Assembly: GCA_002269645.1 (NCBI GenBank)
Contig: NIVC01001401.1
Span: 62,001 to 126,000 of the forward strand
Reading direction: 5' to 3'
Length of the DNA stretch: 64,000 nt
Source: Macrostomum lignano
Taxonomy: Eukaryota
The notes below the pieces were generated by a model. The model did no database searches. It was not told the origin of the DNA and saw only the letters and a list, made by a program, of their open reading frames with translations. Made by a program: the position numbers and the translations under genes. Below are positions 1-64,000 of this stretch, piece after piece (position 1 is the stretch's first letter; the number at the start of each line of letters is the position of its first letter).

Positions 1-385
1 GCAAAGATGTCCACCGAGTGATCTTTGTGAGTATTTGGGTTAGCGCAAATGTCCACTGAGTGATTTTCGTGTGCTGGGGTAGCGCAAATGTCCACTGAGG
101 GATCTTTGGGAGTATTTGGGTAGCAAAGATGTCCACCGAGTGATCTTTGTGAGTATTTGGGTTAGCGCAAATGTCCACTGAGTGATTTTCGTGTGCTGGG
201 GTAGCACAAATGTCCACTGAGTGATCTTTGTGAGCATTTGGGTAACGCAGATGTCCACTGAGTGATCTTTGTGAGCATTTGGGGTAGCGCAAATGTCTAC
301 TGCGTGATCTTTGTGAGTATTTGGGTAACACAAATGTCTACTGAGTGATTTTTTGTGCTGGGTTAGCACGACAAGTGTCCACTGA
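1..385. repeat. Degenerate ~39-42 bp tandem repeat with a 122-bp higher-order period; runs off the left edge
   Basis: Unit ~ATGTCCACTGAGTGATCTTTGTGAGTATTTGGGTTAGCGCAA; ATGTCC at 7, 49, 88, 129, 171. Confidence 0.9.
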
Positions 386-428
386 GTGAAATTGATATCA
401 CTTTGCCCCACCCCTCTCCCATTTGCAG

Positions 429-446
429 TCCATGCACATGGAGCCG
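429..446 (+). CDS. Candidate 18-nt micro-exon of a gene entering from the left edge
   Basis: Pyrimidine-rich acceptor cccctctcccatttgcag|TCCATGCACATGGAGCCG|gtgagt consensus donor; length is a multiple of 3 and no stop in any frame. Confidence 0.45.
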
Positions 447-1002
447 GTGAGTGCTATGCTGCTAAGTTGCACAATTGCAAGCAATGCAAAAAGTTTGTTA
501 TAAACCATCCGAGTGCAAATTTGAATAACCGTACATAAGCAGAGGGTGTTGTGGCACCATTTGCACACAGACACCCCGAGTTGCACAATTTCCCGATCAC
601 GTCGCGATTTTTTGCGGTTATTTGTTACAAGCCATAATATATTTAAGCAATTTTTTTCAGTTGAGCTCAAACTATAGTATTAGTATATGCACCTAGATAT
701 CTGTCACCTGCGAAATCAAATATATATATATATGTCCTTATGACTTGTACAATCACTTAATTAACAAAATATGTTGCAACAAATCCCTCCCTTAGCAACC
801 TCAATTAACAAAACGCCCCATATTCGCCCTCTCCCACATCCAAAAAATCCATAATTGACAATCACAGTTTTATAGGGAATCTCCTATTAGGAATCCATAT
901 TAAAATATCGCCCCGATCTTTCAATATGGAAAATTCCCTATTAGAAAATAGCCCCCATCTGGGGAATTCCCTTCTTTATAAAAAATCGCTCCAATATCCA
1001 GG

Positions 1003-2513
1003 GAATTCCCTATTTTAGAATAAGTCCCAATCCAGGCAATTCCCTATTTTAGAATAGGTCCCAATCCAGGGAATTCCCTATTTTAGAATAGTCCCAATCC
1101 AGGCAATTCCCTATTTTAGAATAAGTCCCAATCCAGGCAATTCCCTATTTTAGAATAAGTCCCAATCCAGGGAATTCCCTATTTTAGAATAGGTCCCAAT
1201 CCAGGCAATTCCCTATTTTAGAATAGGTCCCAATCCAGGGAATTCCCTATTTTAGAATAGGTCCCAATCCAGGCAATTCCCTATTTTAGAATAAGTCCCA
1301 ATCCAGGGAATTCCCTATTTTAGAATAGGTCCCAATCCAGGCAATTCCCTATTTTAGAATAGGTCCCAATCCAGGGAATTCCCTATTTTAGAATAGGTCC
1401 CAATCCAGGCAATTCCCTATTTTAGAATAAGTCCCAATCCAGGGAATTCCCTATTTTAGAATAGGTCCCAATCCAGGCAATTCCCTATTTTAGAATAGGT
1501 CCCAATCCAGGGAATTCCCTATTTTAGAATAGGTCCCAATCCAGGGAATTCCCTATTTTAGAATAGGTCCCAATCCAGGCAATTCCCTATTTTAGAATAA
1601 GTCCCAATCCAGGGAATTCCCTATTTTAGAATAGGTCCCAATCCAGGCAATTCCCTATTTTAGAATAGGTCCCAATCCAGGGAATTCCCTATTTTAGAAT
1701 AGGTCCCAATCCAGGGAATTCCCTATTTTAGAATAGGTCCCAATCCAGGGAATTCCCTATTTTAGAATAGGTCCCAATCCAGGGAATTCCCTATTTTAGA
1801 ATAGGTCCCAATCCAGGGAATTCCCTATTTTAGAATAAGTCCCAATCCAGGGAATTCCCTATTTTAGAATAGGTCCCAATCCAGGGAATTCCCTATTTTA
1901 GAATAGGTCCCAATCCAGGCAATTCCCTATTTTAGAATAGGTCCCAATCCAGGCAATTCCCTATTTTAGAATAGGTCCCAATCCAGGGAATTCCCTATTT
2001 TAGAATAGGTCCCAATCCAGGGAATTCCCTATTTTAGAATAGGTCCCAATCCAGGGAATTCCCTATTTTAGAATAGGTCCCAATCCAGGGAATTCCCTAT
2101 TTTAGAATAGGTCCCAATCCAGGGAATTCCCTATTTTAGAATAGGTCCCAATCCAGGCAATTCCCTATTTTAGAATAGGTCCCAATCCAGGCAATTCCCT
2201 ATTTTAGAATAGGTCCCAATCCAGGGAATTCCCTATTTTAGAATAGGTCCCAATCCAGGGAATTCCCTATTTTAGAATAGGTCCCAATCCAGGGAATTCC
2301 CTATTTTAGAATAGGTCCCAATCCAGGGAATTCCCTATTTTAGAATAGGTCCCAATCCAGGGAATTCCCTATTTTAGAATAGGTCCCAATCCAGGCAATT
2401 CCCTATTTTAGAATAGGTCCCAATCCAGGCAATTCCCTATTTTAGAATAGGTCCCAATCCAGGCAATTTCCTATTTTAGAATAAGTCCCAATCCAGGGAA
2501 TTCCCTATTTCAG
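1003..2513. repeat. 34-bp minisatellite (~44 copies)
   Basis: GG(G/C)AATTCCCTATTTTAGAATA(G/A)GTCCCAATCCA. Confidence 0.97.
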
Positions 2514-2599
2514 AAATCACCCAAAGTCTGGGAAATCTTTAATAGAAATCGCTCTCCAAGCTGCAAAATTTGTATTCAATATTTTTATCCAATTACCCC

Positions 2600-2890
2600 A
2601 GTCTGCAATTAGTCCAACGCTATCTAACAAAGAGTTTCGCATCTGCCCTGTCGCAATAAAACTGCACTGCAACAGGTGGCCAATCGGCAGTTTCAGCATC
2701 AGCAACAGCAGTCGCAGCCGCATCATCATCAGCAGCTGTCAGCTAACTCAGCTATCCGCTGACTGTTGGCACTATGCCAGCTGTGACTGTCTCAATACCG
2801 CCTATACGCCGATCGCAGCTTCAGCTAATCCATACCAGTCTTCCCCCAGCTTGTCAATAGCACTTCTTCGAATTTACCTTTTCTATTAAA
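2600..2890 (+). CDS. Candidate low-complexity (Q/H/S-rich) exon, frame unresolved
   Basis: Unique island between arrays, acceptor-like ttaccccag at ~2600; CAG/CAT-rich run (e.g. QFQHQQQQSQPHHHQQ in one frame, a ~95-codon open frame in another). Confidence 0.3.
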
Positions 2891-3137
2891 ATAATTATTA
2901 ACCCGACTGTTGGCAAGACAGCGCTTTCTTTAAAATTATCAGGTAAATCAAATGGACTGGACTTTATGAATAATTAGAAAATTTATTGGGGGGTTGGGAG
3001 TCATGCCTCTCCCCATACTGGACGCCTGCGTATCTACTTGTTTTTTCTAGCGTGTTTTTTTCGTTGTTAATACTTGTTTCACTGTGCACTAGTTGCCCGT
3101 TGTTTACTATTCACGGTTCTCAAAATGTGGCGTGCCC

Positions 3138-3960
3138 TGGGAGTGACAGTATCTAGGGGTGGCGGGAGTGACTGTGTCTAGGGGTGGCGGGAGTGACAGT
3201 GTCTAGGGGTGGCGGGGAGTGACTGTGTCTAGGGGTGGCGGGAGTGACAGTGTCTAGGGGTGGCGGGAGTGACAGTGTCTAGGGGTGGCCGGGAGTGACA
3301 GTGTCTAGGGGTGGCGGGAGTGACAGTGTCTAGGGGTGGCGGGAGTGACAGTGTCTAGGGGTGGCGGGAGTGACAGTGTCTAGGGGTGGCGGGAGTGACA
3401 GTGTCTAGGGGTGGCGGGGAGTGACAGTATCTAGGGGTGGCGGGAGTGACAGTGTCTAGGGGTGGCGGGAGTGACTGTGTCTAGGGTGGCGGGAGTGACA
3501 GTGTCTAGGGGTGGCGGGAGTGACAGTGTCTAGGGGTGGCGGGGAGTGACTGTATCTAGGGGTGGCGGGAAGTGACTGTATCTAGGGGTGGCGGGGACTG
3601 ACCGTATCAAAGGGGTGGCGGGGAGTGACTGTATCTAGGGGTGGCGGGAAGTGACTGTATCTAGGGGTGGCGGGGACTGACCGTATCAAAGGGGTGGCGG
3701 GGAGTGACTGTATCTAGGGGTGGCGGGGACTGACCGTATCAAAGGGGAGGCGAGAGTGACGGACAGTATCTAGGGAAGGTGGGAGGGAAGTATCTAGGGG
3801 CAGGAGTGACAGACAGTATCTACGGAAGGTGGGAGGGAAGTATCTAGGGGCAGGAGTGACAGACAGTATCTACGGAAGGTGGGAGGGAAGTATCTAGGGG
3901 CAGGAGTGACAGACAGTATCTACGGAAGGTGGGAGGGAAGTATCTAGGGGCGGGAGTGAC
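3138..3960. repeat. G-rich 25-bp minisatellite grading into a 50-bp unit
   Basis: GGGAGTGACAGTGTCTAGGGGTGGC; 50-bp unit from ~3760. Confidence 0.95.
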
Positions 3961-4511
3961 AGAACCGAGAGCAGTGCTGTCTAGAGTATAAATAAAGGGG
4001 TGTTTTGCATCTTTTTCAATTTACTAACATTTAACAAGAGGGAATGTAAATCCACGATTAGCATCGGTACATAAAAGAATGGTATTCTTCCCCAGGTGAA
4101 TAAATTAATTATAACCCTGTCTAACCTCACATACTGACCAGCCTGACCAGCTGAACAATTGAGAAATGCGATCACCCATTTTTATACTAACTGGTTTCAG
4201 TAAGAGCTATGGTCTCAGCATTTTTGCCATTAATATTTATACATCCTTGCCTACTCGTGCTTTTCTACTCATAGTAGAGTGTTGTGTAGGAATTTAAAGT
4301 GTTTCGAGTATTTAGCACTCACTGAGTCGGCTGTCATAAAAGCTAAAAATAATTCCTGCACTGAGCATGGCTTCAACTTTCTGTTTGCCTTTTTCTCTGC
4401 TCATTTATTATCATCGGCGTTTACAAATTTGAACCTAGGATGTCAAGCTAGTGTACTATGCAGGTTTAGATATTGTCTATAGTAGACCATTATTTGACGC
4501 ACTGTATCCTA

Positions 4512-5920
4512 GAGGATGTTGGAGTTCCAATCTGAGGATGTTGGATTCCAATCTGAGGATGTTGGAGTTCCAATCTGAGGATGTTGGATTCCAATCTGAG
4601 GATGTTGGATTCCAATCTGAGGATGTTGGATTCCAATCTAAAGATGTTGGATTCCAATCTGAGGATGTTGGATTCCAATCTGAGGATGTTGGATTCCAAT
4701 CTGAGGATGTTGGATTCCAATCTGAGGATGTTGGATTCCAATCTAAAGATGTTGGATTCCAATCTGAGGATGTTGGATTCCAATCTGAGGATGTTGGATT
4801 CCAATCTGAGGATGTTGGATTCCAATCTGAGGATGTTGGATTCCAATCTGAAGATGTTGGATTCCAATCTGAGGATGTTGGATTCCAATCTGAGGATGTT
4901 GGATTCCAATCTGAGGATGTTGGATTCCAATCTGAAGATGTTGGATTCCAATCTGAGGATGTTGGATTCCAATCTGAGGATGTTGGATTCCAATCTGAAG
5001 ATGTTGGATTCCAATCTGAAGATGTTGGATTCCAATCTGAGGATGTTGGATTCCAATCTGAAGATGTTGGATTCCAATCTGAGGATGTTGGATTCCAATC
5101 TGAAGATGTTGGATTGGAGTTCCCATCTGAAGATGTTGGAGTTCAATCTAAGGATGTTGGATTCCAATCTGAAGATGTTGGATTGGAGTTCCCATCTGAA
5201 GATGTTGGAGTTCCAATCTAAGGATGTTGGATTCCAAACTGAAGATGTTGGATTGGAGTTCCCATCTGAGGATGTTGGAGTTCCCATCTGAAGATGTTGG
5301 ATTGGAGTTCCCATCTGAGGATGTTGGAGTTCCCATCTGAAGATGTTGGATTCCAATCTGAGGATGTTGGATTCCAATCTGAGGATGTTGGATTCCAATC
5401 TGAGAATATTTGAGTTCCAATCTGAGGATTTTGGATTCCAATCTGAAGATGTTGGATTGGAGTTCCCATCTGAAGATGTTGGAGTTCCAATCTGAAGATG
5501 TTGGATTGGAGTTCCCATCTGAAGATGTTGGAGTTCCAATCTAAGGATGTTGGATTCCAATCTGAGGATGTTGGAGTTCCAATCTGAGGATGTTGCAGTT
5601 CCAATCTAAGGATGTTGGATTCCAATCTGAGGATGTTGGATTCCAATCTGAAGATGTTGGATTGGAGTTCCCATCTGAAGATGTTGGAGTTCCAATCTGA
5701 AGATGTTGGATTGGAGTTCCCATCTGAAGATGTTGGAGTTCCAATCTAAGGATGTTGGATTCCAATCTGAGGATGTTGGAGTTCCAATCTGAGGATGTTG
5801 CAGTTCCAATCTAAGGATGTTGGAGTTCCAATCTGAGGATGTTGGATTCCAATCTAAGGATGTTGGAGTTCCAATCTCAGGATGTTGGAGTTCCAATCTC
5901 AGGATGTTGGAGTTCCAATT
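4512..5920. repeat. 21-bp minisatellite with 27-bp variants
   Basis: GGATTCCAATCTGAGGATGTT; source of the spurious FQSEDVG/ESNILRL ORFs. Confidence 0.97.
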
Positions 5921-5977
5921 TGACGTGCACCTACGCGCCACTCACCTTGAACTTCAACCACCTGCATCCCCTAGCAG

Positions 5978-6346
5978 GTGGGCGCCAGAAAACGCGCATC
6001 GACCCACAGACATCCGCCTCACTCTTCCACCGCCACCGCCGCTGTCCCTGCCGCCACTGCGCCGGCAGGCGTCAGAATGACCACCCGGCGTCCGTCGCTG
6101 CTGGAGGCCACCTGGCAGATGCAGACGCCTTCAATGGCGGCTCAATCGGAGCGCGTCTCGCAGCAGCGAGCAGCCGCTACAGTCGTTGGCGGCGTCGCAA
6201 ACGGCGGAGCCGGCGGCACGGTCGGATTAGTGCGCTCTTTGGGCGCCGATGAGGATTCCATCAGTCGGGAGTTGGACTTTGGCGGCAACGAGACTAGCGA
6301 ACAGCTGACAGGCCTGTTGGCTAGGCATAAGGCCGGCTTGGCGTGA
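5978..6346 (+). CDS. Probable terminal coding exon of an unidentified plus-strand gene
   Basis: GC-rich island between two arrays; acceptor cctgcatcccctagcag|GTG; 122 open codons ending ...ETSEQLTGLLARHKAGLA-TGA; composition resembles the other exons here. Confidence 0.55.
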   Translation: MGARKRASTHRHPPHSSTATAAVPAATAPAGVRMTTRRPSLLEATWQMQTPSMAAQSERVSQQRAAATVVGGVANGGAGGTVGLVRSLGADEDSISRELDFGGNETSEQLTGLLARHKAGLA

Positions 6347-6414
6347 AAAATCCTAAAAAATCCCATATGCCGTTTTTGGGGGATTTGTTATTTTGCAGGA
6401 TTTTAGGTGCTTAG

Positions 6415-7266
6415 AAATCCCGCATTTGAGGATATTCAGAAATCTCCCCAATTGAGGATGCTCAAAAATCTCCCCAATTGAGGGTGTTCAGAAATCTCCC
6501 CAATTGAGGATATTCAGAAATCTCCCCAATTGAGGATGCTCAGAAATCTCCCCAATTGAGGATGTTCAGAAATCTCCCCAATTGAGGGTGTTCAGAAATC
6601 TCCCCAATTGAGGATGCTCAAAAATCTCCCCAATTGAGGGTGTTCAGAAATCTCCCCAATTGAGGATATTCAGAAATCTCCCCAATTGAGGATGCTCAGA
6701 AATCTCCCCAATTGAGGATGCTCAGAAATCTCCCCAATTGAGGGTGTTCAGAAATCTCCCCAATTGAGGATATTCAGAAATCTCCCCAATTGAGGATGCT
6801 CAGAAATCTCCCCAATTGAGGATGCTCAAGATCTCCCCAATTGAGGATGTTCAGAAATCTCCCCAATTGAGGATGTTCAGAAATCTCCCCAATTGAGAAT
6901 GCTCAGAAATCTCCCCAATTGAGGATGCTCAGAAATCTCCCCAATTGAGAATGCTCAGAATTCTCCCCAATTGAGGATGCTCAAGATCTCCCCAATTGAG
7001 GATGTTCAGAAATCTCCCCAATTGAGGATGTTCAGAAATCTCCCCAATTGAGGATATTCAGAAATCTCCCCAATTGAGGATGCTCAGAAATCTCCCCAAT
7101 TGAGGATGTTCAGAAATCTCCCCAATTAAGGATGTTCAGAAATCTCCCCAATTAAGGATGCTCAGAAATCTCCCCAATTAAGGATGCTCAGAAATCTCCC
7201 CAATTAAGGATGCTCAGAAATCTCCCCAATTAAGGATGCTCAGAAATCTCCCCAATTGAGGATGTT
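6415..7266. repeat. 26-bp minisatellite
   Basis: CAGAAATCTCCCCAATTGAGGATGCT. Confidence 0.97.
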
Positions 7267-7784
7267 AGCGCTGTCTAGAGTAAAAATCCTAGAGCTGTAA
7301 ATTACTCACAGCAGTTCATTCTATCAGTCTCCCAAAAATGTTAATCTCTTCATCTACTTGCTTTTTTAGCTGACGTCCTTAAAAGTTTATATGCGTGATT
7401 ATATGATTACTGTTTTGTGCGCTCCACATAGTGACGATTGTCTGTTTTTAAAAATCAAAGTACACACAGCTTTACTTGAGAAGTTATTATTTTATTATTT
7501 ATTTTTTACTGCTGTTTTTCAGTTGCATAATATCGCTACCAGTAGCTGTTATTTCAGTAGTATATATTGAATATCTGACTGCATTGGTTGCCTGCGTCGC
7601 GTTATAAAACTCTGATATTTATATAATATAGAAATTGCTAAAATCCGTAGCGATTCGGAATTGTTCTCTGTTTTTTTAGTTGACAATTGAAATTGTTTTG
7701 TAGTTTTACGCTTCCTTCTTTTATTGGAGAAATTTCTATTGAAGATTTTTTATCTGCTAATTGCTGCTAATAGTTTACGTGAAC

Positions 7785-8140
7785 TCCCCTATGGGTGAAC
7801 TCTCCTTTAAGGGAACTTCTTTCTAGGTGAACCCCTCTAGGTGAACTTCTTTCTATCTAAACCCCCTCTAGGTGAACTTCTTTCTATGTGAACCCCCTTT
7901 AGGTGAACGTCTTTCTAGGTGAACCCCTCTAGGTGAACTCCCCTTTAAGTGAACGTCTTTCTAGGTGAACCCCTCTAGGTGGACTCCCCCTTTAGGTGAA
8001 CGTCTTTCTAGGTGAACGTCTTTCTAGGTGAACCCCTCTAGGTGAACTCCCCCTTTAGGTGAACGTCTTTCTAGGTGAACCCCTCTAGGTAAACTCCCCC
8101 TTTAGGTGAACGTCTTTCTAGGTGAACCCCTCAAGGTGAT
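7785..8140. repeat. Compound 14-16-bp repeat
   Basis: TAGGTGAACCCCTC / TAGGTGAACGTCTTTC / TAGGTGAACTCCCCCTT. Confidence 0.9.
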
Positions 8141-8674
8141 TCCACTTAAAAATAATTCTATATTTGCTACCGTAGGCCACCTTATTTTAGATTAGCAGTA
8201 AACAGCGCTCATATTAATAGCTCGTAATCATATCTTTCGCCTGCTTATGACGTGGCCATTTTCAAATATTTATATGAGTAATATGCTAGCTTCATCTATA
8301 ATTGTTGCTATTTGAAATATTCTCACGCTGAGATGATCTCTGTCTATATTTCATAATTGTTCTCTCTCTCTCTTATGCGCGCACTAAATGATAACATTTT
8401 CGCTGGACTTCTTACAGTCGGTTTTTTCTGTAATTGCTTTGCTGTCTCTTGGCTTTTTTAAAAAGATTATATTTTATATTACATTATTAGCTTCTCTGCA
8501 TGACTGCCCGCTTAAATCGCGTTTTGCCTTGCCGTGATGTGCTTACTAATTTGTTTCTGTAAGCGTTTTTATTGTGAATTCGTTGTATGAATATAATGTG
8601 TAGATTCTTGAGAATATTGAGATTTTTTGGAGCGATACTGCCTGTTAACAGTACAATAGTTTTAGGGAATAGTC

Positions 8675-10810
8675 TGTAGATCAGCTGGGATATTTCTGTA
8701 GATCAGCTGGGATATTTCTGTAGATCAGCTGGGATATTTCTGTAGATCAGCTGGGATATGTTTGTAGATCAGCTGAGATAATTGTCTGTATATCTGTTTG
8801 GATATTGTCAGTATATCTGTTTGGATATTGTCTGTATATCTGTTTGGATATTGTCTGTATATCTGTTTGGATATTGTCTGTATATCTGTTTGGATATTGT
8901 CTGTATATCTGTTTGGATATTGTCTGTATATCTGTTTGAATATTGTCAGTATATCTGTTTGGATATTGTCTGTATATCTGTTTGGATATTGTCTGTATAT
9001 CTGTTTGGATATTGTCTGTATATCTGTTTGAATATTGTCAGTATATCTGTTTGGATATTGTCTGTATATCTGTTTGGATATTGTCAGTATATCTGTTTGG
9101 ATATTGTCTGCAGATCAGCTGGGGTATTGTCTGTATATCTGTTTGGATATTGTCTGTATATCTGTTTGGATATTGTCTGTATATCTGTTTGGATATTGTC
9201 TGTATATCTGTTTGAATATTGTCAGTATATCTGTTTGAATATTGTCAGTATATCTGTTTGGATATTGTCTGTATATCTGTTTGAATATTGTCTGTATATC
9301 TGTTTGGATATTGTCTGTATATCTGTTTGGATATTGTCTGTATATCTGTTTGGATATTGTCTGTATATCTGTTTGGATATTGTCTGCAGATCAGCTGGGG
9401 TATTGTCTGTATATCTGTTTGGATATTGTCTGTATATCTGTTTGAATATTGTCTGTATATCTGTTTGGATATTGTCTGTATATCTGTTTGGATATTGTCT
9501 GTATATCTGTTTGGATATTGTCAGTATATCTGTTTGAATATTGTCAGTATATCTGTTTGGATATTGTCTGTATATCTGTTTGGATATTGTCTGTATATCT
9601 GTTTGGATATTGTCTGTATATCTGTTTGGATATTGTCAGTATATCTGTTTGGATATTGTTTGTATATCTGTTTGGATATTGTCAGTATATCTGTTTGGAT
9701 ATTGTCTGTATATCTGTTTGGATATTGTCTGTATATCTGTTTGAATATTGTCTGTATATCTGTTTGGATATTGTCTGTATATCTGTTTGGATATTGTCTG
9801 TATATCTGTTTGGATATTGTCTGTATATCTGTTTGGATATTTTCTGTATATCTGTTTGGATATTGTCTGTATATCTGTTTGAATATTGTCAGTATATCTG
9901 TTTGGATATTTTCTGTATATCTGTTTGGATATTGTCTGTATATCTGTTTGGATATTGTCTGTATATCTGTTTGGATATTGTCAGTATATCTGTTTGGATA
10001 TTGTCTGTATATCTGTTTGAATATTTTCTGTATATCTGTTTGGATATTGTCAGTATATCTGTTTGAATATTGTCTGTATATCTGTTTGGATATTGTCTGT
10101 ATATCTGTTTGGATATTGTCTGTATATCTGTTTGGATATTTTCTGTATATCTGTTTGAATATTATCTGCAGATCAGCTGGGGTATTGTCTGCAGATCAGC
10201 TGGGGTATTGTCTGTAGATCAGATGGGATATTGTCTGCAGATCAGATGGGGTATTGTCTGCAGATCAGCTGGGGTATTGTCTGCAGATCAGCTGGGGTAT
10301 TGTCTGTAGATCAGATGGGATATTGTCTGCAGATCAGATGGGGTATTGTCTGCAGATCAGATGGGGTATTGTCTGCAGATCAGATGGGGTATTGTCTGCA
10401 GATCAGCTGGGGTATTGTCTGCAGATCAGCTGGGGTATTGTCTGTAGATCAGATGGGATATTGTCTGCAGATCAGATGGGGTATTGTCTGCAGATCAGCT
10501 GGGGTATTGTCTGCAGATCAGATGGGGTATTGTCTGCAGATCAGCTGGGGTATTGTCTGCAGATCAGCTGGGGTATTGTCTGTAGATCAGATGGGATATT
10601 GTCTGCAGATCAGCTGGGGTATTGTCTGCAGATCAGCTGGGGTATTGTCTGCAGATCAGATGGGGTATTGTCTGCAGATCAGCTGGGGTATTGTCTGCAG
10701 ATCAGCTGGGATATTGTCTGCAGATCAGATGGGGTATTGTCTGCAGATCAGCTGGGATATTGTCTGCAGATCAGATGGGATATTGTCTGCAGATCAGATG
10801 GGATATTGTC
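8675..10810. repeat. 23-bp minisatellite with two unit types
   Basis: Type A TATCTGTTTGGATATTGTCTGTA; type B GATCAGCTGGGGTATTGTCTGCA. Confidence 0.97.
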
Positions 10811-11334
10811 CATAGATGTTTTGGTATGGATGTTACAGTTTGTGAATACTTGAATTGAACGAAATGGTAATTCTCTGAAGTATCTGTACATTTTCAATAA
10901 AAATATGCAGATAGATTTACAGGTATCCCAGTGAAGATCAGATAGTTAATATTGGTGTGAGAGACAAGTAGTTGCTAGGCGCAGGTGCCTTGCACCCGAA
11001 ACGCAAACTGATCTCCTGCCTAAACCTTGGCGTATCAACAAACGTAATGGCTTTCATTACGATTCGATGCATGTCTGCCCTAAGAGCAGTTAAAATATTT
11101 TGATTTGCAATCTGCACTGCCGCGCTAATGGCAAATTATTTCGTGTTATTTTATTTATTATTTGTGAAATATTAATAACACACCTGTACGGCGTATTTAC
11201 AATACACTGTGCTTCGCTTGGTTGGCCGTTTGGATTTTTTCCTAACTCGAGTGTTGCCGCGTTCTCAGAAACTGTTCATGTACTTTTTGTAGTGTACGGG
11301 TTGCTTTCCTTGTAGTGCTTAGCTTATATTGTAG

Positions 11335-12210
11335 CAAGAATGGTAGCTTGAGCAGTAGCTTAACTGGTAGCTTAATTGATAGCTTGAATGGTAGCTTAGA
11401 TGGTAGTTAAAATGGTAGTTTTAATAGTAGCTTGAATAGTAGCTTAAATGGTAGCTCGAATGGTAGCTATAATGGTCGCTCGAATGGTAGTTAGAATGGT
11501 AGCTCGAATAGTAGCTTAAATGGTAGCTCAAATGGTATTTAGTTAAAATGGTAGCTCGAATGGTATATAGTTAAAATGGTAGCTCAAATGGTAGTTAGTT
11601 AAAATGGTAGCTCGAATGGTAGTTAAAATGGTAGCTCGAATGGTTGTTAAAATGGTAGCTCGAATGGTAGTTAAAATGGTAGCTCGAATGGTAGCTATAA
11701 TGGTCGCTCGAATGGTAGTTAGAATGGTAGCTCGAATAGTAGCTTAAATGGTAGCTCAAATGGTATTTATTTAAAATGGTAGCTCGAATGGTAGTTCGTT
11801 CAAATGGTAGCTCGAATGGTTGTTAAAATGGTAGCTCGAATGGTTGTTAAATTGGTAGCTCGAATGGTTGTTAAAATGGTAGCTCGAATGGTAGGTAAAT
11901 TGGTAGCTCGAATGGTAGGTAAATTGGTAGCTCGAATGGTAGTTAAAATGGTAGCTCGAATGGTAGGTAAATTGGTAGCTCGAATGGTTGTTAAATTGGT
12001 AGCTCGAATGGTTGTTAAAATGGTAGCTCGAATGGTAGGTAAATTGGTAGCTCGAATGGTTGTTAAAATGGTAGCTCGAATGGTTGTTAAAATGGTAGCT
12101 CGAATGGTAGTTAAAATGGTAGCTCGAATGGTTGTTAAAATGGTAGCTCGAATGGTAGTTAAATTGGTAGCTCGAATGGTTGTTAAAATGGTAGCTCGAA
12201 TGGTAGCTTA
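11335..12210. repeat. 24-bp minisatellite (two 12-bp subunits)
   Basis: AAAATGGTAGCTCGAATGGTAGTT. Confidence 0.95.
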
Positions 12211-13094
12211 ACAGTTGAACTACCGGGGTGAAATCACATCCCTAACATGTTTTGCTGCGCCGTAGCGTAGCAGCGCAGGCACACGAACTTCAAGAACGCG
12301 GGTAAACTTTTTGTTGCGCACCTTTTCAAACAAGAATCAAGTCGTCATCCCTCCGGATTGTCGAGATATTAAATTCTTCCAGAAGGTCGGATTTCCTTTT
12401 TAAGCGCCAGTGTATTCAATACACCCCTTAGCTCAGAGACAGCTCAGAGACCTCATAGAAATTTGAAGCAGAGTGTCCATAGTCGAAGTCCGAAGTTCGC
12501 AGTCCGATTTGCTGCAGACACGTGTGCTGATGAAATTGGCTTGGTACGAGCCGTATTGCTAATGTTAATCTGTAGCTGAAAATGGAGCTTAAATATTTGC
12601 TCAAAAAGAGAGAGGCTCGAGTGACAGCAATACCAATTAATTTGCTTTTATAGTTTGAACGCGGGTTAAGCAACAATGAACGAATGACGCACCTGTGTAT
12701 TATGCCATTTTTATTTGCAATCAGTGAAGCTTAATTCAGTGAGGCATGATAAATAACGCTTTTGTAATAAAAAATCGTAATGACTAACTGCAAACAACAC
12801 CTACATGTCACTAGCACTACCATTTCACTGACATCAATAGCATAGGGGCATTTGCAAACTTTAATTTTTTTTCGCAAAAAAGTGCAGTGTGTTATTTTTA
12901 TCCAAGTACAGTAGCTATTTAACAAACACGATCTGGATATTTGGACAAGAGTGCCTAAAGCGACAATAAAAAATGTTCAAAATTTGATATTTCTTTGAAA
13001 ATTGAATTGTAAAAACAACAATTAATTGTTATAATTTTTATTGCAACAGTTGGAATTAGACCAGACCAGCTTCTATTCTCTTTTTAATGAGGGC

Positions 13095-13985
13095 TTTACC
13101 ATAGACGCAGCTGTAGCCTGTACATGTACTTTTGGTGAGGCTTTACCATAGACACAGCTATAGCCTGCACTTTTGGTGAGACTTTACCATAGACACAGCT
13201 ATAGCCTGTACTTTTGGTGAGGCTTTACCATAGACACAGCTATAGCCTGTACTTTTGGTAAGGCTTTACCATAGACGCAGCTGTAGCTTGCACATGTACT
13301 TTTGGTGAGGCTTTCCCATAGACGCAGCTGTAGCCTGTACATGTACTTTTGGTGAGGCTTTACCATAGACACAGCTGTAGCCTGTACTTTTGGTGAGGCT
13401 TTACCATAGACGCAGCTGTAGCCTGTACATGTACTTTTGGTGAGGCTTTACCATAGACAGCTGTAGCTTGTACTTTTGGTGAGGCTTTACCATAGACACA
13501 GCTGTAGCCTGTACTTTTGGTGAGGCTTTACCATAGACGCAGCTGTAGCCTGTACATGTACTTTTGGTGAGGCTTTACCATAGACAGCTGTAGCTTGTAC
13601 TTTTGGTGAGGCTTTACCATAGACAGCTGTAGCTTGTACTTTTGGTGAGGCTTTACCATAGACACAGCTGTAGCTTGTACTTTTGGTGAGGCTTTACCAT
13701 AGACGCAGCTGTAGCCTGTACATGTACTTTTGGTGAGGCTTTCCCATAGACAGCTGTAGCTTGTACTTTTGGTGAGGCTTTACCATAGACAGCTGTAGCT
13801 TGTACTTTTGGTGAGGCTTTACCATAGACACAGCTGTAGCTTTTACTTTTGGTGAGGCTTTACCATAGACGCAGCTGTAGCCTGTACATGTACTTTTGGT
13901 GAGGCTTTCCCATAGACAGCTATAGCCTGTACTTTTGGTGAGGCTTTACCATAAACACAGCTGTAGCCTGTACTTTTGGTGAAGG
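13095..13985. repeat. 39-47-bp minisatellite
   Basis: GAGGCTTTACCATAGACACAGCTGTAGCCTGTAC(ATGTAC)TTTTGGT. Confidence 0.95.
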
Positions 13986-14172
13986 CTTTACGCTCGCCAT
14001 AGACGACAGTAACCCTTACCCTCTACTATTGTCAATAAAGCTTTATGATGACGCCTCACTTAAAGGGCCACGTTGAAGTCTGACAAAGATTTTTCGAATA
14101 TAAGCTTCGTAAGAAGCGCTCGTAGCCGCTCTCTTGAGATGTTTTCACAGGACAGAGAACGCTCTCAGAATG

Positions 14173-15471
14173 TCAGATGCTGCTTCCAGGCCACATGCCT
14201 CCCTGCGAGTCAGCAATGTCGCCAGCCAAAGAGGTCGGTAGGTACTGTCCGGCAGCCACGTACTGCTGCTCCAGCTTGGCCTGCTGTTGCGCAAAGTAGT
14301 TGCTGTACGGGTCCTGGTAGCTGCCGTACACTGCGATGTCAATGTCAATGTTTCAATGTTTGAGCTCATTGGCTGCGCGATTTTTCCTACTGACAGTAGT
14401 TTATTCTCCATTCCGTCTGTTGTCTATTGTGAAAGTGTCTGCTTGTCAAAGTGTCTGTTGTCTATTATTAAAAGTGTCTGCTGTCTTTTGACAAAGTGTC
14501 CGCTGTCTATTGTCAAAATGTCTGCTGTCTATTGTCAAAGTGTCTGCTGTCTCATGTCAAGGTTTCTGCTGTCTATTGTCAGAGTGTCTGCTGTCTATTG
14601 TCTTAGTGTCCGCTGTCTCATGTCAAAATGTCTGCTCAATCGGTTGCACTCACCGCCGCCAGACCCGTAGGGGTCGGCCAGCCGCCAGCAAGACTGCGCC
14701 TTCTGGTAGAGCGACGCCGACTGTTCTTCAAAGCCGACACTGCAGCCGGCGCCGCCGCCGATGCCACCGCTGGGTAGATCGAAAGCGCCGACGCCTCCAA
14801 TGTCGACTTCCGGCCCGCCGATGCCGCCTCCGCCAACGCCGACGCCGGAGAAGCAAAACGGCTGATAGTGACGAGCTGCTGGAATGAAAAATTGCTTGTG
14901 GATTTTTTTGAGCACTCGCAGTTTCATTTCCCAAGATCTGCTTGAGCAGCAGTCATCTCTCGGATTGGATGCCCCCCCCTGTATTTCTGCTGCAGCTCAG
15001 AGCTGCTGCTCACTTTTTTCCTCCAAGCCTGTCGGTGGGGTCATCGACCCGACGGTGTCTCCGATGGCCGCGGTTGCAGATGCGGCCGGGTCCGGCTTGA
15101 TGGACTCCTCGGTGGACGTCGCCGACACTGCAGCAGCCGCAGCCGCCGCTGCAGCCGCGGCAGCCGCCGCGGCCGCTTCGATCGGCTCCAGAGTCAGGGA
15201 CCCGATGGTCGGCGCTGGCGGGTGGTGTTGATGGTGCAGCTGCTGATGCTGCTGATGCGGAAACGGCGCTACGGGCGCCACGGGCCGCTGAGGACGGCGA
15301 CTGCTGCTTGGCAGCTGCTGATTCTGAAGCTGCTGCTGATGATGATGGTGGTGGTGGTGGTGGTGGTGATGGTGCCCAAACGCGCTTAAATGGCCACCGG
15401 CGATGGCAGAAGTGAACTGATCATCGTGCTTGAAGTCTAAGTGATCGAATCTGGTGGTGATTTGTTGCTGT

Positions 15472-15504
<33 letters not shown>

Positions 15505-16479
15505 CGTTGCTGCGACTGCTGGTTCTCTTCCCTCAGCGACTTGTCGTTGGATTTGCGCAGCGCAATTAGCGAACAATCGTCGCAGATGCACTGCGCCTTC
15601 GGGCAGCGCTTCTTGTGACCGCGCCACAATTGAATTATGCCGTGGTTGCGGCACCGGCGACAGTGCGGGCCTTCGTCTGGACGGCGGGATGTGGAGAAGT
15701 TTGGTTAGTCTCTTCTAGCATCGTCTCGCATGCTTGACCTTGGGGAGGATTCACCTATGTTGACCTTGGGAGGATTCACCTATGTTGACCTTGGGAGGAT
15801 TCACCTATGTTGACCTTGGGAGGATTCCCCTCCGAGATTTACCTTAAAGGGGATTCCCCTTCTAAGTTGACCTTGGGAAGTATTCCCTTTCTAGTTTGAC
15901 CTTGGAAAGGATTCCCTTTCTATGTTGACCTGGGGAAGGATTCTCCTTTTAGTTTGACCTTAAGAAGCATCTCTGAGGCCCATTGTTCAACAGTCTGAGA
16001 ATTCAGCCTCACCCTCCTTCGTGCCTCCGGCAGTCGCTTGCAGCCGCTTCGCTTCGACTGACCGAGGCATCGAGGAACTGCCAGCCTGAGCCAGAAACCC
16101 CGGAAGCTGCGCCACTACTGCCAGAGACGCCAGCTGAGACTGCGCTGCCGGGGGTGGAAGCGGCGGAGGCGGCGGCGGATGACCTTTCAGCCGCTGCTCC
16201 TGCTCAGCAAGTAGGTCCTGAGTTCGCTGCTTGCGATAATTGCTAATCTGCTTGGCCACAATCTGCCTACCGTGCTCCACCAGTTCACACTTGGGGCAGG
16301 GGCAGGTTCTGTATTTGCAGTTCCTCTTGTGACCTTTGACGCTAATGTTGATGCCGTGGCCTTTGCACTTTCGACAGAAGTACTGCTTGCGGTTGCTGTA
16401 GCCTCCGCTAGGGCCCAGGCTGACTGGCACTGCCGCTGACTGAAGCCTGTGCTGCTGCCTGCGAGTGGCCAGGGTTGAA
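14173..16479 (-). CDS. Dmrt: Doublesex/Mab-3-related (DMRT) transcription factor with two tandem DM domains; 5' start exon not resolved
   Basis: Exons spliced by hand: ~16479-16013, 15676-15014, 14878-14654, 14330-14173 (TGA). All three introns are phase 1 with GT(G)AG donors and CAG acceptors; a CTAAC branch point precedes 15676. DM1 = CRKCKGHGINISVKGHKRNCKYRTCPCPKC and DM2 = CRRCRNHGIIQLWRGHKKRCPKAQCICDDC, both matching C-x2-C-x2-H-x8-H-x3-C-x4-C-x-C-x2-C. PolyQ, polyH and polyA tracts follow DM2. No in-frame ATG before DM1 within the exon. Confidence 0.92.
14415..14640. repeat. Degenerate ~22-bp repeat in the last Dmrt intron
   Basis: GTCTGCTGTCTATTGTCAAAGT. Confidence 0.8.
15733..15965. 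repeat. 25-bp minisatellite in the Dmrt intron between the two DM exons
   Basis: TTGACCTTGGGAGGATTCACCTATG. Confidence 0.9.
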
Positions 16480-16485
16480 CTGATC

Positions 16486-16638
<153 letters not shown>

Positions 16639-17461
16639 CAAAACTATTGATAAAAAGTGTCTCAGTGTTTATCGGAACTGGGGACTCCCGCTAAGGACAC
16701 ACAGATAGCCATGGAATCAGCAGCAAGCCAGTCCGAAAGCTGGGGGCTGAGAGGTTGCGTTTGCTCGGCCCCTCAAAGCCGGAGCCCTCTGCCCCTTTCT
16801 CAAGCTGCCTGCATGGCTTTCAAGTTTTGCTACAATCGGGCCCCGGCCAAGAATGAGAAGGTGGAGCAGCTCGCATAGCTAGCGGGGGTTTGGCAACCCC
16901 AATCCTGTTTTTTCTCTCCTCTCGTCTCCCCCTCACTCTCGCTTAGCTCCCGGGTGCACAGTTCTTCATAGCTGGCGCGGTGAAGAATGTAGCGAAAATT
17001 TCCGAATATTCGAATATTAGGAAGAAGAGAAGGAGGACTCGGCTATAGCTGTAACCCAGGCCGCGCCATTGCCGCCCGCTCTCGCGCAGGCCCCCGCACC
17101 CCCCCCAGCCCCCCCCCGATTCTTCCTCCGAACGCAAGCGATGTTTTTGATACAATTGGTGAACCTGCAACTGCAGGCCTAAAATACGCCTCTCTCTATC
17201 CTGTGTGCGTTTGTTTCTCCTTTCTCTGTCTCTGTCTAGCTCTAATCCTTCGCTTTGTTATACTTGGTCTTCTATTTGCGCTTGCTTCAGAGCCTATCAC
17301 ATTGGTGCTATGCATCCTTCATGTTTTAGCTCAGGCTTGATGACTTTCCCACGAAATTTTCTTTTGTAACTTATCTAACAGCATACACTGTGTCCGGTCT
17401 GTAATTACTGGCCTCCAGAATCCTATGCGGGGCCAGCTGGGTGCTTATTTGATTATAAGAT

Positions 17462-18345
17462 TGGCTGATAGATTATTGGAGTGGCAGATAGATTGTGGGG
17501 GTGGTAGATAGATTATTGGAGTGGCAGATAGATTTTGGGAGTGGTAGATAGATTATTGGAGTGGCAGATAGATTGTGGGAGTGGCAGATAGATTATTGGA
17601 GTGGCAGATAGATTGTGGGAGTGGCAGATAGATTATTGGAGTGGTTAGATAGATTGTGGGAGTGGCAGATAGATTATTGGAGTGGTTAGATAGATTGTGG
17701 GAGTGGCAGATAGATTATTGAAGTGGTTAGATAGATTGTGGGAGTGGCAGATAGATTATTGGAGTGGTTAGATAGATTGTGGGAGTGGCAGATAGATTAT
17801 TGGAGTGGCAGATAGATTGTGGGAGTGGCAGATAGATTGTGGGAGTGGCAGATAGATTGTGGGAGTGGCAGATAGATTATTGGAGTGGTTAGATAGATTG
17901 TGGGAGTGGCAGATAGATTATTGGAGTGGCAGATAGATTGTGGGAGTGGCAGATAGATTGTGGGAGTGGCAGATAGATTGTGGGAGTGGCAGATAGATTG
18001 TGGGAGTGGCAGATAGATTATTGGAGTGGCAGATAGATTGTGGGAGTGGCAGATAGATTGTGGGAGTGGCAGATAGATTGTGGGAGTGGCAGATAGATTA
18101 TTGGAGTGGCAGATAGATTGTGGGAGTGACAGATAGATTATTGGAGTGGCAGATAGATTGTGGGAGTGGCAGATAGATTGTGGGAGTGGCAGATAGATTA
18201 TTGGAGTGGCAGATAGATTGTGGGAGTGGCAGATAGATTGTGGGAGTGGCAGATAAATTATTGGAGTGGCAGATAGATTATTGGAGTGGTTAGATAGATT
18301 GCCTGAATGGCGCATCAATTTTGGGAAGGGCAGATAGATTTTGGT
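17462..18345. repeat. 20-bp minisatellite
   Basis: GATAGATT(G/A)T(G/T)GGAGTGGCA. Confidence 0.95.
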
Positions 18346-18754
18346 ATTCAGGCTGGTAGCGCTTTTGATTTTGGGTTTCGGTAGTGTTTATCACAGTATA
18401 TTTATAGCTAATATTATATATATTTATAGCTAATAGCTATCCTTTATAGCTAAGCACGTTTCCCCACAAACAGAAGGAACAAAAACGGATGGACGCGTAA
18501 GTCTGTGTGGATGAGTAAAATGTCGAATAGATAAAAGGAGTACAGTGTGTGCTTAAAGTTGACAATCTTACCTTGAAGCAGCCTTGGCAGTTGTGGGGTG
18601 GTGCAGACTCACGTGCCCAGGATGCATTGTGGCTTTTCTGGCTAAGCAAGTGCTGGCAAAGCAAATTTTAACAGACGACTCAATCGGGGGACTCCCAGGT
18701 GTTGGCTTGATCGCGCGAGTTAAAAAACCGAGCAAAGATTCTGACTGACTGAAA

Positions 18755-18835
18755 AAGCGCCAGCCAATGAGAGCCGCCCAAGGTGGGCGAGGGCGGCCAA
18801 CTGCTTGCGGGCTGAGCGAATGAGAACTGCTGATT
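18755..18835. promoter_or_regulatory. CCAAT/GC-box cluster upstream of the Dmrt gene
   Basis: AGCCAATGAG, CCGCCC, GGGCGAGGGCGG within ~60 bp. Confidence 0.25.
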
Positions 18836-19039
18836 GATGGCGGAGGGTTCTGAATTGCCTCATAGACGGAGAATTTGCTTACTTTAGTCTACACAAAATG
18901 AGTGGGTGAAATAGTAGTAAGTGCATGCACCTTCGCCTACTGCCGGCTCTTTAGCAGTTTTTATGAATCGTTAAAGCGAGTTGTTGCAATTTTCAAGACT
19001 GACCCAATTTCTGTTTGTCGAAATGAAGCAGGAGAGGAG

Positions 19040-19550
19040 AGGGGGAGGGAGGGAGACGAAGATAGAGAATAGGATGAGAGAAAGGGAGAGTGAGAGGGAG
19101 ATGGAGAGTGAGAGTGAGAGGGAGAGTGAGAGGAAGAAGAGTGAGAGGGAGAGTGAGAAGGAGAGGGAGAATGAGAGAGAATGGGAGTGAGAGGGAGAGT
19201 GAGGGAAAGATGGAGAGGGATAGTGAAAGGAAGAGGGAGAGGGAGAAGGAGAGAGAGAGGGAGAGAGTTAGTGGGAGGGAGAGTGAGAAGGAGAAGGAGA
19301 GTGAGAGGAAGATGGAGAGGGATAATGAGAGGGAGAGTGGGGGAGATTCAGTGGAAGGGAGAGTGAAAGGGAGAGAGAGAAGGGGGAGAGTGAGTGGGAG
19401 AGTGAGAGTAGGAGGGAGAGTGAGAGTAGGAGGGAGAGTGAGAGGTAGATAGAGAGTAATAGTGAGAGGGGGAGTGAGAGGGAGAGAGAGGGGGAGAGAG
19501 AGTGAGAGTGTGAGAGAGTGAGAGGGCGAGTAAGTGGGAGGGGGAGTGAG
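19040..19550. repeat. Polypurine GA-rich low-complexity tract
   Basis: GAGAGTGAGAGG-like degenerate repeats. Confidence 0.9.
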
Positions 19551-19799
19551 AAAAACAAGGTACAAGTAAAGCCTAGAGGCTGGACTGGGTCGCGGTATTC
19601 GATATGTACCGTTGGTAACTTTTTGTTTTGAAGTAGGAAACTCCAAAGTACAAAATATCAAAACCAGTGCCCTTCGAACCCAAAGCAGCAAAGCATTGGT
19701 TGTTAGGCGTAAATTTGCACCTTTTCTAGCGCGAGGACCCACATATGGAGGTGATGATTTTGTTTAAAAGCATTTGTAAAGCACCTCTACGAGTGGGAC

Positions 19800-20109
<310 letters not shown>

Positions 20110-20134
20110 ATATTTAGAACGTAGCGCTTATTCA

Positions 20135-20210
20135 GCCCTCCCGTTAATTAGCGTGACCCGCGCAGGGAATCGAACCCAAGGGCTCTGGCCGGAGAGTCGG
20201 CCGCGGAGGA
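20135..20210 (-). mobile_element. tRNA-derived SINE-like head / tRNA pseudogene followed by a (CTAA)n tail
   Basis: Minus strand GGGTTCGATTCCCTGCGCGGGTCA (B-box/T-arm); acceptor stem not intact; ~55 nt downstream the (CTAA)n array begins. Confidence 0.45.
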
Positions 20211-21084
20211 GGAGAGGGGAGCGGGTGAGGAGCTGGCAGGTGGGCGGACGAGCTGCACAATGACAGCCAGTGACAGATCAGAGGAGAGCCGCGGCACTTG
20301 TATCAATTTCTTAGAAACCCGATGCTCCAACGCTCTGATGAGGAAGGCGCAGCATCCCTGCATCTCAAATGTCCAGCAATGAGGCTCCGAAACTGCTTTC
20401 CCATTTTCCAGCTTCCGAATCAGTCCTTTTTTCATTGAATATTTTCTCTTGTTCAAAATACTAATTTTCGAATCCCGAATGCAATGGCTCCATGGAAGGG
20501 GAGGGTTGGGGGTGGCTGTGTTTCGCTACAGTTGCGCGTGGGCTCCGATCAAGGAGACCCAGAGCCAGGAGTCTGGATTGTTAAGAGTGGATTTGGCTTG
20601 GGCAAGAGTTGGCAACTCCAAGTCCTGGCGTCTGGGTCACCTTGGCTCCATGCAGTTGAAGACGGCAGGCACCGATGCTGCCGCTGCTGCTGCTGCAATG
20701 TTCGCTACAATTCTCGTTCTATTCGCTTAGCAAGGGAGAACTGAGAGAAGCAGAGATCCGAAAGCTGTTCCTGAACAAAGCCTATCTACAACACACTCTT
20801 AGCAAGTGTGTGCCACAATTGATGCTCTTGTTGAATAATATATCTTTGGCCCGTTGTCAAGTTGCCAGAAAGTTAAAAATTAACAACCAGAAACAGATTT
20901 TGTAGAGAAGAGTTTCAGTATAGTCGAAGCGTGCTAATTATGTATTTTACGAGTAGCATTGTGTAAAAGACTTAACTGAGCGTCAATTTCCTTAGTATTG
21001 TTGTCATGCTGTTTTACGGAAAACCTTTAGTTTAATTGAGTTTAAACAATGTAAAATAATCAACGTTCGAGTGCATAAAAAAAC

Positions 21085-21795
21085 TGTAGTTTGATTGATA
21101 AAATCTGCAGTTTGATTGATAAAAATCCGCAGTTTGATTGATAAAAATCCGCAGTTTGATAGATAAAATCTGCAGTTTGATAGATAAAATCTTCAGTTTG
21201 ATTGATAAAATCTTTAGTTTGATTGATAAAAACCCGCAGTTTGATTGATAAAAATCCGCAGTTTGATAGATAAAATCTGCAGTTTGATTGATAAACTCTG
21301 CACTTTGATAGATAAAATCCGCAGTTTGATTGATAAACTCTGCAGTTTGATTGATAAACTCTGCACTTTGATAGATAAAATCCGCAGTTTGATTGATAAA
21401 ATCTGCAGTTTGATTGATAAACTCTGCACTTTGATAGATAAAATCCGCAGTTTGATTGATAAAATCTGCAGTTTGATTGATAAAATCTGCAGTTTGATTG
21501 ATAAAATCCGCAGTTTGATTGATAAAAATCTGCAGTTTGATTGATAAAATCTGCAGTTTGATTGATAAAATCCGCAGTTTGATTGATAAAAATCTGCAGT
21601 TTGATTGATAAAATCCGCAGTTTGATTGATAAAATCTGCAGTTTGATTGATAAACTCTGCACTTTGATAGATAAAATCTTCAGTTTGATTGATAAAATCT
21701 GCAGTTGGATTGATAAAAATCTGCAGTTTGATTGATAAAAATCTGTAGTTTGATTGATAAAAATCTGCAGTTTGATTGATAAAAGCTGCAGTTAG
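21085..21795. repeat. 21-22-bp minisatellite
   Basis: GCAGTTTGATTGATAAAATCT. Confidence 0.95.
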
Positions 21796-22689
21796 ACAGA
21801 GTCAACCTGCAGCCAGATTCAGAAGTTCTCGCACCCCAAGAAAGCCACTAACAAAAGTGCAATCTCAATTGAAAAAGTAACAGATTGCAATAATAATTTT
21901 GCAACAAAAATTGCACTGGTTAAGCTTGCATTGAACGACATGTATACAATGTTAACTTATATATTGAACAATTTGAATAAAGTATTTCACTGAAAGACTA
22001 AATATAGTACAGCATCTAACGGTGTTAAAACTTTATTACATGTTCTGTGCTTTAAAACGTGTAACAAAACTTCGCAGTTGTACAAGTAAGACTGGACAAA
22101 GACAAAAGTTTTCAAAAGTAAAAAAAAACTCAATCAGCAGCTTATGCTACTCCAGCTGCGATCAAAGTAGTATGCATTGAAAGTTGAATCAAAACGGGAT
22201 AGAATTTTTCCACTAAAAGTCCAAAAGTCGCCTAATCATACGGAGACTTCCATGAAATATTTTCTACTTTCTTTTTTCCTAAAAATTGCATTCTTGAGAA
22301 ACATATTTGGTCAGGGAATTCACGGCATAGCAAAATGGGAGAAAACAAGTCTGTGGTACTCGTAGGTAAGAAGAATTTTTTTATCTGAAACGCCTAAGAC
22401 AGGAAATTAACGGAGTCACGTGATTAGCCGGTTGGCTCCCTGCACAATCAAAAATGGAATAGGAAATGTGGAGAAACTAAAAATTTGCTTGTTCGTTACG
22501 GCTTTTCTCGATCAAAGTTGATCAAAGTGAAGAAGTCATGCGATTTTATTGAAGCTTTTAATCTTAGGGCGATTATTTTGGAGATGGGATTTCTGCACTA
22601 AGTTCTAATATTGTCAACTTTGTTCCTAATCCCCTATCAATCAACCCTATTTGTCAATGCTGTCAGTCAACCTGCAAATCAATGCCGTG

Positions 22690-23498
22690 AATCAACCTGA
22701 CGATCAAACTGTCAATCAGCCTGACAATCAACCTGTCAATCAACCTGACAATCAACCTGACAACCAACCTGAAAATCAACCTGACAATCAACCTGACAAT
22801 CAACCTGACAATCAACCTGACAACCAACCTGACAATCAACCTGACAACCAACCTGAAAATCAACCTGACAATCAACCTGACAATCAACCTGACAACCAAC
22901 CTGACAACCAACCTGACAATCAACCTGAAAATCAACCTGTCAATCAACCTGACAATCTACCTGTCAATCAACCTGAAAATCAACCTGTCAATCAACCTGA
23001 CAATCAACCTGACAACCAACCTGAAAATCAACCTGACAATCAACCTGACAATCAACCTGACAACCAACCTGACAACCAACCTGACAATCAACCTGAAAAT
23101 CAACCTGTCAATCAACCTGACAATCTACCTGTCAATCAACCTGAAAATCAACCTGTCAATCAACCTGACAATCAACCTGACAACCAACCTGACTATCAAA
23201 CTGACAACCAACCTGACTTTCAACCTGACTATCAACCTGACAATCAACCTGACAATCAACCTGACAATCAACCTGACAACCAACCTGACTATCAACCTGA
23301 CAATCAACCTGACAATCAACCTGACTATCAATCTGTCAATCAACCTGACTATCAATCTGTCAATCAACCTGACAATCAACGTGTCAATCAACCTGTCAAT
23401 CAACCTGACAATCAACCTGACAATCAACCTGACTATCAACCTGACTATCAACCTGTCAATCAACCCTTCAATTAACCTGTCAATCAACCTGTCAATCA
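22690..23498. repeat. 12-bp minisatellite with a 168-bp block duplication
   Basis: CAATCAACCTGA; marker variant CAATCTAC at 22953 and 23121. Confidence 0.95.
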
Positions 23499-26400
23499 AC
23501 GCTGTCCAACAGTCGCAGCTTGGCGCGCACGCTGCTATTCGGGGCCGGCAGCGACCGTCGCCTGCGCTTGGATTCGGACAGCCGGCGGAGCAGCTGACGG
23601 TCGGCCAGCTCGGAGACCTGCCGGGCCGAGGGTCGGCAGCCCGGGGATTGGCGAAGGCACTGGCCGAGCAGCTCCCGGCTGTGGCAGCGGTGGGCGAGAT
23701 GAAGGGGACGGTGCAGATGGAAGCTGGGTGAGCATGCAGGGTGCTGGCAGTGTGCCAGGGAGAGCTTGGGGTCATGGACTTTGAGAGGGGTCAAAGATAA
23801 CAATAATAATAATTGCAGGAGTGCCCTGGCGCAACGCCAACCAGCGCGAGCACATTCAAACACGCCAATACGCCAGTACAGTACGCGGGCACGCACTCTG
23901 CAACCAAGGGTGTCGAGGCACGAGAGACAGCCGCTTTCACCGCTGAACTGCTCTGTCTCCGGAGGTGATGGAGGGTTACCGTCTATTAGGAAGGTGATGG
24001 CCATTAAGCGGGTCATAGATGTTCCTTCGAATGTTAATTAGAAGGTCCTCGAAGAGATTCTCGAAGGTCACAATCAATACGAGGGGTCACGTGGTCATGT
24101 GAATAAAGTAATTGACAAGGTCGGGTGTTCACATTTATTTATCAACAGACCGCACACTCGCAGCTAGATGGCTACTTCATTGAGTTTGAGCAAGCGGGCA
24201 GCTAGTTGAGAACTCACAGCGAGTCGCCCGCCTCGCAACCGCTTTCGCAGCCGCCGATGATGGCCTCAGAGGCCTCCCGGAGCAGCCCGGCGCTCAGGTC
24301 GATTCTGCCGGCTGCCAGCTCGGTCAGCAGCTGAGCATCCGACAGTCGCCTGTGCGGTAGCTCAGCCAAGGTGCACAATTCCAGCAATAGCACTCCGAGG
24401 GACCTGCGGGTGCCGCATTTCAAGTTAGAAGGGGCGCTAGAAGGGGTGCTAGAAGGGGTGCTAGAAGGGGTGCTAGAAGGGGTGCTAGAAGGGGTGCTAG
24501 AAGGGGTGCTAGAAGGGGTGCTAGAAGGGGTGCTAGAAGGGGTGCTAGAAGGGGTGCTAGAAAGGGTGCTAGAAGGGGTGCTAGAAGGGGTGCTAGAAGG
24601 GGTGCTAGAAGGAGTGCTACAAGGGGTGCTAGAAGGAGTGCTAGAAGGAGTACTAGAAGGAGTACTAGAAGGAGTGCTAGAAGGGGTGGTAGAAGGGGTG
24701 CTAGAAGGAGTGCTAGAAGGAGTACTAGAAGGGGTGCTAGAAGGGGTGGTAGAAGGGGTGCTAGAAGGAGTGCTAGAAGGAGTACTAGAAGGGGTGCTAG
24801 AAGGGGTGGTAGAAGGGGTGCTAGAAGGAGTACTAGAAGGGGTGCTATAAGGGGTGGTAGAAGGGGTGCTAGAAGGAGTGCTAGAAGGAGTACTAGAAGG
24901 GGTGCTAGAAGGGGTGGTAGAAGGGGTGCTAGAAGGAGTACTAGAAGGGGTGCTATAAGGGGTGGTAGAATGGGTGCTAGAAGGGGTGCTAGAAGGGGTG
25001 CTAGAATGAGTGCTAGAAGGAGTACTAGAAGGAGTGCTAGAAGGGGTGCTAGAAGGAGTGCTAGAAGGGGTGCTAGAAGAGAACTTTGGAGTGAGCTCAC
25101 GCGGATTAAGGCCGGGCAACTTAATCTAAGGCAGCTTACCAAACGTTGGCTTGAGCTGTCTGGTCAGCCACTGTCACTGCCGCCGCCTTTCCGCAAAGCG
25201 TCTCAGGAGCCAACCAGCGCAAGGGCACAAGATCGCCATTCACGACTCCATAGTCGCTCTGCAGTGTAAGCGACAGCTTTTCTTGACGTTTTTTAATGCC
25301 AGCAAAAAGGCACCAACTGTTATGAAGCTATAGGGTGGTATTCTTTAAATAAAAGATCAAATCTTGAGACCCAAGAATTGAAGGTCAACTTCCCTGTGAC
25401 CCAAGAATTGAAGGTCAACTTCCCTGTGACCCGATAATAGAAGTTCAACTTCCCTGTGACCCGAGTTTCAGAAATACGCGCGGCAAAGTCAGCTACCAAG
25501 AGCCTCACCGGATGCAGAAGCTGTGTGCACCCATAGTCGCCAATTTTCACAACCATGGAGCCGGTTGCTACCTGGTAGTTCCTGGCTCCAACATCCTGAT
25601 AGACGAATCCTTTGTCGTGAAGGGCGGCCAGTCCGCGGCTGGCCTGGGAGGCGAATCGAATCGTCAAGTTGTCAGCCAGAAGCTTGCTGCCGCATGTCAC
25701 AGCGTGTTGGCGCTCGGACAGCAACAGGGACTTCAGGTCGGTCTAAAGGGGTTAATAGCATGAGTTTATAGAGTCTGGCATAACTGTTTGTTTACCTAAG
25801 GATGTTAATATTCGATTTGTTAAGGGTTGTTTACACCCAGTTAACATCTGAGACAGATCAACCTCCAGTTAACACCTGAGACAGATCAACCACCAGTTAC
25901 CACCTCAGACAGATCAACCAGTTACCACCTGAGACAGATCAACCACCAGTCAACACCTGAGACAGATCAACCACCAGTTAACACCTCAGACAGATCAATC
26001 AGTTACCACCTGAGACAGATCAACCTCCAGTTACCACCTGAGACAGATCAACCAGTTAACACCTCAGACAGATCAATCAGTTACCACCTGAGACAGATCA
26101 ACCAGTTACCACCTGAGACAGATCAACCAATTACCACCTGAGACAGATCAATCAGTTACCACCTGAGACAGATCAACCACCAGTTAACACCTCAGACAGA
26201 TCAATCAGTTACCACCTGAGACAGATCAACCTCCAGTTAACACCTCAGACAGATCAACCAGTTAACATCTGAGACAGATCAACCTCCAGTTACCACCTGA
26301 GACAGATCAACCACCAGTTAACACCTCAGACAGATCAACCAGTTACCACTTGAGATAGATCAACCAGTTACCACCTGAGACAGATCAACCACCAGTTACC

Positions 26401-28584
26401 ACCTGAGACAGATCAACCACCAGTTACCACCTGAGACAGATCAACCAGTTACCACCTGAGACAGATCAACCAGTTACCACCTGAGACAGATCAACCACCA
26501 GTTAACACCTGAGACAGATCAACCAGTTACCACCTGAGACAGATCAACCAGTTACCACCTGAGACAGATCAACCAGTTACCACTTGAGACAGATCAACCA
26601 GTTACCACCTGAGACAGATCAACCAGTTACCACTTGAGACAGATCAACCAGTTAACACCTGAGACAGATCAACCAGTTACCACCTGAGACAGATCAACCA
26701 GTTACCACTTGAGACAGATCAACCTCCAGTTATCACCTGAGACAGATCAACCAGTTACCACCTGAGACAGATCAACCACCAGTTACCACCTGAGACAGAT
26801 CAACCAGTTACCACCTGAGACAGATCAACCACCAGTTAACACCTGAGACAGATCAACCAGTTACCACCTGAGACAGATCAACCACCAGTTAACACCTGAG
26901 ACAGATCAACCAGTTACCACCTGAGACAGATCAACCACCAGTTAACACCTGAGGGATATCAACCCGTTATACCTGTAGGACCATAAACTAAATTCATTCT
27001 CAGAGCTGCCCATACAGTGCAGAGTAATCTCAGTAATCTCAGTCTAACTCTCTCGCCCAAGTACCTCGGTACCTCAGCATGTGGCCACACAAATTCCAAG
27101 GCCCTGAGTGTTCTCTAAGATGAGCTCTGCACCCTTTGATAGCGTGCGCCTGCTTTGCGGGCTGCGGGTCAACTGCCACGCTGGTTTGCGGAGGTCCCCA
27201 AAGTTTCTTGTGACAAAACTAACTGGCTAACTAACTATATCCAGGTCAGAATTCAAGCCCCTCACAGCCGCGGCCTCCATCACGGCCAAGCAGGGCTCCT
27301 CCGGGCAGATCGCTAGCAGCCGAAGGACGCACGGATCAGCCGAGCACTCCCGATAGGCCTGCAAATCGGCCAAGAAATGCCGCCTATTCCGGCCTCGACT
27401 GTCGCCGCAGGTGAGCAGCCGGACGATGACCCGGTCGCGGAGGCTCTCGCCGTAGCGGGTGCAGTCGGCTCGAACTACGGGGCCGAACCAGGCCGGGCCG
27501 AGTTCGCTCAGGAAGTACAGGTGCTTCCGGTCCATGCGCAGCGGGTCCGGAGCTTCCGGTCGCGTGTGTTTTAGTGAGTTGGTATGCAGAGTCAGTGCTC
27601 AAGATATTGTAACAGTCTACCCACCAATGCCTGACCCTACAGTCCCTGACCCTACAATGCCTGACCCTACATTGCCTGACCCTACAGTGCCTGACCCTAC
27701 CGTGCCTGACCCTACAGTGCCTGATCCTACAATGCCTGATCCTACAATACCTGACCCTACAGTGCCTGACCTTACAATGCCAGACCCTACAATGCCTGAC
27801 CCTACATTGCCTGACCCTACATAGCCTGACCCTACAGTGCCTGACCCTACCGTGCCTGACCCTACAGTGCCTGATCCTACAATGCCTGACCCTACAATAC
27901 CTGACCCTACAGTGCCTGACCTTACAGTGCCTGACCCTACAATCCTTGACCCTACACTGACTTGTCCATCAATGTCTGACCAGTACCCCTTTCTACAGTA
28001 CCCCCTGCAGTGCTTGAAATAAACTGCCACCGGCACGTTATTAACTAGGGGTCCCAGACTCCTCGCCCCAGCTCACCCAGGATGACTCCTGATGGCGGAG
28101 CAGCCTCAGGCGTTGCTAACCGGACTCGCGGTATCAGGAATCTGGCCGCCGGCTCCAGCATTGCGGCGGTCGGATCCAGCAACAGCTGGCTGCTTGGCCA
28201 TCGACTGCCGTGACTGCCACCAAAGTTACTACTGTTGCTGGAGTCCAACGCTGGCGTTGCCGAAGATGCTTCGATTGACGGAGGCAGAAGAGGAAATGTC
28301 GGTGTAGTGGGCTGCGTCTGAACTGGCGACTCCGATTGCGGTGTGAAAACCTGTTCAAAATAGAATTTTGCACATTTATTGCCATTATCAATCGTGGTGA
28401 CAAACGTTCAATATGAGCTCTGAATCAATAAAGCAATAATTACCCTGTATTTATTGGCCTTAACGCAGCGTGGCACGCAGAGAATGATAAATAGTGCAAG
28501 AACCAAGATGCAGCCAGCAACAGTCAGCAGCAGAATAAAGCCACACAGCTGAGAATTATTCGTAAACTCTGCTAGACTTCGCAT
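23492..28584 (-). CDS. LMTK: Lemur tyrosine kinase (LMTK/AATK)-like single-pass membrane kinase, probable pseudokinase, ~475 aa
   Basis: Exons 28584-28444 (ATG, TM helix [24 protein letters not shown]), 28350-28077, 27552-27266, 25742-25509, 25258-25140, 24403-24218, 23678-23492. Phases are consistent and total 1428 nt. Motifs [78 protein letters not shown] and [11 protein letters not shown] parallel AATK/LMTK ([45 protein letters not shown]). The 3' end is less certain. Confidence 0.88.
24425..25085. repeat. 12-bp minisatellite with a 60-bp higher-order repeat (kinase intron)
   Basis: GCTAGAAGGGGT with variants recurring every 5 units. Confidence 0.95.
25365..25463. repeat. 30-bp unit x3 (kinase intron)
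   Basis: CAACTTCCCTGTGACCCAAGAATTGAAGGT. Confidence 0.8.
25838..26955. repeat. 25/28-bp minisatellite (kinase intron)
   Basis: CAGTTACCACCTGAGACAGATCAAC(CAC). Confidence 0.95.
27628..27962. repeat. 15-bp minisatellite (kinase intron)
   Basis: CCTGACCCTACAGTG. Confidence 0.95.
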
Positions 28585-30384
28585 TATGCGTGACTGATTG
28601 TCTTCTTCCTGTAAGCCAGAGAATATTAATAGGAGTGGGAGACTTACGTAAAATACGTTTAATATGTTCGATGAATATGAAGTCTATATACAGGCTTCCT
28701 AAAATTAAGATACATGAACCCACGTACATGTAGAGAAAGGAATTGCATGCACTGAAACTTAATTTGCTCGGGTTTACAGTTCTTTTCTCATGCCTTGCCT
28801 TGCCTAGTTTGACTATCTAACAAGCCAGAGAGCAAGAAAACTCAAGAGCAAGACAGAGGAACCTATGGAAGTGAAGCACGAGAGGATTACTTGGATTAGT
28901 CATAATCGAACAAACGATCGATATTTATAGAGCAGTTATTAAACATTTCAACCAGCTGATCGATTACTATGAATAATTTTTTAAGATAATCGAAAGTGTT
29001 TTATGTATATAGAAGAGGCTTTATTCGAAATTTTAAATTCGAAAACAATATAAGTATCTGAGTTACGCTTATATTTGTTAAAACAGGTAATTCATATTCT
29101 GTATTCAAACTTAAAATTTTCTTCGAACTGGGACTCAAGAGTTAGGACCTGAGAGTGTTTGTTACACTTGACTAACATGAGTGTAAGTATAGCAGAGACA
29201 TCTCTAGCCCTGTACCCGAATTTTTTATTTTAACACATTTTGGTACACATACCAATTTTGACTTAAATAGTTTAAAACTTGCAAGTGTGTCAACGTTTTG
29301 CTATATTGCCTATGACGAAAGCGAGTAGAGGCTTGTGATTGTGATAGTGACCCGTCTAGTTTAGTATTGAATCAATAACTCATGAGCGAAAGGTGTTGAT
29401 CCAAGTAGCGTACGATACACTGTGATTAATAACTTAGCTTAATCTGTTTTTATTTTTTTATGATTTGCGAGAAACATTTGCTACTGTTGTTACCTTGTTG
29501 GCCTGTATCAAAATATAACTTCCTGGCTAATCTATATAACTAAATCTGAAAAGTTTTATCTAGACTAATTAGCAACAAATGGTGGATATTTTTTAATTCT
29601 TGCAAATTTGCTAATCCACTAGGTCTAGTTCCTTTTTTCCAAATTGTTTTCATTTAATATCAGCTTATAAGAAGTTTTTTGCCATTTCTTTTATTTATCT
29701 GCTCTCATCTTAATTTTTTCTAGGCTTATACATTCAGAAGTTTTCAAAATTTTGTCAGGATTCTTAAAAATAATATAATTGTATACCAACTTAAACATTA
29801 TAGTATATTCTTTAACATTGTTTTTTGTTCTTATAAATGTTTTATTACTGTTTAAATATTTATTTTTTCAATGTTTAATTAAGTTGGCTTTTTTATAAAA
29901 CCAAAGTAAGCAATAATTATAAACTGATAATCAAGTAAAGCTTTTCAAACTTTCTTAAATTATATTCTTTGATAAAGCCTCTTTGCTTAGTCGTATGACC
30001 TAGAAATCAATTATTAGCAATTCTTTTAAAAAGTTTATAACAAAGTCAAAGATAAGTCATCTACAAATATTAAATGAATGTTCTTAATAAAAGTAATATA
30101 TATATTTTAGCTTTATAGCTTAAGATGCTATAGTACTTATACCATGCTATTTTTCTGAAAGCATTTTTATCAAATTTTAATTAAGTATACAATAACTAGC
30201 ATATTGAAATAGTAATTTAGTCTGTCTCATTAGGTTATATTTCTATTGTTGCACTGTAATGTCCATTGATTACTGCCTTGTGTGCCAGAATGATATGGAA
30301 TAAAAAAATGATTTGCATCTAACAACTCTACATTAGAGGATCAACAAGAAGTTGCATCCAGCTTGGAAGAGTAATAACTGGAAA

Positions 30385-33300
30385 ATGTCCAATTCATTGG
30401 AATGCCTATCAGAAATTTATCATTTCGACTGCTTGCACAAAGGCAATCCATGCACTCTGACACTGAACCTGATAGACCAGTGCCTGTCCTGGCGTGCTCA
30501 GGCCCACTGCTCTGTCATCTCATCAGGTATGTCTGACATTTTTCTCAACATAAATTTTATAACTCAACAAGAATATTCTAGAGAAATTCCCTTCTCATGG
30601 TCCTGACTCCTGAAAGGGGTGGCAAACAGCTCAAGCAGTAACGCGTCTAACTCTCGCGCTCAACGTACTGGGTTCGAATCCCTGTTCGGTCAATGAGAGT
30701 CAAGGCCAAAGTGCATTACATGTGTTCTGTATAGTACAATACATGTTTACTTAATTAACACGAATAGGTAAGGCTGCCCGTAGCTCTCATTGAACTTGGC
30801 GCACTCAACCCAGTCAGTCACTGTAAGTATGCGCGAAAAGTGCTCGCGTACTCGCAGTCGCAGCTATTTTCTGCATAAGCGCAGAAAACTCTAGCTATCA
30901 CGTACACTGTACGGGTGCAGAAATCTAGCGCTCTCTCTCTTTTTCTTCTTTTCTCCGCCTGTCTTCCCACTTTGCCTGTCTGACTATTTTAACCAAGCTG
31001 TTTAGGCTGTCTATCTGCAATAAGCCAAGTGCGTAGATATTGCTAGAATTCTCTAGAGGGTACATTCAAGAATGCTTATCTTTTCTCTTTACTCCACGTC
31101 TCACTTGAGTTTAGCCTAAATTAAATATAAAAAATGATAAAATAATTATTGATTTCACGTTGCAGCCACTCTACATGTACTATAGTTGTACGCTGGGGAG
31201 TTGTTAATTTGGCTGAACGTTGCTTATCAATTTTTCTTATCTGTTTTCGATCTTGCCTCTTACTGATAGTACGGACAAACGTGCTGACTGAAAGGCTGTT
31301 TTATCTCGCTTAGATTTTCACTTTAGTTCTTTTAGCTAAGTGAAAACGCAGGCACTATTCTCCGTGTGTTGCCTAAACCAGTAGCTTAGTGTAGGAATTT
31401 CAATTAGTTTAATTGTGTGTCTTACAGATTCACACAAGTTCGGTTGATCTGGCTTAGGACTTACTTAAAGCCTTGTGTATCGTGTTCTTGTATTGCTTAT
31501 ATTGGAGTCATGCTACCCAGAGTGACGCCCAGAAATATTAACTAGTTAAAACTCTCAGCCTTAGCCAGTTATTTTTTGGCATGGCAAGTTGGCAACTATT
31601 GTTTTTTCCACACCCGCTCCCTATGATGTACACACTAAGGGTCACAAAATCCCGTATTCTGTCAATCCCGGGATCCCGGGATAGTGACCCCTAGTACACA
31701 CCCATCTCAGTGATGTACACACCCGCTCCCTATGATGTACACCGCTACCCGCTCCGCCAGGCGCGCAGTACCAGCTGGACGACATTCTGCACGCTCAGGC
31801 CACTCCGGATATTTCGGGCAGCCAAAAGCAGCAGCAGAAGCAGCAACAGCAGCAGCAGCAGAAGCAACAGCTCGAGCTGGTGGCGGCTGTACAAACCGGC
31901 GACTGCCGTTGGCGGCTTCAGCAAATCCAGCTGACCGGCCTGTCTGACTGCTCCAGCCTGCTGGCTTTGCTGACGCCCCAGCTGGAGGCCGCGGCTGGTC
32001 GGCACAGGCGGCCGCGCTCCCTGCTGGTGTTCGTCAACCCGGTGAGCGGAGGCGGCGGCGCGGTGCGCCTCTGCGACCGGCTGCTGCGGCCGGCGCTGCG
32101 GCAGTGCCGGGTAGCCGCGCGGTTCGTGCACACGGAACGGCGACACCACGCCAAGGACTTTCTGCTGCAAGAGAAGCTGCAGTCGTTTGACGGGTTGGTT
32201 TCTTTCCTGTTGGACTGCTTGCCACTGAAATGCTACTAGCAGTAGGCTAAGCAGAGAATTTTCTTTTTTTCGGTCTGTGGAAATCGAAGTGCTTGACACT
32301 GAGCTGTCACACACAGCTCAGAAATTATTTGTTGTTTTCCCATTAATTACACTTCCGAGGCTCATTAGTTGCTGGACCAGCCTCACAGATCCTCAGTTTC
32401 TGGGCCAGCCTCAGAGTTTCAGTTTCTGGGCCAGCCTCACAGAGTTTCAGTTTCTGGGCCAGCCTCACAGAGTTTCAGTTTCTGGGCCAGCCTCACAGAG
32501 TTTCAGTTTCTGGGCCAGCCTCACAGAGTTTCAGTTTCTGGGCCAGCCTCACAGAGTTTCAGTTTCTGGGCCAGCCTCAGAGAGTTTCAGTTTCTGGGCC
32601 AGCCTCACAGAGTTTCAGTTTCTGGGCCAGCCTCACAGAGTTTCAGTTTCTGGGCCAGCCTCACAGAGTTTCAGTTTCTGGGCCAGCCTCACAGAGTTTC
32701 AGTTTCTGGGCCAGCCTCACAGAGTTTCAGTTTCTGGGCCAGCCTCACAGAGTTTCAGTTTCTGGGCCAGCCTCACAGAGTTTCAGTTTCTGGGCCAGCC
32801 TCACAGAGTTTCAGTTTCTGGGCCAGCCTCACAAAGTTTCAGTTTCTGGGCCAGCCTCACAGAGTTTCAGTTTCTGGGCCAGCCTCACAGAGTTTCAGTT
32901 TCTGGGCCAGCCTCACAGAGTTTCAGTTTCTGGGCCAGCCTCACAGAGTTTCAGTTTCTGGGCCAGCCTCACAGAGTTTCAGTTTCTGGGCCAGCCTCAC
33001 AGATACTCAGTTGCTGGGCCGCCGCCAATCTCACAGATCCTCATACTGGATATGAACTGGAAAAGCATATCATACATGTAAATCAATTTTTTTGAAATTG
33101 TGATTGATAATATATTCTGAAAGTCATTATCATAGTTCAAATAGCTATGATAATAGAGTTTTTGCTGACATAAAGGCCCAAAGCAAAAATCCAATAAAAT
33201 AAACAGTAGTTCACAAAAAGCATATTTTACAGAAAAGAAGATTGAATAAAATTTAAAATGTGCAGGCATCGGATGGGGCACATCTGTTCGAGCTTAGCTT

Positions 33301-35731
33301 AATCCTTCAATTTTTTATTTCTATTCCAGCATTGTTGGGGTCGGCGGCGACGGCATTTTGTCTGAGCTGTTCCACGGCCTGCTGCTGCGCAAGCGACTGG
33401 ACGAAGGCCTGACTGCTCACACTGTTGACGATCCTGAGCTGCGGCCCGATCACACGATTGGCATTGTGCCAGCTGGTAAATGCGAGCTCCCAGCAAGCGC
33501 TGGGGGGGGGGGTTTCCTTCCCGCAGTCATTGGCGGTTCCCATCCAAGGATAGTTGGGGAATCTTTTTTACCAATCATTAGGGATTCCTCTTTTACAGTC
33601 ATTAGGGATTCCCCTTTTATATTATTTAGGGATTCCCCTTTTACAATAATTAGGGATTCCCTTTTACAGTCATTAAGGATTCCCTTTTTATAATCATTAG
33701 GGATTCCCCTTTTAAATCATTAGGGATTTCCCTTTCACAGTCATTAGAGATTCCCATTTTTACAGTCATCAAGGATTCCCTTTTGAGAGTTACTAGGGAT
33801 TCCCCTTTTACAGATATTAGGGATTTTAGTTTCATAGTCATTAGAGATTCCCATTTTTACAGTCATTAAGGATTCCCCTTTTACAATCATTAGGGATTCC
33901 CCATTTGACAGTCATTAGGGATTCCCTTCCAAAAATCATTTTGGATTCCCTTCCAAAAGTCGTTAGGGATTCCTTTTTATATTCATTAGAGATTCCTTTT
34001 TATAGCCGTAGGGATTCCCTTTTTACAGTCATTTACCTTCTATAAGGTTTTTATTTCCCTTCAGGAGTTTCTTTCCCAACAATTATTTGGATTTCCCTTC
34101 AACAATCATTGGGATTCCCGTTCAAAAATCATTAGGAATTCCCATACGATCATTAAGGATTCCCCGCCAATAATAGTTCGCAAAAAGTAAACTGCAATCG
34201 CCCCTCGCTCCCTGCAGGCAGCACGGACACCGTAGTCCACAGCATCAACGGTACAAGCGACGCTCTCACCGCCATTGTTCAAATAATTCTCGGCCGACGC
34301 GTCGCCATGGACATGGCGTCCGTGTACTCCGATTCCGGCCAGTTCCTGACGTATAATATCAGCCTGCTGGGCTACGGCTATTTTGGCGAGGTGGCCAGGT
34401 CCAGCGAGCCGCTGCGCTGGATGGGGCCGGCCAGGTACGACCTGGTGGGAGCTCACCGGCTGCTCAACCTACGATCTCACGCTCTGGAGATCAGCTTTTT
34501 GGAGGCCGACGGCAGGTGAGCTGCGGGTTGATCTGCGGTTTTGGGGACTGCATCACCAATTCTCCCGGGGTATTTTGGGCTACTTCACCGATTCTCCATG
34601 GGTATTTTGGGCTACTTCACCAATTCTCCATGGGTATTTTGGGCTGCCTCACCGATTCTCCATGGGGGTATTTTGGGCTACCTCACCGATTCTTTATGGG
34701 GGTATGTTGGGCTGCCTCACCGATTCTCCATGGGGATATTTTGGGCTGCCTCACCGATTCTCCATGGGGGTATTTTGGGCTGCCTCACCAATTCTCCATG
34801 GGGGTATTTTGGGCTGCCTCACCAATTCTCCATGGGGGTATTTTGGGCTGCCTCACCGATTCTCCATGGGGATATTTTGGGCTGCCTCACCGATTCTCCA
34901 TGGGGGTATTTTGGGCTACCCCACCGATTCTCCATGGGGGTATGTTGGGCTACCTCACCGATTCTCCATGGGGGTATTTTGGGCTACCTCACCGATTCTC
35001 CATGGGGTATTTTGGGCTACTTTACTAATACTCCCTGGCGGGGAATTTTGGGCTACTTCACCGATTCTCCATGGGGGTATGTTGGGCTACCTCACCGATT
35101 CTCCATGGGGGTATTTTGGGCTACCTCACCGATTCTCCATGGGGTATTTTGGGCTACTTTACTAATTCTCCCTGGCGGGGAATTTTGGGCTACCTCACCG
35201 ATTCTCCGTGGGGGGTATTTTAGATAGATTTTGATGCTATTAAAATTCTGCAGGGTATTTTGCGATGCCATTAAAAGTCCATAGATAGCTATGTTGCATC
35301 GCCATTCCAATTCAGATGCCACGCCGTGTGCACTCGCGACTGCTCAGTCTGCTCATCGGACGCGCTCGCCGAGTGCGCCCCGGAGGCGAAGGAGCAGCAA
35401 CGGCGGCAGCTCCGCACCGTCACCGGTCGCTTCGTCGCCGTCAACAGCTTCCTGATGCCCTGCCGATCGACTAAGAGCGCCGCCGGTGCCGTGCCGTTTG
35501 CCCACCTGGGCGACGGCTGCACCGACCTGGTGCTGGTGCGCGACTGCAGCAAGGCGGAGTTCCTGCGCCACCTGTACCGCGTCAGCAGCTGCCCCGTGCG
35601 CTTGTCCACCGCCGCGGCCGGCGCCTCCGCTATCGACGACTCGCTGCCGCCGCCTCCGCCTACGCCACCCGCACCTGTGGAGCCACAGTTCCAGCTCGAC
35701 TGCGTGCAGGTTGGAAGACTGCTCTGATGGC

Positions 35732-35796
<65 letters not shown>

Positions 35797-35989
35797 GACC
35801 CCAGCACCCACCAACGGGCTTCCACCCCGCACGCAGGTCCACCGAGTGCGCCAGTTTTCCGTGCGCGTTCTGGACAATCCGGCCGGGTCCGTGTGGAACT
35901 GCGACGGGGAAGTGCTGCGGCAGGCCGGCCTGGCGGTCCGCGTGCACCGGCAGCTGCTGCAGCTGTTCGGCTGTCACGTGACTCTCTGA
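30385..35989 (+). CDS. CERK: Ceramide kinase (PH + DAGK-type catalytic domain), 521 aa
   Basis: Exons 30385-30526, 31761-32193, 33330-33475, 34218-34515, 35316-35709, 35837-35989 total 1566 nt with consistent phases. Motifs: RPRSLLVFVNPVSG, GIVGVGGDG, IGIVPAGSTD, LLGYGYFG, RWMGPARYD, CERK-type Cys cluster CHAVCTRDCSVC, AHLGDG.TDLVLV, WNCDGEVL..VRVHRQLLQLF. AATAAA at ~36020. Exon 1 is the least certain. Confidence 0.93.
30620..30695 (+). mobile_element. Degenerate tRNA-like SINE head in CERK intron 1
   Basis: AGCTCAAGCAG (A-box-like) … ACTCTC … GGGTTCGAATCCCTGTTCGGTCA (B-box); same layout as the 20.2 kb copy; cloverleaf not intact. Confidence 0.45.
31635..31693. mobile_element. Miniature inverted-repeat element (~58 bp)
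   Basis: TA-(A/G)GGGTCAC … GTGACCCC-TA terminal inverted repeats around ATCCCGGGATCCCGGGAT; sits between two copies of ACACCCGCTCCCTATGATGTACAC. Confidence 0.35.
32380..33010. repeat. 28-bp minisatellite (CERK intron 2)
   Basis: AGCCTCACAGAGTTTCAGTTTCTGGGCC, highly homogeneous. Confidence 0.97.
33545..34170. repeat. Degenerate ~25-bp minisatellite (CERK intron 3)
   Basis: ATTAGGGATTCCCCTTTTACAGTC. Confidence 0.9.
34548..35222. repeat. 33-34-bp minisatellite (CERK intron 4)
   Basis: GGGGGTATTTTGGGCTGCCTCACCGATTCTCCAT. Confidence 0.95.
35730..35797. repeat. (CTGT)n microsatellite (CERK intron 5)
   Basis: ~17 copies. Confidence 0.95.
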
Positions 35990-36204
35990 CTAATCAGTGC
36001 AACGATTGTCTATTAAAAAAAATAAATTTTCTTTGGTGTTTTTTTGGCGCAAATTTATTAACTATGTTTTTAGTAATTGCGAAACGTGTTCTTTGCACTT
36101 AAGTTTTATTACATTTTTTTCTAGATTTTTTCTGCTTAGCTACCTGTCTCCCGTTTGTGATAATATCGTAACAAAATGTACTTTTGTGATATCATTTTAA
36201 CAGC

Positions 36205-36360
36205 CAGGCACTAGCCAATCAGAGAGCAAGGCATTAACCAATCAGAGAGCAAGGCACTAGCCAATCAGATGGCCAGGCAACTATCCAATCATAGAGCAAG
36301 GCACTAACCAATCAGAGAGCAAGGCACTAGCCAATCAGAGAGCAAGGCACTAGCCAATCA
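36205..36360. repeat. 22-bp repeat, each unit carrying a CCAAT box
   Basis: CCAATCAGAGAGCAAGGCACTA x ~7. Confidence 0.9.
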
Positions 36361-38326
36361 AATGCAAAGCCATCGAATATTGAATTGTATACCTGAGTAT
36401 TCCACTCTTCTCAGAGCAATCAATTTCAATTGGATATTTGTGTTTTTCAATTCCTATAAACTGTTTGTTTTTGTTTAATCTGCAGCTTTGTGTTTTCATG
36501 ACAGAAAAAGCCAACTTTATCAGATGGCTGGCATTGCATATTTTGGGTTTCATAACCATGTTGCCCAGTTTGTTCCTCTCCAGCTTATGGAGACATTTTG
36601 AGCACATCTCAGCTTAAATTTTGTTAGGCGCCACATTTTTGGCCCAATCGGTAATTGACCGCGAGTTCTCCGATCGAACAAAAATGACAAAGCAAAAAGA
36701 ATATTTGTACATATCTCTAGTGACTTCTTTAGTAAACTTTCACTAACTTATTAATGTACTCTCGCGTCTTGTGTGCCGTTTTTTGTTGTTCTTTTTTTGA
36801 AATTCCGCAATTATCATCAATACTACTGCAAGTAAGGCTAGGTAGTATTGATCTCTTTTTGTTCAGCGAGGCACTTTATGCGAGTTATTTATAATTATAA
36901 TATATACTATCGAGAGCTATACAGTGAAATGCAGAGCGCTGTCTGTTTCTTAATAGTATAGCTATTTATTTTAGGAAATCAGATCGAAGTGCATCGATTT
37001 TTTGTCTTATTGATGGCTTCGGCCTTTTTAAGCCTATAGCTTCGGGCCTCAGAACTCAGAAATGAATCACTTAAAGCTCTGGCCTCTCACTCCTGTCAGA
37101 TGGTCAGCCCCATGGTAGCTAGATTGTGGGTGAGCAGCAAGGTCCTATAGCTAGGAGAAGACAAGCAGGGAGAATTTGAAAAGTAGAGATTAGCTAACCC
37201 GCGGATTAATTAACTCGCTGCCACCAGTCCGTGCGCCCCGGCTCACCAAACCGGAGCTATCGAAATCGGACTTCCGACTAGAGGGGCACTGCACTTTCCT
37301 GCCATCTAGTGTCTTTTAGCTGTCTAAATCTCGAAGTCATAGCCGAATAGAAGGGACGCTGCTGGGACTAAGATCGCATTGGCCATGCAGGGACAGAGAG
37401 GACTTTTGCAGGGGGTTCTTGCGCTGGCGAGCCTTCATACACTACTAAATGTACTATTTCATTACCAAATTCCCAGAAGTACATGTAAAAGTACACGTAA
37501 CTGCACGCTTTTGACACTAAATGTGTTAACACGTCGACAGATAGCGATGATGTAGATGCATTGTCACTTTCGGAGATCGATAGACTAATATTTAACTTAC
37601 TTTAGCCGCTTAACTGCCTGTGACCGCGCCAAAGCGCCAGTCTGGCTCTTAATTTGCATGCTTAGCATAATGATTTCTTAGATTGTCTGATTGACTGGGA
37701 ACTGTGCCGCTTCCGGTCCACCGTGACCTCTGCCTCTAGATTTAGCCGCTCATCAAAAAGAAAGAAAACGCTAAGTCTTTAACTTCCAGATTTAACTTTC
37801 TCACTTAATCCGCAATCCTAAACACCTTAAATTGAGTCAGAGCGAATGCCTACTTTTAGTATTAGATACAACTTTTGCCTCGAGTTTGGCACACAAAAAG
37901 CAAGCAAGCAAAAGTGCAAATACTATCAGACTACCTAGGAAGGGGTCAGACAAAGGGCGCACCCAGTTTAGCAGGTCAAGATAGCCTCTCACCAAACCAA
38001 TCAGAGGACCTAACTGCCGGTAGCCAAGGGATCCGCAGAGACCGAAACGCTCGGATGGGATGCTGCTGCTGATCTTAACTGACGAGTGCCGCCGTTACTC
38101 TTCACTTGCCGGTTGCTGTTGCTGTTGCTGCTCTTTGTTCACGGCCGGGAAGTACTGGTGATGCCTCTCAAGGGGAGCTTAGCTGCTGAAGCCGAAACTG
38201 CCGGGGGAAGGGGGATCAGACGTCGAAGACGCAGCAGATGCCGAAGGAGCCATCTAAGACGGGGTTAGGACCGTGCAAAAAGGGAGGTCCAAGCAGGCCT
38301 TTACGAGCGCGGGTCGAGTTGCCGCC

Positions 38327-38460
38327 TTTTATAGCTCTCATGCGGCCGATTTGTTATAACGCGCGCCGAATTTTCTGATTGGCTGAGAGATTTTGTTAAA
38401 ATAGGCGCCGAATTTTCCGATTGGACGAGCCGGGGGCAGTCAGGTCGTCTCTGATTGGCT
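38327..38460 (-). promoter_or_regulatory. TATA box plus three CCAAT boxes, minus-strand orientation
   Basis: TATAAAA at 38333-38327; CCAAT (ATTGG on +) at 38378, 38420 and 38454; two of them lie in a direct repeat GCGCCGAATTTTCYGATTGG. Confidence 0.55.
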
Positions 38461-40321
38461 GAGCTCAAGACCCCAAAACCCACCCCACCAGGTGGCCTTC
38501 AGACCCCAGGGAAGTTGACAGGTGCGGTCATAAATCATGTGCAAAGCATAATAAAAGTCACTTGTCTAGACATCCTGGCGCCAAAAGTGACTGCAAAACG
38601 CACATAAATCAAAGGAGAAGGTAACAGAGCGAGTGGGGAGAAAGCTGGAAAGACCTCTTTGACCCAGACAGGCTGGAGCTAAAAGTGACAGCTAGACCGT
38701 CACAAATCACTAAAAATAGTGAAAAAGTCACAAATCAGGGGTCAGGATTCTAATTTTGGATTGTTTACGCATCTTTGAAGGTCAGACTGTCTGGGTCTGA
38801 GGCGGATTGACCTCTGACAGTCTAGACAGGAGACACTAAGTCTGGGAGGAATGTTTTTAATCTCATTCTAAGGTAAGTACATTGAGTATCTAACATAATT
38901 AATAGTAATGTCATAAGTTAGTATAGAACTCAGCCTAGATGAGAGAATAGAGAGAAAATCCTAAGCTAGCCTACTGACAGTAGGGGGAAAGCACATCGAA
39001 GCAAAATGTGCGGTTTTAAGATTGAAAAAAGATGCGTCCTCATCATTATTTTATTTACCTCAGAAACTCACTTTGCCAAATGGCCCGGGGTGCCATGAGA
39101 TACCGGCTAACCCCCACAATAATTGATAATTGGAGGGGGCTTCGTTGGGACCCTGGCGAAACGCCTTCGGCAATTCTCCCCATTCGGCTGACTCCTGAGC
39201 ACATTCAAGCAGGCACGCACTCGTACAAACGCTCACACTGGTTATACAGCGGGCCTGACTTTCTGACATTTTAATCGTTAGGAATGTACATTCTCTCTGT
39301 ACTTTGGGATTGGCCATTATGTGTTGCGAATCGCAAGATAACCCCCCGGTCAATATTTCGTGGCACACAAGCGTTAGCGCGAGAGTCAGACCTCGTTTAC
39401 CGTCTTGCATGGTTTTTGGAAGCTCCTAAGCTCTTGGCAGCTCTAAAGTGCATTGACGGCTTGAGAGTGACGCTGCTCTCCTATGTAAAAGCTTCCAGGA
39501 AAGTGAAAATCATACGCGAGTGGACATCTGCTCAACGCGTCTGAGACGGCGCAGACCTCGTTCGTACCATCATCTCGGAGTCAATATTTGTCAATCGAAG
39601 CATTAAGCTCCTTCCAATTGGCCCCGTCTTAACAGAAAGTGGCAGAGAAATCTTTTGCCAGATGTTGCAAATGAATTGAAACTAAATTCCTTGCTTCAGT
39701 GAGAATGCAAGCAATCGAAAATCAATCCTGGGTCAGTAATTCAGTTGATCGTTTGTAATGGTGCAGGTCTCACAACTCCCCTCGCCCTTCTTTCATTCAC
39801 ACACGCTGGCCCTACAGTCCTACACCAGCCTTTCTGCTATGTAAAAACAGTCTATGGTCAATCCTATATACTCATTAATCATTTTCTCTTCTAAAAAATC
39901 TACACCCTCTACTTAAATTAACAGTAGTTTACTGAAATGAATTTAAATTAATGTAGTTTATGTCGCCACTCGATTTAGGGGAGGTGTCAAAGTGAGTCAG
40001 CTGAGCAAAAATGCAGTGTCTTGATCCACTCATTTAAAATTGGAAAATTGGAAAAATCCTCAGTCGCTAGCAATGGTACCACTAATCTTTCTAGTAGTAT
40101 GAATAAGTAAGTAGGGGCACATTGAAGCAGTTTTTTTATTAATGACAAGCTGACAAGAATATTATTTATAATGAATTGGTTCTATTTTTTTGTTATTTTT
40201 TCATTTCTTGATGATAATCTACAGAAAATTACAAAAATTGTATTGTCATTTAGTATCGGGCACACAGACAACTAAAGTACAAAGATGCTATACACTCGCA
40301 AATTTGTAATTTTTTATTGGA

Positions 40322-41312
40322 GGTTCTCTCTCCCTCTGTCCAGCTCAGTCTTGTTATTCTTTATCTCTCTCCCTCTCTGTCCAGTTCAGTCTTATTATTC
40401 TTTATCTCTCTCCCTCTCTGTCCAGTTCAGTCTTATTATTCTTTATCTCTCTCCCTCTGTCCAGCTCAGTCTTGTTATTCTTTATCTCTCTCCCTCTGTC
40501 CAGTTCAGTCTTGTTATTCTTTATCTCTCTCCCTCTCTGTCCAGCTCAGTCTTATTATTCTTTATCTCTCTCCCTCTCTGTCCAGTTCAGTCTTATTATT
40601 CTTTATCTCTCTCCCTCTGTCCAGCTCAGTCTTGTTATTCTTATCTCTCTCCCTCTGTCCAGTTCAGTCTTGTTATTCTTATCTCTCTCCCTCTGTCCAG
40701 CTCAGTCTTGTTATTCTTTATCTCTCTCCCTCTGTCCAGTTCAGTCTTATTATTCTTTATCTCTCTCCCTCTGTCCAGTTCAGTCTTGTTATTCTTTATC
40801 TCTCTCACTCTGTCCAGTTCAGTCTTGTTATTCTTATCTCTCTCCCTCTGTCCAGTTCAGTCTTATTATTCTTATCTCTCTCCCTCTGTCCAGTTCAGTC
40901 TTGTTATTCTTTATCTCTCTCCCTCTGTCCAGCTCAGTCTTGTTATTCTTTATCTCTCTCCCTCTGTCCAGTTCAGTCTTATTATTCTTTATCTCTCTCC
41001 CTCTGTCCAGTTCAGTCTTGTTATTCTTTATCTCTCTCCCTCTGACCAGTTCAGTCTTGTTATTCTTTATCTCTCTCCCTCTGTCCAGTTCAGTCTTGTT
41101 ATTCTTTATCTCTCTCCCTCTGTCCAGTTCAGTCTTGTTATTCTTTATCTCTCTCACTCTGTCCAGTTCAGTCTTGTTATTCTTATCTCTCTCCCTCTCT
41201 GTCCAGTTCAGTCTTATTATTCTTTATCTCTCTCCCTCTGTCCAGTTCAGTCTTGTTATTCTTTATCTCTCTCACTCTGTCCAGTTCAGTCTTGTTATTC
41301 TTATCTCTCTCC
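40322..41312. repeat. ~39-bp pyrimidine-rich minisatellite
   Basis: CTCTCTCCCTCTGTCCAGTTCAGTCTTGTTATTCTTTAT. Confidence 0.95.
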
Positions 41313-41728
41313 TTCGCTGCTTTCTGATTGGCTCTTCAATCTCGCCTCTTTCCTCAGTCGCGCACTCCACCCCACCCTTTTCGTATCTACATTCCGCTCC
41401 CCCCCCCAATTGAATGTCTTATAATTGTACTTGTTTTGGGCCCGGATTTTCAAGAAACTTAATCTACCTTAAATAACTATAACAATGCATTAGCGAGATG
41501 TAGGTTTTCATTATTAGGGCTAAATTGACTGAGTTTTGTCCAAGCTGTGGTCAACAAAATATTACAAAAAAATCGAGTTTAAAAAATGGTTTTAGCAATA
41601 GGCGATCAAAGTATTGCTAGAAACCACAAAAGAAACATTTCGAATTTTGCAGCAAAAACCGGCAAAAAAATCGAACAATTTTTGAGTGCAGCGTCCTTCT
41701 CCAGCTGGTTGCTGGGACCAGCCAGCCT

Positions 41729-44700
41729 TCAGCCATCGTCCAGGAGTCCGATCTTTCTGCCGAACGATTTCACCTTGTCCTTGGCCTCCTCCTGCATCAG
41801 CTGGAAGCACATGGCGATCATGGCCAGGCCGAACAGCAGGTACAGGCCGCAGGTGATTGGCTTGGCCTCGTCAGTCCAGGACGACTCTTGCATGCCGGGC
41901 ACGAAGTCGCCCAGCCCGATGGTTGTCAGGGTGATGAACACGAAATAGACGGAGTCCATGAAGCCCCACTGCTCCCAGGAGTAGAACAGCACCGCCCCGG
42001 TCAGGATGTAGATGCAGAACACCGTCAGGGTCAGCCAGACCGGCACGCGGATTACTTCGCCGAGATCCTCGACGCTGCTGACTGGCGTCGAGGCGGCGTA
42101 GGAGCTGGCGGCCCGCCCGGCGGTTCCCACCGACGCCGGCGGTAGCACGCACAGGTCCAGCGTCTGCCCGGTGCTCGGGTCGGCCAGCTGGAAGATTCGT
42201 CGACGCGACATCATCGCTGGCGGCGATCCACCGTTGCCGCCCAGCGTCGCCTCCGCCGCCCCGTGTCGCCCGCCGGCCGTCGTAGCCGTCGACAGACCGC
42301 TCCGTCCGCTGCCGCCGCCGCCGCCGCGCCGGACTGTAGCGCCGCTACGGTTGCTCCGTCGGGACCGGTAGCGGCTGGAGATGGGCATGATCTCCGACAG
42401 CTGGTCAAAGGCGCGCACCCGGCCCCGCCGACTGCGACTGCTGATGGCCTCGTGATGGCGGGCCAGCCGGCGCATCCGACGTCTGCGCCACAGACGGAGG
42501 CAGCAGTGCTGGTAGCAGAGGCGAAACACGTCAGCCAGGAAGGAGCCGAGGTTGTGCAGGCATAGCAGCATCAGCGGGATGCCCACCATGGCGTAGAAGA
42601 TGGTGCACAGCCGGCCGGCAACCGTTTTGGGCGCCACGTGGCCGTAGCCTGCGATGGCAGCCAGTTTGGGACCAATTTTATACAATTAATTAAAATTTGC
42701 ACTACTTGTAGTAGCAATAGCCCTTTGTGTTTGAATGCGTCCGTAAGTAGTCCGTAAATAGTAAGAAATCTGCCATTCTGTTCCTTCAGTGTCCTTGAAT
42801 CTGCCTCTCCGCTCCCTCAGTGTCCTTGAATCTACCTCTCCGCTCCCTCAGTGTCCTTGAATCTGCCTCTCCGCTCCCTCAGTGTCCTTGAATCTGCCTC
42901 TCCGCTCCCTCAGTGTCCTTGAATCTGCCTCTCCGCTCCCTCAGTGTCCTTGAATCTACCTCTCCGCTCCCTCAGTGTCCTTGAATCTGCCTCTCCCTTC
43001 CCTCAGTGTCCTTGAATCTGCCTCTCCCTTCCCTCAGTGTCCTTGAATCTGCCTCTCCGCTCCCTCAGTGTCCTTGAATCGGCCTCTCCGCTCCCTCAGT
43101 GTCCTTGAATCTGCCTCTCCGCTCCCTCAGTGTCCTTGAATCTACCTCTCCGCTCCCTCAGTGTCCTTGAATCTGCCTCTCCCTTCCCTCAGTGTCCTTG
43201 AATCTACCTCTCCGCTCCCTCAGTGTCATTGAACTGAGTGCCCTTGAATCCTCCAATAACCAACTCGACCTGTTTCCTTTTCTTAGAAACAGTTTGAAAT
43301 TCGTGGCCCCTTCTCTCTCTGACCATTCAACCGTGAGCGAACCATGAGAGGCCAAAACTAGCGCAGAACACGGGTACTGCATGCTGGTTTTGCATCGGGA
43401 CGAGATTTGAAGGACAACGGCAAACTGCAGAACGCACAGCTCTGGTTTGTCCATGCCCCCCCCCCCCAATCCCGCTGGGATGCGGCCCCGCGCAACTTGG
43501 GTTTTACCGATAGTTGCACAGCTAGCCAGAATGTTGGCTTTCCTCTTAATTAAGATCGAATCCGTCTTGACTGTCGGACCTGTTTTCTTGGAATTGGCCA
43601 ATTTAGCTTGAAAATCTACGACTGAGGCCAGGACTAAACGATAACAGCAGTCCAAAATCCAATAGTAGAAAAACGGAGGGGGGCATTGTAGTGAATTTCT
43701 TAGAAATAAAATTCTCAGCAAGGACTACTCAAGTACAAGGACGGGAAATCTCGTTTCTTGGAAAAAAATTTTCCAAGAAAATCTTTTTTCAGCAGGAGGC
43801 AGACCCAATGTTCATCTTTTGATATGTTGTGCCTTTGTTATAGCTCTATTGATATTCATAAAGCTTAATGTTTTATTCTACGTACATTTGTACATGTCCT
43901 GTGCCTGAAATTCATTAAAATTGCATGGCTCGGCTCATTGGTTTTATGAATCTATTTTGTCATTCTTAGCTGACTGTGTAACAGTATTTGTAACAGAGAT
44001 GATAAAATGGATTCATGAAACCAAGGATTCGAGCTGTGCCATGCATTTTTACGCTCGTATGATTTATAGGCTCAATAGCCCTCGACAATTTAATCTCGCA
44101 ATTGGGAAGACTTTCAAACCAGAGGAGATATGGAAGAGACAGACACAGAGAAAGAGAAAAATGATGATCATAAAAGAACGGTGATCCGCCTCCCGAAGAG
44201 GTCATCAGTGTGAAGGCATGGCTGACCAATCTGGCTGGCACTGCAGGCAACTGAGCGAGGTAACTGCACTGATCGATACCATTTGCTTGGCTAAGTCTGT
44301 GCACAATCATCTGCAGTTTCGCTTCAGAAATCTTTAATTGAAAGCATACAGATTACACTGGGACCAATTTTTTTGGGGCTTACTCAGCTGGTTAACCGAT
44401 GCGAATTCAAAAATGGGATTTCCCCAATTGCTTGCAGGCAATTATTGCAGATTGTAATTGAAGTCCACTCTGCCGTGTGCAGGGTCATGATATAGGGTAT
44501 GGGCTCGTATTCTACACGCATTTCAGCTCGTGATGACACTTCCTAGGCAATAATATAGATGCATAGATTTATAGATGCATGGATATATAGATTGATATAG
44601 ATGTATAGATGCGCAACGCATCTGAAGGCTGCGTACGCCTGTTCACTCCAAGGACTGGGGAGGGGGGGGTCGCCACACACACCCTCAATTACCCCAGCTA

Positions 44701-47700
44701 ATGTCTTGCTCAAGGACACAAATTGTTCCGAGGTGGCTCGAGAATCGAACCCCCGACCTTTCAGTCGTGAGTCCGACGCTCACCCCTAGATAGATGCATA
44801 TACCTAGAAGTATAGATGCATGGATTGCATGGATACATAAACTCACAGACGCATAGATATGCCAGAAAGATCAGTTGAGACATCAGTGCCCTGGCAACCC
44901 ATAAAAATTTAATGATCGCTCTGATTAACACAGAAAACCGATTAGCCAAGTTAGACGTCCTGCGAATTGGATGCACAACTTCGGAGGGGGACAGCCAGAA
45001 CTCCCAGGATGAACGACATCGTCTCACAGCAAAAGTACACTATGCGCTCTTATTATAAACTTCCCACCGCCAATTCGCAAAGCAGGACTAGAAGAGAGAG
45101 GGGGAAATAAGAAGAGGAGAGACTAGATCACGGAGCCAGGAGAGTGGAGAGACTAGATCACGGAGCCAGGAGAGTGGAAAGACTAGATCACAGAGTCAGG
45201 AGAGTGGAAAGACTAAATCACGGAGCCAGAAGAGTGGAGAGACTAGATCACCGAGTCAGAATAGTTGAGAGATTAGATCACGGAGTAAGAAGAGTGGAGA
45301 GACTAGATCGCAGAGCGAGATGAGTAGAGAGACTAGATCACAGAGCGAGATGAGTAGAGAGACTAGAACACAGAGTCAGAAGAGTGGAGAGACTAGATCG
45401 CAGAGCGAGATGAGTAGAGAGACTAGATCACAGAGTCAGGAGTGTGGAGAGACTAGATCACAGAGTCAGGAGTGTGGAGAGACTAGAATCACGGAGTCAG
45501 AAGAGTGGAGAGATGAGATCACAGAGTCAGAAGCATGTATGGATACAAGTGGAAAATCAGTACATCAGCAATAGTCACAAGCGCCGCTCACCAATGGTAG
45601 TCACTATGGTGATGGCGTACAGCAGAGCGCCAGGAAAAGTCCAGATAGTCTGATTGACCCCCGGCTTGTCCTCGTCTGGCCGACTCCAGCCCCGCATGGC
45701 GTAGCTGTAAACAGACTCCTCCAGTTTCAGCGCCCAGGTACGCAAAGTGGCCGAATAATTGTACCTGGCCATCATAGTATTGGTGCCAACAGTGGAATAA
45801 TCTTTACCGCCTTTGATTTTCTCTAGCAGAACTCGATTGTTCTCCAACTCGAGGTGGGCAACGCTGGTGAAATTGTAGAGGCTGGCTTGCATCAATTCTA
45901 AAGAGGCCTGCACCTGCAGCACCTGGCGCCGGTAGGCGGTTGAATGATTGAACAGCTGGAACACCTCCTCTCGGATGCGAGCCTTGGCCGAGTTGACAGC
46001 CTGCCGAAGCTCCTTGCGGATGCCGAGCTGAGATCTGGATTTTTTATAGAAACTTTGATTGCTGAAGATGAAGCATTTTCGGATTTTCAGTTGTCTGTTA
46101 CTTATATATATATAGTAATTTTCTATTAATAATAAATGGACTATTGATCTAATAATCCGTTTTTTTACTCATCGATTCATTCAGTCTCGTTTTTTCATGA
46201 TCGATATTTTAATATTGATTTGTTAATATAGATTTTTTCTATCGATTTTTTAATCGATTTTATTGCTTATACGATGCTTATTCTCTTCTGTCTACGATTT
46301 AGGCTAGGGTTAGGGCTAAAGTTATGGTTAAGGTTAGGGTGTAGGTAAGAGTTTAGGTTAGGATTTAGGTTATAGGGTTTAGTTTAGGGTTTAGGTTAGG
46401 GTGTAGGTTAGCGTTTAGGTTATAGGGTTTAGGGTTAGGGTTTATTCTTGGGCAGTCAGTTTTCGCGGACCGGCTTACTTATCCAGCTGCTGTCGGATCC
46501 TGTGCACCATGTTAGTGTAGTCCTGCATGCTGCGACCGGTGCTGCCAGACCGGTTGCCACCCGGATGCCCAAACGGGCACGGCGGACAGCTGATGTTGGA
46601 CAGGAGGCTGCCGAGGACCCCCACCTGCGTCTCGATGCTGTCCTCATGCTGGGTGAAGTCCCCCTGAAGCTGGTGCAACAGCTGCGAATTTGCGTCGCCA
46701 ACTTCGCGCACGGCGTCGGCCAGTCGGAGCCGACTCGAACTCAGCATCTGGCTGATGTTGAGCAGCTTCTTGTAGGACTCATCTGCCATGTCTTCTAGAA
46801 CGTGAAACAACTGCTCAAAGTCCGACTTGAGCTCCTGGATCATCTCGACGACTGGTTGGGTCATGTTGCCGCTGTGGGGTTGGGCAGTTGTAGCTAGATG
46901 AGTAATCTACAGACTAGATAAGTAATATACAAGCTATATATGAGTAATCTACAAGCTATATATGAGTAATATACAAGCTATATATGAGTAATCTACAAGC
47001 TATATATGAGTAATCTACAAGCTATATATGAGTAATCTACAAGCTATAGATGAGTAATCAACAAGCTAGATGAGTAACATCCATAAATTTGGCCCAGAAA
47101 AACATTAACATGATTTCCTACCGCAATTAAAAGCAAGAATTTCTCTAATTGGTCGAGTTCAGTTAGTGCACTGCAATTACAGTGGATTAGCAATGAGGTC
47201 TTGAGCGCGCATTACCAAGACCTCCCACTGCTGATCCTACGAGCTCAAGTGCAATACTAAGCGCCGCATCAGTGAATTATTCATGTTCACTGAGACTCTC
47301 CTCTCTTCCTTTGTTTGCCGAAAATCTGCTTGAGTGCGAATCGAATTTTAGTTTGTTTTTCCGGCACCTCTACTCCATCCCCGTTCTCTGCCGCAACAGC
47401 TGCTGGGGTTACTCAGTTAATTATTAATCTGAGGTTCACCCCGCATGGCTGGCTAGGAGGAAAGAATACATTCCTGAGAAGCAGGGATCTTGCAACTGAT
47501 GGTATGAAAGGCCTGAATAGAGTGCGTGTTCAACTTTCGAAGTTCTTGATTTTTGTAAGCTTCTATCGATAGACAGGGTTGATTGTGTAGAGTCTGAGTT
47601 CTAGTCTCTTAGATCTAGTCTTTTAGATCTAGTCTCTCAGATCTAGTCTCTCAGATCTAGTCTCTCAGATCTAGTCTCTCAAATCTAGCCTCTCAGATCT

Positions 47701-50700
47701 AGTCTCTCAGATGTAGTCTCTCAGATCTAGTCTTTCATATCAAGTCTCGTAGATTTAGTCTTTATTATCAAGTCTCACAGATTTAGTCTCCCTTATTTAG
47801 TCTAAGATCTATTCTCTCAGATTTAGACTCTCAGCTCTTAGTCTTTAGATCTAGTCTTTCTGATCTAGTCTCGTTTCCCAGATCTAGTCTCGCATAGTCT
47901 TCCTATTCTAGTCTATAGATCCAGTCTCTCTTGTCTCAATTTTTAGATCTATTCTTAAATAATCTAGTGGCTCAGATTATCAATATTTTCTTAGGGCAAG
48001 CTCTCAGCAGCTTCCTTCCCAGTCCCAGTCTCAAACCTCATATGAATTCTCGTCTGAGCCACGCTCTCCGTGTACATCCGATTGTCCATGACCGACCGAT
48101 CGTGCTCCAGGTAGACGAACAGGTAAGCCCCTGACAGGGTGTAGCCAATCACCAGCAGGCACAGGCCGATGTGCGAGAACAGGAAGGCCACGGAGGTCTT
48201 CAGGCAGGAGACGCAGCGACGCCTTCGTCGCTTCCACTTCGACACCTTCGGCCGAGTGGGCGGCTTGCCGTCGTTCTGCTGCTGCTGCTGCTGATTTTTC
48301 TGCTTCTCGGGCGAGTCTGTCGCCTGGTCGGCGGCGGCCTTCTTGCCATCGGTGTCTGCCGCCTCTGCGAGCGGCGGCAGGGTTTAAGCTGGACTGAAGG
48401 GTCACATCTTTTTCTTTCCTTTTTCCGAATCCATTCACGAATCAATTCACGAATCCATTCACGAATCCATTCACGAATCCATTCACGAATCCATTCACGA
48501 ATCAATTCACGAATCCCTTCACGCATCCATTCACGAATCCATTCACGAATCCATTCACGAATCCATTCACGAATCCATTCACGAATCCATTCACGAATCC
48601 ATTCACGAATACATTCACGAATCCATTCACAAATCCATTCACGAATCCATTCACGAATCCATTCACGAATCCATTCACGCATCCATTTACGAATCCATTC
48701 ACGAATCCATTCACGAATCCATTCACGAATCCATTCACGAATCCATTTACGAATCCATTCACGAATCCATTTACGAATCCATTTACGAATCCATTCACGA
48801 ATCCATTTATGAATCCATTCACGAATCCATTCACGAATCCATTCACGAATCCATTCACGAATCCATTCACGAATCCATTTATGAATCCATTCACGAATCC
48901 ATTTATGAATCCATTCACGAATCCATTCACGAATCCATTCACGAATCCATTCACGAATCCATTTACGAATCTCTTCTTGAATCTCGATTTATCTTCACAT
49001 CCTTCATCCCTCCCTTCAACTCCCTGTCAATCTGACTCTCACTGTCATCTTCAGTCTCCGCCGCAGCCGCAGACGTCACCCCGCCGCCGGCGGCCAGTGG
49101 CGCCAGCAGCAGCTTCGTCTGCGCATCCTGACGCCTCGTTCGCACCGGCCTTTCCGGCGGCGAACCCGCAGCAGCAGCAGCTGCGGCAGCGGCTGACGCA
49201 GGCAAATTGTCGTAGTTGGACGTTCGCTGGCCGGCCGTCGCTCGCAGCTCCTCGATGTCGTCTTCGCTCTGCATCGCGTCGCTGTAGGTTGTGAAGGCGC
49301 TGAATGGGCGAGGCCGGTAATGCAGATTTCTCAGGACCAGAGCCTGGCACTCGCGTTCGGTGAGCAGGCCGCCTGTCAGGTTGTCGTCCTCGATGCCCTT
49401 CAACGCGGCCCCGACTGGCTCTGCACGGTCGGTGTGCAGAGACAAAGGAAAAGTGCATCCGTGTAGAGGATAACGGAGATGGCTAATATATGAAGCGAAG
49501 CAGGACTGCATGATCGCTGGTTTATTGGCGGGCAACCCGTGTGGTCTACTTGAGGGACGGCCCCAGCCAAGGACACCCAGAACCAGAATTTGGAGTAGAA
49601 ACTTTTCTCCCAGATCTTCTGTCGAATCCCGGTCTCGTTCCCGATCCCGATCCCGATCCCGATCCCGATCCCGATCCCGATCCCGATCCCGATCCCGATC
49701 CCGATCCCGATCCCGATCCCGATCCCTTGGGATAAAGGGATACCAGTTTCATTTAGTGTCAAAGAACTGGCCTGGAAAGAAGAGTTGCCACTCCAAATTC
49801 TAGTTTTTCGGTCTCCTTGGCCCAGCTAAGGGGATAATATCTTAGCGCGACCCCGGGATGGACTGTCGGATGGGATGCCGCAAAAGTTAACAACTTTTGG
49901 CGAATCTGCTTTACTGAAGCACTGAAGCAGACAAGACAGGCAAAGCAGTTAAAATTGTTAGTAGGGGGCAAAACTTCCGCATTTCTGCTCTCCGCGTCCA
50001 GAAACAGTGCTGTGAGCCCAAGCAGGGTGGCAGCAGCGGTGCAGATTGGTTTGACCAGTTTGCGCTTGGACAGACCCCAGCATGTGGTCGGAGCCTGGAC
50101 CATCTAAGCTAGGCTTGGGTCTGAAGATATATCCATGATTTAACATTACCTATCATCAAAGGCTATTCATGGAGATCTACAACTAGTAGAATATCTGGAG
50201 TGGAAACTGACATCCCTAAAGCAGATTCTAGATCCGTTTGGAATAGCGTAGTTGAAAATCAGCTTATTCCATTGGCGTCATGCACAAACGCAGTTAGTTT
50301 AGTTTCGTTTATAGTTTATCATATTTGTTTATTAATTCCTCTTTATCACCTTTGGCGGCCAAAAAAACGTTTAAATTTTTTAATTGCTACGAACCGACGA
50401 CATTTGCTGATGAAAACTTGAGGGTCTCCATTGAGCGATCAGCTGTGCCAATCAAACCTAAGTGTCACGGTGACTCTAGTGTTCACTTTTGTACCCGCAG
50501 ATAGTTCTGTTCTGCGCATATACTTCTGAGAGCCAATTAAAACTAAAATAAAAGTTGGGGAACACTTTCAAAGTTGCTTTTGAACTACTTAAAGTAGCTT
50601 AAGAATTCAGCTACCTCTATGTATAAATATATAGTCTATGGTCGGCTCCGTGAGAGCTGGGGAAGAGAATGGGGACAGGGAGAGAGACTGGGGATGAGCT

Positions 50701-51557
50701 GGCACGGTCGCTGGAATCCATAGTCTATGGTCGGCTCCGTGAGAGCTGGGGAAGAGAATGGGGACAGGGAGAGAGACTGGGGATGAGCTGGCACGGTCGC
50801 TGGAATCCATAGTCTATGGTCGGCTCCGTGAGAGCTGGGGAAGAGAATGGGGACAGGGAGAGAGACTGCGGATGAGCTGGCACAATCGCTGGAATCCAGT
50901 CTATGGTCGGCTCCGTGAGGGCTGGGGGAGAATGGGGACAGGGAGAGAGACTGGGGATGAGCTGGCACAGTCGCTGGAATCCAGTCTATGGAGTAACAAT
51001 GGTGAGCCTCCCATAGCTACGCAAAAGTGAGTTCTGTCACCTTCAGCTGCACTCGGATTCGCCAGAGAATTCACGCCGCTTCTACACCCATCGGAGACGC
51101 CGTTTTGCGTCGGACCGCCGCCGCCTGACGCAGCGGCAACCAGCAGGGCGGCGGCGTCTGAGCCCGTAGCCGCTGCCGCCGCTGCCGCAGCCCCCTCGTC
51201 TTCTTCATCGTCGTGCGCGATCGGCGCTTTCGTTTCTAGCGAGTGCAGCCCGACTGTGGCCGCGGCGGTGGTCGCCACCGCTGCAGCTAGGAAGCTGTGC
51301 TGCTGCTGATGATGTTGCTGCTGATGTCTCTGATCTTTGCGTCGGTGCTTGGACTCGCCCCGTCTACTCCGACGACCGGAAGCAGCGGCGTCTCGATGCG
51401 GCTTAGCCGCCGGGGTCGCCGACGTTTCTGCGAGGGTCACCGACGTCATTGCCATTGCTGTGGCGGCCTCGGCACCACGGGCGCGCCGCTTTGCTTCCGC
51501 GTCCGCCTTTCGACTGTTGTCGGCGTCGTTTTTCGCGGCGCTGTCGCTTGTTACCAT
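41729..51557 (-). CDS. Two-pore-domain (K2P, TWK/KCNK-like) potassium channel, 992 aa, with long N-terminus and greatly extended extracellular cap
   Basis: Exons 51557-51041, 49420-49043, 48364-48037, 46871-46479, 46034-45592, 42648-41729 total 2979 nt with consistent phases. M1 [27 protein letters not shown]; P1 [20 protein letters not shown] (intron inside the G codon); M2 [18 protein letters not shown]; M3 [21 protein letters not shown]; P2 [24 protein letters not shown]; M4 [19 protein letters not shown]. Confidence 0.92.
42775..43235. repeat. 31-bp minisatellite (K2P intron 5)
   Basis: TGAATCTGCCTCTCCGCTCCCTCAGTGTCCT. Confidence 0.95.
44610..44789 (-). mobile_element. 5'-truncated tRNA-derived SINE in K2P intron 5
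   Basis: Minus strand TAGGGGTGAGCGTCGGACTCACGACTGAAAGGTCGGGGGTTCGATTCTCG followed by TGTGTCCTTGAGCAAGACA, a segment typical of animal tRNA-derived SINEs; embedded in ATAGAT-like simple repeat. Confidence 0.65.
45110..45532. repeat. 30-bp minisatellite (K2P intron 5)
   Basis: GACTAGATCACGGAGCCAGGAGAGTGGAGA. Confidence 0.9.
46305..46442 (+). repeat. Degenerate telomere-like TTAGGG/TTTAGG tract (K2P intron 4)
   Basis: TTAGGGTT, GGTTAGGG, TTTAGGG units. Confidence 0.75.
46895..47075. repeat. 22-bp minisatellite (K2P intron 3)
   Basis: ATATGAGTAATCTACAAGCTAT. Confidence 0.9.
47595..47935. repeat. Degenerate 14-bp repeat (K2P intron 3)
   Basis: AGATCTAGTCTCTC. Confidence 0.85.
48426..48970. repeat. 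12-bp minisatellite (K2P intron 2)
   Basis: GAATCCATTCAC. Confidence 0.97.
49639..49725. repeat. (CCCGAT)n hexamer repeat
   Basis: ~14 copies. Confidence 0.95.
50630..50990. repeat. 89-bp tandem repeat x4 (K2P intron 1)
   Basis: TAGTCTATGGTCGGCTCCGTGAG… recurs at 50632, 50721 and 50810. Confidence 0.92.
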
Positions 51558-52024
51558 GGTAACTGGCGGGCTGCGCGCAGGGTAAGGATGTAAGTCGGTG
51601 GAGGAAACTATCAATACACGTTTCTTCATTACAAACACACTACTTTCAGTAAAGGTTGAAGAAAATGAAAGCGCGGAGAATTAATAATCTAGAAGAGAAG
51701 GCATCAAGGTGAGCGAGCAGCTGATGAAGAAGTCCTGTTTACATTCATTTTCGAACATTGCAGATTTGGTACCAGCTATGAATAATTGGTAATCTCGTTA
51801 ACTTGTAAATTCCATGCACTTTCATTTTCTATCGAACACGAATATCCAAGTCCGATGGAAAGAGTGTTCTTAGTCCTACCCCAGTTAACACAGAAGGCAC
51901 TTTATATTGTCGCGAAGACTGCCTTTGCAGTTCTTCACTGTCGCGTTCTTGTAAAAGCATTCTCCATAGGGTTGGGATCAGGATCAAGAACAGGGGTTGG
52001 GTTCGAGATTGGGATCAGGATCAG

Positions 52025-52770
52025 GACCTGAACTAGGGATTCAAGATCGGGATCTAAGCTCGGGATTCAAGATCGGAATCTAAGCTCAGGATTCAAGATC
52101 GGGATCTAAGCTCGGGATTCAAGATCGGGATCTAAGCTAGGGATTCAAGATCGGGATCTAAGCTAGGGATTCAAGATCGGGATCTAAGCTCGGGATTCAA
52201 GATCGGGATCTAAGCTAGGGATTCAAGATCGGGATCTAAGCTAGGGATTCAAGATCGGGATCTAAGCTCGGGATTCAAGATCGGGATCTAAGCTCGGAAT
52301 TCAAGATCGGGATCTAAGCTCGGGATTCAAGTTCGGGATCTAAGCTCGAGATTCAAGTTCGGGATCTTGGCTCGGGATTCAAGATCGGGATCTAAGCTCG
52401 GGATTCAAGATCGGGATCTAAGCTCGGGATTCAAGATCGGGATCTAAGCTCGGGATTCAAGATCGGGATCTAAGCTCGGAATTCAAGATCGGGATCTAAG
52501 CTCGGGATTCAAGTTCGGGATCTAAGCTCGAGATTCAAGTTCGGGATCTTGGCTCGGGATTCAAGATCGGGATCTAAGCTAGGGATTCAAGATCGGGATC
52601 TAAGCTCGGGATTCAAGATCGGGATCTAAGCTAGGGATTCAAGATCGGGATCTAAGCTAGGGATTCAAGATCGGGATCTAAGCTCGGGATTCAAGATCGG
52701 GATCTAAGCTCGGGATTCAAGATCGGGATCTAAGCTCGGGATTCAAGATCGGGATCTAAGCTAGGGATTC
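52025..52770. repeat. 26-bp minisatellite
   Basis: GGGATTCAAGATCGGGATCTAAGCT(C/A). Confidence 0.97.
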
Positions 52771-53221
52771 TAAAGAAGACGGGCAAAGTTTCAATGCCTG
52801 AGTCAGTGCAGCAAACAGCCGGTGCAAGTCGGCAGTCAGACTCGATCAAAATCAGCGGCCGCTTACCCCCAGTTACAATGGAAGGCGTAGGGCCTGTCAG
52901 AATGCGCGTGTTTTCCCAAAAATCGATCCAGGAAATCTCTGGGCAAGCCTGACAAATAGCCGGCTTGCAGCGGGAATAATGCCTTATATACACTGCCTCC
53001 TTGATGGGGATTTTTCTCCCCCCCCCATCAGCCCCCCGATCCTCGCCGGCTCGCCAAATTTGCCCCATTCGCCCCGTGCGATTCGTTCCAAGAGAATAAA
53101 AGCCTATCCGAGTGGCTTATCATCTGGGATGTTGCTCTCGTCAGCCCTTGGCTAAAATGAATATCATCTGCTTTCCACTTGATGACTGCTGTGCTGTTCA
53201 TTCCGGTCTTGTAGAAACTCT

Positions 53222-54415
53222 GTTTCATTCTGTTTCTGCATCATCCTGTTTCTGTATCATCCTGTTTCTGTATCATCCTGTTTCTGCATCATCCTGTTTC
53301 TGTATCATCCTGTTTCTCTATCATCCTGTTTCTGTATCATCCTGTTTCTCTATCATCCTGTTTCTGTATCATCCTGTTTCTGTATCATCCTGTTTCTGTA
53401 TCATCCTGTTTCTGCTTCATCCTGTTTCTGCATCATCCTGTTTCTGTATCATCCTGTTTCTGTATCATCCTGTTTCTGTTTCATCCTGTTTCTGTATCAT
53501 CCTGTTTCTGTATCATCCTGTTTCTGTATCATCCTGTTTCTGTATCATCCTGTTTCTGTATCATCCTGTTTCTGTATCATCCGGTTTCTGTATCATCCTG
53601 TTTCTGTATCATCCGGTTTCTGTATCATCCTGTTTCTGTATCATCCTGTTTCTGTATCATCCTGTTTCTGTATCATCCTGTTTCTGCATCATCCTGTTTC
53701 TGTATCATCCTGTTTCTGTATCATCGTGTTTCTGTATCATCGTGTTTCTGTATCATCCTGTTTCTGTATCATCCGGTTTCTGTATCATCCTGTTTCTGTA
53801 TCATCCTGTTTCTGTATCATCCTGTTTCTGCATCCTGTTTCTGTATCATCCTGTTTCTGCATCATCCTGTTTCTGCATCCTGTTTCTGTATCATCCTGTT
53901 TCTGCATCATCCTGTTTCTGCATCCGGTTTCTGTATCATCCTGTTTCTGCATCATCCTGTTTCTGTATCATCCTGTTTCTGTATCATCCTGTTTCTGTAT
54001 CATCGTGTTTCTGTATCATCCTGTTTCTGTATCATCGTGTTTCTGTATCATCGTGTTTCTGTATCATCCTGTTTCTGTATCATCCGGTTTCTGTATCATC
54101 CTGTTTCTGTATCATCCTGTTTCATCCTCTATCATCCTGTTTCTGTATCATCCTGTTTCTGTATCATCCTGTTTCTGTATCATCCTGTTTCTGTATCATC
54201 CTGTTTCTGCATCCTGTTTCTGTATCATCCTGTTTCTGCATCATCCTGTTTCTGCATCCTGTTTCTGTATCATCCTGTTTCTGCATCATCCTGTTTCTGC
54301 ATCCTGTTTCTGTATCATCCTGTTTCTGCATCCTGTTTCTGTTTCTGTTTCTGTTTTTGCATACTGTTTCTGTTGCTGTTTCTGTATCCTGTTTCTGTAT
54401 CATGTTTCTGTTTCT
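53222..54415. repeat. 16-bp (13-bp variant) minisatellite
   Basis: CATCCTGTTTCTGTAT. Confidence 0.95.
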
Positions 54416-54964
54416 TTGACAAGGGCGTCTTTCTGTCTTTCTGACAGCCAATCAGACCAGGAGCTGCGGGATGACCTCTTGGAAGTGTTGCAGCGCACAG
54501 CCGAGTCACATGCACAGTCAAAGACAATCTCTATGAATTCTATTGCGCGAGAGACAACAACCAAAAAACAGGTTATTCAATAGATGAGACTAAGATAGAC
54601 CAGGATCTAGAGGATAAAAGTATGAAAAATTGCATGCAGAATAAATTAAATTCTTCCAGTCTCGTCAGCGCCATTTTTTCCATCTACTTTAATGAGGCCC
54701 CCTGCGGGCAGGCCAGTAGGGAACAGGGATGTGGTGGGAAAGGTGGAGGCTGGACGGGAGTCTGGGACCGGATGATGAACGGCAGCCTTCGGTGTCAGAC
54801 AGTTGGTGTGTTAGGGTGTGCGCTAGTTTAGAGATCAGGGATCCCCCTGACAACCACTTGGACTGGAGATCAAACTCCAGTTTAAAGATGCCAAAGATTT
54901 TAAGATGCCAAATGACACAAAATGGAATCAAGTCGGGAACTGATTTTAGAAACTGAATTGCGCG

Positions 54965-55295
54965 TGGGTTTGGGTTAGATTTAGTTTTCGGTTTATGTTT
55001 AGGGTAAGGTTTATGGTAAGGTTTAGGTTTAGGTTTTGGTTTAGGCTTTGGGTTAGGGTTAGGTTTAGGGTAAGGTTTAAGTTTAGGTTTAGGGTTTGGT
55101 TTTGGTTTAGGGTTAGGTTTTGGTTTAGGGTTAGGTTTTGGTTTAGGGTTAGGTTTTGGTTTAGGGTGAAGTTTTGGTTTAGGTTTAGGTTTAGGTTTAG
55201 CTTTAGCTTTAGGGTTAGGTTTAGGTTTAGGTTTAGGTTTAGCGTTAGGTTTAGGGTTAGGTTTTGGGTTAGGTTTAGGGTTAGTTAGGGTTAGG
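54965..55295 (+). repeat. Degenerate telomere-like TTAGGG/TTTAGG/TTTTGG tract
   Basis: GGTTTAGGGTTAGGTTTTGG-type hexamer mosaic. Confidence 0.85.
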
Positions 55296-55333
55296 ACACT
55301 TCGCTCTTCTGGCTTCCAGTCCAGGTGACTTAC

Positions 55334-57388
55334 AGTGGTCCCTGTTGGTAGTATAATTTCTCTCTTAAAATCGCCTCCATTTACGGGCCCCAGGTGGAAA
55401 ATCGCCGGCACTGCTTCGCCTGGGGGTTTGAAGCTAAGAAAAAGAATTTCCACATTTTTATTGCATGGATATTGTGCATTAATCCGTAATTCGAATCACC
55501 AAGCGAAACTAAACGCACGCCTTCGGTGCACCTCCGGGGGCGGTTGATGAGGGAAGCTGCAGTTGAAAGCATTTTGACGGCCAAAGCTTGACGGTTATCT
55601 TTTTCTCTCTCATGTTGCCAATTCTTTCGTTTCTTTCTTTTTCTTTTCCTTTCTGCGTTTGCAGCGGTATTTAGCGGGATTTTCTTAGAATGCGGTTCCA
55701 CGTTACGATGGGGAGGCTGTTGGAGTGGGTGGAGCAGCCGTCTGCTTCTTCCCTGAGGCCCCGCTTGAAGCGGAACATACGAGATTTGGCAAACTGTTTC
55801 TCGGTGCTAATGAAACGCCGCAACCTGAGTGATCAAAATAGGAATTCAAGCATAGAAGTCTGATGCCAGAATTTTGACTGTTGAAACTTGATGGCCGTGC
55901 ATATATTGAGGTTCCGAAGTCTCATAGTTGAGGTTGCGAAGTCTCATGATTGAGGTTGCGAAGTCTCATAGTTGAGGTTGCGAAGTCTCATAGTTGAGGT
56001 TGCGAAGTCTCATAGTTGAGGTGGTTAAGTCTCATAGTTAAGGTGGTTAAGTCTCATAGTTGAGGTTGTTAAGTCTCATAGTTAAGGTGGTTAAGTCTCA
56101 TAGTTGAGGTTGTTAAGTCTCATAGTTAAGGTGGTTAAGTCTCATAGTTGAGGTTGTTAAGTCTCATAGTTAAGGTGGTTAAGTATCATAGTTAAGGTGG
56201 TTAAGTCTCATAGTTGAGGTTGTTAAGTCTCATAGTTAAGGTGGTTAAGTCTCATAGTTAAGGTGGTTAAGTCTCATAGTTGAGGTTGCGAAGTCTCATA
56301 GTTGAGGTTGCGAAGTCTCATGGTTGAGGTGGTTAAGTCTCATAGTTAAGGTGGTTAAGTCTCATAGTTGAGGTTGTTAAGTCTCATAGTTAAGGTGGTT
56401 AAGTCTCATAGTTAAGGTGGTTAAGTCTCATAGTTAAGGTGGTTAAGTCTCATAGTTAAGGTGGTTAAGTATCATAGTTAAGGTGGTTAAGTCTCATAGT
56501 TGAGGTTGTTAAGTCTCATAGTTAAGGTGGTTAAGTCTCATAGTTCAGGTGGTTAAGTCTCATAGTTCAGGTGGTTAAGTCTCATAGTTCAGGTGGTTAA
56601 GTCTCATAGTTGAGGTTGCGAAGTCTCATAGTTGAGGTTTCGAAGTCTCATGGTTGAGGTGGTTAAGTCTCATAGTTAAGGTTGCGAAGTGTCATAGTTG
56701 AGGTTGCGAAGTGTCATGATTGAGATTCCAAAATATAAATTATGATTAAGGCAATGAAATATCATAATTAAGATTAAGCTTTTTAAGTCTCATTAATGTT
56801 ATTGACGTTCGATAAGCTCATGATTTGGGTTGAGGCTTCGAAATCAGACCCAGAGATCTTGGTCCCCACCCCGCCCCTATCTCCAGCCTCGCACCATGTC
56901 CATCTCACGCCTCAGCCTGCCGCCTGTCAGGAACAGAGTAATCATAGACCACTAAAATGGCTGATCAAGTGGATCCAAGGCCGATGCAGCGGTTTAGAAG
57001 GACGAGACAGAGTTCCCTTATTGATTACCTTGCTCACTCCAATCGGTTTTTTCTAGAGCAGCCCTTGTGAGCAGCGGCAGCGGCAGCACTGGCAGAATAA
57101 ATTGGTTGTACAGAAAATGACAAACGGAGGCAGCAGGGAAACTGACGGAGAACTTCTCGCTGCTCAGGGCGAGTTTTGGGAGGTGGGGCTGATGCGAAGT
57201 AATTGTGTTTGCCGCCACTTTGCTGCCGGGGAGTGGAACAGTTTAAGGGTGCGCTGTTGAGGAAGAAGGATGGATGAGGAAAGGAATCTAATCACCCTTG
57301 GTGGGCTGGCGCGGTGGCCGAGTGGACAGTGCTCGCGGTCAAGGAGCGCTGGCATCGGGCAAGCACTGGGCTCCATGTCTGTGCGCTG
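55334..57388 (-). CDS. Candidate exons of an uncharacterised minus-strand gene (likely extends from ~62.3 kb to ~52.8 kb)
   Basis: Phase-2-compatible exons 57388-57296 and 57253-57038 (…[20 protein letters not shown]…KNRLE), and 55433-55334 (ttctttttcttag|[34 protein letters not shown]|gtaagt). Other open islands lie near 55824, 58870, 59790 and 62280. No family recognised. Confidence 0.35.
55915..56730. repeat. 22-bp minisatellite, two unit types
   Basis: GTTGAGGTTGCGAAGTCTCATA / GTTAAGGTGGTTAAGTCTCATA. Confidence 0.95.
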
Positions 57389-57417
57389 CTGGCGAAGCAC
57401 GGAAAGGGGACAGGGAA

Positions 57418-58512
57418 ATTCTGAGATGGGGGAGATTCTTAGATGGGTGAGATTCTGAGATGGGGGAGATCTGAGATGGGGGAGATTCTGAGATGGGGGA
57501 GATTCTGAGATGGGGGAGATTCTTAGATGGGTGAGATTCTGAGATGGGGGAGATCTGAGATGGGGGAGATTCTGAGATGGGGGAGATTCTGAGATGGGGG
57601 AGATTCTGAGATGGGGGAGATTCTTAGATGGGGGAGATTCTGAGATGGGAGAGATTCTGAGATGGGAGAGATTCTGAGATGGGGGAGATTCTGAGATGGG
57701 GGAGATTCTGAGATGGGGGATCGAGATTCTGAGATGGGGGAGATTCTGAGATGGGGGAGATTCTGAGATGGGGGAGATTCTGAGATGGGGGATCGAGATT
57801 CTGAGATGGGGGAGATTCTGAGATGGGGGAGACTCCGAGATGGGAGAGATTCTGAGATGGGGAGAGACTCCGAGATGGGAGAGATTCTGAGATGGGGGAG
57901 ATTCTGAGATGGGGGAGATTCTGAGATGGGAGAGACTCCGAGATGGGAGAGATTCTGAGATGGGGAGAGACTCCGAGATGGGAGAGATTCTGAGATGGGG
58001 AGAGACTCCGAGATGGGAGAGATTCTGAGATAGGGGAGATTCTGAGATGGGGGAGATTCTGAGATGGGGGAGATTCTGAGATGGGGGATCGAGATTCTGA
58101 GATGGGGGAGATTCTGAGATGGGGGAGATTCTGAGATGGGGGAGATTCTGAGATGGGGGAGATTCTGAGATTGGGGATCGAGATTCTGAGATGAGGGAGA
58201 TTCTGAGATGGGGGAGATTCTGAGATGGGGGAGATTCTGAGATGGGGGAGAGTCTGAGATGGGGGAGATTCTGAGATGGGGGAGATTCTGAGATGGGGGA
58301 GATTCTGAGATGGGGGAGATTCTGTAATAAGGGAGATTCTGAGATGGGGGAGATTCTGAGATAAGGGAAATTCTGAGATGGGGGAGATTCTGAGATGGGG
58401 GAGATTCTGAGATAAGGGAGATTCTGAGATGGGGGAGATTCTGAGATGGGGGAGATTCTGAGATAGGGGAGATTCTGAGATGGGGGAGATTCTGAGATGG
58501 GGGAGATTCTGA
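57418..58512. repeat. 17-bp G-rich minisatellite
   Basis: GATTCTGAGATGGGGGA. Confidence 0.97.
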
Positions 58513-58939
58513 TATTTTTGGAACTCCTACCTTGATTGCCAAAAACTGACCAAAAGCTACAATTAGCATGGATAATTTCACTAATTGTTTCATATCTTTT
58601 CAACCCAAGTATACAATACATGTATAAATATGTTTTCCTTCACTCTTTCGTTTAAATTTAAACTAAACATTGACGACGTCCTCTTCAGGACAAAAAGTTT
58701 CGGCAATTACACTACATGCATGAATGTTGGTTCGAACTTTTCTATTGTCGGAAAAGTAATCACAAACACCAGTCTGATATCCATCTACTTCAGTAGCAGA
58801 TGAAAGAAGGCGCTTGCTTCTTCTTTGCTTGTTAAGCAAAATTGACTTCCGTTGTAGCTTGCAACGGGCTGTCTTGGGGGACAGGATGAAGGGGACATGA
58901 TATATGAAATAGTGCGATTATAGCCACAGGCCTTCCAAC

Positions 58940-59432
58940 TGCAGCCCGACCTACTACAGCCCGACCCTACTACAGCCCGACCCTACTGCAGCCCGACCTA
59001 CTACAGCCCGACACTACTACAGCCCGACCTACTACAGCCCGACCCTACTACAGCCCGACCCTACTACAGCCCGACCCTACTACAGCCCGACACTACTACA
59101 GCCCGACACTACTACAGCCCGACACTACTACAGCCCGACACTACTACAGCCCGACACTACTACAGCCCGACCCTACTACAGCCCGACCCTACTTCAGCCC
59201 GACCCTACTACAGCCCGATCCTACTACAGCCCGACCCTACTACAGCCCGACCCTACTACAGCCCGACCCTACTACAGCCCGATCCTACTATAGCCCGACC
59301 CTACTATAGCCCGACCCTACTACAGCCCGACCCTACTACAGCCCGACCCTACTACAGCCCGACCCTACTACAGCCCGACCCTACTACAGCCCGATCCTAC
59401 TACAGCCCGACCCTACTACAGCCCGACTCTAC
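58940..59432. repeat. 16-bp minisatellite
   Basis: CAGCCCGACCCTACTA. Confidence 0.97.
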
Positions 59433-60407
59433 AGCAGAAGTTCCAGAATCGCGCCTTGGCACTCATGTGACACCTGGAGCTCTCTCGGGACTCTCAATGG
59501 ACTCCTAAAGGACTCTATCAGGACTCATAAGGACTATCGCACCTTATTCTCACTTCCTTCTTATCTCGCATCCGGGCATCCCGCTATACCCGCTTCTTTT
59601 TATTGAGCGCACACTTCGCACCACACAGTAGTAGTTGGACTTTGCAGACTGGCTCTGTGCATCTTTCTGCTCCAATGTTCGCCAACTTTGGTCAGAATAT
59701 CTCGCACTACCCCCCCCCTCCCCTCAGTCGATCTGAACCAGACGCAAAGGAAGTTCCAAAGCAGCCGATTCGAGTAGCTAGGGACTAACTAGCAGTTAGC
59801 ACAGGGGAGGGGATGACTGCCGTATTATCGTAAGAATTTCCAAATCCGGGCCAGGGCTCCCTCCTCCAGCCAGTAAGTAGCCAAGTCTATTCTAGTAACT
59901 GCTGTGTACACACACTTGCAATGCCAGTGCAAAGAATGCAAGGAAAGCAGAAAATCTTGACCTTCCCAGCCTAACACCCTTGCCCTCCTCTACACACACA
60001 CATACTACTTGTTTATTTAACAAACTGCAGCTTAGAATAGTAGTATATATAATATACTGTATACAGAAACCTAATACTGTCCGATTAATAAATATTGTAC
60101 AACTATAAACTATATGCACTGATATGACTATATAGTCAGCAATTAGTCAGGTGTGAATAATTCAACTTCCTGGGAAGCATTGAGAGGTTTGGGAGCTCGT
60201 TTCCATATAGGTGCGATCTGCGCTGCATATTGGGGATAAGCTTATATATAGTTACCTGAGATTTCGGCCCTCAGCTGCATCGGAGATACTGAAAATGCCT
60301 GACAAATTGCATTCACTCTTTCCGGTATTAGAATATTGTGTCACTACTTAACCAAGTAGTATGTAGTCTAACAGAATTGAAATAAAAGCATCAGTAGATT
60401 TATAAAT

Positions 60408-61415
60408 TGAGCTGCCAGTAGATGTATTGAAGTGTCAGTAGATGTATTGAGTTGCCAGTAGATGCATTGAGGTGCCATTAGATGGATTGAGGTGTCAGTA
60501 GATGCATTGAGGTGTCAGTAGATGCATTGAAGTGTCAGTAGAGGCATTGAAGTGTCAGTAGATGCACTGAAGAGCCAGTCAGATGCATTGAGGTGCCAGT
60601 AGATGCATTGAGGTGCCAGTAGATGTATTGAAGTGTCAGTAGATGTATTGAAGTGTCAGTAGATGTATTGAAGTGTCAGTAGATGTATTGAAGTGTCAGT
60701 AGATGTATTGAGGTGCCAGTAGATGCATTGAGGTGCCAGTAGATGCATTGAGGTGCCAGTAGATGCATTGAGGTGCCAGTAGATGCATTGAGGTGCCAGT
60801 AGATGCATTGAGGTGCCATTAGATGGATTGAGGTGTCAGTAGATGCATTGAGGTGCCATTAGATGGATTGAGGTGTCAGTAGATGCATTGAGGTGTCAGT
60901 AGATGCATTGAGGTGCCATTAGATGCATTGAGGTGCCAGTAGATGCATTGAGGTGCCAGTAGATGCATTGAGGTGCCAGTAGATGCATTGAGGTGCCAGT
61001 AGATGCATTGAGGTGCCAGTAGATGCATTGAGGTGCCATTAGATGGATTGAGGTGTCAGTAGATGCATTGAGGTGCCATTAGATGGATTGAGGTGTCAGT
61101 AGATGCATTGAGGTGTCAGTAGATGCATTGAGGTGCCATTAGATGCATTGAGGTGCCAGTAGATGCATTGAGGTGCCAGTAGATGCATTGAGGTGCCAGT
61201 AGATGCATTGAGGTGCCAGTAGATGCATTGAGGTGCCAGTAGATGCATTGAGGTGCCAGTAGATGCATTGAGGTGCCAGTAGATGCATTGAGGTGCCAGT
61301 AGATGCATTGAGGTGCCAGTAGATGCATTGAGGTGCCAGTAGATGCATTGAGGTGCCAGTAGATGCATTGAGGTGCCAGTAGATGCATTGAGGTGCCAGT
61401 AGATGCACTGAAGTG
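60408..61415. repeat. 20-bp minisatellite
   Basis: GTAGATGCATTGAGGTGCCA. Confidence 0.97.
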
Positions 61416-62336
61416 CCTAGTAATTGTAATCCGTAGATGTCCCAAACGTAACGATAATTTTCTTCGAACTTTTTGATGGAATGAACTTGCCAAACCTGAA
61501 ATTTTAACCCAACAATTTCGCACATATGGACAAGAAACAACTTTACTTTCAGCTTTATCTAACTGAAGGCAACAGTGGTATCGTATATCAAAGTCCAGAG
61601 CTCGAGATTAAAAATTTCGATATTTCTCTATGTAAAATGTAAGCAAGTTAACCATGTTCGCCATGTCAAAAATATTCGTGTCTTTGACAGAAAAACTTGA
61701 TATTGTACATTGTTTTTGTTGCTGTCCATATGTGTAACATTGTTGGGTAATGTAAATTTCTTTCCATCCACTGAAAATTGCTTTGACCGCGCTAAATAAG
61801 TACATTGAAATAAGTAGGTAGCTCGTTTGGCTATGCAGAACTTGCTCCGCATATTGTTTTGACAGTCATTCTGCATCCAAAGCTTCATCTCAGTCTCTCA
61901 CTTAACCAACTATTGCGACTCAAAGCGGAGGGACAGACAAGCTTCGATGGCTCTGGGTAGATTGCCTCAGGTGCGACCCCCACCCACCCTTTGCTCAAAC
62001 CTGCAGTCTGAGTTGCTCACTTGAGTAGCAGCATATAGGGTGAAGATTTAAGTATAATAATATTTTACGCTCAAATAGTGCTGCACTGCCCGAACTCAAA
62101 GTCTCGCGCTGCGGTGGCGGCACAATGGAAGCCCTGCTGGAGTAGCCAAAGTGGGCTGGGCACCTGCCCCCTCCCCAGTTCATACCAACTGCATCCACAA
62201 GCCCATTGTTATTCGCAACAAAGTTGGGCCGCAGCGTTTCACCTGCTTTTAGCGGTGCTTCTGTCCGCTGCCAACTCTAGTATTTGGGTGGGGGGGGGGG
62301 CTGGGGTTGAGAAACTCAAAGCAAGGCTAAACAGCT

Positions 62337-62911
<575 letters not shown>

Positions 62912-63333
62912 GTATGCAAAGCAACCACAGCAGCCCAAAGCAACCGCAAGCAGAAGCTCAGGTAAACCAGGCGCCTTGTTAACAAGGTACTGTCCAGCCC
63001 TTACTGTTGCCGCGGCTCATAACTTGAGCTGGCAGCCTCTGCAGGCCCCCTCCTGTCAGCCTGAGTGGGAGGGTGCAGCAGCTCGGCATTGAAATTGTTG
63101 CTCATTTCTTTTGTCGGATTGTTTCTTCTGTTCTCTAACTAAATTTCAGCCTCTGCCTTCTATTGTGTCGAATTTCTATTTTGTCTCTCTTTTATCTGCC
63201 AAGAGGGGTTCGAAGGCACCCAGGGGGGGGGGGGTCATCGTTGCCACTGGCTACAGGGGTCTAAGGGACTGAGGACAGCGGGGGTGGGTCCCCACTCCCC
63301 AACCACCTGGAATGCAGTCTGCGCTCCGAGAGG

Positions 63334-63625
63334 CTATAAAATGCTAGGCCGGGTGAGCAGCGCTTTTGAGCAGTCGGGAGCCGCCCGAGAGCTGGAGGGT
63401 CCCCTCCGCCATTCGGGAAGGTGGAGGAGCTGAGGTGAGTTTACACTCTCCGCTGGTAAATAGTATTGCAATTTTTATTAAATATTTGACAGAAAAAACA
63501 CCGTTCCTTCCTTGTTTATCTGCAGGCACCAAGCCATGGCGCTGACAGACTCGGCTGGTGGTGCCGGCCACTATTGTACATATGCTGCTGTTTATCGCTT
63601 TTACAATTTTAGCTAGTTCTGCTTC
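63334..63625 (+). other. Possible TATA box, short exon and second exon with GCCATGG; unresolved
   Basis: TATAAAA at ~63335, donor GAG|gtgagt at 63435, acceptor tttatctgcag| at ~63525 followed by GCCATGG; only short ORFs. Confidence 0.2.
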
Positions 63626-64000
63626 ACGCGTAGCTTTCGAAACTGTTTAGAATGTATATTTGATATTTGATAGAATTTCTAGCTTATTAACCTTCCAGCG
63701 TACTTTTCGTTGCAATCCACAGATTAACATGTCTTCGAGCATCGAAAATTGTAATTCCTATAGGGCCTTCATTGTCATTAGCAACTCATTGTTAAATATC
63801 GCTGTTAGATAACTTTCATTTTGTCAACTCGCGCAGTCAAACAAGACAGAGAGATAGTGGAAATTTAGTGACCGCCCCTGCTAGTTGAACTTTCTTGATT
63901 GCCTCTTTGCTCATAACTGCTTGTTTGTCCCCCCAATGAACCAATACCTGTTCAACTAGCATTGGCGGTGCTGTCAAAGCATTTCCATGCGTAATAAATC

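What the first reader, a model, noticed from the sequence alone, without database searches (positions are those of the whole stretch)
45640..48110. K2P channel with a ~285-residue extracellular cap, including a dedicated helical exon and a CPPC motif
Seen: between M1 (…YLFVYLE) and the P1 pore helix (WTFPGALLY) the spliced product has ~24+131+130 = ~285 residues. Exon 46871-46479 (phase 2-2, 131 codons) is amphipathic-helix/coiled-coil-like ([49 protein letters not shown]…) and contains SCPPCPFG. The loop has 8 N-glycosylation sequons (NMT, NIS, NIS, NRS, NHS, NFT, NYS, NQT), as expected if extracellular. Known: the K2P cap (TREK/TRAAK/TWIK/TASK) is ~55-60 aa, two helices per subunit, often with an apical inter-subunit disulfide; CPPC is the IgG1 hinge inter-chain disulfide motif. 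Inference: a much taller helical cap, possibly a ligand, adhesion or tether module on a leak K+ channel. The symmetric exon could be skipped to tune cap length.
Basis: partly seen in the sequence, partly recalled or inferred. Interest (0 to 1): 0.72.

Follow-up and report, generated by a model that had tools for sequence, protein, structure and literature searches.

The report
Flatworm K2P channel with giant cap
A potassium leak channel gene of the flatworm Macrostomum lignano encodes an outer "cap" loop of 284 residues, four times the usual 71, that is transcribed, conserved between gene copies and probably a sugar-coated helical stalk; its function is unknown, and other flatworms and tardigrades have smaller versions.

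Summary
The window is Macrostomum lignano DNA. My seven-exon splice model (minus strand, 52940-41729) reproduces GenBank protein PAA68367.1 (Mlig031602.g2) residue for residue, and that annotation is built from transcripts.

The product is a K2P channel: two pore domains, TIGYG and TIGLG filters, and a fold matching TASK, TREK and TRAAK. Its M1-P1 loop is 284 aa, against a median of 71 in 232 homologues, and is the longest seen.

- The loop has 8 N-glycosylation sequons (2.2 expected, P≈0.0004).
- Its only two cysteines form CPPC.
- AlphaFold2 predicts long helices, with CPPC in the main non-helical break. Confidence is low to moderate.
- All six nucleotide differences in the loop exons among three gene copies are synonymous. 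The cytoplasmic N-terminus shows 16 nonsynonymous against 15 synonymous changes.
- The loop sequence is an orphan: HMMER against 1.84 billion proteins found only itself.

It is not unique in kind. Trematode, cestode and tardigrade homologues have 138-238 aa loops, none described in the papers I could search.

The inter-subunit disulfide and a taller cap are plausible but unproven. Nothing supports a ligand or tether role or exon skipping.

Verdict: a real new variant of a known kind, of moderate interest.

The parts
41729..52940 (-). Gene Mlig031602.g2 (K2P channel subunit). The CDS is annotated as 5'-partial. Seven coding exons: 52940-52867, 51570-51041, 49420-49043, 48364-48037, 46871-46479, 46034-45592, 42648-41729 (stop included).
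   Evidence: The spliced translation equals P0153 / PAA68367.1 exactly. The window is 100% identical over 12,501 bp to NIVC01001401.1. Pfam Ion_trans_2 matches twice.
48105..48194 (-). M1 transmembrane helix ([30 protein letters not shown]), preceded by the basic KWKRRRRR stretch.
   Evidence: Conserved in homologues. Helix with pLDDT 90-96 in the AF2 model.
48037..48104 (-). Start of the M1-P1 loop: 22 codons ([22 protein letters not shown]) plus 2 nt of a split Ser codon. The model continues the M1 helix through this stretch, which corresponds to cap helix 1.
46479..46871 (-). Exon 5, 393 nt, phase 2-2, lying entirely within the loop. It encodes a predicted amphipathic helix of about 65 aa, then the Gly/Pro-rich break holding CPPC, then the start of the next helix.
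   Evidence: Sequence and splice sites. AF2 helices. Amphipathicity P=0.002. 0 nonsynonymous and 2 synonymous differences among paralogues.
46577..46588 (-). CPPC motif (TGT CCG CCG TGC), loop residues 118-121. These are the only cysteines in the loop.
   Evidence: It lies in the low-confidence coil between the two longest helices in both AF2 runs.
45644..46034 (-). Loop-coding part of exon 6 (130 codons): three predicted helices, then the conserved cap-base motif [17 protein letters not shown].
   Evidence: The GW motif is shared with homologues. 0 nonsynonymous and 4 distinct synonymous differences.
45592..45643 (-). P1 pore helix and the first part of selectivity filter 1 ([18 protein letters not shown]). 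The intron splits the first Gly codon of GYG.
   Evidence: pLDDT 94-97.
41729..42648 (-). Last exon: the rest of filter 1 (YG), M2, an Arg/Ser/Gly-rich cytoplasmic M2-M3 loop of about 160 aa, M3, P2 (TTIGLGD), M4, a short C-terminus and the stop codon.

Best explanation
This is an expressed two-pore-domain (K2P) potassium leak channel subunit of Macrostomum lignano, from the invertebrate TWK-7/TWK-9/TWK-18/galene/TRESK-like group. Its extracellular M1-P1 cap loop carries a lineage-specific insertion of roughly 210 residues between the conserved cap start and the conserved cap base (the GW motif).

Shown:
- The exons are in transcript-derived gene models.
- The loop is the longest of 232 homologues.
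- It is sequon-rich.
- It is as constrained between gene copies as the channel core.
- Its sequence is an orphan.

Predicted with low to moderate confidence: the loop is almost entirely long amphipathic helices, with one central Gly/Pro-rich break that holds CPPC.

Inferred:
- Each subunit contributes a long helical hairpin.
- Two hairpins pack around the dimer axis, as ordinary cap helices do, to give a heavily N-glycosylated four-helix stalk several times taller than a normal cap.
- CPPC at or near the distal turn may cross-link the subunits, like the apical cysteine of TWIK, TREK and TRAAK caps.
- The conserved cap base suggests the side exits for K+ and the leak function are kept.
- The stalk most plausibly acts in dimer assembly, stability or partner specificity. 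An extracellular binding role is possible but unsupported.
For: - K2P identity: Pfam Ion_trans_2 matches twice, E=5.7e-34. The filters are TIGYG and TIGLGD. Foldseek top hits are TASK-1, TREK-2 and TRAAK, probability 1.00. PDB sequence hits are KCNK3 and KCNK9, E about 1e-28.
- Gene model: the seven-exon translation equals PAA68367.1. The GenBank Mlig_3_7 annotation derives from RNA-seq and a de novo transcriptome, not ab initio prediction (PMC5730564).
- Constraint: among three copies (g1, g2, g3) the loop exons have 6 distinct differences, all synonymous. Exon 7 has 4 distinct differences, all synonymous. N-terminal exons 2-3 show 16 nonsynonymous against 15 synonymous codon differences. Fisher P=0.014 for loop against N-terminus, and the binomial probability of 6 of 6 synonymous is about 4e-4. 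Introns are only 77-92% identical.
- Extracellular position: 8 sequons against 2.2 expected, P about 0.0004.
- Helicity: AF2 with an alignment gives helices 77-141, 185-231, 237-277 and 285-315, pLDDT 55-80. AF2 on the loop alone gives helices 34-122 and 141-235 around a coil (123-140) that holds CPPC. The nearest fold matches are not significant and are chemoreceptor and SMC antiparallel hairpins.
- The longest helix is amphipathic, P=0.002.
- Cap biology: two helices per subunit with a largely conserved apical disulfide (PMC8436263; PMC4726246).
Against: - No dimer model, coordinates or experiment, so hairpin geometry, stalk height and the disulfide are all inference.
- pLDDT in the loop is only 40-80, and 55 on average for the loop alone.
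- CPPC is absent from the M. lignano paralogue P0162 and from every other homologue. A CxxC can also close within one chain.
- The loop interior cannot be aligned even with the within-species paralogue, so over long times the exact sequence is not constrained.
- The selection test rests on few substitutions between very recent duplicates.
- Apical disulfides are dispensable for function in several mammalian K2Ps (PMC4726246).
Confidence: 0.65

Rival explanations
1. Tolerated spacer. The M1-P1 loop of this K2P clade is a permissive site that expands repeatedly. The M. lignano insert would then be a fast-evolving, glycosylated, helix-prone filler with no specific role beyond not disturbing the cap base.
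For: - Loops of 138-238 aa have arisen in trematodes, a cestode and tardigrades, with unrelated sequences.
- HMMER finds no homologue of the insert among 1.84 billion representatives.
- The interior cannot be aligned with paralogue P0162.
- There is no internal repeat or known domain.
- AF2 confidence is modest.
Against: - All substitutions in the loop exons between copies are synonymous, whereas the N-terminus accumulates replacements.
- Sequons are enriched almost four-fold.
- The long helix is amphipathic.
- The only two cysteines are arranged as CPPC exactly at the central break.
Confidence: 0.22
2. Cassette exon. Exon 5 (46871-46479) is alternatively skipped to give a 153-aa loop, tuning cap length.
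For: The exon is symmetric (phase 2-2), so skipping keeps the frame: AG+A gives Arg, then SQLGIRKE.... Paralogue P0162 has a 147-aa loop.
Against: - All three annotated copies include the exon.
- The 90% identity cluster has only these three members of 1021-1030 aa and no shorter isoform, although the GenBank set keeps alternative CDS isoforms.
- P0162 itself contains the start of an exon-5-like segment.
- Skipping would remove CPPC and the longest helix, leaving an unbalanced hairpin.
Confidence: 0.08
3. Annotation or assembly artefact. The long loop would come from wrongly joined or retained sequence, and the real mRNA would have a normal cap.
For: The CDS is annotated as partial. The locus is full of tandem repeats and lies in a duplicated part of a redundant assembly.
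Against: - The reading frame is open across three exons with canonical GT-AG sites.
- Three independent loci give identical exon structure.
- Exons are 99-100% identical while introns are 77-92% identical, and exon differences are synonymous only.
- The gene models derive from transcripts.
- No other reading frame or shorter path joins M1 to P1.
Confidence: 0.04
4. CPPC works within one chain, as a CxxC redox or metal site or a local disulfide that stiffens the turn, and not as an inter-subunit staple.
For: CxxC motifs commonly close on themselves. No structural evidence places the two motifs on the dimer axis. Most homologues need no cap cysteine: 159 of 213 short loops have none.
Against: The motif sits in the central break of a symmetric dimer's cap, where canonical K2Ps have their inter-subunit disulfide. 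Rigid Pro-Pro between the cysteines gives parallel inter-chain bonds in the IgG1 hinge (established knowledge, not tested here).
Confidence: 0.2

Closest known systems
Canonical K2P extracellular cap (TWIK-1, TRAAK, TREK-1/2 and TASK-1/3 structures)
   Same: It occupies the same place, between M1 and P1. The first helix continues M1. The cap base is conserved just before the P1 helix. Cysteine sits in the middle of the loop. The channel core superposes on TASK, TREK and TRAAK.
   Different: The loop is 284 aa, against about 55-70 aa in solved channels and a median of 71 in homologues. Five predicted helices replace two. There are 8 sequons. CPPC replaces a single apical Cys. No dimer structure is available.
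Invertebrate TWK-7/TWK-9/TWK-18/galene and vertebrate TRESK (KCNK18)-like K2Ps
   Same: These are the best full-length and core hits. They share the M1 motif AFLFSHIGL and the GW(D/N)G-type cap base. They also share a long cytoplasmic M2-M3 loop and a short C-terminus.
   Different: Their loops are 69-86 aa and mostly lack cysteine. I did not resolve orthology by phylogeny, and the database names are automatic.
Long-loop homologues in trematodes (Schistosoma, Trichobilharzia, Clonorchis, Opisthorchis, Dicrocoelium), Taenia and tardigrades (Hypsibius, Paramacrobiotus)
   Same: They belong to the same clade, expand the same loop (138-238 aa), and are rich in sequons with 4-10 each.
   Different: The insert sequences are unrelated. 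Trematodes add a Cys-rich segment after the GW motif, with 5-8 Cys. By eye, tardigrades duplicate the canonical LWN(I/L)T...NWT cap unit. None has CPPC, all are shorter, and none is described in the papers I could search.
IgG1 hinge CPPC
   Same: The tetrapeptide is identical, in an extracellular, glycosylated, two-fold symmetric protein.
   Different: This is a motif resemblance only. There is no homology, and pairing was not tested.
Antiparallel helical hairpins that dimerise into four-helix bundles (bacterial chemoreceptor signalling domains, SMC arms)
   Same: These are the top fold matches of the loop-only AF2 model. They show the topology that the model adopts.
   Different: The matches are not significant (E>=0.26, TM 0.2-0.3) and the model has low confidence. 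This is an analogy of shape, not a relationship.

Membership tests
K2P (KCNK/TWK) two-pore-domain potassium channels | Two pore domains in one subunit, with M1-P1-M2-M3-P2-M4 topology | tested here: met
   Pfam Ion_trans_2 matches twice. The AF2 helices and Foldseek hits match K2P structures.
K2P (KCNK/TWK) two-pore-domain potassium channels | K+ selectivity filter signatures in both pore loops | tested here: met
   TTIGYG in P1 and TTIGLGD in P2 are read directly from the translation.
K2P (KCNK/TWK) two-pore-domain potassium channels | Extracellular helical cap formed by the M1-P1 linker | tested here: inconclusive
   The linker is present, predicted helical and sequon-rich, with a conserved base. 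Its size and helix number depart from the two-helix cap, and no dimer model could be made.
K2P (KCNK/TWK) two-pore-domain potassium channels | Apical inter-subunit disulfide (present in most but not all K2Ps) | not testable with these tools
   CPPC lies in the central break. Pairing needs a dimer structure or non-reducing gels.
K2P (KCNK/TWK) two-pore-domain potassium channels | Intron interrupting the first Gly codon of the P1 G(Y/F/L)G (conserved in KCNK genes; recalled from memory) | tested here: met
   Exon 6 ends ...ATT G|gt and exon 7 starts ag|GC TAC GGC.
K2P (KCNK/TWK) two-pore-domain potassium channels | Potassium-selective background current | not testable with these tools
   This needs electrophysiology.
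TRESK/TWK-7-like subgroup | Closest sequence relatives belong to this group | tested here: met
   Top hits carry the names TWK-9-like, TWK-7, TWK-18-like, KCNK18-like and galene. The names are automatic and no tree was built.
TRESK/TWK-7-like subgroup | Long cytoplasmic M2-M3 loop and short C-terminal tail (recalled from memory for TRESK) | tested here: met
   About 160 aa of low-complexity sequence lie between M2 and M3, and about 25 aa follow M4.
Classical coiled coil | Continuous heptad pattern with hydrophobic a/d positions | tested here: inconclusive
   The a/d occupancy test gave P=0.06 and 0.04 for two helices and was not significant for the others. Amphipathicity was significant only for helix 77-141. 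No dedicated predictor was available.

The most novel reading that the evidence does not exclude
The cap of this K2P has been rebuilt into a rigid, glycan-covered four-helix stalk more than 100 Å tall, stapled at its tip by two CPPC disulfides. The stalk would reach beyond the cell coat to bind a matrix or cell-surface partner or to act as a tether, so that position or mechanical load on it controls a leak K+ channel. The parallel loop expansions in parasitic flatworms and tardigrades would be versions of the same invention.
Probability: 0.1. Interest if true: 0.8.

Novelty: new variant of a known kind. Interest (0 to 1): 0.45.

Why it matters
The cap is the hallmark of K2P channels, yet its role is still described as poorly understood (PMC4726246). 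Natural channels whose caps are two to four times longer, conserved between gene copies and heavily glycosylated, offer ready-made variants for asking what the cap does in assembly, partner choice, pharmacology and gating. They also show that this loop is an evolutionary hot-spot in at least two phyla.

The same clade carries long, species-specific extracellular loops in schistosomes and liver flukes. These are exposed, parasite-specific surfaces on an ion channel, which could interest anthelmintic or antibody target research.

None of this changes what is known about K2P channels unless a function is shown.

Tried and rejected
- Homology of the loop. phmmer against 1.84 billion representatives returned only the M. 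lignano cluster and one spurious tandem-repeat protein, P0034. The PDB sequence search found nothing below E=0.2. Pfam gave only a sub-threshold HSR hit.
- Internal duplication of the cap unit as the origin of the insert. No significant self-similarity between loop segments.
- Similarity of the insert to other long loops (P0162, Clonorchis, Opisthorchis). Not significant. The script stopped before the remaining loops were tested.
- Placing the insertion point with the 143-sequence MAFFT alignment. The canonical 71 aa were scattered across the long loop, so only the two ends are reliably homologous.
- Fold search with the loop-only model. No significant match.
- Literature on long K2P caps, on flatworm or tardigrade K2Ps, and on the gene name. 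Nothing relevant.
- Homodimer prediction and coordinate-level measurements. The tools offer only monomer prediction and return no coordinates.
- Neighbouring long ORFs in the window. No informative Pfam hits apart from repeat or coiled-coil noise.


Full report
**What is there.** The region lies in a minus-strand gene of a eukaryote whose introns are packed with tandem repeats. A full-length protein search identified the organism as the flatworm Macrostomum lignano. The gene is the hypothetical protein Mlig031602. The window is 100% identical over 12,501 bp to contig NIVC01001401.1 of assembly GCA_002269645.1.

I derived exact exon borders. The seven exons are 52940-52867, 51570-51041, 49420-49043, 48364-48037, 46871-46479, 46034-45592 and 42648-41729, all with GT-AG borders. 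Their translation equals GenBank PAA68367.1 (P0153, gene copy g2) residue for residue. The annotated CDS is 5'-partial.

**Checking the observation.**
- The loop between M1 (...YLFVYLE) and the P1 helix (WTFPGALLY) is 284 aa. It is made of 22 aa from exon 4, a split Ser, 130 aa from exon 5, a split Lys, and 130 aa from exon 6.
- Exon 5 is 393 nt with phase-2 introns on both sides.
- SCPPCPFG is present, and its two cysteines are the only ones in the loop.
- The eight sequons are all there.
- Shuffling the loop gives 2.2 +/- 1.3 sequons, so P(>=8) is about 0.0004. The other 416 residues carry one.

The GenBank annotation of Mlig_3_7 was not predicted ab initio. It comes from a genome-guided transcriptome (StringTie/TACO on RNA-seq plus a mapped de novo transcriptome, with ORFs called by TransDecoder) (PMC5730564).

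Three gene copies exist: g1 and g2 on one contig, and g3 on another. All have the same exon structure. Between copies the exons are 99-100% identical, while the flanking introns are 77-92% identical with many indels.

In the two loop exons there are six distinct nucleotide differences, all synonymous. The last exon has four, all synonymous. N-terminal exons 2-3 show 16 nonsynonymous against 15 synonymous codon differences, plus indels. The contrast gives Fisher P=0.014 for the loop alone and 0.0013 for loop plus core. Six of six synonymous has a probability of about 4e-4 under neutrality.

So the loop is translated and, over the short time since duplication, is as constrained as the channel core. 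No exon-5-skipped isoform is in the protein cluster.

**What the protein is.**
- Pfam finds Ion_trans_2 twice.
- The filters are TTIGYG and TTIGLGD.
- An AlphaFold2 model built with 143 homologues has pLDDT above 90 in M1, P1-M2 and M3-P2-M4. Foldseek matches it to TASK-1, TREK-2 and TRAAK.
- The best solved relatives by sequence are KCNK3 and KCNK9.
- The closest database relatives are invertebrate channels automatically named TWK-9-like, TWK-7, TWK-18-like, KCNK18-like and galene.
- Like that group, the protein has a long low-complexity M2-M3 loop and a short C-terminus.
- The intron that splits the first Gly codon of GYG in P1 is at the position I recall as conserved in KCNK genes.

**How unusual is the loop?** I located M1 and P1 with small HMMs in 232 homologues gathered in three searches. 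The median loop is 71 aa (5th-95th percentile 69-177), and 213 loops fall between 55 and 100 aa. The M. lignano copies, at 284 aa, are the longest.

They are not alone. Fourteen proteins exceed 150 aa:
- Clonorchis and Opisthorchis: 184 aa
- Schistosoma mekongi: 197 aa
- Dicrocoelium: 209 aa
- Trichobilharzia: 234 aa
- S. mattheei and S. margrebowiei: 238 aa
- Taenia: about 157 aa
- three tardigrade proteins: 174-180 aa
- the three M. lignano copies themselves: 284 aa

Below 150 aa, a fourth tardigrade protein has 138 aa, and a second M. lignano paralogue (P0162) has 147 aa. P0162 shares the flanks and the first dozen residues of exon 5 (NVTKPVEQLIQ against [11 protein letters not shown]), but not the interior.

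The long loops are sequon-rich but unrelated in sequence. Trematodes add a Cys-rich piece after the GW motif. By eye, tardigrades duplicate the canonical cap unit. The sample is not unbiased, because the search queries favoured this clade. I found no paper describing any of these loops.

**The insert itself.** It is an orphan.
- phmmer against 1.84 billion representative proteins returned only its own cluster and one spurious repeat protein.
- The PDB and Pfam gave nothing.
- There is no significant internal repeat.

Only the ends align with ordinary caps: the first residues after M1, and the RGWSRPD...W cap base. About 210 residues are therefore inserted somewhere between the two canonical cap helices.

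Two AlphaFold2 runs agree on the secondary structure.
- With the alignment: M1 continues as a helix to residue 70 of the query. Helices 77-141, 185-231, 237-277 and 285-315 follow, with pLDDT 55-80. CPPC (167-170) lies in a coil with pLDDT about 40.
- With the loop alone (mean pLDDT 55): two helices of 89 and 95 residues flank an 18-residue coil that starts at CPPC.

The nearest fold matches are not significant. They are chemoreceptor and SMC antiparallel hairpins, which describes the model's shape and nothing more. The longest helix is significantly amphipathic (P=0.002), but heptad regularity is weak overall.

**Most likely mechanism.** Ordinary K2P caps are built from one helical hairpin per subunit, packed around the two-fold axis, usually with an apical disulfide. 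They leave two side exits for K+ (PMC8436263; PMC4726246).

The simplest reading is that this hairpin has been lengthened several-fold into a glycosylated four-helix stalk. The conserved base would keep the ion exits. CPPC, near the distal turn, would be placed to link the two subunits.

The steps that are shown are expression in transcript models, constraint, length, sequon excess and the position of the cysteines. The steps that are predicted are helicity and the central break. The steps that are inferred are hairpin pairing, stalk height, the disulfide and any function. I favour a role in dimer assembly, stability or partner choice, because that is what the cap interface is known to contribute. 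A ligand, adhesion or tether role is possible but has no support here.

**Rivals.**
- A tolerated, fast-evolving spacer explains the lack of conservation beyond the species and the repeated expansions. It fits poorly with the synonymous-only differences, the sequon excess and the placement of CPPC.
- The cassette-exon idea is compatible with exon symmetry only.
- An annotation artefact is very unlikely.
- CPPC might close within one chain rather than between chains.

**Verdict.** The feature is real and the observation accurate. It is an extreme member of a recurrent but undescribed loop expansion in one K2P clade, so a new variant of a known kind. Interest is moderate.

Noticed in passing
window 40325-41312, 42767-43233, 45116-45533, 46898-47068, 47600-47872, 48426-48971, 49626-49726, 50631-50991: Every intron and the 3' flank of the gene carry long tandem arrays with units of 39, 31, 30, 22, 14, 12, 6 and 89 bp. 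One example is about 45 copies of CGAATCCATTCA just upstream of exon 4. The arrays differ in copy number between the three gene copies.
   Followed up: partly
window 46305-46444 (intron between exons 5 and 6): A degenerate telomere-like array (unit GGTTAGGGTTTA, TTAGGG-related) sits inside the intron.
   Followed up: no
L001 (NIVC01001401.1:149939-168510), L003 (the window's own locus, same contig 100729-117940, opposite strand), L002 (NIVC01002145.1): The assembly holds three nearly identical copies of the gene. Two lie on the same contig in opposite orientation, about 35 kb apart (gene to gene). This fits the known redundancy and recent duplication of the DV1 genome.
   Followed up: partly
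window 48270-48290 (exon 4) and exons 2-3 (51570-51041, 49420-49043): The cytoplasmic N-terminus differs between copies by poly-Q and poly-H length and by about 17 residue replacements. Everything from M1 to the stop codon is identical in protein sequence.
   Followed up: yes
window 42450-41950 (within the last exon): The M2-M3 cytoplasmic loop is about 160 aa of Arg/Ser/Gly-rich low-complexity sequence with pLDDT below 50. This is a TRESK-like architecture. I saw no obvious calcineurin-docking (PxIxIT-like) motif by eye.
   Followed up: no
P0006, P0168, P0244, P0201 (tardigrade homologues): Their 138-180 aa loops appear to contain two copies of the canonical cap motif (…LWN(I/L)T…NVL…NWT…). 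This suggests expansion by tandem duplication of the cap hairpin, a different route from the flatworm insert.
   Followed up: no
P0033, P0154, P0156, P0169, P0045 (trematode homologues): Schistosome and fluke homologues carry an extra Cys-rich, sequon-rich segment between the GW motif and the P1 helix, with 5-8 cysteines. M. lignano lacks it.
   Followed up: no
window 52940 and upstream: The annotated CDS has no start codon (5'-partial). Copy g1 extends seven residues further, so the true N-terminus and first exon remain undefined.
   Followed up: no
window 4490-5560 (-): A 356-aa open frame gives many weak hits to coiled-coil Pfam families (DUF4472, Fib_alpha and others). It is probably part of a repetitive coiled-coil gene or a compositional artefact.
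   Followed up: no
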